Below, piece after piece: positions 1 through 64,000 of a DNA stretch of 64,000 nucleotides. The position numbers and the translations under genes are program-made. The DNA lies in NCBI RefSeq assembly GCF_036321535.1, contig NC_087436.1, positions 14,632,001 through 14,696,000 on the forward strand, in the 5' to 3' direction. Numbering within the stretch: position 1 is the first letter of the stretch; each line of letters begins with the position of its first letter. The stretch is from Camelus dromedarius (taxonomy: Eukaryota). Under the pieces are notes generated by a model. That model ran no database searches and had not been told where the DNA came from. It worked only from the letters and a program-made list of their open reading frames with translations.

Positions 1-1219
1 AAGGGAAATAATCTCAAGTGTGCTGTCTGTGGACTAATAAAAAGATCACTCCTAAGGGGAAAACCTGGATGATTATTGTAAGGAATGTCATCCTCCTTGT
101 GGCATTTTAAAAAAAAATTTAAAAACTGACTCAAAATATTTGTTTTTTTAGTACATAGTATATAGTAGAATTAATAATTTAGCATAATTTTGAGATCATA
201 TGTTTTAATTCTGTTAATATAATCTGTATTTTTAAATGTTAATTTCTGGTTTTTGTTTATTCCAAGTATTTCACTCTTAACTATTATTTCTCAAAGCAAA
301 GATAAAAATGGACAATGATTTGGTTTGACGAAGTAATTCTTAAGTGTTTAACAGCAATAAAGTTTACTTAACCTCTCAGTATACGTTGGTTTTCCCCCCG
401 TAACAGCAAATACTGAAGAACTTAGACTGGGTCTGAATAAAGCAGGTGGTGACACCGGATTTTGTTAAATACCATAATACTGGCAGTTCTCTTGTAAAGC
501 AATATATGTGTCTCTGGAAAAAACCTAAAGTTCTGCAAAATCATACCCTAAAAATAGGGACAAGCCACTCAGGCCTATGCAGCTTTGTAATCTCTGTACT
601 AACAAAACTGGTAACAATTCTCATAAAATTTTGATATAACTAACCATTTGCACCCAACGTCAGTTAGTCTTCTCCTTTGAAATGTAGGTCCACAAGGGCA
701 TTCAATTCTGTTTAAGATAAATCATCAAAATTAAAAATTCTTATCCAGGATGTAGCCTTCTTTATCTGTCCTCTTCACCACCCCGCCCCCCCCCTCCTTT
801 TTTACGGTAAACATGCGGAAATATTTTCATGGCTTATTTATACTCACAGCTTGGCCAGATAGTCTGACATTGTAGAAATCCTAGCAGTTCTTGAAGCCGT
901 TAACCAGCCTCTGCTTGCTCTCTTCCGCAGGATTTTCAGGGGTTTTTTTTCCTTAAGGTCATCATATATTGCTAAGGCTCTTTCTGTGAGAAAGCTCATC
1001 CCTGATGGCTTTAAAACATTACTATGCTGGAGAAAATTCTTTCTGGACCAATGTGACTTTCACATTTTACTGATCTCATCCCTTAATGATGAAAGAATGG
1101 ACTAATTCTCAGTACAGAAACATGTTATGTAGAAAAATAGACAGTTGTCTCTAGCTGTCCCATTGCTGTGTCATCAGTCATGTATTGGACTGTATTTGTG
1201 CACGTTCGTGCTTATATTT

Positions 1220-1410
1220 ATATAGTACTGTGTAGTAAAGGAAAAGGGCTTTGGAGTTTGGCCTGGCCAAGTGAATCAAATTTAGGTGACTGAGCTTTGG
1301 TTATGTGAGGATAATACTATCTGGTAGGATTCTTTTGGAGATTGAGATAATTTACGTAAAACATCTAGCACAGTGGTTGGTATATAGCAGATGTTCAACA
1401 AACGTTACTT
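1220..1410 (+). mobile_element. MIR SINE remnant
   Basis: MIR core/tail ...gagattgagataatttacgtaaaacatctagcacagtggttggtatatagcagatgttcaacaaacgtta. Confidence 0.75.
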
Positions 1411-3469
1411 CCTTTTCTAGTGATGAATCTTGAGACTGCAAAGATTAAATGACTATCCCTGTATGTAGCAAAAGTCAGATTCACTGACTGTGTAATTCTT
1501 ATCTTAATTCCTGTCCTGACTATCATAATTCCTACACACGCACATACATACCTGTAGGTGCATAAATACATGCAGGTTCTCCTACTGATTTAAGGTTTAT
1601 TCTTTCCTTAATTGATTAATGTTTCACTAGTTCATATTCTGTTCTATTCAGATATTGAGGCTGATAATGACCAAAGATTGGCAGGGAAGCTCTTTCCTTG
1701 ATGTAAGTTCCTATTCTAATTAGACTAGCGCTGCTTTCAAGGGAAGGATGCTGTGTCAGCAGTTTAATTCATGCCTGTTTGCACTTTTCCAAGACTATAA
1801 AATGTTTCCCTAGCTACCTGATAATAGGCATCGGCAAATTCATTGTTTATTTTTTGAAAAAACATGGCATCTCCTTCGGTCAAAATAAAATATTGCCAGG
1901 TTGCTTGTTTTATGTTACTGCATTATGTTTATTATAAGAGTTTTCCTTTAGAGTAATTATAAATGAATATGAAATTAATTTGGTTAATATGAAGTTAACA
2001 CTTTTCTATTTGTTTTTTCAGTAAAATTTCTACCTGTTAAGATGGTCATCATTTTATTTTTCTATTTATAGATAAAAATACAACAACAAAGATTATTTTC
2101 TTTTCCCCAGACTGCTACCTTTTAGTGTAAAAAAGAAAGACTATCTTCAGTATTTCTGTAACTGAGATTTGTTTACATTATGTGCAGTTATTTACCCCAC
2201 AGTACCATTTGCAGTAACGTTGGAGAATATGCATGCTCTACATTTTATGGAAGATGTGCTATATGAGTTTGTAGTGGTTGTAATTATGTTCTTTTATGTT
2301 TTGACTGTAAGATTCAGAACTCATAGGATTTGACATTGCAGTGTTTCATTGGCTTTCATTAAGTTTTTGAGCTGTTACAATAAAAGCTATAATTACGGAT
2401 GTAGAAGTGATTGATTTTGAAATCGTATTACATATGCTAACATTTGTTTAGAATCGATTGATGTGTTTGATCAAATATAAGAAGCTTGAGGTACACATTT
2501 ATTTTAACTATTAGAAAAGAAAAAATGCTGCTGTTTAAATTACGGCATGCCATCAATTTCTGAGAAGTGAGATATGACAACAAATATGTGTCTTTTAGAA
2601 TCGACGAAATACTGCAGGTGTGTATATATATTTTAGGGCTCTTCTTTGGCGAGGAACAAATTTTGTGTTGCTGGTTGTTGAGGACCCTACTCAATTCTAT
2701 GTGTATGCACAACTGCACCAGTTTTTTCATTCATTTGTTCCTTCTTTTAGTATTTATTGAGTGTCTTTCATGTGTAGAGCTGGGTCATGTTTCTGGTCAC
2801 ACAGGATTTCTTCCTTCTTAGAACTTCTTTTATATATCCAGAGCATAACACAAAACCAAGTAATTGTTTGATAGCACAAGTAGTACTTACTTATATCTCC
2901 AACTAGATTTCGAGCTATCTTAAGGGCAAGATTGTTGTTTTTTATATGTTACAGATCTACTTCATTTCCTGGCACATACTTGGTAATTTGTTATAATTTC
3001 TTGATTAATTAAACTTTGTTTAGAATGGTAAGGAAAAGGAGTAGAGCATACACCTGAAAAGAGTGTCTATGATTATGCTTTAATATAATCAGGAGTTTTG
3101 AATTTTAGAAAAATAGAATCAAACTTTGTGACTCTAAAATGAGATACTAAAGATTTCTTCAAAATTAAGTGACTTTTCTGGATTTCTTTGACATTAGAAG
3201 AAATCCAGAAAAGCCCAGTGCTCTGGCAGCTGTGGCTTATTACCCAGCTGCAAAAGTGAATTACTGTTCTGAACATTGCTTGTGGAATCATGGAATGAAG
3301 AGGTGTCTAGAAGTAAATTAACTGGCTTCAAGCTGTATGTTGCATTCCCAAGTTTGTTAAATTTTTGGCAAATTTGGCAGCTGTTATACTGCTGTAGGAG
3401 CAGTGAGTGAATATTGTCCTAAATAGTTTCTATTAGAATCATTAAGATTCTAATCATACTGTAGTGGAT

Positions 3470-4535
3470 TTACAATAGTTCCTAGTCTACAACATAGTGA
3501 TTCAGTATTTTTATAGATTGTTTCATTTAAAGTTACTGTAAAATAACAGCTATATTTCCCTGTGCTATATAATACATCACTGTTAACTTACCTTATACAT
3601 ACTAGTTTGTATCTCTTAATCCCCTACCCCATCTTGCCTCTACTCCCTTCTTTCTCCCCCTTGATAGCTACTACTTTGTTTTCTGTATCTGTGAGTCTGT
3701 TTCTGTTTTGTTATATTCATTCATTTTATTTTTTAGATTCCACATATAAATAACAGACAGTATTTGTCTTTCTCTGTCTTATTTCACTAAGCATAATACC
3801 CTCTAGGTTGATCCATGTTGTTGGAAATGGCAGAATTTCATTCTTCCTTTTTCCTTTTTTTTTTCAATTGAAGTGAGTCAATTACAGTGTGTCAATTTCT
3901 GATGTACAGCAGCACGGTGTCCCAGTCATGCATATACATATATCTGTTTTCATATTCTTTTCAGAAATTCATTCTTTTTTATGGCTGAATAATATTCCTC
4001 TCCCTGTGTGTGTGTGCACGTGCACATGCACGCGCACACGCACACACACACACCCCCCACATCTTTTTTTATGCGTTCATCTATTGATGGACACTTAGGT
4101 TGCTTCCGTATCTCGGCAATTGTAAATAATACTGCTGTGAACGTTGGGGTGCATATATCTTTTCGAATTAATGGGTTTTTTTTTGATTTTTGTTTTTTTT
4201 TCAGATATATATGTAGGAGTGGAATTGCTGAGTCATACGGTAGTTCTATTTTTAGTTTTTTTGAAGAACTTCCATACTGTTTTCCATAGTAGCTGTACCA
4301 GTTTGCATTCCCATCAACAGTGTACTAGGGTTCCCTTTTCTCTACATCCTTGCCAGTTTACATTATTTGTAGACTTTTTGATGATGGCCATTTTGACAGG
4401 TGTGAGGTGATATCTCATTGTGGTTTGAGTTGTGTTTTCTGATGATTAGCAATGTTGAGCATCTTTTTTAGAAGCCTGTTAGCCATCTGTATGTCTTCTT
4501 TGGAAAAATGTTTACTCAGATATTCTGCCCGTTTA
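3470..4535 (-). mobile_element. LINE-1 3' fragment (ORF2 end + 3'UTR) with a nested younger insertion
   Basis: Antisense L1 hallmarks: gatggacacttaggttgcttcc, ggagtggaattgctgagtcatacggtagttctatttttag, ggccattttgacaggtgtgaggtgatatctcattgtgg. Confidence 0.92.
3846..3961 (-). mobile_element. Short 5'-truncated retroposon (L1 3' terminus) nested in L1
   Basis: T-rich tail at left. Flanked by cagaatttcattctt (3831-3845) and cagaaattcattctt (3962-3976), a 15-bp TSD with one mismatch. Confidence 0.8.
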
Positions 4536-4779
4536 TTAGCTTCTTTTTTTTTTAATATATTGCTAGATAATACATTCTTATAGCTACCACAAAGCTCAAT
4601 ACATAGAAGTTTGCCAACTATCCCAGAAGATCCTCCATGTGCCCTGACTCAATCATAGCCCCTTCCCTTCCTTTAATTAAGTCCTTTCCTCGAAGTTACT
4701 CTTACAGAAATCACTTCCTTTTGTTTATGATTCTCTTACTGAAGTATGTCTCCCTAGGTATTAGTGTTTAATCTTGACC

Positions 4780-5240
4780 ATTTAAAAAAAGACTAGCTGT
4801 TTCTTTTAAGTCTGTTTTAGTCTACAGATTCATTTTTCATACCTTTCTTGAAATTTACCTGTTTGATCTGTTTTTCAGTCTGGATTTGACTGATTGCATA
4901 CACATAGTACAGTTTAGCACATTCATCCATCCTTTTTGCTTCCTCAAACTGGCAGCTGGATCCAGAGGCTTGATTGGGCTTGGTTTGATCCCTCTGTCAG
5001 GGCGTGGTGTTACTTCATTAAAAGTCAGTCACCTAGTGTCTGGTGTCCTTCCTTCTATGATGTTAGTAGCTGTTAATATTCGATGCCTTCATCCATTAAT
5101 TTATTGGAGATTGCAGAGTGTTAGTCTTTGAATTCTCTCATTTCTTTTTCATTTACTAACATAAATAATTTTATAAAGAGATGCTTTCCCTTATTTGCTA
5201 TTTGATTCCTTAGTGCTATATCATAGTTCACTTAGGAAAG
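4780..5240 (-). mobile_element. Old L1 (L1MC-like) 3' fragment
   Basis: cagtctggatttgactgattgcat...ggatccagaggcttgatt resembles the L1MC-group 3'UTR. Confidence 0.55.
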
Positions 5241-5434
5241 GTAGTAATGGTGTATTATACCAGAGTATGCTAGTTTATCTGTTCGGATCATATTTGAAAG
5301 CCAAAATTATATAAATTGTCGATGATGATTAACCAACTGTAATTAAAAAAATTTAATTGGAGAAATAAAAATTTGTCAAACATATGAAGAATACAGATTT
5401 TTCCAAATAACAGCAATTATCAAACTTGATTATC

Positions 5435-5735
5435 TTATACAAATGCCCATCAGAGGTAGAACTTTTAAATGGTATTTTTACCATTGGTATTTTTACACTA
5501 TAGAAACTATATACAGCAATGAGAGTGCATAATGCTGAGCAAAAAACAAACAGAAATAAACCTTAAAAAAGGCACAAGTTATACAAGAGTATAAATGTAT
5601 TATTTTATTTATATAGATTTCAGAAACAGGAAAAATTAATCTGGGTGTTAAAAGTCATGACAGTGGCTATCCTTGTGGGTGAAACAGGCTAGTTTCTGTT
5701 AAGTCACTAGGGGGGTTCTGGGTTATCAGAATGTT
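5435..5735 (+). mobile_element. Old L1 (L1ME-like) 3' fragment, sense
   Basis: caaatgcccatca...tatacagcaatgaga...aaacaggaaaaattaatctgggtgttaaaagtcatgacagtggctatcctt. Confidence 0.7.
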
Positions 5736-6232
5736 CTTTTTTAAAATTAATTTTAGCTTTATTGAGGTATAATTGACCTAAAATTTTAAGATATGTAAAG
5801 TGTACATTGTGGTGATTTTATATACGTATACATTGTGAAAGAATTTTCCCATCTAGTTAATTAACACATTCATTACCTCACTTCACATATTTCTCTCTCT
5901 TTCTTTTGGTGTGAACATTTAAATTCTACTCCCTTACCAATTTCAATTTTATAATACAGTGTTATCAACTATAGTCACCCTGCTTTACACTAAATCCTCA
6001 GACATTGTTAATCTTATAGCCGAAAGCTTGTACCCTCTTACCAACCTTGCCATATTTTCCCCAGCCCCCAGCAGTCACTTTTCTTCTCTGTTTCTATGTA
6101 TATGTATGTATGTGTATATGCACCACATCTTTTTTATCCATTCATCCATTAGTGGACTCTTAGGTTGATTCTGTATCATAGCCGCAGTGAATCATGCTAC
6201 AGTGAACCTGGGAGTGCAGATATCTCTTCTCT
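5736..6232 (-). mobile_element. LINE-1 3' end (L1MA-like)
   Basis: ttttagctttattgaggtataattgac...tttttatccattcatcc...ggagtgcagatatctctt. Confidence 0.88.
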
Positions 6233-7074
6233 TGGAGGGAAGCAGTCAGTTGGAGCTCTTTGAGAAAGACAAATAGGGTGGTGGGGGAGTTAAAATCTTG
6301 CCACGTCAAGAATGATGTAGTGAAATTAGAGTGGTTATGTTTGAAGAATAAGCTAGATAGCATATAGGATTAAATTTGATTTTTGTGGCAACCAGGGAGG
6401 CCATGCCAAGTAGAAATTCAAGGACAGAGATTTCAGCTTTGGTAAAGGAAGAAGTAAGTGTAAAGTTGATCAAAAAGTACAATGTGTGGCTCAGGTCGTG
6501 GAGGCTGCCGATCATGGAAAGGATTTAAGCAGAGATTTGGTCCTCTTTCATCAGAACACTGGCATTTGTTGAACACCTGCTGATATAAGCACTTGATCTG
6601 TGTTAGTTCTTACATACCATACCCTTTGAGGTCCATTTTTCACATACCATGCTTATGACCTACTAGCAAGCAGACCTGAGGCCTTCTAATTCAGCTCTTC
6701 CCTTCCTCAGCTGTTGCGATCTTGGGCAGGGCCTTTAAATCTCTAGATTCAATTTCTACAGCTGTAAAATCAGGGGGTTAAATAAGAATAGTCTTAAGCT
6801 TTCCAGCTCAAGAATTTATTCGTCTTTGTATGGCTTATAACGTACCTGCCCACCCAGACCAGCAGTGTTCAGATTTTTGGTCTGAGAACCTCTTTCACTC
6901 TTAAGAAGTATTAAGGACCTGATTGGAAGAAAGGTGATGTTTAGGGCTCTGAGAAAGGAGAATGGTCCCTATCTTAGGAGGAGCTTTTATATGAAAGAGT
7001 TGCAGCGATGTCATGTTACTGTCACCTGTGCCCTTTCTCGTGGTGCTTCGAGATTTTTATTATGCCACGTTGGA

Positions 7075-7305
7075 AGACAGGTCGGTCTAGTGGAATGAAC
7101 ATAAACCTTGGCTCAGACATGTCTGAATTTCAAACATGTTACTAAATCTTACTAACTGTAAATCTTTGTAATCTAAGTGACCTTAATCCAAGGCTATTTC
7201 CTGTTTTGTAAAATGGAAGTGACGATGTCAGGGTTGTAGATTAAATGAATGTGCTGTACCTAGCACAGAGTTGGTCCCTAGTGGGCACTCTGTAATGTTT
7301 GCTGA
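7075..7305 (+). mobile_element. MIR SINE
   Basis: tagtggaatgaacataaaccttggctcagac...ttttgtaaaatggaag...agattaaatga...cctagcacagagttgg. Confidence 0.75.
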
Positions 7306-8751
7306 TTACATAAATGTGGTGGGAATATCTTTACTAGTTTGAATATAAAACAGGCTTCTTCACCTGTGAGATTCCGTATTAATATTTTAGTTTCTGTGTC
7401 TGCAGTAATCAAACTGCTGTAGTAGAAAAATTAAGGCATGTTTTTTATGACTTTCAATTAATTATTATTATTCTTTTGAGTTAACCTACTTTTGCTTGGG
7501 TGAGAGGAATAACTTCAGAATGAAGGAATCCCTTCCAGAAACTTGGAAGTTCTAAGAGATATTCCTTCAAACAGATCTGAAAATCAGCAGTTTTGGAGAG
7601 CAGTGACCACCATTATTGTCTTCCCGGTTATTTGAATGGCTGAGTTTAGTGGTAAAATCCTTAGGCCGTCGTCATTGTGATAAGGAATTCGAGTTGTGAC
7701 CGACCCACAATGCTTCTTCTTAGTTTTAGATTGAGTGTACAACACAGCATTGTTTGTACTGAAATTGAGGGTGTTTGGAAGTTCGAGAGTGTTTTACAAC
7801 CACTGCCTTGTTAGGTTTGTCCAGAAATACTGTTCTATAACCTGAAAAATTTTAAAAATTTCTTGTCTGAAAAATTACAGATCATTACATAAGGGATCTA
7901 GTTTACTGATTGAATCATCATGACAGTGTTGCTTTATTTCATTATAACTAGAAAAGATCTTTGTAAGGAAATCATGGTAGTTATTACTATTTAAAAAATA
8001 ATAGCTCTTAGTCTTCACTAAAAAAGAAAGAATAGTTTTAAGTGTATTGTAATTGTTTCTTGGTATTAAAATGAGTATTTTACATGTTTGATTATTTTGT
8101 TAGTGATGGTGATGGATTTGCTTTTATTTATTTATTTATTTTTCGGATGCTTTTTCAGTCACTGTAGACATTGGTATGCAGTGATGGAAATGGACTACAG
8201 TGAAGTTTGTTTTACCCGGTTCCTACTATGATTATATAACTTCTAGAAGTTTTTCTCATCTATATATCTTACAAAGGTCTGATTAGGGTAGATGGTTGTC
8301 TCATATTTAAAAAAAAAATAGTATCTTTATAGCCACTGTACTCTGCTTTTTGGGTTACAGGGCTTATATCTTTGGTCAGCATTGTATCCCCAGTGCCTGG
8401 CACATGTTAGAATTTAAATATTGTTTCTTTTTCAATTCAGATACACATTTTCGGAAGGTGCACTGGGTGCAGTGCAGTCAGGCAGTATCTTCCCCCAATA
8501 TGTCCACTCAGCCTTCCTGCCAAGAATTTGAAGAGGAAGATGGAATGCTTGTTTCTGAGAGTCAACCTGTGAATAGTGATTCTCTGGCATATTCATCTAA
8601 ATGAGGTACTCGTTTGGCCTCAGAGACCAAGAAAGGAAAACCAGGCAAGAGTTACCTGAGTCCTAATTGCACACATATTGACTAAAACGTCCCAGGGACC
8701 CAGGCATGGGGGGATCAAGCAATAGCAAATGAGACTGGGATTCCTAAATTT

Positions 8752-9168
8752 ATTTTAACACCTATATTGTGATATGATTCCTGTACAGCAAACCACACAT
8801 ATTTCAGATGTACAATTTGATGAATTTTGATAGATGTATACACCAATGAAATCACCACCACAATCAAGATAGCTAACATTTCCATCACTCCCCAAGGGGT
8901 GCAATTTTCGAATTCTCAGTTTATCCCTTCCCACCCTCTTTACTTACTGGTAACCATAAGTTTGTTCTCTATGTCTGTGAGTTTGTTTCTGTTTTGTAGA
9001 TAAGTTCTTTCTGGCTTTTTTTTTTTTTTCAAGATTCCACATATGATTGATATCATATGGTGTTTTTCTTTCTCTTTCTCACTTACTTTACTTAGAATGA
9101 CGATCTCCAGGTTCATCCATGTTGCTGCAGATGGCATTATTTTCTTTTTTATGGCTAAGTAGTATTCC

Positions 9169-9225
<57 letters not shown>

Positions 9226-9628
9226 ACACACCACATCTTCTTTATCCAGTCATCTGTTGATGGACATTTGGGTTGTTTCCATGTCTTGGCTATTATAAAT
9301 AGTGCTGATATGAACATTGGGGTGCGTATGTCTTTTCGAATTATGTTTTTCTCTGGGTATATGCCCAGGAGTGGGATTGCTGGGTCATATGATAAGTCTG
9401 TTTTTAGTTTTTTGAGGAATCTCCATACTGTCCTCCACAGTGGCTGCACCACTTTACATTCCCACCAGCAGTGTAGGAGGGCTCCCTTTTCTCCACACCC
9501 TGTCCAGCATTTATCATTTGTGACTTTTTAATAATGGCCATTCTGCCTGGTGTAAGGTGATAGATACCTCATTGTAGTTTTAGTTTGCATTTCTCTAACA
9601 ATCAGTGATGTTGAGCATCTTTTCATTA
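8752..9628 (-). mobile_element. 5'-truncated LINE-1 with TSD and well-preserved ORF2 C-terminus
   Basis: Minus-strand [19 protein letters not shown]...[12 protein letters not shown]...[31 protein letters not shown] is the L1 ORF2p C-terminus. Direct repeat ggattcctaaattt at 8738-8751 and 9629-9642. Confidence 0.96.
9171..9222. repeat. (TG)26 microsatellite inside L1
   Basis: Perfect dinucleotide run. Confidence 0.98.
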
Positions 9629-10264
9629 GGATTCCTAAATTTAAGAAGTAAATAACAAGAGAACATTTTCTCCCCTTGTGCTCTACAATAGTTGCCAACC
9701 TAAAGTTATGCTCACTAGTTTGTGAACACTATTTAAAAAACAGTCACTAGATTTGTAAAATAATAGTGAGGCAGCAGAGAGGCCAGAGCTAAAAAATTTG
9801 AGTCACTACTTGCTCATTGTGATGGTGTTGAGGCTTTCCTTAAAGATCCTGAGTTATTTCTGAAATTTAGCAAATTCTGGTTTTCTTTGGTCCTGTGATC
9901 ACCAGCTCTTTGTGTAGTGGCTTCAGATGTTGTTCCTTCAAGTCCAGTTGCTCATGTGACCCTATTATATTCTTCATTCCAAAGTCTCCCTACAGCACAG
10001 TTCACAGTGAACGGTGTGCTGCTTACTCGTCAGTGCCAGGAGTTGTGGGCCCTGGGGAAGCTGCCTCCTTGCCTGTTGGAGTGGGAAAATCAGTGTTCTG
10101 GCCTTCGTCTTGGCACCCTGATGTGATAGTATCTGGTATGGGTGTAGGGAAGTCCCAGTTCCAGGCCCAGAGCAAAGAAGACCTAAACCTTCTTCAGCAT
10201 GTAGCAGTGGGAGAGTCAAGGAAGGAAGAGAAGTGTTTGCATTGTCTTCAATTAATTACACATT

Positions 10265-11010
10265 TTTAATTGAGGTGCTTTTATATAAAGTGAAATGCAC
10301 AGATGAATTATGACAAACGTATGTTTATATAACCATAACCAACACACCTCAATCAAGATACAGAATTTCTATCACTCCCCACATTTCTCTCACACTCCAT
10401 CCCATTCAGTCCACACTTAGGCAACTACTACTTTTCTGATTACTATCACTGTAGATTAGTTTTGTGTATTTGTAAACATCATATAAGTAGAATCATATAG
10501 TGTTGCTTTTTTGTATCTGGCCTCCTTTATTTAACGTTCTGTTTTTGACATCTTTGTTGTTGCATGCATCAGAAGTGCATTCTTTTTTATTTCTGTGTAC
10601 TATTCCATTGTATGAATACATCTCAATTTATCCATTCTTCTCTTGATGAGTATTTGGGTTGTTTTCAGTTTTGGCTATTCTGAATAAAGCTGCTTTTATA
10701 AGCATTCTTGTACAAACCTATTTGTAGACATTTCTCTTGGTTAAGTACCTGAGAGTGTATGTGCTAGCTCATAGAGTGTGTGTTTTTATGAGAAATTGCC
10801 AAATGGTTTACTGCAGTGGCCAGTAGCCGTGTATGAGAGAGTTTTCAGTTGTTTCCAGTTTTCACCATTTGGTGGTGTTTGTAATTCTTGTGATGGGAAA
10901 TTGTGGTTTTAATTTACATTTCCTTGATGGCTAATGTTATTGAGCACCTTTTCATATGTTTATCAACCCTTTTATATCTTCTTTACTCAACTATTTGTCA
11001 TTCACCTGTT
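10265..11010 (-). mobile_element. Old L1 (L1MB/L1ME-like) 3' end
   Basis: ttttaattgaggtg...caatcaagatacagaatt...atttgggttgttttcagtttttggctattctgaataaagctgc...ttgagcaccttttcatatgttta. Confidence 0.88.
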
Positions 11011-11889
11011 TTTTCCACTCAGTATTTGAATGGTAAATGACCGAATTACTCCATGACTGAATTCTGTTATCATTTACCTTTCTCATCCAGATTTCAGCTT
11101 TCATATCCAGAGCCGACAACCCCCCTGCTCTGAGCCATGATGACAGCACCGCTCCACCTAAAAGACTTGTAGGAGGGATCTGTTAGCTCAATAGAATTTT
11201 TTTCAGTGGAACTTCATTCTTGGACTACTACAAAGAAATAGAAATACCTGGTGACAGCTTAAGATGGACACTTCCATTTTTATATTTTAAAAATCTGTAA
11301 TCACCAAGGTTTTTAGTTTACAGTCTATGAGAAAAGAGTATAAAGACAAACCAAGACGTATTGAAGATGGATAGAGGTGAGATCAATTTAGGAACATCTT
11401 GTGCACTGTGCTTAGGGGTTTAGATTTATCCTCCAGAATAGTATTTGTAAGTTTTGCAGAATCACTCTCGTGTTGCTAATTCTGTCTTTGCACACTATCC
11501 CCCCGCCCCTTCTCTCACAAGTTCTCTCTTCACCTGTTTAATATTTTGCCCTCTTTTGAGCAAAGGGTTTAGCATGTAAAAAGTTCAGAAATTGCCACTG
11601 AGCTGTTGACATTTCACTTTCTGGCAGCAGCACAGAGGGTAGATGGGGTGGGGTGGGAGACAAAAGATAGGGAAATTACTAGAGGTGTTATTCAGATAGC
11701 TTGGGCAAGAGACAGATGATACATGCTTATTAAACAAAACTAGAAAAGTGGGGTTGATTGTAGAGCTACTTAGGAGGTAGACGTAGGAGGACTTAGTGAT
11801 GATAAGATTGGGTGAGAAGAATGTGGGAACAGGCAAAGGTGGTGGTTGGGATGATGGGAACCAGAATGATATCTAGATTTCTCCTTCCC

Positions 11890-12425
11890 CACTTTGTTAA
11901 CTTTCAGAAAAGTTCCAGGTACAGTACTAAGAACTTACTTTACCCCAGAACCATTTGATAAGTTGCCAAAATGATGCACCGTCACCCCCAAACATTTGAA
12001 TATCCGTTTTTTTTTATAAACAAGGACATTCTTCTGCATAATCACAATATAACCATTACAATCAAGACATTAGCATTGGTATATTAGATTGTCTATTCCT
12101 CAGACCCCATTTGAGTTTCACCAGTTGTTCAAATAGTATCTCATATACGGATAAGATTCCATTCAGAATAATGGGTTGCATTTATTTATCATGTATCTGG
12201 AACAGTCCCTTGATATTTTGTTTATTTTCATTCCTTTAATACTTTTGCAGATTGCAGGTCAGTTGTTTTGAACAGGGACCCTTCATTTGTTTGTTTCGTG
12301 TTTCCTCGTTAGTGGATGCAGGTTATGCATTGTTGACAGGAACACCCCAGAAGTTATGCTGTGTCACTCTCATTGCTTCTTATTAGGAAAACATGATTTC
12401 AGTTTGTCCCATTACTGATGCTCAC
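11890..12425 (-). mobile_element. L1MC-like 3' fragment
   Basis: aacaaggacattcttctgcataatcacaatataaccatt...gtttcaccagttgttcaaatagt. Confidence 0.7.
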
Positions 12426-13439
12426 TTTCAGGCTTTCTCAGTCTTCTTACACTGGGAAGACACTTCAAATAGTTTTCTGATCTTGGGAACCTCCACGTAA
12501 AAATTGTTGTATCTGCAGCTCATAGTACATTCGCTTGACCGGTAAATTGTAGATATGATTCGTTGATAATTATCAGTGCTCTTTTGAGTACAGAATGCCC
12601 TTTTTCTGTGGATATGTTTATATTGGCAAATTTATTAGCCTCTTCTTTTTCTATGGTCCCCCCTTCCCACAGAGGGTATCCGCTGCAATACAAGTTAATA
12701 GAGCAGATTGAGGAAACTCCAGTTTTTTCTTTTTTTTTAAACTTTACTACTTTACCTTTTTTACCTTGTCTAAATAGGCCTTACCACAAATTTTTACTGT
12801 TTGAGTTCCAAATGAGATACAGTGTGTGCAAGAGTAGTTCCCCTCCCCCAATATTTAAAACTAAAAATACCTTTTTAGCCAGCTTTTCTTGGGGGGAAAT
12901 GTAACCCCTTGGTAATTAAGCTTAGCTTACTTTCCTTGAAATTAATCTCTTTTATCATTTCATAAATTTTGCCAACTCTTAAGAAACGTAATAAATCTCA
13001 TATAACTAGCTTAAACCAAAATGGGACTTAATTTTTCTTAATGTAGGCTCAGCAGATTTAATTTAAATGAAGGTTGTAAATTGATTTTAATTAATGTTAT
13101 TTACAACATGAAAATTTCTTGACGTTGTTGAATAGTAAAGCAACTAAAACCATAAGCCAAAGCAATATGAATATAAAAATATTGCCTAAGACACAAATTT
13201 ATTTAAGACTTTGAAAAAACAGTTCCTTATTCAGTGACATGATCAGGCTCAAATGTAGTCCTAGCAGTTAGAAAATTACTGCTTTTATAGGCTCAAATGT
13301 GCATAAAAGCGTTCATTTTGAATCGTAGAAATAGGAATTATATTTTCCTCTTTACTGTGAGTTTACCTCTTTAATTTACCTTTTTAATGTAAAAATTACA
13401 TTCGTCTTGTTTTTTGCATCAGAAATATTAATTCAAGAT

Positions 13440-14250
13440 CAAACACGAGATAAGCAAGTACATACAAATTTCCTTTTCAACTGAAATGAGACCTTTCTTA
13501 GTCTACTCTTGATGTTCATAGAAGAAGATTGTTCAGATGTGTGAGAAGTTGAAAACTGCAGCATAATGTTCATTGCTTTTTGTAAATAGTAGAATATTCT
13601 TTTCTTCACAGAAGTCCAGAGCTTGCCTGGGCAGATCAATGAAACTCATCTTGAATGTATAAGACTACAGGTTCTTCCTTTTTTTCTTAAGTCACCTTCC
13701 CACAGTCAGAAGATTCAGAGAAGGAGTTCCTGCCCAGTGATACACGTGTGTTGAAAGAGAAGGAAAATCAGTTTGGTTTTGTTCTGCAGCTTCTCCAGGT
13801 GGTTTCCAATAAGACTTGAAACTTGCTGCTGTCTTCTGCACTCACGCCCGAGCAGCAGTGGAAACATTTCAACATTTCTTTTTTGTAACATGATGTTTTC
13901 CAAAAGTGTATTTTCCTTTTAAATCCAAGAATCTTCTTCCTTGAAGTCAAAAGTATTTTCTTCGTACCTTATGGAGACTGGAGAGTGTTAAATTGGCTAG
14001 TTTCTAGCCATTCTTCATCTTCAAAGTATTCAACAAAATCTTTCTTCTGTTGTCTTAAAAGGACCCCTTTCAGCTCAAATACCCTGCTGAGAACTTTTCC
14101 TCTGCTGAGCCACTGGATTTCTTTATGTAGTGGGAGATATTCTTTAAGTATTCCAGAATGAAATGACCTTTGTTCAATGAAGTTAACCATTTTGCAGTGT
14201 TTTTCAAAACATTTTTATTTCATCCCAAGTGTGTTTGACACCAGTCCATG
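13440..14250 (-). mobile_element. Decayed hAT (Charlie/Buster-type) transposase coding remnant; element may extend left to about 12430
   Basis: Collinear frameshifted minus-strand peptides: LHKEIQWLSRGKVLSRVFELK (cf. HTEVRWLSRGKVLxRxFEL), KILGFKRKIHFWK / NVEMFPLL...LIGNHLEKLQNK, and KAMNIMLQFSTSHTSEQSSSMNIKSRLR (hAT C-terminal dimerisation region). Confidence 0.88.
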
Positions 14251-14261
14251 GATGCCTTCAG

Positions 14262-14510
14262 TGTTAGTTCAGGTCCCCAGAGAAACAGATGTCAAGACAA
14301 GTTTTGAGGTGCAGGGAGCCCCCCATCCAGAGCTGGCTGTCAGAGCATTCCCACCAAGCTCAGTCGTTTGCTGGGTGGAGCCTGAGGAGGCACGGCTGGT
14401 GTGACTGCCATGGTAGATTTCCGGGTGAGGCTGCTGGAGGTGGTCTGGCAGCTCTGCTCGTCATAGCAGGTTCAGATATCAGAGCAAGTCCTCACTATGA
14501 CCACCACACC
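14262..14510 (-). mobile_element. MaLR (MLT1-like) LTR remnant
   Basis: tgttagttcaggtccccagagaaacagatgtcaagacaagttttgaggtgca ... caccaca matches MLT1-type termini. Confidence 0.65.
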
Positions 14511-15039
14511 CTCCACATCCCACTGGGCTCCAACACCATCCTGCGGTGCAGACACCTTTCTTACCCTGCTCCCATTTGACACCCCCACCGAAACAGAAGT
14601 TCTCATTCTGCCCTGCCTTTACCTGCTGGGCTTCACAGTGCGGATCCCTCGTCACTGTTCTCATAGTCAGGCTCCTTCCTCCCACAGTCCCTCACGTACT
14701 GGAGGCCCTCCTCACTCTGCTGCACTGTCCGCCCTCTGCTGGACTGCCATCCTGCCTCCCACTCACGTATCTCACTTGCTTGGCTCCACTTATGGGCTTT
14801 AGGACTGAATTGCTGAGGGGAGGGGATAGTAGAAGGAGGTAGAAGAGGAAGAGCCCTCTGCGTTTCTTAAGTCTGCAACTGCCTAGGATACGGCTCCATT
14901 CACTGAGAGAGAAATAGTTAAGAGGACCTGTGAACAATGTGGGCATATATGTGTGTGAGAGAGAGGGAGAAGACAGGAGTTGGGTTTTAAAATAATGAAT
15001 TTGGGGCAACTGTAGGATACCTTGGTAAAACTAATAGGC

Positions 15040-15310
15040 TCATTGGAGGAGTTTGGCTGGAGATGCTAGAATTGGTTGTCATTAGTGTCTGTGTGATAAT
15101 TAAAACCTGAGGTTTCAAAGAAACTGCAGAGAAGGAAGGAGCTGGCAGTGGAGAACAACAGTGCTGCCTGAGGGACAATACCAAGAAAAGGGGTGATACC
15201 AGGGGAAACCAAGGGACGTGAGAGTTGTAAAGAAGCGATGAATGCTTGTTCAATAATGTTAAAAGCTACAAAAATAGTAAAAGATCCAGTGGGATTTAGC
15301 AACCAGTTTA
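15040..15310 (-). mobile_element. LINE-2 fragment
   Basis: ggctggagatgctagaattggttgtcattag...ggaaaccaaggga...gtgggatttagcaacc. Confidence 0.65.
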
Positions 15311-16034
15311 AAATTTAGTTACAATGGAAGTAAACTGAGATGGCAAAGGCAGTGGAGTTGAATGGCAACAAGGAATTAAATTTGGTCAAAACAAAAATAT
15401 ATATTTAATAACATAAAAAATACATATTGTCAGGTGGACTGAGAAACAGTGTTTTGCATCCTTTCTGGTAAAAATATACAGGATTGATGAGGCATGCGGA
15501 TTTAAAATATTCAGTTCAGAACCAAAACTTAATGAATACTTGCTGCTTGTGTGAACACTTGTGTGATGCTCCCCATGTTGTTCATTTTGTGTGGATTTTT
15601 GTTTATCTGCATTACTAGGGATCTGTTCAGCCAATTTTGCAGCCCCTGGAAGATTTTCACCTTAAGCTCTGCATAGGATTTCCCAGTTTGCTGCAGTATA
15701 GGGGATGTGGCACTAGAATTACTCAACAGATAATGTGCTTTTGAAGTATTAATCTTCTTAGTCACATCTTTCATAGCATGTGCTAAAAATAACAAGAAAC
15801 TTGATAAAAGGAAAAATTATTTTTATGACTTAGAATATAATTTATAAATAAATGTTAAGATACTAGATTTATACCCTATCAATTTCAGGAGTCTTATAAG
15901 GGACTTTGTTCAGTACAGACTACAACTTAAAAAAATGGGTTTAAAATAATTGATACTGTTTTTGTGATCTGGTTTATAGCTCTTCTTTGGTGAGGAAAGT
16001 ATGCTCAGCACAAGACCAGCTTTAAAAGACTGGA

Positions 16035-16630
16035 TAATTATTTACTCACTAAATAAGTGTTTTGAGGACCTCTTGAACCGAGCATTTTTGTAGGTGCCGA
16101 AGATAGTGGTGAAAAAGGAAAATCTCTTTCCTTATGAACTTAAACTCTAGTGGAAAGAGGCAGATAATACATGAAGAAACGGGTGGATGGGCAGATAGGC
16201 ACTCATTATGTAACAGACACTCTCAGTGCTGTAGAGGAGTCCAATGGAGGAAGGGAGTAATGAGATGCAAGGGAGTGATTATTTTCAATAGGATTATTAG
16301 GGAAAGTGTCATTTGGAGGATGTTTGAATATTCCTGAAGGAAATGTGGGAAGAACCATGCAGATACATGAGGGAGAGCATCCGGCACAGGGTGTGCCCAG
16401 CACAGAGTCTCTGAGGTAGCAGTGTATTTCCCTCTTCAAGAAAGAACAAGGACAGAAAGGGTGGAGCAATGTGAAAAAGGGAGAACAGTATAATAGGAGC
16501 TCAGAGTGGTGGGATTTGCATAGATTATGCAGGGCCTAACAGACAGCCATTGAAAAAATTGACTTTTATTTGGAGTGAAGATGGGAAGCTCCTGGTGGAT
16601 TTTGAATAGCAGAGTGATATGATATGACTA
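16035..16630 (-). mobile_element. LINE-2 3' end
   Basis: atttactcactaaataagtgttttgagg...ccttatgaacttaaactctagtgg...gattttgaatagcagagtgatatgatatgact. Confidence 0.85.
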
Positions 16631-18959
16631 AAGTGTGTATTCCAGATACTTACTTTTAATCACTTTGAACATAGTGATTAATAAATTATTAATTTGACAT
16701 CTGGAGAGTTCATACTGTGAAGCTGGAGAATTATTACGTGGTGTGGCAAAAGGGAACTCCAGGTGATGAGGGAAGCTCTTCTAGAACACTCTTAGACTGA
16801 GAACAATGAGAGGGATGGTGTTTAATTAAGAGGAGTGATTTAGGGAGACTTTAGGCGTCTGAAACATTTCATTATCCCCTCTCTCTGAAACCGTTGTTTT
16901 AGATTTGTATATATATATGTATACACACACAGAGTTGTAATGTAAAATCTGATTTTACTGTGGGTTCTGGTCAGGTTAAGAGTCATTAACTTGTAAAGAA
17001 ACATTTCTAAACATTATCCTCTAGAAAATTAGTATGTGCCTGAAGCATATTGAGTGCCCAGTGAGTATTTGTTTTAGAGTAATAATCTTTGAGGGCTGTA
17101 GTGATTCTGGTTTTGGAAAAGAAGGCAATAGCAATGTTAGAGAATAGTATTCTTTTAGGACTTTATCATATGCAGTTATGTAGATTGAGGCACATGAAAG
17201 AAATCTCAGTTGAGTGTCAATTTCTGGTCCCTGCTTTGCTCTAAGCTATCTTGAAGCTAGCAAGCTTGAAGAATACTTAATCTCTTTGAACCAAGATTGC
17301 TTTATCTGTGAAGTGAGGAACATTTTCAATTTAAAATTTCTTTGGTTTTCTTTTATCAGTATTATTCCTGAACTTTAAATCATTTTCATTCTCATCATGC
17401 CCAGTTGTCAGGAAATCATAGAATTTAATGTCAAAATATATTAGCCATCAGATTTTATTTTACTGATTTCAAGTTCCATTTCACTGGTTATTGATAAAAA
17501 CGTAAGTCGTGTATCTGATATAGTTTGACATTATATACTGGTAAGAAGAAATAAAAGAGAATCCTCAAATTTTACATAGTTTTTTAAAGGATATAGGCTT
17601 CTGCTTGTTTATGTTTGATTTTCGTATGACAGTGTCCTAAATCATACAAAAAGTTTTCTCTTAAAAAGTTTAAAATTAGGATTATAAAAAGTAAAATTGT
17701 GCTTTTATTAATACCTCATTTATTAACTTCTCCTGTATGGCATTTTCAAGTTTTAGATTATGGGTGCTTGATTTTTTTAATCTGGGACTTTATAAGCTAT
17801 TTTTTAAAGGGTCTTTCCTCCCTTAAAAGTATTTAGTAGTTGATTCTGATTTCCTATTAATTACTAGATAAATATTTATTAATTTAATTAGGTCATTAGC
17901 TTATTTAGAATATTATTAGAAAACTTATTTTCTAAAAATACTATTTTTTGTTTAAATTTAATACCAACAGAAAATGAATTTTTTTTCTCTTAGTTTCTAT
18001 ATATTATCATATTCCATTCCTGAAATCGGTCAGAGAAATCCAACCCAATAAAATATGCTACTTGGAAAAATTTTTATGTAAGTCTGTCAGTAGGTATTTT
18101 AAGCCTCTTCAAATCTGGATTTCCTATAATCTGACTTTTAGCTGTGTCATTGTATGTTTTATATTGGCTGTGCTTTAAATCTGATTCTTCTACTTGTATT
18201 TAATCACTTTTGACCAGGTCTGTCTATGAGAATCTGTATTACTCTGAAAGCTATTTACATGCCACACTGTAAATATGAGTCAGTTATCTTTATTGACTTA
18301 AGACATTTCTTCTCTGTTCCCCTCAATATAACACTAACATTACACAATGATAATGATTTGAATTTATTATTCATAATTGGTTAACAGAAGTGTTCACTGA
18401 TAACCAGTATCAGTACTATTTAGAAATGCTGGATATAAACTTTCTGTTTGTAGGCTGGCCGCTTACCAACAGTCTCCTTATTTCTTTACACCCATTCTCT
18501 GTGATTTATGACCTTTGTTCTCTCATCTTTTCATTTTGTAAGCTGCTCTTAATATGTCATTGAACCCGTTTCATTCTTACAAAAATATGCCTGTTAGGTT
18601 GGGCACACAAAGGGCAATTTGCATGTTATTTTTAAATTGATTTCCTGTGATATTTTCATAGTTTGTCTTTGACATGTACTAGCTAGCAAGTTTTGATGAT
18701 CTTTATTTCCTGTAGTTTATCTTCTGAAAACAATGGATATATATATATTCCATTTTCTAAGAAACTCTACCTTTTGCCTTGAAGATAAATTTTATATTGT
18801 GCTTGCCATAGTTGTACATAAGAACCACTAGACTTTTAAAGCCACATGAAGCATATATTATAGCAGTTTATTGATTACATTTGATCATCAGAATCTCTTG
18901 CACCAAGGAAAGTTTCCCTCCTCTTCCCCTAGAAGACTTATTTCATTCCTTTCTCTTCA

Positions 18960-19810
18960 AATTTCAAACATCATTCACAGCTGATAACCTTGCTTCTTCC
19001 TATTTTACAAAACAAAAACAAAAACCAAAGGAAGAAATAATTGAAGGAATGAGTCGGGGACTTCCAAAGACTCCTACCACTATAAAAACCCACCTACTTA
19101 GAATTGTTCCCACATTGAGAAATATGGTGAAAAGAAGTAAATTTAAAGTATTTATATAATATCACTTTGCTTTTCCACCTATTACCATAAATGAAGTATC
19201 CATTTTTCTAACTAAAACTAGTTCTTCTACTTTAGAATGCTTTTTCGTCATCCCTTTTTAATTACTTAAGGATATCACTTCACCATCTCGTCTCTTTCTT
19301 GATTACATTATAAACTTTTTTTGTTTTGTGCTGGATTATTCTTGTCAGTTATAGATCTGCTGCTAGTTCTCCAGTCTTAAAGAATCAAAAATCTTCTCTT
19401 GACCCCGTTTTCCCTACCAGTTACCACTCCCTTTCTTTTGTTCCTTTTTGCATCAAACTCCAGACTTGTCCATACTCATCATCCCTATTCCCTTTATCCC
19501 AGTCTCTTAAATCTACTTTTATCAGACTTTACTAACAAGAATTGCTCCCATTACTGGTGATGTCCAGGTTACTGAATCTAATGGTCAGTTTTTTTGCCTT
19601 CATCCTACCTGAGTTACAGCAATAGCTGTCATTATTTACTTTCTCCTCCTGGGTATGCTTTCTTAGCTTGGCTGCATGAATACCACTCATTCTTGATTTT
19701 CCTTCTGAGTCATCTTTGCTGGCTACTCCTCTTCTTTTAGAATGTTGGAGTGCCTCAGGGGTGGGTCCATCTTTAGAACTCTTCTCTTTCTACATTTACA
19801 CTTCTAGTGT
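18960..19810 (+). mobile_element. LINE-2 internal fragment
   Basis: cagctgataaccttgcttcttcctattttac...aatctaatggtcagttt...aatgttggagtgcctcagggg. Confidence 0.8.
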
Positions 19811-20259
19811 AATTAGAATTTAAGAATTTTCCCCCACACTACAGCTTATTTCTTAGAAATTATACATTATAGAAAAGAAAATGAAATATTGCTATTTTAA
19901 AACTATCTTTGGGACTTGCTGACCTCACCTTAGAGCTTGCAGTGAGAACTATAGACGTCTAGGGGGTGATCATCTAGTGGCAAGGTGTGGAGAAGTGGAT
20001 AAGATCATTATGATAATGATGTAGTTTCTCTTAGGGCATGATTAAAAAAAGGGTATTATATTTCTTATATTTCTTATATCTTATAAACCTTAAAGACATT
20101 TTTAAAAGGAATTTTATATGAACTTGTGTAGTGTGTTGGCATTTTTTTTAATGTACCTCAAACCTGTACATATAGATACCTGCAAAGGATGAAATTTAAG
20201 AATGTTATGAAAAGATTCTATATCAAGTCAAATTTTAGAGCCAGTGTTAAAAAACACTA

Positions 20260-20710
20260 AAGTAAACATGCTTGATATATAAAATTTGAGAAATATGGTA
20301 AAAAATAAATTAAAGCACCTATCTTACAACTGCCCAAATGCAGTGTATATTTTGAATTGTTGTCTTCTATCTAGTCCTTATACAGCTTGAAAGTCATGCT
20401 ATGATTATATAATTTCCTGCATTTTGCCCTTAGGGTAGTGTAATATAATCATCCATGTTTTGATTCACAGATTTTTTAAATGAACATCATGTTTAGGGAT
20501 TGCACCATAAATGTATTTAATTTCATGGGTTTCTTTGTCTTGAACATTTGGGTTTTGATTATTTGAATTTATGTTTATTTTTATTTTTTGCGTTTGTGAA
20601 TAAAGCAGCAGTGAGCATTCTCTGCATAATTTTTTTTCTGTTTTAGGATTACTTCCTTAGGATAGATTGCCAGAAGTGGAGTTACTGGGTCAGAGGGTAT
20701 GAACTTACGA
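20260..20710 (-). mobile_element. Ancient L1 (L1ME-like) 3' fragment hosting the 50-nt exon
   Basis: gaacatttgggtt...aataaagcagcagtgagcattct...ttccttaggatagattgccagaagtggagttactgggtcagagggtatg aligns by eye to the antisense L1 segments at about 9265-9390 and 47160-47292. Confidence 0.75.
20647..20696 (+). other. FBXW7: 50-nt non-coding 5'UTR exon of FBXW7alpha (upstream exon of circFBXW7)
   Basis: Acceptor ttttttttctgttttag|G, donor AGG|gtatga at 20697. 50+570 = 620 nt, the size I recall for human circFBXW7, and the junction-spanning ORF is exactly 185 aa. Confidence 0.88.
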
Positions 20711-20849
20711 ACTTTTTTCTTTTCTTTTTTTTTTTTGAAATAAAATTTTTATTTATTTGATGTTCAGTTGATTTATATTCATTGTGAAAAGTGAAAATTA
20801 TAATGATTATATTTGATACCTGTCAAAAAACTGTCTAAAGACAAGCTTC

Positions 20850-21040
20850 TGTGATAAGTTTGGGAAATTCCTAAAATTTAAAAAAAAAAAGCCTTTTTAT
20901 CTTGGTTTATCTCAGCATTTCCTGAACTTAACTGAGCAGTGAATAGTTTTTTGTGATACACTTTTTAGCATTTTGTGGAAGTACCCTTTTTAACATTTTG
21001 TGGAAGTTTTACAAAGGTTATAGTTTATGAACTACTGATC
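20850..21040. mobile_element. hAT-Charlie (Charlie4-like) non-autonomous fragment
   Basis: ataagtttgggaaat...cagcatttcctgaactta...atagtttatgaactactg. Confidence 0.45.
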
Positions 21041-21369
21041 TAAAATTTAAAATTGTTTTACAGGGTAGATTATGTTTTATTGGTCAAAGCAACTAAATTA
21101 AACTGTAACCTTTGTTCTAAAATTATTTTAAAAAGGAGATTAAAATAAAGCTGTTTACTATATGATTTTGTGTATATCTTTATAAAGTCTCATAACTTTT
21201 ATAATGTAAATGTTCTGTATTGATTTCCTAAAGAACATCTTAATGCCTCAGGGGCATCAGATACTTTTTATAATCTTTAATGAAATTTGGAATATAGACA
21301 TATAACATAAAAGTAAAAGATAATGTAGATTGTATAAACCTTTTTCTCGCCCCCCTTTTCCCCCTGCAG

Positions 21370-21939
21370 AATGTGAAAACCTTTGCATCTTCTGATAGTC
21401 TAGCCAAGGTTCAAGAAGTAGCAAGCTGGCTTTTGGAAATGAATCAGGAACTGCTCTCTGTGGGCAGCAAAAGACGACGAACTGGAGGCTCTCTGAGAGG
21501 GAACCCTTCCTCAAGCCAGGCAGATGAGGAACAGATGAATCGTGTGGTAGAGGAGGAACAGCAGCAGCAGCTAAGACAACAGGACGAGGAGCACACTGCG
21601 AGGAATGGTGAAGTCGTTGGAGCAGAACCTAGACCTGGTGACCAAAATGATTCCCAGCAAGGACAATTGGAAGAAAACAACAATCGGTTTATTTCCATAG
21701 ACGAGGACTCCTCGGGAAACCAAGAAGAACAAGAGGAGGATGAGGAGCATGCTGGCGAACAAGATGAGGAGGATGAAGAGGAGGAGGAAATGGACCAGGA
21801 GAGTGATGACTTTGATCAGTCTGATGACAGTAGCAGGGAAGATGAACATACACATAGTAACAGTGTCACAAACTCTAGTAGTATCGTGGACCTGCCTATT
21901 CACCAACTCTCCTCCCCGTTCTATACAAAGACAACAAAA
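21370..21939 (+). other. FBXW7: Full 570-nt FBXW7alpha exon (69 nt 5'UTR + 501 nt CDS)
   Basis: Strong acceptor cctttttctcgcccccttttccccctgcag|A (AG 21368-21369) and donor gtgagt at 21940. Confidence 0.95.
21439..21939 (+). CDS. FBXW7: FBXW7 alpha-isoform-specific first coding exon, coding part (codons 1-167; partial CDS that splices to shared exons beyond the window)
   Basis: Translates to MNQELLSVGSKRRRTGGSLRGNPSSSQADEEQ...DLPIHQLSSPFYTKTTK, the recognisable FBXW7alpha N-terminus (KRRR NLS, SQ motif, E/D/Q-rich tract). 501 nt = 167 codons, ending at phase-0 donor AAA|gtgagt (GT at 21940). Confidence 0.98.
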
Positions 21940-22054
21940 GTGAGTACATTTAGTCTGCTGTTCACCTGAGAAATTTGACGTATCTATATTAATTGTAGTG
22001 AAACTTTCCTCACAATCTTTGTATTACTGCAGAATTAATCTTCAGATGTGTAGT

Positions 22055-22060
22055 AATAAA
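22055..22060 (+). terminator. Candidate intronic polyadenylation signal downstream of the alpha exon
   Basis: AATAAA about 115 nt past the donor, followed by a T/GT-rich tract (gatttttgtttta). In-frame TGA at 21967-21969 lies before it. Confidence 0.45.
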
Positions 22061-23394
22061 ATGAACTGATTTTTGTTTTATAGGGAGTATTAGAAAAAAT
22101 TAGAAATAGAAATACCAATAATGGGATGTTATTACAAATGGAGAGAAGGTATTTGATTCTATTGCTATGAAAAATCATTAATGTCAAATTTCATTGTAAA
22201 TTTTGTCCCTGCAGCGGGGTTAGTAGGTTGTGTGCAGTGGAAGGGGTTGGAGTGAAACATGATTTGTGTGAATCAAGTAGTGAAGAATCTTTTCTTATTT
22301 ACAAAGTGCAGCTGGTCTGGTGGGCTTTGTATTCACAGGTGTTACTCCAAGGTACAGGTTACTGGGAGTTACCTCGAATTAGTTTTCTTATGATGATTAA
22401 CGTGTATCCTTCGTGAGCAGTTTTCTCTTTGTTATGTAAACAAGAAGAAATTACAGCCTGAATATTAGTATTTGGTTGTTGGAGAAATCTAAGTAGGTAT
22501 TTTTAAAAGTTAAAGCACTAGATGGTGACATATTTAAGATTGTGAAACACTTTTCCTACATTATAAAACAGCAGAAATGTATGGTGCTATCTTCACTGCT
22601 TGTTTTCTTCTAGTTATGTTATTAAAATTAAAACATTTAGGAGCATTGGAGGAATTGGGGTTCTTTTCTGACTCCATTTTACTGGAACACTCCATTTACT
22701 TCTCCAGGCGATCGGAGTATTTACTGTAGGGTAACCACACCATTTTGGTTGGTATTTGACTGTGAGAAGTAGGAGATAATGTAAAGATGCACTTTACATT
22801 ATCAAAGAGTCCCAGCTTTCTGTCGGGTTTCTGCCACTGCTTCCCTCGCCTGCAGTGTTCCTTTCCCTTTCCCATCCTGGGAAACAGCTCTGTTGTGTCT
22901 GCCTCCTTGTCTCATTTAGCTAGTGGTAGCCCATGAGTTAGCCATAGATATGATTTAAAAGGTAGACAGTTAGACTCCTGTCTGAACTGGAGGAGGCCTA
23001 TCAATTCAGAGACGTGGTGACTAGCCTGTTGCTGAGAAAAGCAATTCCATTTTGTGCAGTCCTTGGAGGCCATGCCGGAGTTAAGGACTGGGTACACTGT
23101 CACTATCACATACTATCACTGCTTCCCTGAATTATCTTTGCTGGTTAGGGAGGGAGGTGCTGTCTGAGCTGGAAGGCGGAGTGACTGGGAAGCTGCAGTA
23201 AATTTGGAATTGCAGTGCTAATTCTTTGGGGAGGCGTATGGGCTTCTTTCCTTGGAGCGTTCCTGGATATGTTACTTAAAATTGTGGTCATGATAAGGGG
23301 CAGGGATTGTGGAGAGAAGGAAGTAGCATTTCTCTCACTACCCAGTCTTTTATTGTATTCCCTTTCCCTCATCAAAGTATAGTCCAAATGAAGT

Positions 23395-23570
23395 AATACA
23401 GTGTCTGGGCTTTGCTTCAAAATAATACTGAACGGGGAAAAAGGAAGTAGGGTATAGATTGGCCATGAGTTGCTAATTGTTGAAGCTGGGTTGTAGGATC
23501 ATGGGGGTTCATGGGTATAATCTGTGTAGTTTTTAATGTTTAAAGTTTTCCACAATAAAAAAAATTAAGT
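23395..23570 (+). mobile_element. Old L1 3' terminus, sense
   Basis: tgtctgggctttgcttcaaaataat...taattgttgaagctgggt...ttttccacaataaaaaaaa. Confidence 0.8.
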
Positions 23571-25028
23571 TGTAAAGAATATGAACACACACACACACAT
23601 AAATACACAAAGAGTTTTTTCTTTACATACCTTGGTCTTGTTGACTAGCTCTTAAGTAAGTGCTGACTTCTCTGCATTGAATTTTATTTTCTCTGTTTTT
23701 GGTGCTATTGAAGTTACAGGAAATTCAATAAGACCATCATGTGCATTTTGCTGGAGTTAGAATTTATCTTAATCAATATTTTGGGCAGCATTGCTGTCTA
23801 ATGTTCTGTCTAAAGAGGAGAGAAAGTAAAAAGAATTATACTCAGAATGAATGAGGTATGTAGCACAATTTCTGTCCCTTTTTCCCCCTCAGGCTTCTAT
23901 GCTCATAGATCTTTATGTTTGTGTGCTTTCTGGTTCTTTATCATTTAAAAATTAGATAAAAATCATGAATATCCGTGTAGAGTAGACTATGAGTTAAACA
24001 ATTCTTTGGGAAGGAGCATTTTAACTCAAGTAATATCTTACTTATTTTACAGACATTCAAATAAATAATAATCTGTGGTGGTTTATACTCTTACTCTTAT
24101 TTGCTTATTTTTAAATTTTACAGTGAATCATTTGTTTAGCCCATAGAAAGCATAAAAACAGATTTAACATCATCCTCTGTAACCTAACTTGACCTAGAAT
24201 GAAGTATCTTAGACGCTTGGCTTAATACTTGCAGTGCTATGTCACTTTTGCTTCAGCTTATGAAACTTAAACTTTTTCTAAAACATACTTATCCCTAATT
24301 TCCCTAGCCTGTCTGCAAGTTCAGATTTTATTTAGTTGGTTGGTCTAAGAAGGAATTGGCCTCAAGCAGTGGTTTTCATCCCTTTTACCACCCTTGTCTC
24401 AAGGTGTGGAAGTGGTGCTTTGGCCCTCAGCCAGAGTCGGAATGACTAACACTGGCAGCTGCAGCCCTGCTTTGGGGATGAGGCTCAGAGCAATTACAGT
24501 GCAGTGTGCCCAGCTCCTGCCTTCTGATCTCTTGATCCCTCTCCCTCAAGGTTGTATCGGAAGAGTGAGTTTATGTCTGTCCTCTTTTTTCTGAGGGTTC
24601 AGTTGGAGGAATAGGGGTTTAGGATTTAATTGCATTATCTTATTTAAGAAAGAAGATTAATCAGATCTCAGCTTTTCTGAAGAATGCAAATCTATCAGTG
24701 AGTTTTGCTGCATTTTAAATTAAAAACAAGAAAGCCAGCTAGACGAATCATATCATTTTCCCAAAGGAGAAGCCATCATAATGTTCAGGAGGAAAACTTC
24801 CAGTATACAGATTTGATGGGTGCTTTATCTTTCCCTTCCCTTCAAGATGAAATCATAAATAGTACTTTTAGGTATGTCTGTGTGGATAGCTACCTCCTTA
24901 AAAACAAAGTGTATTGAATTTAAATCTGTTTTCCCTAGTCACTCTTAAGTTGTGGATATAAATTATAGCTCTCTGTATACAAGGCCACAGGAGTGGACTG
25001 AGTACTAACAACAGCAGGGATAGATACA

Positions 25029-25030
<2 letters not shown>

Positions 25031-25070
<40 letters not shown>
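25031..25070. repeat. (TG)20 microsatellite with imperfect extension to about 25100
   Basis: Direct reading. Confidence 0.97.
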
Positions 25071-25071
<1 letters not shown>

Positions 25072-27474
25072 TGTGTATGTGTGTGTGTACACGTGTACGT
25101 GCTGTTGCTATGCTCTTTATTTGGAGGTCATTTGCTTTTATAAATATGGCAAGACGAATATAAAACTATTTGATTGCCAAGGCAGAGATGCCCTTCTGCA
25201 AAGTAGAATGTCAATATGAAGTTGGCCCATTTTCCTTTTTGTCCATTCTTGAAACGCTTCTTCTAGATTATTCTAATACTTTATTTTTCAACAACATTTT
25301 GAAAGCATCACATATTACTGTGTTACTTTAAAAGAAAATGTTAGTCACCCATGTTTATGAATCTTTTAAATACAGTAAATAGGGGGAAAGCTTTCACTAT
25401 TTCAAAGTTTATTTTGGAGCAGCTTTAAATTATTGATTATCATAAACATAAGACACTTTAAATTCTTAATACATAAGACACTTCTACAGACATTACCCTA
25501 AGCCACAATTTCTTTCAAGTCCTCTTAAACTGTGACTTTTGAGAAGAGTAGAGGTATAATAATTTATTTTCAGAATCCCATTTTTTTATATTAATGTAGG
25601 GTTAACCTTCTACATCTTACCCAGCACACCTTTCAAAAAAAATTTTTTTGGTAGTTTCTTAAACATACCCTTTGGACAGCTAGACTTACTTATTTGTCAT
25701 TACTGAACATGCTGTTTATGAAACTATGGTATTAAGGAGAAAAACCATTTTTGGTCCTTCATTGCATTGGTCTTTTTTTTTTTGAAAGCATATTGGAGAC
25801 TATCAAAACTCTTAGGACAATCTTTTTTCCCTATAGTCACCAAAGATTTATTCTAATGGGAGCCTATGGCAATAATATACAGTAGAAATTCCAGACTTTC
25901 TTAATGTTAAAAGTCAAGGGTCATGCCGGTCAAGAATTGGTGTTTATTAAGTCCATACTCTTTGCAAGTTCCCATGACGGTTAAGTAAGCAGAGGTTGCA
26001 GACAGGCCAAATGATTCACCCCAATATCACACTGTAAGTGGGAAGAGATTTTAAGCCAGATCTGCCTAATTTCAAAACAGCCCTCTTCTTTCCATGTGCT
26101 ATGCTGCCCCCTATAGTAGAAACATCACCAAACAAGATTTTCAATAGAAATGCAAGTCTATTTACGTTCTAGACTCTGGAGTGTGGTGACTTTCTAATAC
26201 CATACCACGTTTGAAATCAACAGAGCTATCCTTTAGAAAGTGCAGAGAGCTCAGTTAAGTGCTTTCCTTTGTAGTATTTAATGAATACTGAAGTTACAAG
26301 GACTCAAGGCTAAAGTTGTAACAGGAAGAAATGACAATGAAATTTGAGACAGGATAACAGATACCGCTCTCTCTGGAGTCCATCAAATGTGTTTCTTAAT
26401 TAGGAATTGTGTGCTAGCTATTTCTGTAAATTTGGCTCAATCTTTGCAAATTCTAAAGTCAACTTGCTTCCCCAGATAGGAATGCCCATCTCTTCAGTTT
26501 TTACACCCTATGTCAACAGTCTTATCATAATTAAGGACAAAAATATCTTGTTTTCTGAAGAGATGCCCAGCCCATGCTAAAGGCTCCTTTTCCATGTTTA
26601 ATGTAGAATATCAGCTCATTTTCTACTAAAATGAAAAGCAGATGAGATTACCATTAGGCCAGGTCTTGTATCCTCCTGATCTTCTCCTGAAGAGAACCAC
26701 ATTTGAGCACTGATCTCTGTTTCTTCCATATCAGTCATTAGTGTCTTCTATTTGTTCTCACATAACTTCATTCTTTACTTCAAATTAGTGTATTTTTTCC
26801 CATCCTGATTGTTAGATATCTCTTGGTAACTAAGCAGTTTTTAAAAAATCTTTTTTGCCTCAAATAAGAAATATATTTAGAAAAAAAATATACATATACA
26901 AATACATAGTCAAAGAAGCAGTATGTCTAGTGTCTAGTGTCTAGAGGCCTGAAACTTCTTCTTGTCTCTCGCTTCCAAACAATAGAGGAAGTAGGTACAA
27001 GAATCACTTGCCAATCAGGGAATCAAAATTACAGTTTTGTTTCTAGTCCACCATCCACCAACTACTCTCTTGAGCCAGAGCTACTGGGAAACTCTTCAGG
27101 ACCATGCGGGTAACATCTGCAATCTAATCAGGCTCTAAATTCTGTTGTATTTAGTTTAAGTTCTAGAGAGTGATGGCCATGTCAGGAAGCCCCTGGCCTT
27201 GTCTTGTTCCTGTAAGAGAAAGAATTTAGATTTGAACTCTGTTCAGTGTAGAGATGTCCAGAGAGCATAAAGTGCTGTATAAGGCATCAGTCATCTTGAA
27301 TTAAATCCACTAGGACACATAACCCAACAGGTAGCCGTGTCCCCTACATTTGTGAAGGAGGACAAACTAGAAAATTCACTCAGCCCAGTTTAACTCAATT
27401 TTAAGCATGTGGAGAGAGGAGAGTGAAAGTGGAGGGAAGAGGACACACTGGAGGAGATGAATTCTCCGCTAACA

Positions 27475-27680
27475 GAGTGAAGAGCTTTTCAAACTTGAGC
27501 TTGAGTTCTGATTTTGCCACTCATTTTATGACCATACATATGTAATCTAATTGATCTGTTCTATCTGTAAAATAAGACTGTAATACCTACTTCACTGGGT
27601 TTTTGTAAGGACTAAGTAAAATAATGTATGTAAAGCAAGTAGTGTTGTGCCTGGGACACGTGGGTAGTTTACAGGTGTAA
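27475..27680 (+). mobile_element. MIR SINE
   Basis: ctatctgtaaaataagactgtaatacctacttcactgggtttttgtaaggactaagtaaaataatgtatgtaaagc. Confidence 0.8.
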
Positions 27681-30599
27681 GCCTGTGACCTCATTTTGTC
27701 TGTCTGTCTCCTGTCCCTCATCCCTCATCTCACGCAATACACTTCATTTCCCACAGAAGATATCAGTGTATATACTTTTTATGACTGTTAATGTTCAGTC
27801 ATATCTCCCTCTAGTGGAAAAAGATATTAATGGAGAAATAGATAAATACTTTTAAAAGAGTGTGCAGGAGGATCGGGACATATGGTAATAAGCTGGGCCC
27901 ATTTCTAATAAAAATTAAAATATAACACATCTCCAAGGGGATGCTATGTACAGATCTTCCTACTTGATATGTATGTACCATTTCCTTCCATTAGATTTTG
28001 TCAGTTTCTTTAAATTTTCTTCTTCAGAAACATCTGTATACTTAAATGCTTTGTGAATTTTATAATTGGATGTCAAAATGAACTTTAGTATATGGTCAAT
28101 TTCTAATTAATTCCTATTAGTGCAGTTTAAAAAATACTTACTAACATTATTTTAAACCATAATAGCTCTAAATGTTGGTCATGTTTAAATCTATATCCTA
28201 TTCACTGCAAATAATTAAAAATTATTTTAATTATGGATTTTAATTATAGACCAAAAAAAATCTTCCCATAGAATGTTGGATTTCAAAATGTTTTATAGTG
28301 TTCCATTGATTTGTACTTTACACAGATGATAAACTTCTCTGAAATACCCACAAATACCACAAATAGTTATACTCAAAATGTTCCTGAGGCAGTCGCTTCA
28401 TATGTAGATAATTAAAATGAACTGCTCTTTATTAATGTTGTTTTTGCTGGTGATAGAGAAGATGCTATGGAGAAGATAAAGGAGATATCATGGTGGGTTC
28501 TCTTTTCACTTTGGTAGGTGACTCCAAAATTATGTATCCAGCTCCTGTCATTCACCCAAACCTCAGTCCTGCATTTCTGTCTATCTATTGGACATTGTCA
28601 CCTGAGCAGTCCACTGAAAACTAAAACTACCTTTCCTTTCTTCCTACCAATTTTTTATTTTCCTTTTAGATTTTCTAGTCTCTTAGTATTCTGGTCTTCT
28701 CGTCATTTGGTGGGAAAATGGTTTGACCTTTTCTTTATCCAAGCCTATGGGTCTGCTGAAAGAGTTTAACAGATGAGAACTCTTGATCTTCAGTTTTCTT
28801 ACCCTCAGGCACTTGTGAGATAAAAATTGGAGAGTCAGTGTTTAAAAATTAAAGGGCATCTTTGCTTAGGTTTCTGTTTCAATAGGCTGTAATGCCATGT
28901 CCTGGACAGTGTGTTGGCAGTATGAATGATTGGATGAATTTTTTAAACTGAATTTTTAGTTCAGTAACCTCAATATAAATATCGAGTGCCCCATTTCCCA
29001 CTGATGAAGCCAAATTCCATAGGTGGACATTTGAAGTCTGTTATTGTCTTACCAGTTTCGTTTTAGCTGATTCTATCTCCATTCCTCCACTTCCTTTTAA
29101 TAAATCCTCCCCCCGCCAGGCAGATCCTTCAAAATCCAGGCCAAATTCCATCTCTATCTTTACAGCTTCCTAGAATTAGAAGATTCAATTCCTTGAACCC
29201 ATTGTTGGTTCTCTACGTTGTGCAGTTCATTTGGTATTATCTTGTGACTTTGGGGGTAAGTTTTGTCTTGTTGACGTTTAATTCTTTTACCTTTTCTGAA
29301 CAGTAGAAATTTGATATATTTGTCTCTAGTGCTGATTCAGGTTGAAAGTTGAAATTTCACAAATTGTAGTGTGAGCGATTCTCATTTCACCTTATAAGAT
29401 GTACCCAAGCTGGACTATAAATTATAAATAGGCATGCCATTTAAGTTCAGTTTAAAACTCAGATTTTCAATATAAAGATGATTACATTGAGGAATATTAT
29501 AATAACATAGCAGTTTGAGAGTAAAATTCCCCTGAGGAGAAGTTAAAAACCACAATTTAAGAACCATGTTGCTAAGATACAGAAATCAATTGAAGGCAAC
29601 TCATACAGTCATTAAAAATCATATTTTAAAGGAAATTTAATAATAGGTAAAGCTTACAAATACAATATTTACTAAAAATATAAATGTGATCCTGACTATG
29701 AAATAAACTTACAATAATTCCCTCCCCCATATATATGCATGAGAAAAGATCAGAAAGAAACCAAATGTTAGGAGTTACCTCTGAATGTGGTTGAATTATT
29801 TTTATTTTTTTCTTACATGCTTTTCACAATTTCCCAAGCTTGTTACAACAGGTATATATTACTGTTACTTATTAGAAAAAAAAAAACTGTATCTACTAGA
29901 AACTAATTCTGACATACTTAGTCTTTTGATAACTTTCACAATGTATAATACTCAGTGGAAGACTGGATAAAAAGACACCTTTCACAAGGAAGGGCATTAT
30001 ATAATGATCTCTTCGTGAACATGCAGCTGAGCATAGTGGAAGAAAGCAATGCAGCCTTTAACAGTTCAATGTGTAGCCAATTCCTCACATCTCCATGACT
30101 CAGGTGCCATCCTAGCAATTCTCTAAGGTCAACTTAACCACATTATTAGAAGAGCAGTAGTTAGCATGGTGGTGTCTTTGTTTTTAAGACATTTATTTAA
30201 TATGTGGTTTCTTTAGAGAGTTACTTAAGAGTAGCCTTGACAGCACTTTTGGCTCTCCCTAAAACACGAGTGTCTTTCATTTAAAAATCATTCTGTGAGC
30301 AATTTCAGAGTCTGTCTTTTAAAGTATAATTCTAAAGTGCTTTACCAGGAAGTCACCAGTGCTCTCCCTCCCCTTCCCTATTCCCAACCTCTCATTTCTT
30401 CAAACTAATTAATATATTTAAACTGCTTAGGTTTTCCATCCTAATTTTAAGTCTCCTGAGATAGACTCCGAAGGGGACCTTTGAGATCACCAAGTCCAAA
30501 CCTGCTTTATCAAGAGACTCAAGCTTGAAAATGAAGTCATCACTAGGGCATACTACAGTGTGAAGCAGCATTATATTTTTAGACAGTTCTTCATGTTGA

Positions 30600-30862
30600 C
30601 ATCTATTATTCTTCTTTGGTCCTTGCTCTTCCATGTAGAGCAGTGATAGCCTTTCCTTACAGGAGAAGACTGCTGTCATGTTCATCCGTAATCTTTTCTC
30701 CAGACTTCATGCCTTCAGTGTGTTTTCCAGGATCACCATCCTGGTTGCCCTTCTCTGGACAAATTGATCTTGAAGTGTTGTGTCCTGTAGTCAACGGTGG
30801 TGCTGCTTGGTGCAGTAGAGCCAGACTATTACCTGTTCTTACTCTGAATCTCATCAGTGCAG
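30600..30862 (-). mobile_element. CR1/L3 LINE fragment
   Basis: caccatcctggttgcccttctctggaca...cagtagagccagactattacct matches the antisense CR1/L3 ORF2 end. Confidence 0.65.
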
Positions 30863-30884
30863 TGGAGAACAGCATTAATAATAA

Positions 30885-31120
30885 TGCTACTACTACTACT
30901 AAACCATTTATTGAGCACTATTTACTATGTGCTAGAACACTGTGCTAAATAATTTACATATATAACCTCATTTAATCTTAACAGTCCTGTTATGTAGGTT
31001 CTAATTTTTATCTCCATGTCAGAGATGAGAAACAAGTGGAGAGAAGTTAAGTAATTCATGAGTGGTCAGTCATCCGGTAAGTAGTGGGGCTAGGAATGTG
31101 AACCTAGAACTTGTCCTGGG
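30885..31120 (-). mobile_element. MIR SINE
   Basis: catttattgagcac...tactatgtgctagaacactgtgctaa...ctcatttaatctt...agagatgagaaac. Confidence 0.88.
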
Positions 31121-31519
31121 TCCAAGTTAAAATTTGTTAAAATTTGAAAATTCAGTGAAACAGTAATTTGGGGAGGAAGTGGGCAATAGAATTATCCGTA
31201 AAGCCACCTAACACCTGTTTTTGTGCCCCCTCTCCAAAAGTTGCCCCATCTTAATCTCTACTCCCATAGTATCTTTATTATGACTCATATTGTATTAAAA
31301 TTGTTTTTCTGTCTCCCTCCTATTCACACCCTTTGATTTCTTATTTATCTTGCCTGATAGTGCTTATCATGTATAAGACATCCCAATACCTAATAATTTG
31401 TCAGTAAATAATTACTGAATAAATTTTTACATACGACTTGCCAGACCTTGACCACATGGAGACATAGTTTGCATAGCTAGGGTCAGTGTGTAGACTGTTT
31501 TGCATTCCTGCTTCTTGTA

Positions 31520-33362
31520 ACATCCATGTGCAGGTTTTGTTGTAGGCATTTTCAACTCCTTTGGTTAAATACCAATGAGCATGATTGCTGGGTCGTATGG
31601 TAAGGATATTTTAATTTTGTAAGAAATTGCCAAACTGTCTTCCAGAGTGACTGTACCATTTGCATTCCCACCAGCAATGAATGAGAGAGTTCTGTTGCCA
31701 GCATTTGATATTGTTAATGTTTTGGATTTTGGCAATTCTAATAGACGTGTAGTGGCATTTCATTGTTGTAAGTCTTCAGCATGTCCAAGGTCATCTACGT
31801 TTTCTTCTATATTATCTTCTAGGAGTTTTATAGTTTTGTGTTTTACATTTAGGTCTATGATACATTTTGAGTTAATTTTGGCATGTGCATGTCTGGTTGT
31901 TCAGCTCCATTTGTTGAATAGACAGACTGTTTCATTGTATTGCCTTTGCTCCTTTGTCAAAGATATTTATGTAGGTCTGTTTCTGGGCCCTTTATTTTGT
32001 AAATTTTTTTTTTTTTTTTGTATCCACAACATCTTTCTCTACTTTTATAGGGTAACCTATGAAATTCATTGTTGGATAGCTTTTCTCTGTTGATTACAAC
32101 CCTGGTGTATAGGTTGGGTATGTAACATTAGGCAGAGTTGTGTGCTGAAAAGAATAGGAGGTAAGAAGTCCTATCTGCTCTCTCTCACCATCTCCTTGAG
32201 CTCATTTCTTCATCATTAAACTAGGAATATGGTACCTGTTCTTATTGCAAATGGTTGTGTAGAGTTTAAATGAGGTAATGAATGTGAAATGCTTTGCAAG
32301 TTTTAAAAGGCTGTGCAAACATATGATGTGATCATTTTTATTGACCTCGTTATGTCCATGTAAGATGACATGGTCATCAGCAAGGCAGGGATTTATCCAG
32401 TGTTGCTCTTGCATATTTTTTCTTATTCATTTACTTTACTGGGTTTCTTTTTCCCGTGTCAAGATTTGCATCTTTGTTCTTGTGATCAGTGAGAGATTCC
32501 TTCCAACGTGATGAGGTAAACCTAAATGGTGATAAGCTCATTATTACAAGCTACAAGACCTACTTATTGCTGAGAAATGCTTGCACATTATCAATAAAAC
32601 AAGTTTGGAAAGGAAAATGAGGACATTTTGTTCTTTTGATCCATTTGTCTATTTGTTTACCAGTACCACACTGTCTTGATTATGGTAGCTTTATATTAAT
32701 CCTTGAAGTTGAATGGTGTCAGTCCTCTGACTTTGGTCTTTTCTTTCAATATTGAATTGAGTATTCTGGGTCTTTTGTCTCTCCATATAAACTTTAGAAT
32801 CAGCTTATCAGTATCCACAAAATTACTTTCTTGGATTTTAGTTGGGATTGCATTGAATCACATCAGATGGTGAAAAACTGACATCTTGACAATAATAAGT
32901 CTTCATATCTAAGAACATGGACTCTCTATCTCTCCATTTAGTTAGTTCTTTATCTTTCATCAGAGTCTTGCAGTTTTCCTCATACAGATCTTGTGCTTAT
33001 TTTGTTAGATTTATGCCTAGGTGTTTCATTTGAGGGGGTGCTATTGTAAAGGATAACATGTTTTTAATTTCAAATTCACTCGTTCATTGCTGATATATAG
33101 GAAGGTGGTTGACCTTTGTGTATTAACCTTTTATCCTGTATCCTTGCTATAGTCGCTTATTAGTTCCAGAATTTTTTTTTGTTGTTTTTGTTGTTGATTC
33201 TTTCTGATTTTCTTCATAGATGATCGTGTCATATGTGACTAAATTATTTCTTCCTAATGTACATGTTCTTTATTTTCTTTTCTTGCCTTACTGCGTTAGC
33301 TAGGATTCCCAGTACAATATTGAAATTAGTGAGACAAGACATCCTTGCCTTGTTCCTGATCT
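31520..33362 (-). mobile_element. LINE-1 (ORF2/3' region, internally deleted), interrupted at 32001-32624
   Basis: Antisense ORF2 phrases tctaggagttttatagttt, ccagtaccacactgtcttgattatggtagcttt, ttgggattgcattgaat, gacatccttgccttgttcctgatctta. Confidence 0.9.
32001..32624 (-). other. Retroposed non-L1 sequence (poly-A tail, short TSD) inserted in L1
   Basis: T16 at 32004-32019. attttgt at 31994-32000 and 32625-32631. L1 text resumes in register either side. Contains a MIR-like piece at about 32195-32325. Confidence 0.7.
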
Positions 33363-36300
33363 TATTTCCTTCAGCTTGTTTCTGTCCTACTCTGTACCTC
33401 AGCAGCAGCAATTTGTTTGACATTTCTGAGCATAGAGGAATTCAGGCTACTTTGATACCTTTGTACCTTATCTTTGATACCTTTTTCCTTATCTTTTAAA
33501 TGTCTTCCTCATCCTATAGCCTCCTTCAGATTTCTATGTTTCTTTCTAAGATCTTTTTCAAATCTCACCTGCTTTAAGGATATTTCATAGAACTCTGAGC
33601 AAAATTCTGTATCTCCACTAGGTCTTAGTTTTTGATGTATTTTGTGATAGTTATAGACAGCTTTGGTTTTTTTTTTTTTAATTCATGTATATTTAGATTG
33701 CTGATTCTCTAGATTATTGATTCATTAGATTGTAGATTCTCTAAGATTGTGCTGTGTCTTACAGGACCTTGTACTTTGCGTGCAGAAAATGCTTAAAAAA
33801 TTGAATTCGATTTCCAGAAAACAAAATCTTATGTATTTTTTACAAACACAGCCTGGCTTAATTCCTGTTCCACTTAATGTAAATGCTTATAGATTTTTGA
33901 ACCTAAGTACAAGATTTTTAATTGGTCCCTATTAGATTTTCTGTTGTTACTTGCCATTGTGCCTCCATCCTCGCTAAGTTTACCTTTTGGCTCCTTCTTT
34001 ACCAAGTTCTTCTTTACTAAGATTGTTTTGTATCAAAATTCTATCTTCCAGCAGATTCACAGTCATTCCCAGTTTGTAGTTCTCAAGGCATTTATATCCA
34101 CATTCAAATAATTAAATCAGTGGTATCTTCAGTGAGGAAGTGAAAACTAGGCTGGGACCTAAAGGATAGATAAGATTTTGGGAGGCTGTAAAGAAATGAA
34201 AATGAGGAGTCATAACTTTTTTGAATAGTGGCAGAATTTTTAGAAGTAAGTATAGAGCCTTTCTAGGTGACTGACTGAATTTATTCCAGATATCTATATG
34301 GGTTTATATTGGGCAAATTTGTTTAAATTTTCTTTTTATCCTACCTGTTTCTAATAATTTACTGACGGCTAAATGGTACTTTGAGGGTTCATTTGTAGAG
34401 TTTCCATGCTGGAGTCAACTTACTACCTTGACATTTGGGGGACTGATCTTGATGCCAAGTACAAAAGCTTCAGATCTTCCCTGTGGTTTCTGAAGTTTTA
34501 ACTCAGAAATATTATATGCTTAAGGTTATAGGAAGTGAATGACAGGGCCGGGGGATATACTTTAGATCTTGCTTATACCAGTCCTTGCCTTCCCTCTCCA
34601 AAGCTCCAATATATAAACAATAAATATAAATACATGTTTTAAAAACCTGTAATAAACTTAGGTCCATTTTGAAATTAGTGTTTCATCAAGTTTATTTAGA
34701 CAGTGATAATCAACTTTTATGGAATAAAAAGTAATGATCAATTTTTAAACCTTTTCACCAGTGATTACAATCTTAATTTGCTTGTGAGTCTACTTTTTTA
34801 CTTTGACTCTTGTCCCAAAAATCTCAGTCTCATCTTTGACCTTTCTTCTGGGGGATACAATTTTCATGTATTTCATTGCTTTGGTTGCTGTAATGAATGT
34901 CTATTATCTATAAATTATGATAAAGGGAAAAACCAAGTTGGATGAATTATAGAAATAGAACACAGATAAAAGAAAATATGATTTGCGAATTTAGATTAGT
35001 TGCATTTTAAATGCCTACCTAATTTGTATCATGGCACTATTATTTTTGTTTATTATTTGAAAATTCAATACTGTTTAGTTTTAACTGAGAAATGCTATTT
35101 CTTTTCCATTTAGGATTGAGATTTTCTTTTTAATGGTAAGTCTTTAAGGACATTTCATAATTCTTTCAGTGGATACTCTAAACATGGATAGCAGTTCAAA
35201 AGAAAACACAGAAGTAAATCCAGAGATGATACAACACATTTGGGTCTGTGTGGAAGTCATACATGAATATGTTTAGCGTACTTAGTAAATCAGAGGAAGT
35301 TTTTTTTTTTTTTAATATGAAACACCATTAAGAATTCATCTGTTTCTTTATTGAACACTAGAGGGCCATACAGCACCTTATTGCTGTTGATGAAAGAGCT
35401 GCTTTTAATGTATTTAAATATGTTTAGTAAGTACTGTTCTCTCTTCTACTTTGTGTTCTAGTACACTATTTCTTGTTTAGAATTAGAAATTAATATTTGG
35501 AGTAGTTATGTACAGTGTCATGTAATACGTGAGATACCTAGGATTGTCTTTTTTTTAACCCTCAACTAGCATATATTTGTTTTGCTATTTTTAAACGGCA
35601 GTAACAACAAAAGGTGAAGAAAGAGTGAGCCCTGTGGTAAAAGTACATATGCGCCCAAACTTACTGTATTTTGGGAATATGTGTAAGCTTTTTGAAAATT
35701 TCTCAAGTATCTGCACATCAGTGCATTAAAAACAAAACTCTTGTCATTGTTCGTTGCTCTGGGCATCCTCAGCGTAGATGTGAGAAGAGAATGATCCCTC
35801 CAAGAGGCTCTCTCCCTTGTTCACATTTTCTCTTTTGTTAACATTGAAGGTAATATTTCAGGGCATAGCCTGAACATCCTGAACTAAAGAATATTTGAGC
35901 AAACACCTCTTCTTCCTCAATTTCTTTTGCTTGCTTGGGATGACAAAATGAGAAATACAATCTACAGGTCCCAAACAGGTGCTGTGAATGAGTGAACAAA
36001 GTCATGATTGAGCCAGTAAGATTGCTCAGGCTCTTATGAACTACAAGGCACATGCCTTCCCTAAAAGGTGCTAACATTCAGTAGAAAGGAAATAGAAAAA
36101 CATTGTGCAGCCTCCAAAAAAACTGACTTTGAGCGACACTTGACCTATGGGCTACTATTTATCTTTGATGGCTTCTAAAAAGAAGTTCAGCAGCTTAAGT
36201 ATAGCCTTTGGATCACTACCATTTTCTGAAAACCATACTTATTGCTGTATTTTAAAAGATTAACATTAGCTTAAGTCATTAAATACAGAGCTTAAATTCT

Positions 36301-36964
36301 GTTCTTTTTGCTCAGGTAGTAAAATTAGCTATTAATAGCATAATTTATTTGGTGAATGTTAATTAGTCAGTAACGTAAACAAGGGGAAAAAAACAGATTG
36401 GTATCTGGATATGGTGAGAAACACCTAACCTCTTCCTACTTGAGAAGAAGAAATATTAGATGCAGTCGATGGATTGAAGACATTAAAGTTTTGCATTTTT
36501 AACATGTATCTGGAGAAAACATTAGCTTTACTGTAAGTTAAAATTTGGTTCAATTTAGCAATATTATTAAGCTCTGAAAGAATTGCCATTTTTCTTCTAA
36601 GATGTGCCAGTTTCATACTAGCTTTTATGGGAGTGAGGAGAGTGAGGTGTTAAGGCACATTGCTGTGTTGAATGCATGCATACATCCACTATAAGGGCAT
36701 TGCATTTTAGAGAGGTTAATGGGGGAAGGGCAAGTGAGAACTGATGGTATGTGGTAATTTACAAAGGTAAAAGATCACTTTGATTGCCTAAAAGGTCAGA
36801 AGGTTTGGGAAAAACAGGTTAGTATGAATACTAGAAGTGTTTCTACAATACCATTTACCTGTACTTGTATTATAACTAATTTCCATCAGAGATTCCTTGA
36901 CTATGCTGAACTGATTTTCAACCAGAAAATCTTCTTAACCTCACTTATTCCCCCATCATAGTTC

Positions 36965-37237
36965 ATAGGAGACACAAATTCAAGAGGCATAGGGGCCAGA
37001 AAGGTAATTTAAATGAGTGAAACAGACTAAATATAAGACCCAGGGAGCCAAAGCATCTCTAAAGGGGATGACTGTGAAAACTGTGATTCTGACATTGCCG
37101 TATTTTCCAATTTTTCAAAATTCACTGGAGTTCCATATTTTTCTGTGATAATTTCTCAATTTTTTACATGTTGGCATATACATTTTTCAAAAGCATTTCT
37201 GTGGGTTGGTTTGACCTATGGACCACCTATTTTCAGT
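36965..37237 (+). mobile_element. hAT-Charlie MITE (MER102-like)
   Basis: aggggccagaaaggtaatttaaatgagtgaaac...ataagac...gttggtttgacctatggaccacc. Confidence 0.65.
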
Positions 37238-37675
37238 GGACACTATATATGGAAGAAGAGTGAGCTGTTCATCACTCATTGCAGAATTAAAACAGTTTGC
37301 ACCCGGTGCACATCCATTAAGGGCGTTGAGGCGGTTGGAGTGGAAGTGCAACATACATAGCGTATCAAGTGTCTTAGCAGGGACCTAAGGACTTTTTCTT
37401 TATGAATTTATATACTGGTTTTAGGCATTGAGCTGCCAGATGAATTAGCCGCATTTAAAAGAAATTTGTATCCTAATTTTCACAAGGAATTTGAGATGGG
37501 CTGTATATGGGAGAAATACATATAATAAAGCGATCAAGTGTACATGGAAATCAGAACCAGGAAAAATACTGGAGTAGACTATGAAGACAAGACCATGAGA
37601 AGAGTTAAGGAATGAATTATGAGTTGGAGTAAGCTGTTAATAGGTTACTGGTTAGCGACTCATAAGGGCCTGCAC

Positions 37676-37840
37676 CAGTATTCTTCAAAGTGTGACCCAT
37701 CAGAACCATCTGGAATGCATACTAAAAATGCAAGCTGCTGGGTTACACTCCAGAAGTACTTAGCCAAATCTCTAAGGGCAGGATATTTTTAACACGCTCC
37801 CACATGATTCTAATGGAGGCTAAAGTTTGCACAACAGTAG
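37676..37840. mobile_element. MER5-type hAT MITE
   Basis: cagtattcttcaaagtgtg...catcagaaccatctggaatgc...aaaaatgca...tgattctaatg...taaagtttg. Confidence 0.8.
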
Positions 37841-37922
37841 CCTATTAGTTTGTCTCTGTGCTTCCTTGTGATAAAATTAAGAGGAGAGAGTGCTGAGTCC
37901 TCTCAAGAGAAAACGTGTCAGT

Positions 37923-37937
37923 CACACACACGCACGC

Positions 37938-37985
<48 letters not shown>
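37923..37985. repeat. (CA)n microsatellite with CG interruptions
   Basis: Direct reading. Confidence 0.97.
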
Positions 37986-37987
<2 letters not shown>

Positions 37988-38089
37988 TTTCCTAATACAA
38001 TATAAAAGGAATTTCTCACATGGGGCTTCATGATGAAGTAGACTGTGCCCTCAATAAGGTAACATCTAACAAACGCACCAGTGCTTATC

Positions 38090-38335
38090 AGTTGTGGTAA
38101 GTAGAGATTGTGATCTCTGAAGTCAGACTGGAGTTTTCAAATACTAGCTCTGTTACTTCATGGCACTTTAATCTTGGGTAAACTGTTAACCCCTCTTGTA
38201 GAGTTATTTTAAAGATGGTAGTAGTATCATAATAATATAGTGTTATTGAGAGGATTCAATAAGATAGTGTTTGTAAAGTACTTAGAAAGTAACTGGCAGA
38301 TAGTAAGTCCTTAATAAGTATTAGCTATTGTATTT
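38090..38335 (+). mobile_element. MIR SINE
   Basis: ctctgaagtcagactgg...gaggattcaataagatagtgtttgtaaagtacttagaaagtaactggcagatagtaagt. Confidence 0.88.
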
Positions 38336-40356
38336 CTTAAGCTTTATTGTAATGCCACAAGACTGTGCTAAAGCTAGCTTAACAAACTAGTCCAGGCTAA
38401 ATAATGCTATGCAAAATACTTTTAGTTTCAGAGATATGATCTCTCTTAGGTGAGTTGAAACCGATCCACTGATTTTTGTTTAAATTACTGTGACTTTTAA
38501 CGTGCAGTCCAACTCTTTGATATTATAAATTTTGTTAGTACTAACAGTGAAGCGCTTTTGCTGTCTGACAAGTGTTTTTATTTTGTTTTCTTCCTTTGGT
38601 TGTTAATATTGAGCGTAGAAGGAATTTGAAAGAAAACGTAAAAGTGTATTTGGTAGTCTTGGGGCTTTGAGTCCTCACAGAAGGACTAATTCTGTTCTAT
38701 TATGCTAGTTTATTCTATAATGATACTTGGGTGTTCTTGAATAGCTGGAACCAGATTCTCTTTGGTACTTTTGTAGACATTCTAGAATTACTACTTGATA
38801 CTATAGAAAATGCCTACGTTTTTCACAGTTTAGAGATTATTATAAATAAACAAAAGCAGTCATTACAAATAGAAGAATAGTTTCAGTCAGGTTAAAATAA
38901 TCTCTATTTGGGATGTATTTTAGTGAATAAATTTTGTAAAATGTTAGTATAAGCTACTAGATATATCTAATGTAGAATTGTCAGGGTGGCACCTTGCATG
39001 TAAACTTTAACCTCTAATTACCTGAAATGTAAATAGAAGAATGCTGACAATTTTCATAGATCACCAGGGCTAAAAATAATGTATAAGATTAGTTGGGGGA
39101 GGTCCCCAAAAGATTTATTTCATTGAAATGTACCATGTCCTTCTGTTCATTTGGTCTTTTCTGATGCTATTAAAGGTAGCTTCTGTACTTTAGAATAACA
39201 ATTGCCTTTAGCAGATGCTTTACTTTCAAAGTGGAAAATGCTTTTTTTCCCCTGTGTTTCTGGTCTGAAATGGCAATTTCCAGTTATTGAAATCAGGTGC
39301 AAATGAAAAATGGAAGTACGAAGAAAATACTGGTGAATTTGGGAACTAAGTGCCAAGAGTACTCATTTGCTTTATAGATGTTGGTTTTGTATGTCTGCAT
39401 TATGAATTTAATTGTCAAGAGTGAATTGTTTGTACTTCACCAGTGTGCTGCCATCTGTCTTAGGGTCTAATAAGTGACAAAATTAGATATGCTGAGGTAC
39501 GTCTGTAATGTTTACCACTTACAGTTTCGGTTTTCTGGTTTATTTCTTATTTATTATTTCACTCTGTTAACTGGTATAGAAAAAGAAGTTTAACACTTTT
39601 AAGATAAAATTATTATTCTATATCATTCAGATATCAGTAATCTTATATTTAATCTTTATTACATTTTTATGCCTCTTTACTCCAGAAAATAACAGAGCAG
39701 AGATTGCAAACTAGTGTCTTACATAGTATTTTTTAAAACACATTTAAATTTGTTGCCAAGGTTTAAAAATCTGGAGAGTTCATATAAAATACTGATTTTT
39801 CACTTTCTTTTGCAATTGTGGATGGACTGTGTGGCCTTACTTGCATCCATGTGCTTATATGACAACAATCAATCGCACCTTTTAAATGGGCTTTCCAGGC
39901 CTTAAACAACTGATCTCTCTCTCTCTCTCTGTTTTTTGTTTAACCTGCCTGCTCCTCTAGTTATTTTGAGTTTGCTTAGAATAAAGACAAAAGCATAATT
40001 GTAGGAAATGCAAAAGTAAGTTGATTTTTCTTTTATTTGTCACATATCAAACTAGTTTGGATGTAAATCCAAGTCAAAGAAATACATAGCAGTTTGTCAA
40101 GTTTACTATTAATATAGCTAGAGATTTGCTAAACACCTCATTTCTAATGGGTATTATCAAGGTGAGAATTTGACACCAAAGCTTTTGCCCCTCCAGATAC
40201 CTATTCATTTAAATTTTCATTCTAGAAATTATCTTTTCCATTGTTTTCCTGTTATCTTTGCCGTTCTTATTAAATTTTGAAGTTAAAATTCTAGTAGGAT
40301 GTAGTATCATATTGCAACAGTAAACCCATGTTTTTGGTGCTCCTTGTTTTGTAAGA

Positions 40357-40849
40357 TGTTTCAGTTATCTGCTGTCACCTAACCATCACCCCAAAGCTTT
40401 ATGATTGTAACAAACAATTATTTATTATTTCTCATTGTTCTTGTAGGTTATGAGTTTAGGAAGGGATCACTTTGGGCATTTTTGATTCAGGGTTGCAGTC
40501 AGATGGTGATTGGAGGTGGAACAGCAGGGGTCTAGAACAGCTGAGGGCTAGCCAAGAATCTCACTCTTAATAGAGTCTCAGGACTCATCCAGATAAGGTC
40601 TTTTTTTAACCTGGGCTAGTTTGGGCTTCTTCACAGCATAATGGCCTCAGGGCAATCACACTACTTACAACAGAGCTACCTTGTAAGTATTCCAGCAGGC
40701 AAGGTGGAAACGGAATCTCCTTTTTATGACTTAGCCTAGGAAATCACCTTCTGTCTTGGTTGAAAGGAGTGTCGTAGTACATTGTAAGAAGAGCATGCGA
40801 AGATGGGGGATATTGCTGTGACCATCTTTGAGAAATACAGCTCACTATA
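40357..40849 (-). mobile_element. MaLR (MLT1-like) solo LTR
   Basis: tgtttcagttatctgctg...caccccaaagctt...ttttatgacttagcctaggaaatcac...gggggatattgctgtgaccatctttgagaaatac. Confidence 0.85.
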
Positions 40850-40933
40850 GGAGGTCATGACATCTTTGCTCTTAGAACTGTTTTTGTTTTCATTTGTAGA
40901 GGAAAATCAAGCTCATTAAAACAGATCCCATTT

Positions 40934-40942
40934 ACACACACA

Positions 40943-40985
<43 letters not shown>
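40934..40985. repeat. (CA)n microsatellite
   Basis: Direct reading, one interruption. Confidence 0.97.
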
Positions 40986-40987
<2 letters not shown>

Positions 40988-41169
40988 CTTATGTAGTACT
41001 TTATTTCTGTTATCCTAGCAAACTTACATATCTGAAACATACGTAATAAAAAGTGAATCTCCAAACAACTAGATTTAGAAAGTAATACAACTAGGTTAGG
41101 CCTAACATTCTATAGAATAGAATATATGTTCTATTACAAATCAGGAATTAGATATACTAGGGTAAAAAA

Positions 41170-41310
41170 ATCAGCTCCACTGCCTGGCAGCTGTGTTACC
41201 TTGGGCAAATTTTTAAACCTTTCTGAACCTCAGTTTCCTTGTCTATAAAATGTTGGATAGTGATACTTCACAGCCTTGTCATGACATTTAAGTGAAATAA
41301 AAAGCATGAT
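41170..41310 (+). mobile_element. MIR SINE core
   Basis: agctgtgttaccttgggcaaatttttaaacctttctgaacctcagtttccttgtctataaaatg. Confidence 0.88.
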
Positions 41311-44300
41311 CTACTAGGAACTCTGTCCGTGTTTAATCCTTCCCTCACGTCATTGTACCAATCTGAAATAATGTGTATTTTTTCTGAGCTCTGTAGCTGC
41401 AGACGTCCTTTATATCTCTTTACATCTCCTGTTGATCTCTGGTAGTCAGTCTCCTAGCATCCCTGGCTTTCTCCTTCCATCCCTAGATCTTTCTGTTTCA
41501 GGCATAATCAAGGGTTATAGGGATTGAGTTTTGTTTGTCTTTGTTTTTAATCTTTCTTGATAAATAGTGTTTTATTTATTGGAAGAATAAAAACTTAGAC
41601 TGTCAGTTTAATTTAAACTTCAGCTATGAAATTAATAATGATACATATCAGATGATGTATTTTGTTGAATTATGTACTTTTCACAGTGTAAAAAGGCCAG
41701 GGCTATCAATTGTCAGCTCATCCAAGAGTGAGACCCTAAATATGTATTTTCTATAGCTAAATTCCATATTAAAGTATTTTCTATGCATAAAGTTAATTCT
41801 GTTCTTAAATTTGATGCTGAGGTGAGTACTGACAAGTGAATATTTATAATGTATAATTTATTCAGTGAATACTGTTAAGTCTCACACGTTTTAATAGCAT
41901 GTTACTGAAAATTATATAATTGAAGTTGTGGAATTCATCTCACTCAAAATAATTAATTTTTACTTAAAATTGCATCAGAAACTCTCAACAGTGGGGAAAC
42001 ATGATTATCTCCCCCCTCCTTACTATTTTGCTTCTTTAATTGTTAACACTGTCAAATATCTTATATTTCCATTTTATTTTTCATAGGATAAATTCCTACA
42101 AAGTATTAAGCCATCAATTTGGTGACCTTCCTGCATTATAGCTTAGTTTTTTTAAACTTAGAAAAAACCACCTACATTACTTACTGTGCTTTAAAATAAT
42201 TATTAGTATTATGTCCTTATTTATTACTCCCTGGCCTACAACACTCTTCAGAATTTTTATAGGAAAAATAAATGATAAATTATATTTAGTTTAACTGAAA
42301 GGTTAATGACACTTTTATGCTTAAGTTTCTTCATAAAAGTAATTTAAATCATGGACCTTAAACAACTGATATTAAAAAAATTTTTGTCTTCTTTCTTACA
42401 CTTAAATTTTATTTGGAGAATTGTGGGAAATTAAGTTGCTTTTAAATCACTCTGTCATCACATGAGGCTTTTGCATGACTGAAATACCTGTAATTACTAT
42501 GTCATTTTTGTCATAGTTGACTTAAAGGTGTAACTATAATAATCATCTGCTAAATTCTTGAGGAGCAGCTGTGAAAGACCAATTTAACAGCTGGGGTAAC
42601 CCAGCACAGACTGTAAGAGTTAAACTTAATCTTGAGACAAGTTATGTTATAGTTATTGAGGACTTCATACTGGGCATTTTTGAAATACTTAAAAAACTCA
42701 ATGCAATAGTTGGATTTTTGTTTTATCACAAATATTTCTTTAAATGCTTAATGAAAGAATGAGGAAAAGTATCATTTTTAATATTAACAATTAAAATCCT
42801 GAGACACAAATATGGAAATAAAACCCAAAGTTTACTCATTAAAAACAAAATCAAATATACTCTCTATGTCACTGTTTATGCCACTTATAGTAAGTAGGAA
42901 AGGAGAAATACATTAAAAATATTATAGAATAATATGTAATCAGAAAAATTCTGATATTTTTTCTTGAATTTCATATTTAATATCATATTTTAAAAAATTA
43001 TGCCTGTAACTTGTGTCATTGAAAATCTTTTCTTATTATATAACACAAATACGTATTCACAATACAAGGTTAGATGCCTGTTTTTAGAAGATAAACACAT
43101 AAGAGAATGGAATCAGTGAATTTTATTTATAGATATATTTTGTAAAACTGTAGCTACTTACTAAACTATAATAAAGAAAGGCTCACCAAATTGACAACCC
43201 ACCACATTACAAGAATTCTGGCGGTGTACTTGGTGCTATTAGAACTGTGCTGTATTCTTAAAGCTGCAAGGAACTTCATTCTTTTTCATTTGATCCAACA
43301 TCCTCATTCCTCATTCTAGAAATCCAAAATCTGAGACAACTTAAGAGACTTACCTAAGGTCACTGGTTAGTGGTAGAGCTGAAACTAGAACTTAAAATTC
43401 ACCTAGTATTTTTTGTATACCAGTAAGCTTACGTGGAGTATTAACTCCAGGTAATCTGGCTGAAAGTTGATTGAGCTAACAGTTTAGTCAAGAATAATTT
43501 AATTGTAAATAAATTTAGTTGTAAATAAGTTAATAAATAGTTGGGGGTTTTGAGTCATAGTGTTTCTAGTGTACTGTTTCATTATCATTTTTAAAGGCTT
43601 TTTTGGTTGGCTTTTATATAGTTTACTTTTTAACTTATGACTTTATTTTCAGCTAGTTATTTTAAAATAACTGGAATTTTCCAGCAGAATTTGGAAATAA
43701 CCTAAATGTCTAGCAGTCAGACTTTGATTATATAAATCAAAGCAGGTACAATACTTTATGTAACCTGATATTGGCAGCATTTTACTTTCGAAAATGTTGC
43801 ATATATATAGATATATGTAATGCTTTTATTTTGCAAATGTCTAGTTACCAGGTCACATTTTTATAGCGCTTGTGTAAACTGTATGTTCTGTTTCAGAACC
43901 CAAACTAATTTCTTTTAAGTAGTTAGGGGCTACCCTAGGTCCCTGGATAAAGAAAATTAGCAAGCAGTACAGTAATAAGTTGTGACCCACTAAATGTTTA
44001 TGTGGATATAATATCTTAAGTACACTGTAATTGGAATTTGTAATCTTTTCTTAGTGAACACTTCGAGCATTTAAGTGTCTCCTAAAAATAACATTCTGGT
44101 ATCTAAGGTGTAAGGAAAGACTGAAAACAGTGATTTAGATACAGAGAATAATCTGTCTCACTCAATGTCCCTGAATAAATGAGTATGCTTTGTAATACCA
44201 TATTCTCATCTCAAAAAGATATTGATTCTGATTTATGTCACTTACGTAGTGGTATAATTTTTAGCATCTATAATTTTTCTGTTTCTATAGAAGAGTAAGT

Positions 44301-44749
44301 CATTTATTGCTTAAATTCACAGAAGTAGTGCATGATACTGAATTTAAATGGCATATGCTAGTACTCTCACTTTCAAAAGTTTTTATGTTAGACTTTGAAA
44401 ACTTCTGATACAGAAAGTGATAAGTAGGCAAAATATCTTGTATTGAGATCTTCTCTTTACCACAAATTCCCTAATGCTGAGTTCTTCTTGGGTGGATAAT
44501 CAGTGATGTCTGGAATCTTAAAATGCCAAGACACAACAACTGAGTTGCTACTGCTTAATTTTTAGATAGAATTTTGACAGAATTGTGGAAGTCTAAACTT
44601 CTAAAACTTGTGATTATGTTTTATAATGTTCTACTCCAAAGTTATGACAGGTAGATTTTAGAAGCTTTGCTTGCTTTCTTAGGGACTTTTTTTTTTAATT
44701 GAAATGTAATCTACAAAGCTCTACGTGACTTTTTTTTTTTTTTACAGTG

Positions 44750-44990
44750 TTAGTAATGGCAGCTAGCAATATTGAGCACTTACTAGATGTGAAATATTGT
44801 TCTATGTGTTTCACTTACATTAACCAATTTGATCTTCATAACAATCTTGTGAGGTAAGTTCTATATAGAGGAAATTGAGGCACAGAGGCATTAATTTAAC
44901 ATCATACAACTAATAAGTGCTAGAACCAGCTTTGGACTATGGCAGTTCGACTCCAGCGTCAATATTCCAACCTACTGTATCATACTTCCT
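44750..44990 (-). mobile_element. MIR SINE
   Basis: tattgagcacttacta...gatcttcataacaatcttgtgaggtaag...gaggaaattgaggcacagag. Confidence 0.88.
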
Positions 44991-46293
44991 TAATACTTAC
45001 TGATACCATCTTAAAAGAGCTTGTCTGTTTTGAAAAGTCTCAGTTTGGGAAGGGAGTTAATAATTGAGACTATCTTACGTATTTTTAAAAGGATAAATAA
45101 GACTAAGACTTTGTTTTTTTTCCTAAACACAAGGAGCTAGCTGCATTTTAAAATATTAACAGTGGGGATTCTCCTACACATTGACTATAATTTCCCTCAT
45201 TTACTAGGGTTTTCTTCTGTATTTGAAGATTTTGTATTTTGAATGTTTCCATGTTGATTAAGAACATTGCTTTAGAATTATTGTTAACTTGAATCCTCAG
45301 AAAAAAAAGATGAAACTTAATAGTTTGGAAATTAGTACTCTGCTCAATGACTTAACAATGTCTTATTTTTACCAAAGTGTATTTTTGTAGACGCGTAATT
45401 TCAATATTGTGTTTGCTTGAGGTGCAGTGCTCTGTACTATCCAGTTGAGGGCAGCTATTTACCGATTTAAAAAGAGTTGGATTAGACTATCACTGCTTGT
45501 GTTTATTAAACCTTGGTATCTAAGTGTAAAGCACAACGTTTGATAGATAAAATAGCCTTAATCTTTACTCCTGTTATTATTGTAAGTAATTTCTTGAAAA
45601 TGAAAAACTAGTTTTACTTCATAATAATTTCTGCCCTCTTAGAAACAGTAAAATGAACACTGTTTATTTTAGTTCTGGTTTTCCCAGTCCAAATTTTTTA
45701 TTAATTCCAGCTCCCCTCCACGAGTCCCTTTTAGGATCAGACTCCAAGAAGATTAGAGAGATTCATATCTTCCCTATCTTTAAACTATCTGCATGTAAAT
45801 ACATGTGATAATAAAGTTCTCTGAGGGCTTTTAAATATAAAAGTGAAAAATTATAATTTTCAGTATGATTATCTTTATTAATCAATGAATTAAGTGAAAG
45901 TTAAATTTGGAGTTGATCTGTTTGATTCATTTTTCTCTGCAGAATGAGTATGTTAAACTTGCGGAATGTAGTACACTCTTCTAATTTTTCCGTGTTGGAA
46001 TAACACTTAGTTTAAATTAGATCTTCTGTGTTGTTCCAAGAAATGAATTTTGGGGGGTTAATGAATATCACTGAGACAAATTTTTTGAGAACAAAGAATG
46101 TCAGGCTATATAACACTATATGAAATATTAACAAGGTAGGTAGGCACTGATAGTAATTTGGGGAGGGGGCATTCCACAGGAGCTACTTCAACAAAGGGAT
46201 TTTTCTAATAAGGAGAAAAAGACACAGTATGACTGAAGGTTATGTTATACACACAAAAAAAGATTAGACTTGTGTTAAGAAATAAAGTGAGGT

Positions 46294-46422
46294 GGGGAGG
46301 TATTGCTCAAGTGGTAAAGTACATGCTTAGCATGCACCAGGTCCTGGGTTCAATCCCCAGTACCTCCATTAAATAAATAAGTAAGCCTAAATATCCCACC
46401 CCACCCCCCCCAAAAAAAAAAA
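46294..46422 (+). mobile_element. tRNA-Ala-derived SINE, camelid Vic-1-like
   Basis: ggggaggtattgctcaagtggt (A box), cttAGCat anticodon-loop remnant at 46329-46331, GGTTCAATCC (B box, 46347-46356), then taaa repeats, a C-run and a poly-A tail. Confidence 0.85.
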
Positions 46423-46529
46423 GAAAGGAGAGGAGGGGAGGGGAGGGGAGGAAAGGAAAGGAAAGGAAGAAGGAAGGAAGGAAGGGAGGGAGGGAAGGAA
46501 GGAAGGAAGAAAAAAGAAAAGAAAGAAAA
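46411..46529 (+). repeat. Polypurine tract (A)n-(GGGGA)n-(GGAAA)n-(GGAA)n, expanded SINE tail
   Basis: About 120 nt containing only A and G. Confidence 0.93.
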
Positions 46530-46724
46530 TGAGCATCAGAGGAGATGCTGAGACTAGAATGAGGCTAGAGACATTAATTCTGCCAGGTAGTAAGTAGTCT
46601 AGTGGGGCCATAGATGTGCTTATCTTAGACCAGTCTCACCTTTTGCTTACAAGATTTCTGGTACCCTCTCTTCTATGCCTAGATCTCTGTTATTTATTTT
46701 TTTTCAGTGGTTATGGTTGTATTC

Positions 46725-47550
46725 TTAGTTGTTTATTTTTTTTATTGAAACAATTTTTATTATAATTAAATACCTATAACATAAAATTTACTATTTTAAT
46801 CATGTTTAAGTGTATAATTCAGTGATGTTAAGTATATTCACAATGTTGTGCAACCATTACCACTGTCTCCAGAAATTTTTTCTTTTCCAGCAGAAATTCT
46901 GTACCCATTAAGCACTAACTCCTCATTCCTTTCTCCCTCTAGCTCCTGGCAACCATCATTCTACTTTCTGTCTATAAATTTAACTACTCTAGGTACCTCA
47001 TATAGGTGAAATCATACAAAATTTATCCTTTTTTGACTAACTTATTACACTTAGCATTATGTCTTTAAGGTTCATCCACGTTGTGTCAGAATTTCCTTCC
47101 TTTTTAGGCTGAATAATATCCCACTGTATGTATGTACCACATTTTTTTCCATCACTGGTTACTTAGGTTGTTTCCATTTCTTGACTATTGTGAATAATGC
47201 TGCTTTGAACATGGTTATACAAATATCTGTGTGTGTGAGCCCTTCTTTCAGTTCTTTTGGTTGTATACCCAAAAGTGGAATTGCTGGATCATGTAGTAAT
47301 TTTTTTGAGGGAACTATATTTTCCATAGTAGCTACATCCATTTTGCATTCCCACCAACAGTGCACAAGGGTTCTAGTTTCTCTCCATCTCTGCCAATGCT
47401 TATTTTTCTCTGTGTGTGTGTTTAAATAATAGCCATATTAATAGGTATGCATTGTGGTTCTGGTTTTGATTTGCATTTCCCTAATGAGTAGTGATACTGA
47501 GCATCTTTATGTGTGCATATTGATCATTTATATATCTTCTTTGGAGAAAT
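46725..47550 (-). mobile_element. LINE-1 3' end (L1MA/MB-like)
   Basis: Minus-strand peptide HCWWECK...[17 protein letters not shown]...MFKAALFTIVKKWKQPK (ORF2 C-terminus) plus 3'UTR. Confidence 0.94.
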
Positions 47551-48799
47551 TCAGTTGTTTACTTTTGTGTAACTAAAAATGTCACCTCTGCTAATAACTG
47601 CATTTTTGACTACATTTTAAATTGTGGTATCAGAGAGAGGTGAACTTTTAAAAAGTAGCATTATGGTAGGACTTGGGGTATTTCTTCTGTGTGGATTGAT
47701 TTCCTAGTAACCCACTTTAGTAAGACATATCTCTCCAAAGTCAAAAAAGTACGCCCATTTCTGACATTCTTCTTTGTAATTCTCTTCATATCACATTCTA
47801 AATTCCCACTATAACAGTCCATAAAAGCTATTGGAAGAAGAGATAAGTGAAGTGACTACCTATTGGAAGAAGAAAATAGAATGGAAGGAGAATCAACTAC
47901 CTGAACATTGTGAATGGATAGTTCACATCTATTATCTATCATCTGTTAAAACTTCTGTCAATTCTCACACTAGGCTTTTTTTCTTACCTTTATAACAGTC
48001 CACTTCTTGGATTTGAATATGAAATGTAGCATAAAGATGAGTTAACACTGGCATAAGTAGTTAATTTAAGGAAATATTTGAGATAATACTGACAAGTTGA
48101 GGTTAGGGCCACTTTGAGGAGTGTCTTCATCTCCAAACTTTGTCTTAGGCATCGGGGAACCATTGAAAGTTCTTGAGGAGTGGATTGTACACCACATTCC
48201 CTCTGCATGTTTTAGGAAGAGGTACCTGACTGTTAAGAGAAATCAGGCCCTACAGATTTGTGAGGAACTGATTACTTATTACTCATTTTATTATAATTAC
48301 TTTCCATCACAGGTTGTCTTTATAAATACTTGGGTTTTTAAATATATTTAGTCGGTCACATGACAGTTAATACTTTTAAGTGGAATTACTAAGTGTTTCA
48401 GAATTATAGAGATTGAACTGGAATTTGCAGACAACTAAAATGTCTCCTGGTAAAATTAATCTGAAGTGTGTATTAACAGCTATAAAGAGCTAGAGTAGAT
48501 TATGTCTTAGTATAAGATAAAGAATGATATGTATCGAAGAGGGAAAGAGCATGCTTAAGACAAACACTGGAAGATACAGTGCTCATTCTGAATATATCTG
48601 AGATAGAATAAATACATATGTATATTTGGAGGACATGCATAAACACTGCCCTTAAATTTAAAGTACAATTCAAAACTTACCTAAAATGTTAATGCTGATA
48701 TTTGGGTAAGCAAAACTTAATAAGATATTCAAGAGAAAATACAATATTTATCTTTTGTAATTTGCTAAAGAAAACTTTACTTTCACTTTCTAGGGAGTA

Positions 48800-49161
48800 C
48801 CTAGGTTAGTCACTGGAGAAGTTTTCAGAGGGACCCTACAGCCCAGCCCTGCTGTGGTTGTATTCACATTACTGACTGTGCATGGGAGGCTCACCAGCTG
48901 TCTGACTGGCAGGAGCAGGAGCTTCACTTCAGTAGTTTATAATTCCTGGCTATTCTAGGATAGTTTGCACTTCACCAAGCCTCAGACAGGTCAGGACACT
49001 TGGTAGGAGAAGGTTGAAAGACAAAAGCAGCAGGCCTTGGGTTCTCAGCCTTTTTTTTTTTTTTTAATTCGGAAGTTGTATTTTATTTTGGTGGTTAGAG
49101 TTTTTAGTAATGTGCCTGTATTACATGTAGAGAGTAATCATCAGCCAAGAGGAATTTTAAA
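48800..49161 (+). promoter_or_regulatory. Putative internal promoter and 5'UTR of FBXW7 gamma
   Basis: Repeat-free, locally GC-richer stretch directly 5' of an alternative first exon. E-box CAGCTG 48895-48900, TATA-like TTTATAA 48936-48942, T15 49051-49065, ETS-like CGGAAGT 49070-49076. TSS not determinable. Confidence 0.6.
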
Positions 49162-49308
49162 ATGTCAAAACCGGGAAAAGCTACTCTAAACCATGGCTTG
49201 GTTCCTGTTGATCTTAAAAGTGCAAAAGAGCCTCTACCACATCAAACTGTGATGAAGATATTTAGCATTAGCATCATTGCCCAAGGCCTCCCTTTTTGTC
49301 GAAGACGG
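49162..49308 (+). CDS. FBXW7: FBXW7 gamma-isoform-specific first coding exon (49 codons; partial CDS)
   Basis: MSKPGKATLNHGLVPVDLKSAKEPLPHQTVMKIFSISIIAQGLPFCRRR, then phase-0 donor CGG|gtaagt at 49309. Matches the known gamma N-terminus. Confidence 0.96.
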
Positions 49309-52300
49309 GTAAGTCTCACACGTTTGAAAAATGGAAATCTTTATTTAAATGAACTGCTTCTGCCTCCTTTGGTGGAGAAATGCTTCAACTTTCAATTGCT
49401 GCTTACAACAGAAACTATCAGTGCATTATATAGCCAGTGAAAACTTATCTAAATGATAGTTTTAATAATATGACAGAGAACCTTGAGGGCAAGGTTACCC
49501 AATTCACCTTTTTGTCTCTTTCATTTATTTTTATGATATTAGAATTCTTTAAACTTACTTAAAGTTGGCAAATGTAAAAAGTAGGTTTTGAAATATGTTG
49601 GCAAATACTAAACACCCAAATTCGTGGTTTTTATTTTGTGGTAAAAGCAAAAAAGCTGATGGTACTGTCCTTATGCGTGGGAATTGCAACATTTAGCTCT
49701 TTTTTCAAGAGTTTATCTGGTACTTTAAACTGTAATATTTTCAAATCACTATTTCTTAAATTCAGACTTAATAGAGATATTACTTTTGCTGTTATACAAA
49801 ATAAAAATAGCATGCTATTGTGTGGCAGTTACGAATCAGTTTATATATAGACAATCCTGAACTAACAAACATTTTGGAGAACTCGTGCTTATCTGTAATC
49901 AGGTTATGATCTATTGAATGTTTTTCAGGATGACATTCTCCTACTCCCCACCAAGTTTTGACCTTGTTAATATTAACAGTTTTGTTATATTTTCTGAGTT
50001 ACTTGGTATTGCCATTTTGAATTACTAGCTAAAGCGATATATTTTTAGATCTTAAATGTGTTTAGTATCCTGAACACACTAAACCAAAAAAATATAAAAT
50101 AAAAAACCTGTTGGAGACTGAGTATTTGCATATATCAGTGCTATTAGTGTTTTAGTTCCCTTTTTAATTCCCCACCCCCTTGCTTTTTTTTTTTTTTTAA
50201 CTAAAAGGGAAACATTCTATTAATCAAGTAGGTTAACTCCTAACTCTCTAACTCCTAAGAAATCTTCCTCCTCCTTAGTAAAGAGAATCTTCTATTTGCT
50301 GGGACTTAAATAGCTTTTGTGAAAATATGTTTTCTAGTTACCTTAGTTCTTTTTGAATTGTTTCTGCTTCTACTCTAAATGAGTGGTGGCCATGTTGAAT
50401 ACATTTTGAGTGAGTTTTAAATGTAATACAGTTTCAACATTGAAAATAGAATATAAGTATCTCTGTCACACTCCTATTTTCTTCTTTACTATGTTTTCAA
50501 TAAGTGTTTCTTTTATTTTGTCTTCTTTCACTTTGTCACTTTTCTAACTTCTGAATGAGGTCTGTGCTCTGATTTAAGCATTTACACAGAGGCCTCTAGT
50601 AGCTTTAAAGTCATTACTAAACTAATTTATTGTTTTAATACTTCTATGAAAGAAAATACCAATAGAAGTAAATTTTTGAATTAAGGAAAAGAAATGTAGA
50701 TTTTTTTTAATTAAAGAGTTAAGATACTAACACTCAAGATAATTTTGTTCTTTCTTATTGAATATCTCTGATGGCCTTAAGTACAGTACATGGTAGATTA
50801 TGTATGTTTTCTGTCTTCATCTTTTTAACAACTACATGAAACTTAAAAGGCTCAGGAGCAGATTCTATGAGAAAAATTAATAGAGAACTTCAAGGCTTTC
50901 CCTCAGGGCTTCCTAGGGTCACTGTTCAGTTTGACTTTTCTAAGTTACTGTTATATTAAATTATAGCCTTGCATTGATAATAATGTAATATAATAATATA
51001 TTAATGCAATGTAATAATATTTGAAAAAATAAAATTCAAACTAGAACGTTTGTGGGAAGATAGTTAAAAAATAAAATTAACACATTGAGTTTTAGACTGC
51101 CTGCCAATACTTTACTATTGCATAACTCATTGACTCTGACTACTAGAAATGTTAGAGGGATAGTGTAATTATATCCTCTCCCCTCCTTTTTGCAGCTGGT
51201 TAATTTAGGTAGCTTTAAATTGATTCACATGCTCTTTGTTATTTAATTTACTAACCTTCCTTTGGTAATGTTAGTTAGACATTTTTAGTGCATTTTTATC
51301 AAAGATTTAAAGAAGACTTTTTTTGTGTGATATGTAGTTAATCATATTTTGTATCTAATATCTAATATGCCTTTCACATTAGGCATGTTTAGCTTGTTTG
51401 AGTCAGACTGTTACACACTGACAACGAAGTATACAGACTTCTCTATTTTTTAGGCCATTTTTTCCCTACCAAGTAGTGAGCTAATATATAGTGATCTCTC
51501 ACAAGACTGTATGTAGTCTTGACCTATTAAAATTTGAAAAACGTGTTATTGCCTCTCCATCCATCATAGGGGTTGATCCATTTAATGTTACACAATGAAA
51601 TAATTTTGAAAATTTTGAAAAATTCTGTAAAATGGTTGTTATAACTACAACTTCAGTTTGTAGCTCTTCAAATGTTTTCAGGAAATTTATTTACTTCACT
51701 GTTAAGTATAATATTAGTCCTGGTAGTCTATGTTATTAGCATGTGGATTATTTTGGTTTCTCATCAGAGATATATAAGTCCTATAGGTAATTCTTAGTTT
51801 CAGGAATATTTGAGAATACTTGTTGAGTATATAACTTTATTCTAAAAGAACTGATTGTCCTTTAGAGGAAGAGAAGATTTATAGGAACTCACTTACATAA
51901 AATCACTGGAAAATTGTTTTATTTTTCTTTGAAGTTGAAATAGCTAATTAGGATAATACTGTATTTCCTAAATCCTAAGGTACGTCATTATTCTACATTT
52001 TAAACACATAAGTAAGGGTACATCTTGATGGAATTTCATAGCTTATCCTACAGCATTTTTTCTTTCTAGTAATAAGAGAAGGAATGTACTTTATGATTAA
52101 TAGTAGTGTGTTAAAGAATTTACTTCAATGCTTAAACCTCATTTATTAAGTCATTTTGGTTTTGTTTGGAGACTTTTAAACATTTAAAATATTCTCACAA
52201 AGTTATCCTTCAATGTTCATATTTTGGTAGAAATTTCCAAATGACATACAACTAGTGGTTTATATAGGGCTTTTAAAGATGTCTGCTTGATTGTGCTGGT

Positions 52301-52693
52301 TTATAGACAGATAATGTTTTTTAGGGCACCTTATATATTTCTTGGGTTTGAACCATGTACTGATTGTGTAGCATAAGCATCAGCAACACAGCTGACTAGG
52401 AGAACAGGGTAGAACTGCTGGTGGGAGTAGCAGGGAGGTGAGGTGGGGCCATCGTGGTACAAGGACTTACCTGAAACCTAAGAGCTCAGGCAGTAATGAA
52501 GTATATGACTGGGATAGTTGAAGTAACTTTGTAGCGATTGTATTTCATATCAAGTTTTGTTTAAAATACCATACTTAAAATAATTTTTCTTTAAAGTGAA
52601 AATTAAATTAAAATAGAGTATTTGTGTCATTTGAGAAAATATTTGAGTTAATATTACTCCTGTGTATTGTTATCATTGAGGGTTGGCTTAAAT

Positions 52694-52875
52694 CAGGGGT
52701 CCACAAATGTTTTCTGCAAAGGGCCAGCAACTATTTTAGGCCTTGCAGACCAGCTAGTCCTAGTCACTGTTAGAACCACTCAGTTCTGCCATTGTAGCAT
52801 GAAACAGCTGTAGGCAGTACTTGAATAAGTGGGTGGATGTGGTTGTATTTCAATAAAACTTTATTTATGAAACAG
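52694..52875 (+). mobile_element. MER58-type hAT MITE (3'-truncated)
   Basis: caggggtccacaaatgttttctgcaaagggccag...ctcagttctgccattgtagcatgaaacagc...caataaaactttattta. Confidence 0.88.
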
Positions 52876-53707
52876 TGATATATAGGCTTTTATGATTACA
52901 ATGATACTATAGTAAATCTTGTGCCTGTATCATTTTGCTTGAATATAAGTTTCAGCTAATAGTAAAGTTTTATAGATTGTGAGAGCCATATATGCCTTTC
53001 ATTTCCTTTAAAAACCCTCATTCTCTCTCCTAATTATTTTGTAGTGATGTAGAGAAAAAAATTTGTGTCTAATCCCTAGCATTTTAACATACTGTTTATT
53101 AATTTCCCTCCTTGATGTACAGTAGTAGTATAATAATGCTGTTAATAATTGCTGTCATTTTAAAAGAACCTGCTGTCTCTTCTAGGCATTGTTCAGCTAT
53201 TTTGTCTATTTTAATTCATTCTTAAATGATTTAAATGTTTGTTAAGTACTATAAGTTAGGTATTATCTCCACTCACTAGACTAGAAAACTAACATTCAAA
53301 CAAGTTACCTCTCCCCAGTTTTCTTGGTAAATAGTAAGGCTGGTATTTAACCTCAGGACTCTAATGTTGCAGATAGTAGCCATTCTCTTTCTACTATGTT
53401 TTGTGACCATTGTATTTTTTTTTATGAGCTTTTTTTCAACTACTATTACATTAGTATTGTGGAGGTTAAGCCTGGGTGCCTATCACTTTTGACATTGTTT
53501 CTTTGAGAAAATACATTTGAAGATTCTACAAATAACTTTTGGTAGCATGGTACATTTATAAATTTAGGACTTTTTGTGTAATCTCTTTAAGATGTTTTAT
53601 TTGTTAAGTTACCCCATAGATTATGTAATGATTACAGTCATAAAAAACTGGAAATATTCAGACAGTATGCATGTTTGTTGTCTTTTTGTAAGCTGAGGGA
53701 TGATACC

Positions 53708-54154
53708 TGCTAAAGAAAAAATATGACCCTTGTTAAAATCGTAAGACAGACTTTATTGAGGGGGACTGTCATGATAGGTACAGGGACCTCTACATGGGGG
53801 GTTCACAGTAGGAGAGACAGATTGGGCTTAACTCTTAATATAACAAAGAAAAGTGAAACTTTATAGCCAAAGAACAGTGGGGGGTCAATGGGTAGAAAAT
53901 TACTAAGAGGTAACTTCTGGGGTAGAGAGGAGATTCTGGTTAAATGAACTTAACCAAGGTGGTCAGATGTCACCTGGGGGATGATAAAGGATAGTGAACC
54001 CAACAGATATGGAGAGGGAGATACCAAGCATGACTGATTCAGCAGGATTCTTGCTAAAATTTGGTTCATGAGAGCATGCCCAAGGACAGGGTCTAGTTGA
54101 AAAAGAGCTCAGAGGATCCTGACTAAAGTTTGGTCAAGGAGAGAATCTTTGTCA
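53708..54154 (-). mobile_element. ERV1 solo LTR (MER31/MER67-like)
   Basis: Minus strand begins tgacaaagattctctccttgaccaaactttagtcagg, has AATAAA near its end and TG...CA termini. Confidence 0.8.
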
Positions 54155-54759
54155 CACATCAGGGTCTGTGTTTGCAGACAGCAACTCAGAACAAGGTGTC
54201 TGGCAGATTAACCATCCTCAAACTGCATCAGTTTGTTCAATTAGTACTTTTGAACTTGGTGACAAAAATTAAAAATAGCATTATACCTCTCTTACCTCAA
54301 TACTCTTCTTGGATTCAAGTCCTTCCTTCATTGTTGAATTATTAATGATACTAATTTCTAAAATCCTATATTCAGAATGTTGATCTCATCAAGAATAATG
54401 TAATTTGTTTTTGTATGTATAATCTTCAGTTAGTTTAAGATATATATCATTTTAATCTTATTATGCTCCTTTAGTAGATTGTTGATGAGTCCATTGGGAT
54501 CTTTTCAGAAAGGTCTGCCAGTTTTACCAAACAGTTGTATTGACTTTGAATCAGAAAACAACAGCCATAAAATTTTCACTTGTATAAAGATTTTGTATAT
54601 ACTCAGAAAGTAAACCATCATAAACTTTTCTTGGTAAAGCAAATTTGTGGGTTATTACCGTCCTGAATTTAATAATTTGGTAATCCCCTAAATTCTCTGA
54701 GTTCAATGATGATACAGAGAATTTTAATTTTTTTCAATAATTAATATCTTTTGCTTCTC

Positions 54760-55170
54760 TTTATAAAAATTAGACATCTCAGTATGTAAGATTTAGAAAA
54801 AAATGTTTCTTTACATTTTCCTAAATTATCAGTAATTCCACTGCTCAGAAATAACCACAATAAAATTTTTAAGTGAATGATTTTTTTAACAAAATTGTTA
54901 CTTTAATTCATTTTTAATACATTGTGGTGTGCCATGGCTGTAGTTACTCAAAAGTGTATAATCTGCCAAATGAACGTATCATCATTTTCCTCTCGTTGAT
55001 TTGGCCAGTGACCTGCTTTGAACTTTTTTATACATGAATCTTTAACATCTCTGTACATATCTTTCTAGAAATAGAATTTTATTGGGTCAGGAAGTATGCA
55101 TTTTTTTTAGATTCTTGAGAAATGCTGCTAAATTATTTTCCAGGAAGATTGTACCAAATGAAAACCAGCA
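54760..55170 (-). mobile_element. Ancient L1 (L1ME-like) fragment
   Basis: taattccactgctcagaaataaccac...ttctagaaatagaattttattgggtcaggaagtatgcatt...tttccaggaagattgtaccaa. Confidence 0.65.
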
Positions 55171-57654
55171 TGAGGGACTTCTAATGTTTTAAGAGAAAGA
55201 AATCTTATTCTAAGCAGATTTATTCCTACCATGGCAAAGTTCTATGGATTTTACTTGGTTGATACTATGTTATTATATTTCTATGTTTATTATTCTAGAT
55301 TTTTTCTTGAAGGAATTTTTTTCACTTTGAGAAAATAATGGTATATGTTTAGACTTAAAACATTAGAAAAATATATAAATAGGTCCAGAAATTATTTGTT
55401 GCTCATGGTGATCCTTTTTTATTCTTTCTGGAAAATAATATTTGCCATAGATCTGTCACCTGTACTACTTTCAACTACAATTTTCTTGTCTTCCCATAGT
55501 TTTAAAAGTATTGTCTATGTTTTTATCTAAATAAATGATCCATGAGTATAGTTTTATAGTTTATCATTGAGTGAACAATTTTTATTGCATATTATGGTTA
55601 TCTCAGTTTTTGTCATTTTAGTATATACTTTTACATTTCTGAGTTTTCGTATGATATTTGTACAGTTTAAATGATAGCCTCTCCCAAAGTATATTGCTAT
55701 TAATAATCTCTACTACAGGAGTACTTTTCACGTTAGCAAAATTAGCTGCCAGAAGCACTTGCACATTTCTTAAAGCACTACGACTTAGTCTTAAATTTCT
55801 GACATAACTTTGCCTTTAGCTCCAATCCAGGTTTACCTTTTATTTTTATTTTTACATTTTAGTCTAGACATGATTAAGTCTCATTTAAGGTAATTGTAGC
55901 AAGACTGCTTTTCCAAAATGTCTTGATGCCTGAAAGAGCATTTCATGAAGCCCAGCATTTGTTTTATGGAACACTTAGCCAGGAGGAAATAAGGATATTT
56001 CCTTAACATACAGAAATACGAAGCCTTTAAAAAGCCAGCATTGTGTCCCCCTCCCCCTTACCAGCGTGTTCGTTATCTGCCGGTTATATTTGTGCCTCTT
56101 TCTCCAAATCCTTTCCATGACCTCACAGTCTAGCTTATCTCTCTGGTTGGAACCTTCCTCCTGGCACCGACTGTATCTACTACTGTCCTCATCCAGTAGT
56201 GGAACATATTGTAATTTTTGCCGTTACCTTTGGCCCTTAGACATATACGTAGCGCTCAGTGGTGTTATTTGACAGCTTCATGTAGTTGTCTTGTCTCCTC
56301 AATTAAGCTATAAACTCTTAGACTTCAGAAATTGTCTTTAATATCTTTTTATATTCCCAGTGACAGGCAAGAGAAAGTATAAATATTTGTATGACCAATC
56401 CGTTGAAGTTTTTGTTAAGCGTGGAAAATTCTTTCAGGAGTTTTTGTACTGTTAGAATATGGCATTTTTTGTTTACTAAATGTTTTTAAATGAATGTGCA
56501 GCTGTGATTTTGAATATTTCATTTTCTAAATATAACTAAACTTAGATATAGTTTGACACTTAATTTTAAAAGTAATTACTACTTAGCAGTTTTGAAAATG
56601 AAGGAGAAACAAACATAGGGTACAGTCATTTAGATAGCACTTTTTAGAGTCTACTGTAGCCAAAAAAGTCAGAAGATGCTGAAATGAAAATTATTATAGT
56701 ACTTTGGAGAGAAGGAAGAACAGGGTGATGCTATGAGCATCAAGTTTGGAGAGTGATTTTAATAGGGTACCTGAATTTTTCTAAGTGAGTACTCTAAAAT
56801 GTGGCTTTCTAAACCGTCTTTCCACACATACATTCCATTGGAACTTGAGAAAAAAAATGACATTTTCAGATCAATAGATGTATTGCCACTACTTATTTTA
56901 TCAGTATTAATTAGTTACCACAAATTAGGTCATTCTATTTTAGATCCTATCAGTTTCTTCTTAAGAATGCTTCATGCATCATGCATAAACATGAGTAAAC
57001 AGAATATGAATCATAAATTTTCTTGTGGCATTTCTGTACTGTGCGAGGCAGTGGCTGTAAACAAAAAGGTGATGATTCTTCCCCTCCGCCTGTGGATATG
57101 CAGAAGTGAAAAATGAAAGTCCTTTAAGAATCTTATAGTTAGTGGTAAAACCATAAATAAACCTTTATAGTAAAAAAGATAATTGCTTAAATGGACCCAT
57201 ATACAGAGTACTGTGGGAGCATAAGAGGATCACCCAAGTCTCAATGCAAGTAGCTCATGAAGGCTTCACAGTAACTTTAAATTAAAACATGAAGGATGCT
57301 TGCGGAGAAGATAATCAAAGAAGTTATGGATAGAAGGAACATGTATTATTGCTTGGATCCACATCTTGTTTTTTTCACATTAATTATACTGCTGCAAATT
57401 ATTCATTTTATAGCTGTATATGAAATTTATTAATAGTAATATCAGCCAAAAATATATATATTAAGAACTTAGAACAGAGTTGGGACAACTTTTCTAGAAC
57501 CTGTAGATATAACAGTGAAGTAGGTGGATAAAGATCATGCCCTCATGGAGCTTGGATTCTAATTTAGGGAAACAGAAAAGTAACTGTTAATGCGAATGTT
57601 TTGATGATGATAAAATAGGATAATAGTATAATGGAATCTAAGTTGGGGTACACG

Positions 57655-57850
57655 GGAGACACTGTTCTAAGTACTTCCCATATATGAATTCATTTAATCC
57701 TTAAAATAGCCTCATGAAGTAGACTGTATTGTATTATCCCAATTTTACAGATGAGGAATCAGAGATATAGGAAGGCTAACTAACTCGCCCTAGAGGTGGT
57801 AAGTGCCGGAGCTAAGATTCTAACCTGGGCTTCTGGCACCAGCATCAGCA
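57655..57850 (-). mobile_element. MIR SINE
   Basis: cactgttctaagtactt...tcatttaatcct...attatcccaattttacagatgaggaatcagag. Confidence 0.88.
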
Positions 57851-59134
57851 CTGTGGTGCGCTGACCTGGGGAAGGATTTGTTGAGTGAGTGGATCCTTAG
57901 CTTCCAAATGTTTCAAGGGTTAACTTTGGCCATGTAATCCTGGAGTTTTAGATACGTAGTTCATACTTTGTTTTCACAATTTATGATGACCTCAATATCT
58001 AATTGCTGATAACGTTGCTTTCTAGGTGTTTTTGTCATGAAGTGTGCCTCAGTTGTCAGATATTAATGCAAAGCAAATTATAACATGGTTTATAAATCTA
58101 CGACATCATAGAAATAACTGCCACGAATTGTTATCCGTTTTGTTGATAGATAACAATCTGAACAAAATAGTTTAGTAATTTGAACATCACAGAGCAAGGC
58201 TATTTAAATTTGTAAGTTGTGTTTTATAGAAACTAACTCAACATTAATTAAGACTTGCAATATGGGAGACAGATGAAAAAATATGCTAAAAATAAACTTG
58301 TTACGAAGCTCCTGGCAGAGTAAACAAGTAGGCAATAAATCCATGGTTTCTTGTCTGCAGACCAGAAATCCAGTAAGCCCTGAAGACTAAAAAAATATTT
58401 CAACAAATTAGCCAAACCTAACCCTAACTAACATGACAGTCGCTTTTATTGTTTATCTGAACATTCATATATTTTGTTGCAGAAATGTTTGTTGTAATGT
58501 ACTGAAAGTGTTCTGTCGTATACTGTTACATATACCACATTGCCCTTCTAAACTCCAAAAAGTTTTAAAGTTGGGATTTCTCCAAAATTGTGGAACTGAC
58601 TGCACAGACCTTGAGTTTTACAGCTGTCATCCATACATGAAAAATAGAATACACTTTGAAATGTCGAAGTAATCTTAAGTCTCTGAGTACATTCATATTT
58701 AAATGCTTTAAAACATACATTATATAAATGAATACCTAAATTTTATTAACCTGGTTACAGGCAGCTCCATATAATACAATGAAATATATTGTATATATAT
58801 ATAGTTTGGAGCGTATATATTATTTTTCTTCAGTGACTAAATGCAACTCATGCTAGCAGGCTATATACTTTAAAATGAAGGATGAGAGCCCTAACCGCTT
58901 TTTTTATTTTCCTCAGTATTTCCATGGAATATTAACACTACTAAATTAATTTTAGTTCTGCTAATATGTTTAGGCATATACATAACTCCCTGTGTGTGAT
59001 GCTAGTATAACAAAGATGAATAAGGCAGAGCCCTTCCCTTAAGGAGGCCACCGATGCTTTTTGGTCTTTGCGAGTTTTGTTTCATTGTCTGTGTCCCACC
59101 ATCACATATCACAATCAGAGGAACATGGATTAAT

Positions 59135-59252
59135 TAGTCCATTCAACAAATGAGCAGCTACTAGTTGCCAGACACAGTTCCAGGCACTTGAGATACATCA
59201 TTGAACAAAGCAGAAAAAAAATCTTACCTTTTTTATAATTTAACATTTTAGT
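59135..59252 (-). mobile_element. LINE-2 3' terminus
   Basis: ccattcaacaaatgagcagctactagttgccagacacagttccaggcacttgagatacatcattgaacaaagcag. Confidence 0.8.
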
Positions 59253-61264
59253 GACCCTGAGAATTCCATTTCAACGTGGATCTCATGTTTGGTCTGCTGC
59301 AGTTATACCGTGTGTCACCGGACTCCTTTATTCAGTTGTACACTTTTCATTTCTAAATTAACTGGTGATAATTTGTGTTATAGTTTCTTCATGTGTATCT
59401 AAGGTTACCTCCATACACATGCATGCATATGCAGACACACTCTACCTGACTTGGTAGGATTATGTTGATTACTTAATTGAAATGTATAATCTATGAGTTT
59501 TCAAATTCTATTAGGTAGTATCCAGTGTAGAATATTTTGAGGCTCTGAAAGATTAGATATGATTCCATATTATTTCATTTTTCATGTTCTTGCCAGAAAA
59601 CAGTAGTCTTTAATATCCTATCAGGTGATAGTGATCTGGATATAGTGATTTTTTTCTGGGTTGTACCGGGGTCAAAATTAGAGTTCTTGTTGACCCCTAA
59701 CTTGCTGTGGAAAGTTGCATAAATTAATGTGTGTCTCACATATAAATCAGTTAAATAATGGTAGATATAATAATGGTAGATACAAATAATGATAGATAAA
59801 ATTTAGGATTTTTTAATTGTGATGTAAATTTTACTATAGAAATAATACCAGCAAGGACTACCATTTGTGGTAAAGCCGACACTCTTATTTCCTATTGATT
59901 TTATGAGTACCCATGTGCAACTCATTTCTTTACTTATACATAATATATTGCTTTATTCCTACAATGTGTAGAAGGTAAAATAATTACAGTAGTTTTTTTT
60001 TAAGTAAATCTGATATGAGATTAATAAAAGTTTCTCTTATGATTTTGGTAGTGTCTATGTGTTTGTGTGTATATATATGAGCTGTATTAAAATGTTTTCT
60101 AGGTCTGGGGTAACAGTCAGCAGTTAGTTTTTCTCAAACATTAATGTATTAATATTGACCCTGAAGCACATAGCTGGTTAGCCATTTGTTTATGATTATT
60201 TTATGATATCTTCATGTAATGTTGGGAAAATCTGTTTTGAGAGAAAAAAAATATGATGATGTTGGATGAATTTCTGTTAAATTTCTTCTCCTTGCTAATA
60301 TTGAAAATGAAAATGGAAACTTGTCAGTTATTCCTATATTTAATTACACTTTTCTGTGTGGGTGATTTCATATAGTTCACTTGGGAATAATTTAAGCTTA
60401 AACAGCTTTTCACTAATCCACAAAAATCTCTACCATATCACTTTAGATTTTAAAATGTCATTGTTACTACTAGTTTGAACATGTAGGGGCAGTATAGTAC
60501 TGTTTTTGTAAATCTTGTCTGAATTTGTGGGTGTTATAAATCTGTAAGTGTTCTTAAAAGTTTGTACTTTGAGGAAATGCAACTTTATGTCTTACTTTTT
60601 AAAGGATGATTGGTAGTGTTTTGTTAAGTTGGAACTATTCCTTCAGTTCAGGTTCTTATATATATTATACAAAAGCTATTATATTAAAGAAGCACATAGC
60701 TTTGATTTATATTTGAAGTCAAGGAATATGTTAAGCTAGTTAACAGGGAAAATGCATTTTTATAGTTAGACAATAAAAACGAGGACAAGTGGATTCACGG
60801 AAATGCTAACATCAGTGCAATTTTCCTCTTATTCATTCTGTACCAGCCTTTCAAAATGAATGTTTAATCATGAGAATTTTTTAAATGAAGTCTTAATTTT
60901 TCAACCTGACAAGTAAATAAAACTTAGATTCCTAAACAAGCTTAAGATTCTTTAACTAGTAAATAAGTTTTCAGTGTCAAAATGATTAGGGTTATCACAA
61001 AATTTATAGTAGCTTTTTTTTTTTTTTTTCACTTAACAGAAAACAACTGAGTAGTTATCTCTTCTGTGCATTCTATCTATTCATTCAGTCTGTTCAACAA
61101 CTCTTAGGAGCCAAGGATGACTTCAGGCGTTTGGAGTATGACAGAGGATGAAACAGGCCCAAATCCTTGCCCTTGTGGAGTTTCTAGCAGGACAGCAGAC
61201 GGCTTAGGAGCAGAAATGATACAGTCATTTAGACCTGGGGTTAAGTTTTCAGCCCCACCGCTTA

Positions 61265-61385
61265 CCAAGCCGCCTCTGTAAGATGGAGATAATATAGTAC
61301 CTACTTCATAGGGTTGTTTTAAGGGTAAAATGAGACAAGGTGTAGAAAGCATGGTTATGTAATAAGAACTTAATAACTGTCATGA
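61265..61385 (+). mobile_element. MIR SINE fragment, next to an L2 tail at about 61075-61195
   Basis: ctgtaagatggagataatatagtacctacttcatagggttgttttaagggtaaaatgaga. Confidence 0.85.
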
Positions 61386-64000
61386 AGTCCACATAAGACT
61401 TACTTAGATGTATTGGTAAAAATTAAAAGTAATTCTCCTCATATAATAGTACTTGTTTCTTTCACTTTCAGTTAGTATTTTGAGTATTTTTTCATTTTTA
61501 GTTTCTTCAGATTGTGAGAGAAGTGCATAAGACCGATTTTGAGTAGTCATTTTTCTTAAACAATTTCCTGAGTGAGTGTTAATCTCTAAATGGAAAGATA
61601 CTGCACATAAAAAATTAATGTGATTTGAATCTACTTGCATTATATAGATTCATTTAGTATGACTATCACATATATATAAATTAACCCCAATATATCTTCC
61701 TAAATTAAGGAGATAACATTGCCATCTTAGTATTTTGTTTGGAGATTCTCTGTTCAGAATAAATGTGTTGGCCTCAAATACCAATAAATTTAAAAAATTA
61801 AATTGCTGTGTAAGAATTAAAAACATAGTTTATTGATTCACATATTATGTTAGCAGCTAAAATATCTAGCAAATAGTTTTCCATTATGCTTTTTAAGTTC
61901 TGACTTCATTTTTTGCCCCTGAAGTTCCCAAAATAAGTTAATTATGAAATAGAACAAACTTGTTAGTATCTTTGAAAACCAGCTCATCAAAATGGCACCT
62001 GATATATTATTACTATATAAGAACCGAGGCTTAGAACATTTAAAGAATCTGATTCTCAAGTCTTAACAACAGTGCTTAGAAATTTAGATCTTTGGTACCC
62101 TGTGCTGCTCTTGTTTTTTATTTTTTGCTTACGTGGAAACCCCTTGTTTAACACACACGTGCGAACACAGGCACAAGCCCGCACACCCCCAAATATACAC
62201 AAATAAAATTCTCATCACCACCACACCCGTGTTTAATAGCTTATCTGCTGTGTTCATGCGGCAACTGCTTCACTGAGGGGAAGTGTTGTTCTGCCGTTTT
62301 CATATTAGCTTTGTTATCATGCAGGATTTTCAGCTGCTCATACTCATTACCATACAGCTGGTATGTAGAGAAGGGAAGGAAGCAAGCAGAAGTTGTACTG
62401 TCTACAAGAATAAGAAGCTCTCTTGCAGATGGGGTGCTGGCAGATGGGGCATGTGTTTGAACAGGTTTTACTAATAACAGAGTGCATTAAAAATCATTCC
62501 GAGAAAGTCTAAGGTCAGTGCCATGAATTCAGAGCTTGAGAGGTTGTTCAGCTTTTTGTAGACCTTTTTAGAATATTAATTAACTCTAATGCAAAAAAGT
62601 AATGGTCAACCACAGCCTCTTCCAAAAAATTTTTATCAGCTTTTTTTTTTTATTTTAGTATACTTTGTTTCTTTTTCATTTAAAAAGCATGAATAACTTT
62701 TGGCTAGTGTTTCTCATCATCTTGCACTGTATTTTGTAGTCTTCAAATATATTTACTTAACATTCTCAGAGTATGTTTATATACAAAAGTGTTTTGTATA
62801 CATGCTTTGAACATGTATACATGCTTTGAGCAATGTAATAACATTCTTCAGTTTTGATATATATATATAAGAATATTTATTAGGAGATGAAAACCAAAGA
62901 GGATTTGGAAATCCATAGTATAGTGTTGACTACATTGAAGATTAAGATGAGATGTGTTCCAACTGCATTCAGAGTTAGAATTGAATGATATGCCCCTACA
63001 TGTATCTATTGTTAAATTTATTACTCAAAAAACCAAAATGAATAAAGTAGTAATTTAAATATCAATATTTTTTTTAAAGATATTTCAGTTGGACCTAGTC
63101 CTTTTGACCCTTTTCATTAAGTGTAGTGTTTCTTAATCTATCTCAGTGGGAGCTGGTGATAAAAAGCAGATAAAGCAAAATAAAGCTAGGCAATTATATG
63201 TAAAGTACCCAGTTTTCAGTTTAATTTTAATGGAAATGGAACTCACCCTGTTATTCTGTTCACAGAGATTAAAAGATATATTGCCAAATTTTTAAAGCTA
63301 ATATTAGTTATAATGCTTTTGATAACTCTCAAAAACTTTCATGCTGTATATTTCCTGTCAGTAAAACAGAGACAAAAAATGCTATCTATTAGGTTAAGAC
63401 CTATGAACCAATAAAACAGTTGATAAGTGAGATCTGTAGGAAATGGTGTACATTAAGTTGTTAAAATTGTGAATTCTCTTTAATAGTAAAAGTTTATATT
63501 CTGTTGGGCTTTTTTTAAGGTACAAGAAGTCCTAAACCAGATTGGCTTTTAATAACAAAGATAATTGTATTTTCATTGCATATCAAAGTGTATATTTTCT
63601 TCCAATGTAATTTATACTTGAATTGTGTAACCATTAAATATCTAGAACATTTTATTACTTTTCCCTAAGGGGGAAAACATATAAAATATTATAGATAGTA
63701 CTATGTATAATATAATACTAAATAAGTTACAAATATATAAAATGTATTGTTCACAGAATAAGGAAAGGTGATATTAATCATCTTTCCTTGTGAAAATTGT
63801 GAGTTTTTAAATTATGCTGAAAATGAGTACTTTTCACTTATTATTTCTGTAGTTCTGTCATTGTAGATTAGAGTATATCTCACATCGTTAATTAGCTCAT
63901 GTAAGTATTTTTTATTGATACCCTGATATGTGCAGGAACTGGTGAGGAGCTGAGGTACAACAAGAATCAAAATAGACGTGGTCACTGCTCTTATGGAACT

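What the first reader, a model, noticed from the sequence alone, without database searches (positions are those of the whole stretch)
20647..21939. circFBXW7 / FBXW7-185aa coding capacity is intact in this non-primate genome
Seen: the 620-nt circle reads 167 alpha codons, crosses the back-splice into GAT TAC TTC CTT AGG ATA GAT TGC CAG AAG TGG AGT TAC TGG GTC AGA GG|A ATG TGA (DYFLRIDCQKWSYWVRGM*), and stops at TGA 21374-21376. That is exactly 185 aa. Known (recalled): human circFBXW7 is 620 nt and was reported to encode FBXW7-185aa, a USP28 decoy that lowers MYC. Inference: identical lengths and an open junction frame in a probable camelid point to selection on the circular ORF or on the RNA.
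Basis: partly seen in the sequence, partly recalled or inferred. Interest (0 to 1): 0.7.

Follow-up and report, generated by a model that had tools for sequence, protein, structure and literature searches.

The report
FBXW7 circle frame: conserved by-product
This camel gene could encode the same 185-residue circular-RNA protein reported in humans, but the match is best explained by an old LINE-1 fragment and by constraints on the ordinary linear messenger RNA, not by selection for that protein.

Summary
The arithmetic holds: exons of 50 and 570 nt, a 620-nt circle, 185 aa, stop at 21374-21376. The protein match points to Camelus. Cross-species conservation of this ORF was already claimed in the original human paper.

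Three findings weaken the inference of selection on the circular ORF:
1. The 50-nt exon is an antisense LINE-1 ORF2 relic. The junction frame is in register with ORF2, and unrelated copies read almost the same peptide.
2. The circle's stop is the out-of-frame shadow of Val-Lys codons of a 74-aa N-terminal FBXW7 extension conserved from teleosts to mammals.
3. The 119-nt leader matches human at every visible base, silent positions included (by eye). That points to RNA-level constraint.

The exon is under selection: the intact frame is common under neutrality (P 0.19-0.37), but this identity is not. No reads were laid, so the circle is unproven in camel. Published Ribo-seq and proteomics do not support translation in human. 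The proposed MS peptides cannot tell circle from linear mRNA. Known feature, with unreported anatomy.

The parts
20599..20707 (-). Old LINE-1 relic (C-terminal part of ORF2) lying antisense to FBXW7; contains exon A
   Evidence: 17 dispersed copies at 73-92% identity cover this span. 13 of these 17 loci have an ORF2p-like tblastn hit within 400 nt, against 0-1 in 10 shuffles. The probe used is 2e-49 to solved LINE-1 ORF2p. The antisense in-register reading of the exon aligns to ORF2p 1168-1183, but alone only at E=1.6.
20631..20646 (+). T-rich tract and AG acceptor of exon A (back-splice acceptor of the human circle)
   Evidence: Sequence. AG at this place in 5 of 17 repeat copies.
20647..20696 (+). 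Exon A, 50-nt 5' leader exon (human 'exon 3'); encodes 16 codons plus 2 nt of the circular tail
   Evidence: 45 of 45 positions visible in human primers and probes are identical (by eye). Unnamed protein P0020 begins with the exon A/exon B junction reading, so A is joined to B in at least one other transcript assembly.
20697..20702 (+). Donor of exon A, already present in the repeat
   Evidence: GT at this place in 9 of 17 repeat copies.
21370..21939 (+). Exon B, 570-nt FBXW7 alpha exon; phase 0 at both ends and open along its whole length
   Evidence: Homologues named FBXW7.
21370..21438 (+). 23 codons upstream of the alpha ATG, conserved as protein (part of a 74-aa N-terminal extension)
   Evidence: 22-23 of 23 residues identical in all 16 full-length extended isoforms held. 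Recognisable in teleost and shark proteins.
21371..21376 (+). ATG-TGA: last codon and stop of the circular ORF; a start-stop element in the linear leader; the +1 shadow of the Asn-Val-Lys codons of the extension
   Evidence: NVK in 36 of 40 proteins carrying the leader motif, NAK in 4 teleost proteins.
21439..21939 (+). 167 codons of the FBXW7 alpha N-terminus (no F-box, no WD40)
   Evidence: No significant Pfam family.
21940..22060 (+). Donor of exon B (back-splice donor). If unspliced, the frame reads 9 more codons to a stop (176 aa), followed by AATAAA at 22055
   Evidence: A 176-aa isoform of this form is annotated in deer (P0032).

Best explanation
This is the camel orthologue of the FBXW7 alpha 5' region, and the intact 185-aa circular frame is a by-product of three separate constraints.
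(1) The 167 codons are kept by the normal alpha protein (shown).
(2) The first 69 nt of exon B, which include the circle's last codon and stop, are kept because they encode part of a 74-aa Cys-rich N-terminal extension. That extension starts in an upstream phase-0 exon and is conserved from teleosts to mammals (protein conservation shown; expression in camel inferred).
(3) The 50-nt exon arose by exonisation of an antisense LINE-1 ORF2 relic. The relic already supplied the donor, a near-ready acceptor and an often-open in-register frame (shown). It was then frozen at the nucleotide level, most likely as a splicing or translation control element of the linear 5' leader (inferred).
Back-splicing of the two exons probably happens, as in human (inferred, not shown here), giving an AUG-type circRNA that is poorly or not translated.
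For: - Repeat origin. Two unrelated copies (L003, L004) give open, near-identical tails. The circular frame is open in 8 of 17 copies, against 0 and 3 of 17 for the other two frames.
- Extension: an open 51-codon exon ends AAG|gt in phase 0 at G000:C1:14624411-14624563. 48 longer homologues include ~780-aa isoforms of bats, dog, seal, sheep, gibbon, lizards, crocodile and owl, plus teleost hits. A spliced copy on C37 ends exactly at its donor.
- Ten proteins called from a start at the Val position, one of them amphibian-like, imply the GTG codon and so the same out-of-frame TGA (inference from gene-caller behaviour).
- RNA-level constraint: by eye against human primers, 0 of 31 degenerate third positions differ in the visible leader (45 of 50 nt of A, 57 of 69 nt of B), against 7 of 35 in 104 visible nt of the alpha coding part (one-sided Fisher about 0.009, by hand).
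- FBXW7 alpha 5'-UTR exon choice changes translation efficiency (PMC3498124).
- For this circle an independent reanalysis lists 0 in-frame and 1 out-of-frame Ribo-seq reads and no peptides (PMC6487579 Table S7 row). AUG circRNAs as a class show conserved UTRs without codon-level signal.
Against: - The LINE-1 origin explains where the frame came from, not why it survived. Only 4 of 17 copies, and 1 of 17 kept out of 23 flank-ascertained copies, retain both the 50-nt length and an open frame.
- The frozen 119 nt are the same stretch that Yang et al. call an IRES, so RNA-level constraint is also compatible with circular translation.
- For exon A alone the silent-site contrast is weak (0 of 13 versus 7 of 35, about p 0.09 by hand).
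- Only one species pair could be compared, on primer-covered bases.
- Yang et al. report antibody and MS detection of the protein and knock-down phenotypes.
- The leader has no unusual folding energy (z -0.9), so the RNA-level function is not identified.
Confidence: 0.65

Rival explanations
1. The circle is really translated and useful. Selection keeps the 119-nt leader as an internal entry site and keeps a stop soon after the junction, so that a truncated alpha N-terminus (USP28 or XRCC4 decoy) is made. The tail sequence itself is incidental.
For: The frozen stretch equals the reported IRES. The circle is abundant in human (35,965 reads). Functional reports exist. All needed elements are intact here.
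Against: No in-frame Ribo-seq reads or peptides in reanalysis. The junction peptides came from plasmid-transfected cells, and such constructs can be translated from linear by-products (PMC7544230 abstract). A linear 176-aa read-through isoform could give a similar band with an N-terminal antibody (such an antibody was used on tissue samples). 69 of the 119 nt have an independent coding explanation.
Confidence: 0.22
2. The 18-residue tail itself is under purifying selection as peptide.
For: No amino-acid change from human at the visible positions. Most repeat copies have lost length or frame.
Against: No excess of silent change, as peptide-level selection would allow. The tail is close to what unrelated LINE-1 copies read. 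The stop is dictated by another frame. The one rat Fbxw7 circle seen is a single-exon circle of about 588 nt without exon A (PMC11961807 supplement rows; this does not show that the two-exon circle is absent in rat). None of 92 proteins held carries the tail.
Confidence: 0.08
3. Nothing is selected: the frame is intact by chance.
For: P(same tail length) is 0.19-0.37 under assumed neutral divergence of 0.15-0.35.
Against: P(45 of 45 identical) is at most 0.001 under the same settings. Human intronic primers next to these exons do differ from the window (by eye).
Confidence: 0.03

Closest known systems
Human circFBXW7 (hsa_circ_0001451) / FBXW7-185aa (Yang et al., PMC6019044)
   Same: Same two exons, 620 nt, 167+18 residues, same junction peptide over the 10 residues published in text. 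The paper already states that the ORF is conserved among species (its figure was not seen).
   Different: Circle and protein are not shown in this species. The intron between the exons is 673 nt here against 607 in human. The passages read do not mention a LINE-1 origin of the exon or the upstream coding frame within the 'IRES'.
AUG circRNAs (Stagsted et al., PMC6487579)
   Same: Holds the annotated start codon plus 5' UTR, has a short tail after the junction, a highly conserved UTR without codon-level pattern, and no inverted repeats between the flanking introns.
   Different: Here part of the 'UTR' is coding in a longer isoform and part is an exonised LINE-1 piece.
Exonised antisense LINE-1 fragments in 5' UTRs (general class, recalled)
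   Same: Antisense orientation, T-rich acceptor, splice signals largely present in the repeat family.
   Different: Unusually strong sequence freezing; it also serves as a back-splice acceptor in human.
Predicted ~780-aa FBXW7 'isoform X1' models in NCBI/UniRef
   Same: Upstream 51-codon exon joined in phase 0 to exon B.
   Different: Database predictions only; no paper found on this isoform. The 5'-RACE study found no new ORF among seven human leader forms.

Membership tests
circFBXW7 / FBXW7-185aa | Exons 3 and 4 of 50 and 570 nt with canonical splice sites | tested here: met
circFBXW7 / FBXW7-185aa | Junction-spanning ORF of 185 aa with the published junction peptide | tested here: met
circFBXW7 / FBXW7-185aa | Back-spliced RNA exists in this species | tested here: inconclusive
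   Runs holding the locus were found but no reads were laid (one search gave no data); no camel report among the 10 listings
circFBXW7 / FBXW7-185aa | Protein made from the circle; binds USP28 | not testable with these tools
   Human literature conflicts
AUG circRNA | Contains the annotated start codon and 5' UTR sequence | tested here: met
   the human circle is labelled AUG circRNA
AUG circRNA | No inverted repeat pair in the flanking introns | tested here: met
   0 reverse-strand blastn hits at E<=1e-3 between window 1-20600 and 21960-49100, against 5 same-strand hits; the upstream intron beyond the window was not examined
AUG circRNA | UTR conserved without codon-level signal in the circular frame | tested here: inconclusive
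   Direction fits (0 of 13 silent sites changed), but one species pair, by eye
Exonised LINE-1 relic | Dispersed genomic copies | tested here: met
   17 copies among 18 matches (a lower bound)
Exonised LINE-1 relic | Homology to LINE-1 ORF2p | tested here: met
   13 of 17 loci against 0-1 shuffled; probe tied to solved ORF2p; the exon's own 24-aa reading alone reaches only E=1.6
Exonised LINE-1 relic | Subfamily assignment (an old L1M type is suspected, recalled) | not testable with these tools
   No repeat library was available
N-terminally extended FBXW7 isoform | Open upstream exon with ATG, phase-0 donor, in frame with exon B | tested here: met
N-terminally extended FBXW7 isoform | Protein-level conservation | tested here: met
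   69-100% identity over 48 hits, teleosts to mammals
N-terminally extended FBXW7 isoform | Transcript from the upstream ATG joined to exon B in this species; protein detected | not tested
   Only donor use is shown, by the spliced copy on C37, which enters the exon at an internal acceptor downstream of the ATGs

The most novel reading that the evidence does not exclude
FBXW7 has an undescribed, vertebrate-wide isoform with a 74-aa extension that begins with a cysteine cluster and an amphipathic basic helix (7 Cys in 51 aa; highest hydrophobic moment at residues 12-23). It is plausibly lipid-anchored, sending the ligase to membranes. In mammals a LINE-1-derived 50-nt exon was recruited as a frame switch. 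Skipping it gives the 781-aa form. Including it turns the upstream frame into a 69-aa uORF that ends in the very tail attributed to FBXW7-185aa and stops 63 nt before the alpha ATG, favouring alpha by re-initiation. The famous circular junction peptide would then be a shadow of this linear switch.
Probability: 0.25. Interest if true: 0.65.

Novelty: already known. Interest (0 to 1): 0.3.

Why it matters
FBXW7-185aa is one of the most cited examples of a protein from a circular RNA, and conservation of its ORF is used as support. The anatomy here shows that each piece of that conservation has another explanation. It also shows that tail peptides and N-terminal antibodies cannot separate the circle from linear products (a possible 69-aa uORF, a 176-aa read-through form). 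It points to a conserved, apparently unstudied N-terminal extension of a major tumour suppressor, with a repeat-derived exon placed to switch it off. The camel sequence by itself adds one more intact orthologue.

Tried and rejected
- Read-level test of the back-splice: 24 runs were listed, 20 holding the locus, but produced no data. Circle formation, exon A inclusion and use of the intronic poly(A) site in this species remain open.
- Orthologous DNA from other mammals: the metagenome scan with exon B protein had 584 pattern matches and 0 confirmed. The genome has no relatives on file. So no multi-species dN/dS was possible.
- Linear 69-aa product in protein databases: the near-length search gave 2 hits, both fish upstream-exon products without the tail. 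0 of 92 proteins held carry it. Short eukaryotic ORFs are poorly covered, so this is weak.
- Retrocopy of exon B or of the back-splice junction: none among 18 matches; the only exon-B hit is a short acidic stretch.
- Unbiased repeat control: 23 flank-ascertained loci, 17 kept (at least 30 of 50 identities, length 45-55), 6 dropped. Most carry indels, so 'frame open in 9 of 17' there is not a like-for-like count and is not used. The 17 copies were picked by similarity to the exon and are biased towards it.
- RNA structure of the leader: z -0.89 and +0.64, nothing unusual.
- Extension: no Pfam family, no usable Atlas hit.
- Bovine paper PMC12553243: FBXW7 appears only in a reference and as a protein in one table; 12 of 23 supplements searched.
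- PMC6016044 was a wrong identifier, an unrelated paper.
- Earlier scan findings: none.
- Supplements not seen that may bear on the claims: Supplementary Figure 1 of PMC6019044 (species alignments, an image), the mouse sheet of Table S2 of PMC6487579 (cut), and the exon tables of PMC3498124 (unreadable).

Full report
Observation. The window holds the 5' coding region of FBXW7. Exon A is 20647-20696 (50 nt) and exon B is 21370-21939 (570 nt). Circularised they give 620 nt. The ATG at 21439 reads 167 codons, crosses the junction, reads 18 more and stops at 21374-21376: 185 aa. A Camelus ferus protein is identical over exon B (P0085), so 'camelid' is fair. All of this is coding capacity read from DNA. 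Runs holding the locus exist (20 of 24 listed), but no reads were laid, so the circle is not demonstrated in this species.

What is in print. Yang et al. (PMC6019044; passages, supplementary legends and primer table seen, figures not) report the 620-nt circle, the 185-aa ORF, an IRES in the 120 nt before the ATG and USP28 competition. They state that the ORF is highly conserved among species. Their junction peptides came from plasmid-transfected cells. Stagsted et al. (PMC6487579; passages and supplement rows) class it as an AUG circRNA with 35,965 reads, 0 in-frame and 1 out-of-frame ribosome reads, and no peptide found. They show for the class that tails are as long as chance predicts and that UTR conservation has no codon pattern. 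Ho-Xuan et al. (PMC7544230, abstract) warn that circRNA plasmids are translated from linear by-products. Liu et al. (PMC3498124, parts 1-3 of 5) show that FBXW7 alpha leader exons are alternatively spliced and change translation efficiency. A 2026 paper (PMC13018996, passages) adds a DNA-repair role, in the passages seen from tagged constructs and knock-down.

Exon A is a LINE-1 relic. A search of the genome returned 17 dispersed matches to the exon and its flanks at 73-92% identity. Read on the minus strand in register with the circular frame, the exon gives a peptide that aligns to LINE-1 ORF2p residues 1168-1183 (E=1.6 alone). The link is made firm through the copies. A LINE-1 fragment from the window that matches solved ORF2p at 2e-49 hits 13 of the 17 loci next to the match, against 0-1 after shuffling. 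So the tail of FBXW7-185aa is the antisense, in-register reading of ORF2. In the 17 copies that frame is open in 8, the other two frames in 0 and 3, and two copies read nearly the same peptide. A GT follows the segment in 9 and an AG precedes it in 5. These copies were selected by likeness to the exon. Against the reading that the frame survives easily, only 4 of 17 keep both length and open frame, and only 1 of 17 kept among 23 copies picked by their flanks. The repeat explains the origin of the frame and splice sites, not their preservation. A search for FBXW7 with exonised/L1ME/circFBXW7 found 0 papers holding three of the terms.

The stop belongs to another frame. The 23 codons of exon B before the alpha ATG are conserved as protein: 22-23 of 23 residues in all 16 full-length extended isoforms held, and NVK at the exon start in 36 of 40 proteins with the motif (NAK in 4 teleosts). 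They continue a 51-codon exon found 28.8 kb upstream of exon B, which starts at an ATG and ends in phase 0. It is annotated in predicted ~780-aa isoforms of mammals, lizards, crocodile and birds, and is 69-75% identical in teleosts. A spliced copy on contig C37 ends exactly at its donor, so the donor has been used, though that copy enters the exon downstream of the ATGs. The circle's last codon and stop are the +1 reading of the Asn-Val-Lys codons. Ten proteins called from a start at the Val position, one amphibian-like, imply the same Val codon and so the same out-of-frame stop in a lineage that should lack the mammalian repeat (inference). Because the upstream exon and exon B both end in phase 0 on a lysine, a linear transcript that includes exon A after the upstream exon gives a 69-aa product with the identical tail and identical tryptic peptides. 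No such product was found in the protein searches, which cover short ORFs poorly. Paper searches for the extension found nothing relevant.

What is selected. Human primers and probes in the supplement cover 45 of 50 nt of exon A and 57 of the first 69 nt of exon B. By eye all are identical to the window. They also cover 104 nt of the alpha coding part, with 7 differences, all at third positions. Degenerate third positions differ at 0 of 13 (exon A, circular frame), 0 of 18 (extension frame) and 7 of 35 (alpha). One-sided Fisher by hand is about 0.09 for exon A alone and about 0.009 for the leader. A simulation with assumed neutral divergence of 0.15-0.35 keeps the tail length in 19-37% of runs but gives 45 of 45 identity in at most 0.1%. 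So the intact ORF is weak evidence, the frozen bases are strong evidence, and they point to the RNA rather than the peptide. The leader has no unusual fold and the flanking introns within the window share no inverted repeat. The one rat circle seen is single-exon (PMC11961807, two supplement rows).

Mechanism and odds. Most likely (0.65) exon A is an exonised LINE-1 piece kept as a control element of the linear leader, and the 185-aa frame rides along on it, on the alpha exon and on the extension. A translated, useful circle with an incidental tail remains possible (0.22), since the frozen stretch is the reported IRES. Selection on the tail peptide (0.08) and pure chance (0.03) fit poorly. The boldest reading (0.25, compatible with the best explanation) is that exon A is a frame switch between a membrane-directed 781-aa FBXW7 and the alpha form.

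Verdict. The value of this visit lies in the repeat origin of the junction peptide and in the overlooked upstream frame. Interest 0.3.

Noticed in passing
L026:1501-1653 (G000:C1:14624411-14624563, about 7.4 kb before the window): Upstream coding exon for a Cys-rich 51-aa segment, in frame with the alpha exon. It is annotated only as predicted isoforms and conserved to teleosts; no paper found.
   Followed up: partly
L027:1291-1576 (G000:C37:72620954-72621249): A spliced copy of four FBXW7 5' exons (C1:14599424, 14622644, 14623330, 14624507), 88-93% identical and in linear order. It begins at an acceptor and ends at a donor, and sits between two high-copy LTR-like sequences with no poly(A) next to it. 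Recalls LTR-flanked circRNA-derived pseudogenes (recalled), but shows no back-splice order.
   Followed up: partly
window 21370-21939: Exon B alone is a multiple of three and has no stop, so a single-exon circle would carry an endless frame. Single-exon circles are listed for human (33 reads) and rat.
   Followed up: no
window 21940-22060: Intron read-through gives a 176-aa alpha fragment with AATAAA at 22055; the same form is annotated in deer.
   Followed up: partly
L068:1501-1575: One of the upstream leader exons appears to end at a GC donor, judged from the junction in the C37 copy.
   Followed up: no
window 49138-49440: Open frame holding another FBXW7 first exon starting MSKPGK (isoform name recalled as gamma).
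   Followed up: no
window 3666-4376, 8943-9527, 31556-31721, 47000-47404: Further antisense LINE-1 ORF2 3' fragments in the FBXW7 introns.
   Followed up: partly
P0005, P0006, P0013 (Oryx, an unnamed source, goat): Diverged FBXW7-like proteins in bovids that look like retrocopies of the alpha form; no such copy was found in this genome.
   Followed up: no

Follow-up and report, generated by a model that had tools for sequence, protein, structure and literature searches.

MYC, cyclin E, JUN and NOTCH are substrates that FBXW7 degrades, and where it acts is set by N-termini specific to each isoform. Three isoforms are named in the accessible part of a review (PMC8388169), and human 5' RACE with 115 clones from one cell line gave seven leaders and, in the accessible text of that report, no new ORF (PMC3498124). 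The gene also yields human circ-FBXW7 (hsa_circ_0001451), a 620-nt circle of exons 3 and 4 for which a product of 185 aa has been described (PMC6019044), and circFBXW7 is the only circle listed at the donor of the alpha exon in the available portions of PMC10135897 and PMC5673025. Translation of FBXW7-185aa is disputed, with Ribo-seq counts of 0 in frame and 1 out of frame and no peptides in Table S7 of PMC6487579. In addition, FBXW7 has a row in the PhyloSET collection of candidate extensions, in which the human stretch before the alpha AUG has a PhyloCSF score over 120 mammals of 52.0 originally (PMC9789052 supplement row) and of 59.0 after recalculation (PMC10764858 supplement row). The Ribo-seq and proteomics fields of this row are empty (PMC9789052), and the gene appears in the supplements of both papers with 0 mentions in the main text. 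FBXW7 is absent from one supplement of a study that surveyed translated 5' UTRs by proteomics (PMC11317171), and the accessible part of PMC12045569 names it only as a ligase for SUFU.

We analysed a window of 64,000 nucleotides of Camelus dromedarius DNA, and all positions below are counted within this whole stretch. The translation of one of its exons matches a Camelus ferus model with 100% identity over the exon, which identifies the locus as FBXW7. This alpha exon (21370..21939, + strand) is 570 nt long, its 190 codons are open in frame 0, and both ends are in phase 0. It is preceded by a splice acceptor with a polypyrimidine tract and a CAG end (21350..21369, +) and followed by the donor GTGAGT (21940..21945, +), which is common to linear splicing and to both circles considered below. 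The annotated alpha start (21439..21441, +; context ttggaa ATG aat) is in frame with the preceding 69 nt. Frame 0 of the exon contains no stop, and the other two frames contain 9 and 21. When the exon was closed in silico, the resulting 570-nt circle was divisible by three and had no stop in frame. The first-pass annotation had described the stop-free 570-nt exon, the in-frame 69 nt and the phase-0 donor, and all of these were reproduced on recomputation, with AG/GT bounds confirmed; its statement that the alpha donor is the back-splice donor of circFBXW7 also agrees with the human coordinates. It had overlooked a 50-nt upstream exon (20647-20696) and an out-of-frame start-stop, ATG TGA (21371..21376, +). 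This start-stop sits 68 nt before the alpha ATG, is found in every leader using this acceptor and may damp alpha translation.

The exon arithmetic alone is unremarkable; the conservation of the 23 codons before the alpha ATG is not. When sequences are shuffled by mononucleotide or by dinucleotide, 69 nt are stop-free in a given frame in 18% and 22% of cases, respectively, and the share among all 69-mers of the window is likewise 22%; multiplication by 1/3 for length leaves about 6-7% by chance, near the 8% of AUG circRNAs that have infinite ORFs according to PMC6487579. Infinite ORFs are a known, chance-level class of circRNA. The 23-codon leader (21370..21438, +) is annotated as UTR, is conserved as protein and forms most of a predicted helix. 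Among 105 longer homologues, the leader motif was found in all 81 whose sequence extends upstream beyond the alpha Met (the remaining 24 begin with this Met), and among 258 stored proteins it ends the upstream part in 138 of 138, in protein sets that are biased, as species with a closed frame yield no leader protein, and whose sequences are related and non-independent. When mean identity to the window was compared for 46 hand-picked proteins, the leader surpassed the annotated part of the exon in each group: 0.98 versus 0.96 in eutherians (12 proteins), 1.00 versus 0.87 in a monotreme (1), 1.00 versus 0.77 in both squamates (6) and crocodilians (2), 0.96 versus 0.76 in birds (10), 0.84 versus 0.44 in teleosts (14) and 0.57 versus 0.44 in a sawfish (1). 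From mammals to teleosts, leader identity thus spans 84-100%, against 44-96% for the annotated coding part, and the replacements in distant species are conservative (Val/Ile, Glu/Asp and Thr/Ser). Conservation of the open 69-nt frame, which the first-pass annotation had raised, was borne out at the protein level across this range. A search for orthologous DNA in metagenome contigs gave 599 pattern matches and 0 confirmed cases.

In 33 of the 105 homologues, the leader directly follows a conserved segment of about 51 residues that starts with M-S-K-S-M-C-G-C-G-C (MCGCGC), and all of these joined forms are automatic gene models, possibly projected from one another. In an enlarged set of 327 stored proteins (homologues, region searches and cluster look-ups), this Cys exon occurs in 130 proteins, 79 of which join the leader directly. 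When the join is lacking, 45 of 51 proteins continue with Lys-Val at the exon end, which fits read-through of a phase-0 GT donor; the flanking read-through differs by group, yet Lys-Val marks the exon end in both mammal-like and teleost-like sequences. At the protein level, with the donor deduced in this way, the Cys exon is AUG-bearing, open and in phase with the alpha exon. Its carriers include bats, seals, dog, horse, sheep, gibbon, monotremes, lizards, a snake, turtles and crocodilians, as well as birds, frogs, teleosts, bamboo shark and sawfish, and 35 of its residues stand at the start of the Camelus ferus model P0002. Within the 64-kb window, tblastn and motif searches for the Cys exon gave a best E of 0.065, which places it more than 21 kb upstream. 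In sequences with residues upstream, which are related and not independent, Met5 is kept in 100/100 and Met1 in 95/100; Cys6, 8 and 10 are kept in 117-119 of 120, and Cys25 and 26 in 127-129 of 130. No named human or mouse protein with the Cys exon was among the proteins found, and the join of Cys exon and leader was seen in 0 of 14 homologues found only in Logan, which have other leader exons or none.

Several individual models deserve comment. The internal exons of P0002, through which its Cys exon is joined, were rejected as ab initio artefacts, one of them duplicating another, and P0264, named as Lampetra planeri, is teleost-like and was left out of the dating of the Cys exon. The models from camel and gibbon have the third Met as their first residue, lack the first 16 residues including the Cys-Gly-Cys head and show changes at conserved sites; judging from these models, some mammals may be losing the Cys head, or it may merely be unannotated. 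In marmot P0290 and elephant P0124, the Cys exon is entered near its 3' end from another leader exon, which suggests an internal acceptor and a position of the Cys exon downstream of that leader exon. Short models of 245-300 aa (P0135, P0157, P0162 and P0259-P0262, from horse, ducks, manakin, seal, turtle and snake) contain the extension and the alpha exon, lack the F-box and WD40 parts and have unrelated C-termini.

We propose that the 69 nt are very probably the coding sequence of a longer, linear FBXW7-alpha isoform. The upstream exon, more than 21 kb away, would supply an AUG and about 47-51 codons (M-S-K-S-M-C-G-C-G-C ... P-R-Q-P-K) and would end at a phase-0 donor, and its splicing to 21370 would allow read-through of the 23 codons into the alpha ATG. 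On such a minor transcript, initiation at Met1 or Met5 would extend alpha by about 70-74 residues, and the predicted length of the long protein in amniotes is about 775-785 aa. In the common transcripts, different leader exons would precede a start at the alpha ATG, which accounts for the annotation of the leader as UTR, and since the exon is open and in phase 0 at both ends, an endless ORF in a single-exon circle would result as a by-product. For camel, we infer the splice, the GT donor and translation. Counting against this isoform are the automatic origin of the joined models, the Logan-only homologues that lack the join, the seven human RACE leaders that added no ORF, the empty fields of the PhyloSET row, the supplement of the 5' UTR survey in which FBXW7 is absent and, for its structure, a mean pLDDT of 53. 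The long isoform is already in automatic annotation, and the leader is already in the published PhyloSET table as a non-AUG candidate. Our literature search, which was thin on subscription journals, found the long isoform, the extension peptides and the transcript identifier nowhere described; the term 'FBXW7-delta' denotes knockout alleles in the paper checked.

The window also encodes the two-exon circle. The 50-nt exon, bounded by AG/GT (20647..20696, +), forms with the alpha exon a 620-nt circle, whose junction-spanning ORF of 185 aa takes its last codon and stop from the ATG-TGA at 21371-21376, and the residues at its junction agree with those of the human peptide given in PMC6487579 Table S7. 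A TAG in the small exon (20658-20660, +) is in frame with the leader. A possible internal donor, GTCAGA (20689..20694, +), would leave 42 nt of the small exon and give a stop-free two-exon circle of 612 nt; by its sequence, this form would have its back-splice junction in common with the abundant circle and is a better candidate for rolling-circle translation than the single exon. The tenrec model P0258 has a 14-residue version of the 50-nt exon. A third human circle at the alpha donor (hg19 chr4:153332454-153391140, 92 reads) starts at an exon further upstream.

Other features of the window can be noted here. The stretch at 20575-20700, which holds the 50-nt exon and its flank, resembles a repeat at 47168-47291 (63% over 125 nt, E 6e-6). 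In antisense, both read as a peptide that we take to be like the end of LINE-1 ORF2, and a Pfam search with this peptide gave no match; given the LINE-1 label, the unique tail of FBXW7-185aa would derive from an old antisense L1 fragment. Positions 49222-49311 match the cod model P0168 in its alternative N-terminus (67% over 30 aa) and, on this match, are probably the beta first exon. Positions 28518-28631 match (74%) a 38-residue cassette that follows the alpha exon in the cetacean models P0144 and P0146. At 14253-14390 and 13585-13963 lie homologues of upstream exons of bat models (P0009, P0010, P0014, P0019 and P0026), parts of which contain stops here; from sequence comparison, these bat-type exons are lineage-specific leaders and are not deeply conserved.

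The open exon had initially been ascribed to the circle itself, and this reading can be weighed with human data. The single-exon circle is listed in human, in traces: a circle with matching ends (hg19 chr4:153332454-153333024) has 33 ENCODE junction reads (PMC6487579 Table S2) and 7 reads in a second data set (Table S4), as found by the catalogue check that the first-pass annotation had suggested, and it is catalogued there as an AUG circRNA. The two-exon circle has 35,965 junction reads with two programs summed (Table S7) and is absent from the 10 FBXW7 rows among those listed in Table S2; in human, the single-exon circle is about 500-1000x rarer, as estimated from two tables with different counting. 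That this circle is translated endlessly into acidic concatemers that matter, with selection holding the frame open for that purpose, is extremely improbable in our view. The arithmetic holds, the circle is listed in two human data sets, other endogenous circles have been shown to undergo rolling-circle translation as reporters (10.1101/473207), and infinite ORFs were excluded from the global analyses that gave no indication of circle translation (PMC6487579). On the other hand, 33 reads stand against 35,965, of the three concatemers that were tested in other work, two soon underwent degradation (10.1101/473207), and the reported IRES, the 120 nt before the ATG (PMC6019044), would run across both exons, so that a single-exon circle would hold only part of it. 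Comparison of the upstream with the downstream introns, with low complexity masked, gave no bracketing inverted repeat at E<=0.01, a feature frequent in circRNA loci but dispensable, and the 25 longest reverse-complement pairs around the exon consist only of TG/CA microsatellites. Such microsatellites flank the exon in opposite orientation (9171-9223, 25031-25088, 37923-37993 and 40933-41000) and were rejected as circularisation elements, being too distant and too common. The back-splice junction peptide was found in 0 of 317 stored predicted proteins, which is a weak test; only this peptide can separate the circle from the linear isoform, as mass-spectrometry peptides inside the exon cannot. 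A circle needs only the absence of stops and not near-invariant leader residues. What is conserved is the amino-acid sequence, which is consistent with linear splicing from an AUG exon located upstream, and the circle is not supported as the account of the open frame. The endless ORF stands as arithmetic, and a meaningful product is not supported, in view of the read counts and the chance-level class. Our literature search, with the same thin coverage, likewise found an FBXW7 rolling circle nowhere described, in line with the first-pass annotation, which knew of no description; the circle itself was already catalogued and its class was known.

Two further readings concern the linear RNA. The leader could be translated on the common transcripts from a near-cognate start, either the GTG of codon 2 or a CTG or GTG in an upstream leader, giving a short non-AUG extension. 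This would be compatible with the long isoform, and we regard it as very unlikely. It is consistent with the inclusion of FBXW7 among the 60 PhyloSET genes, with the A at -3 of the GTG at 21373 in its genomic context and with several Logan ORFs that are open upstream through leader exons. However, the PhyloSET table, as far as it is accessible, has no Ribo-seq or proteomic entry for it, 14 of the 81 leaders have Ala at the GTG codon, the in-frame TAG lies upstream of the leader in transcripts that contain the 50-nt exon, and a conserved AUG exon explains the constraint without a non-AUG start. Alternatively, the 69 nt may be conserved as an RNA or splicing element or as an IRES, with an incidental open frame and with extended models that are annotation artefacts. 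An open frame is expected in about 7% of cases by chance, the region is part of the reported IRES (PMC6019044) and of leaders that tune translation (PMC3498124), and the join of Cys exon and leader is seen here in gene models. This reading is nevertheless highly improbable in view of the positive PhyloCSF (PMC9789052, PMC10764858), the conservative replacements in distant species and a distant Cys exon that keeps its AUG, open frame and matching phase from teleosts to mammals while the surrounding sequence diverges.

For the long isoform, we also considered what the extension may do. In an AlphaFold model of horse P0135, made with an alignment of 39 sequences, helices span residues 11-19, 35-44 and 59-75, and the model is confident only at residues 61-80 (pLDDT 80-84; mean 53). 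Residues 12-23 are basic and amphipathic, with a hydrophobic moment of 0.76, and the extension therefore has both an N-terminal Cys cluster and a basic amphipathic helix. By analogy, and given the isoform, the two together would form an S-acylation anchor that holds an SCF receptor on membranes and overrides nuclear import, for which we see somewhat less than an even chance. If translation began at Met5, a Cys would come to lie at the N-terminus and might act as an oxygen-sensitive degron; again given the isoform, a Cys/Arg N-degron created by Met removal seems unlikely to us. Alternatively, the Cys residues of the extension would bind a metal or a partner. Pfam has no family for the extension, with only sub-threshold matches to acidic regions, and the ESM Atlas gave no usable match to residues 1-85. 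With the 300-residue model, in which the extension was not folded alone, Foldseek gave 0 matches at E<=0.001, and the best Z in VIA-align was 3.8, nearly all of it on the Gln/Glu helix.

The extension has been retained since the shark-mammal split and is conserved above the annotated alpha N-terminus, which points to a function; this function is unassayed because alpha constructs begin at the internal Met. With the Cys exon, the PhyloSET row gains a concrete AUG-based reading. Our results also advise caution, as the hidden coding of a linear product can leave a circle stop-free as a side effect, and the rolling-circle idea itself is of little weight, concerning a known class and a rare circle. 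More tentatively, jawed vertebrates including humans may make a fourth FBXW7 isoform in particular tissues, with the Cys-rich head serving as a membrane anchor or an oxygen-sensitive Cys N-degron and with its exon deep in the human-annotated 5' intron. We consider this whole proposal doubtful; if true, the tumour suppressor FBXW7 would gain an unstudied compartment or oxygen switch, and variants in that intron would have been overlooked.

Lck, GAP43 and RGS4 have N-terminal Cys clusters that serve as membrane anchors or Cys N-degrons. The extension is like them in that a basic amphipathic helix comes after Cys residues among its first ten positions, which is a resemblance in features only; it differs in the absence of Gly2, which precludes myristoylation. 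Compared with the rolling-circle circRNAs circPSAP, circPFAS and circABHD12 (10.1101/473207) and with AUG circRNAs (PMC6487579), the 570-nt circle is likewise divisible by three and stop-free, and it is unlike circPSAP, circPFAS and circABHD12 in its trace abundance and in an open frame that very probably has a linear cause. With circ-FBXW7 and FBXW7-185aa, the window shares the donor, the 620-nt two-exon circle and the 185-aa ORF with matching junction residues, whereas circ-FBXW7 differs from the single-exon circle in that it contains the 50-nt exon, terminates and does not translate the leader in frame. The PhyloSET extensions (PMC9789052, PMC10764858) cover the same human stretch with positive PhyloCSF, and a coding signature upstream of the annotated alpha AUG is present here in both the leader conservation and the published PhyloCSF. 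The PhyloSET entry differs in that it is filed as a non-AUG candidate and the upstream AUG exon lies outside it; this in-frame exon is present in many vertebrates including camel, whereas a non-AUG extension presupposes that an in-frame upstream AUG is lacking. Finally, in the accessible descriptions given for FBXW7's alpha, beta and gamma forms (PMC8388169, PMC3498124), the N-terminus is determined by a 5' coding exon that is specific to the isoform and is joined by splicing to the shared exons, and the long form would be built likewise, except that its Cys exon would extend alpha instead of replacing its N-terminus, which puts it outside the three named isoforms.
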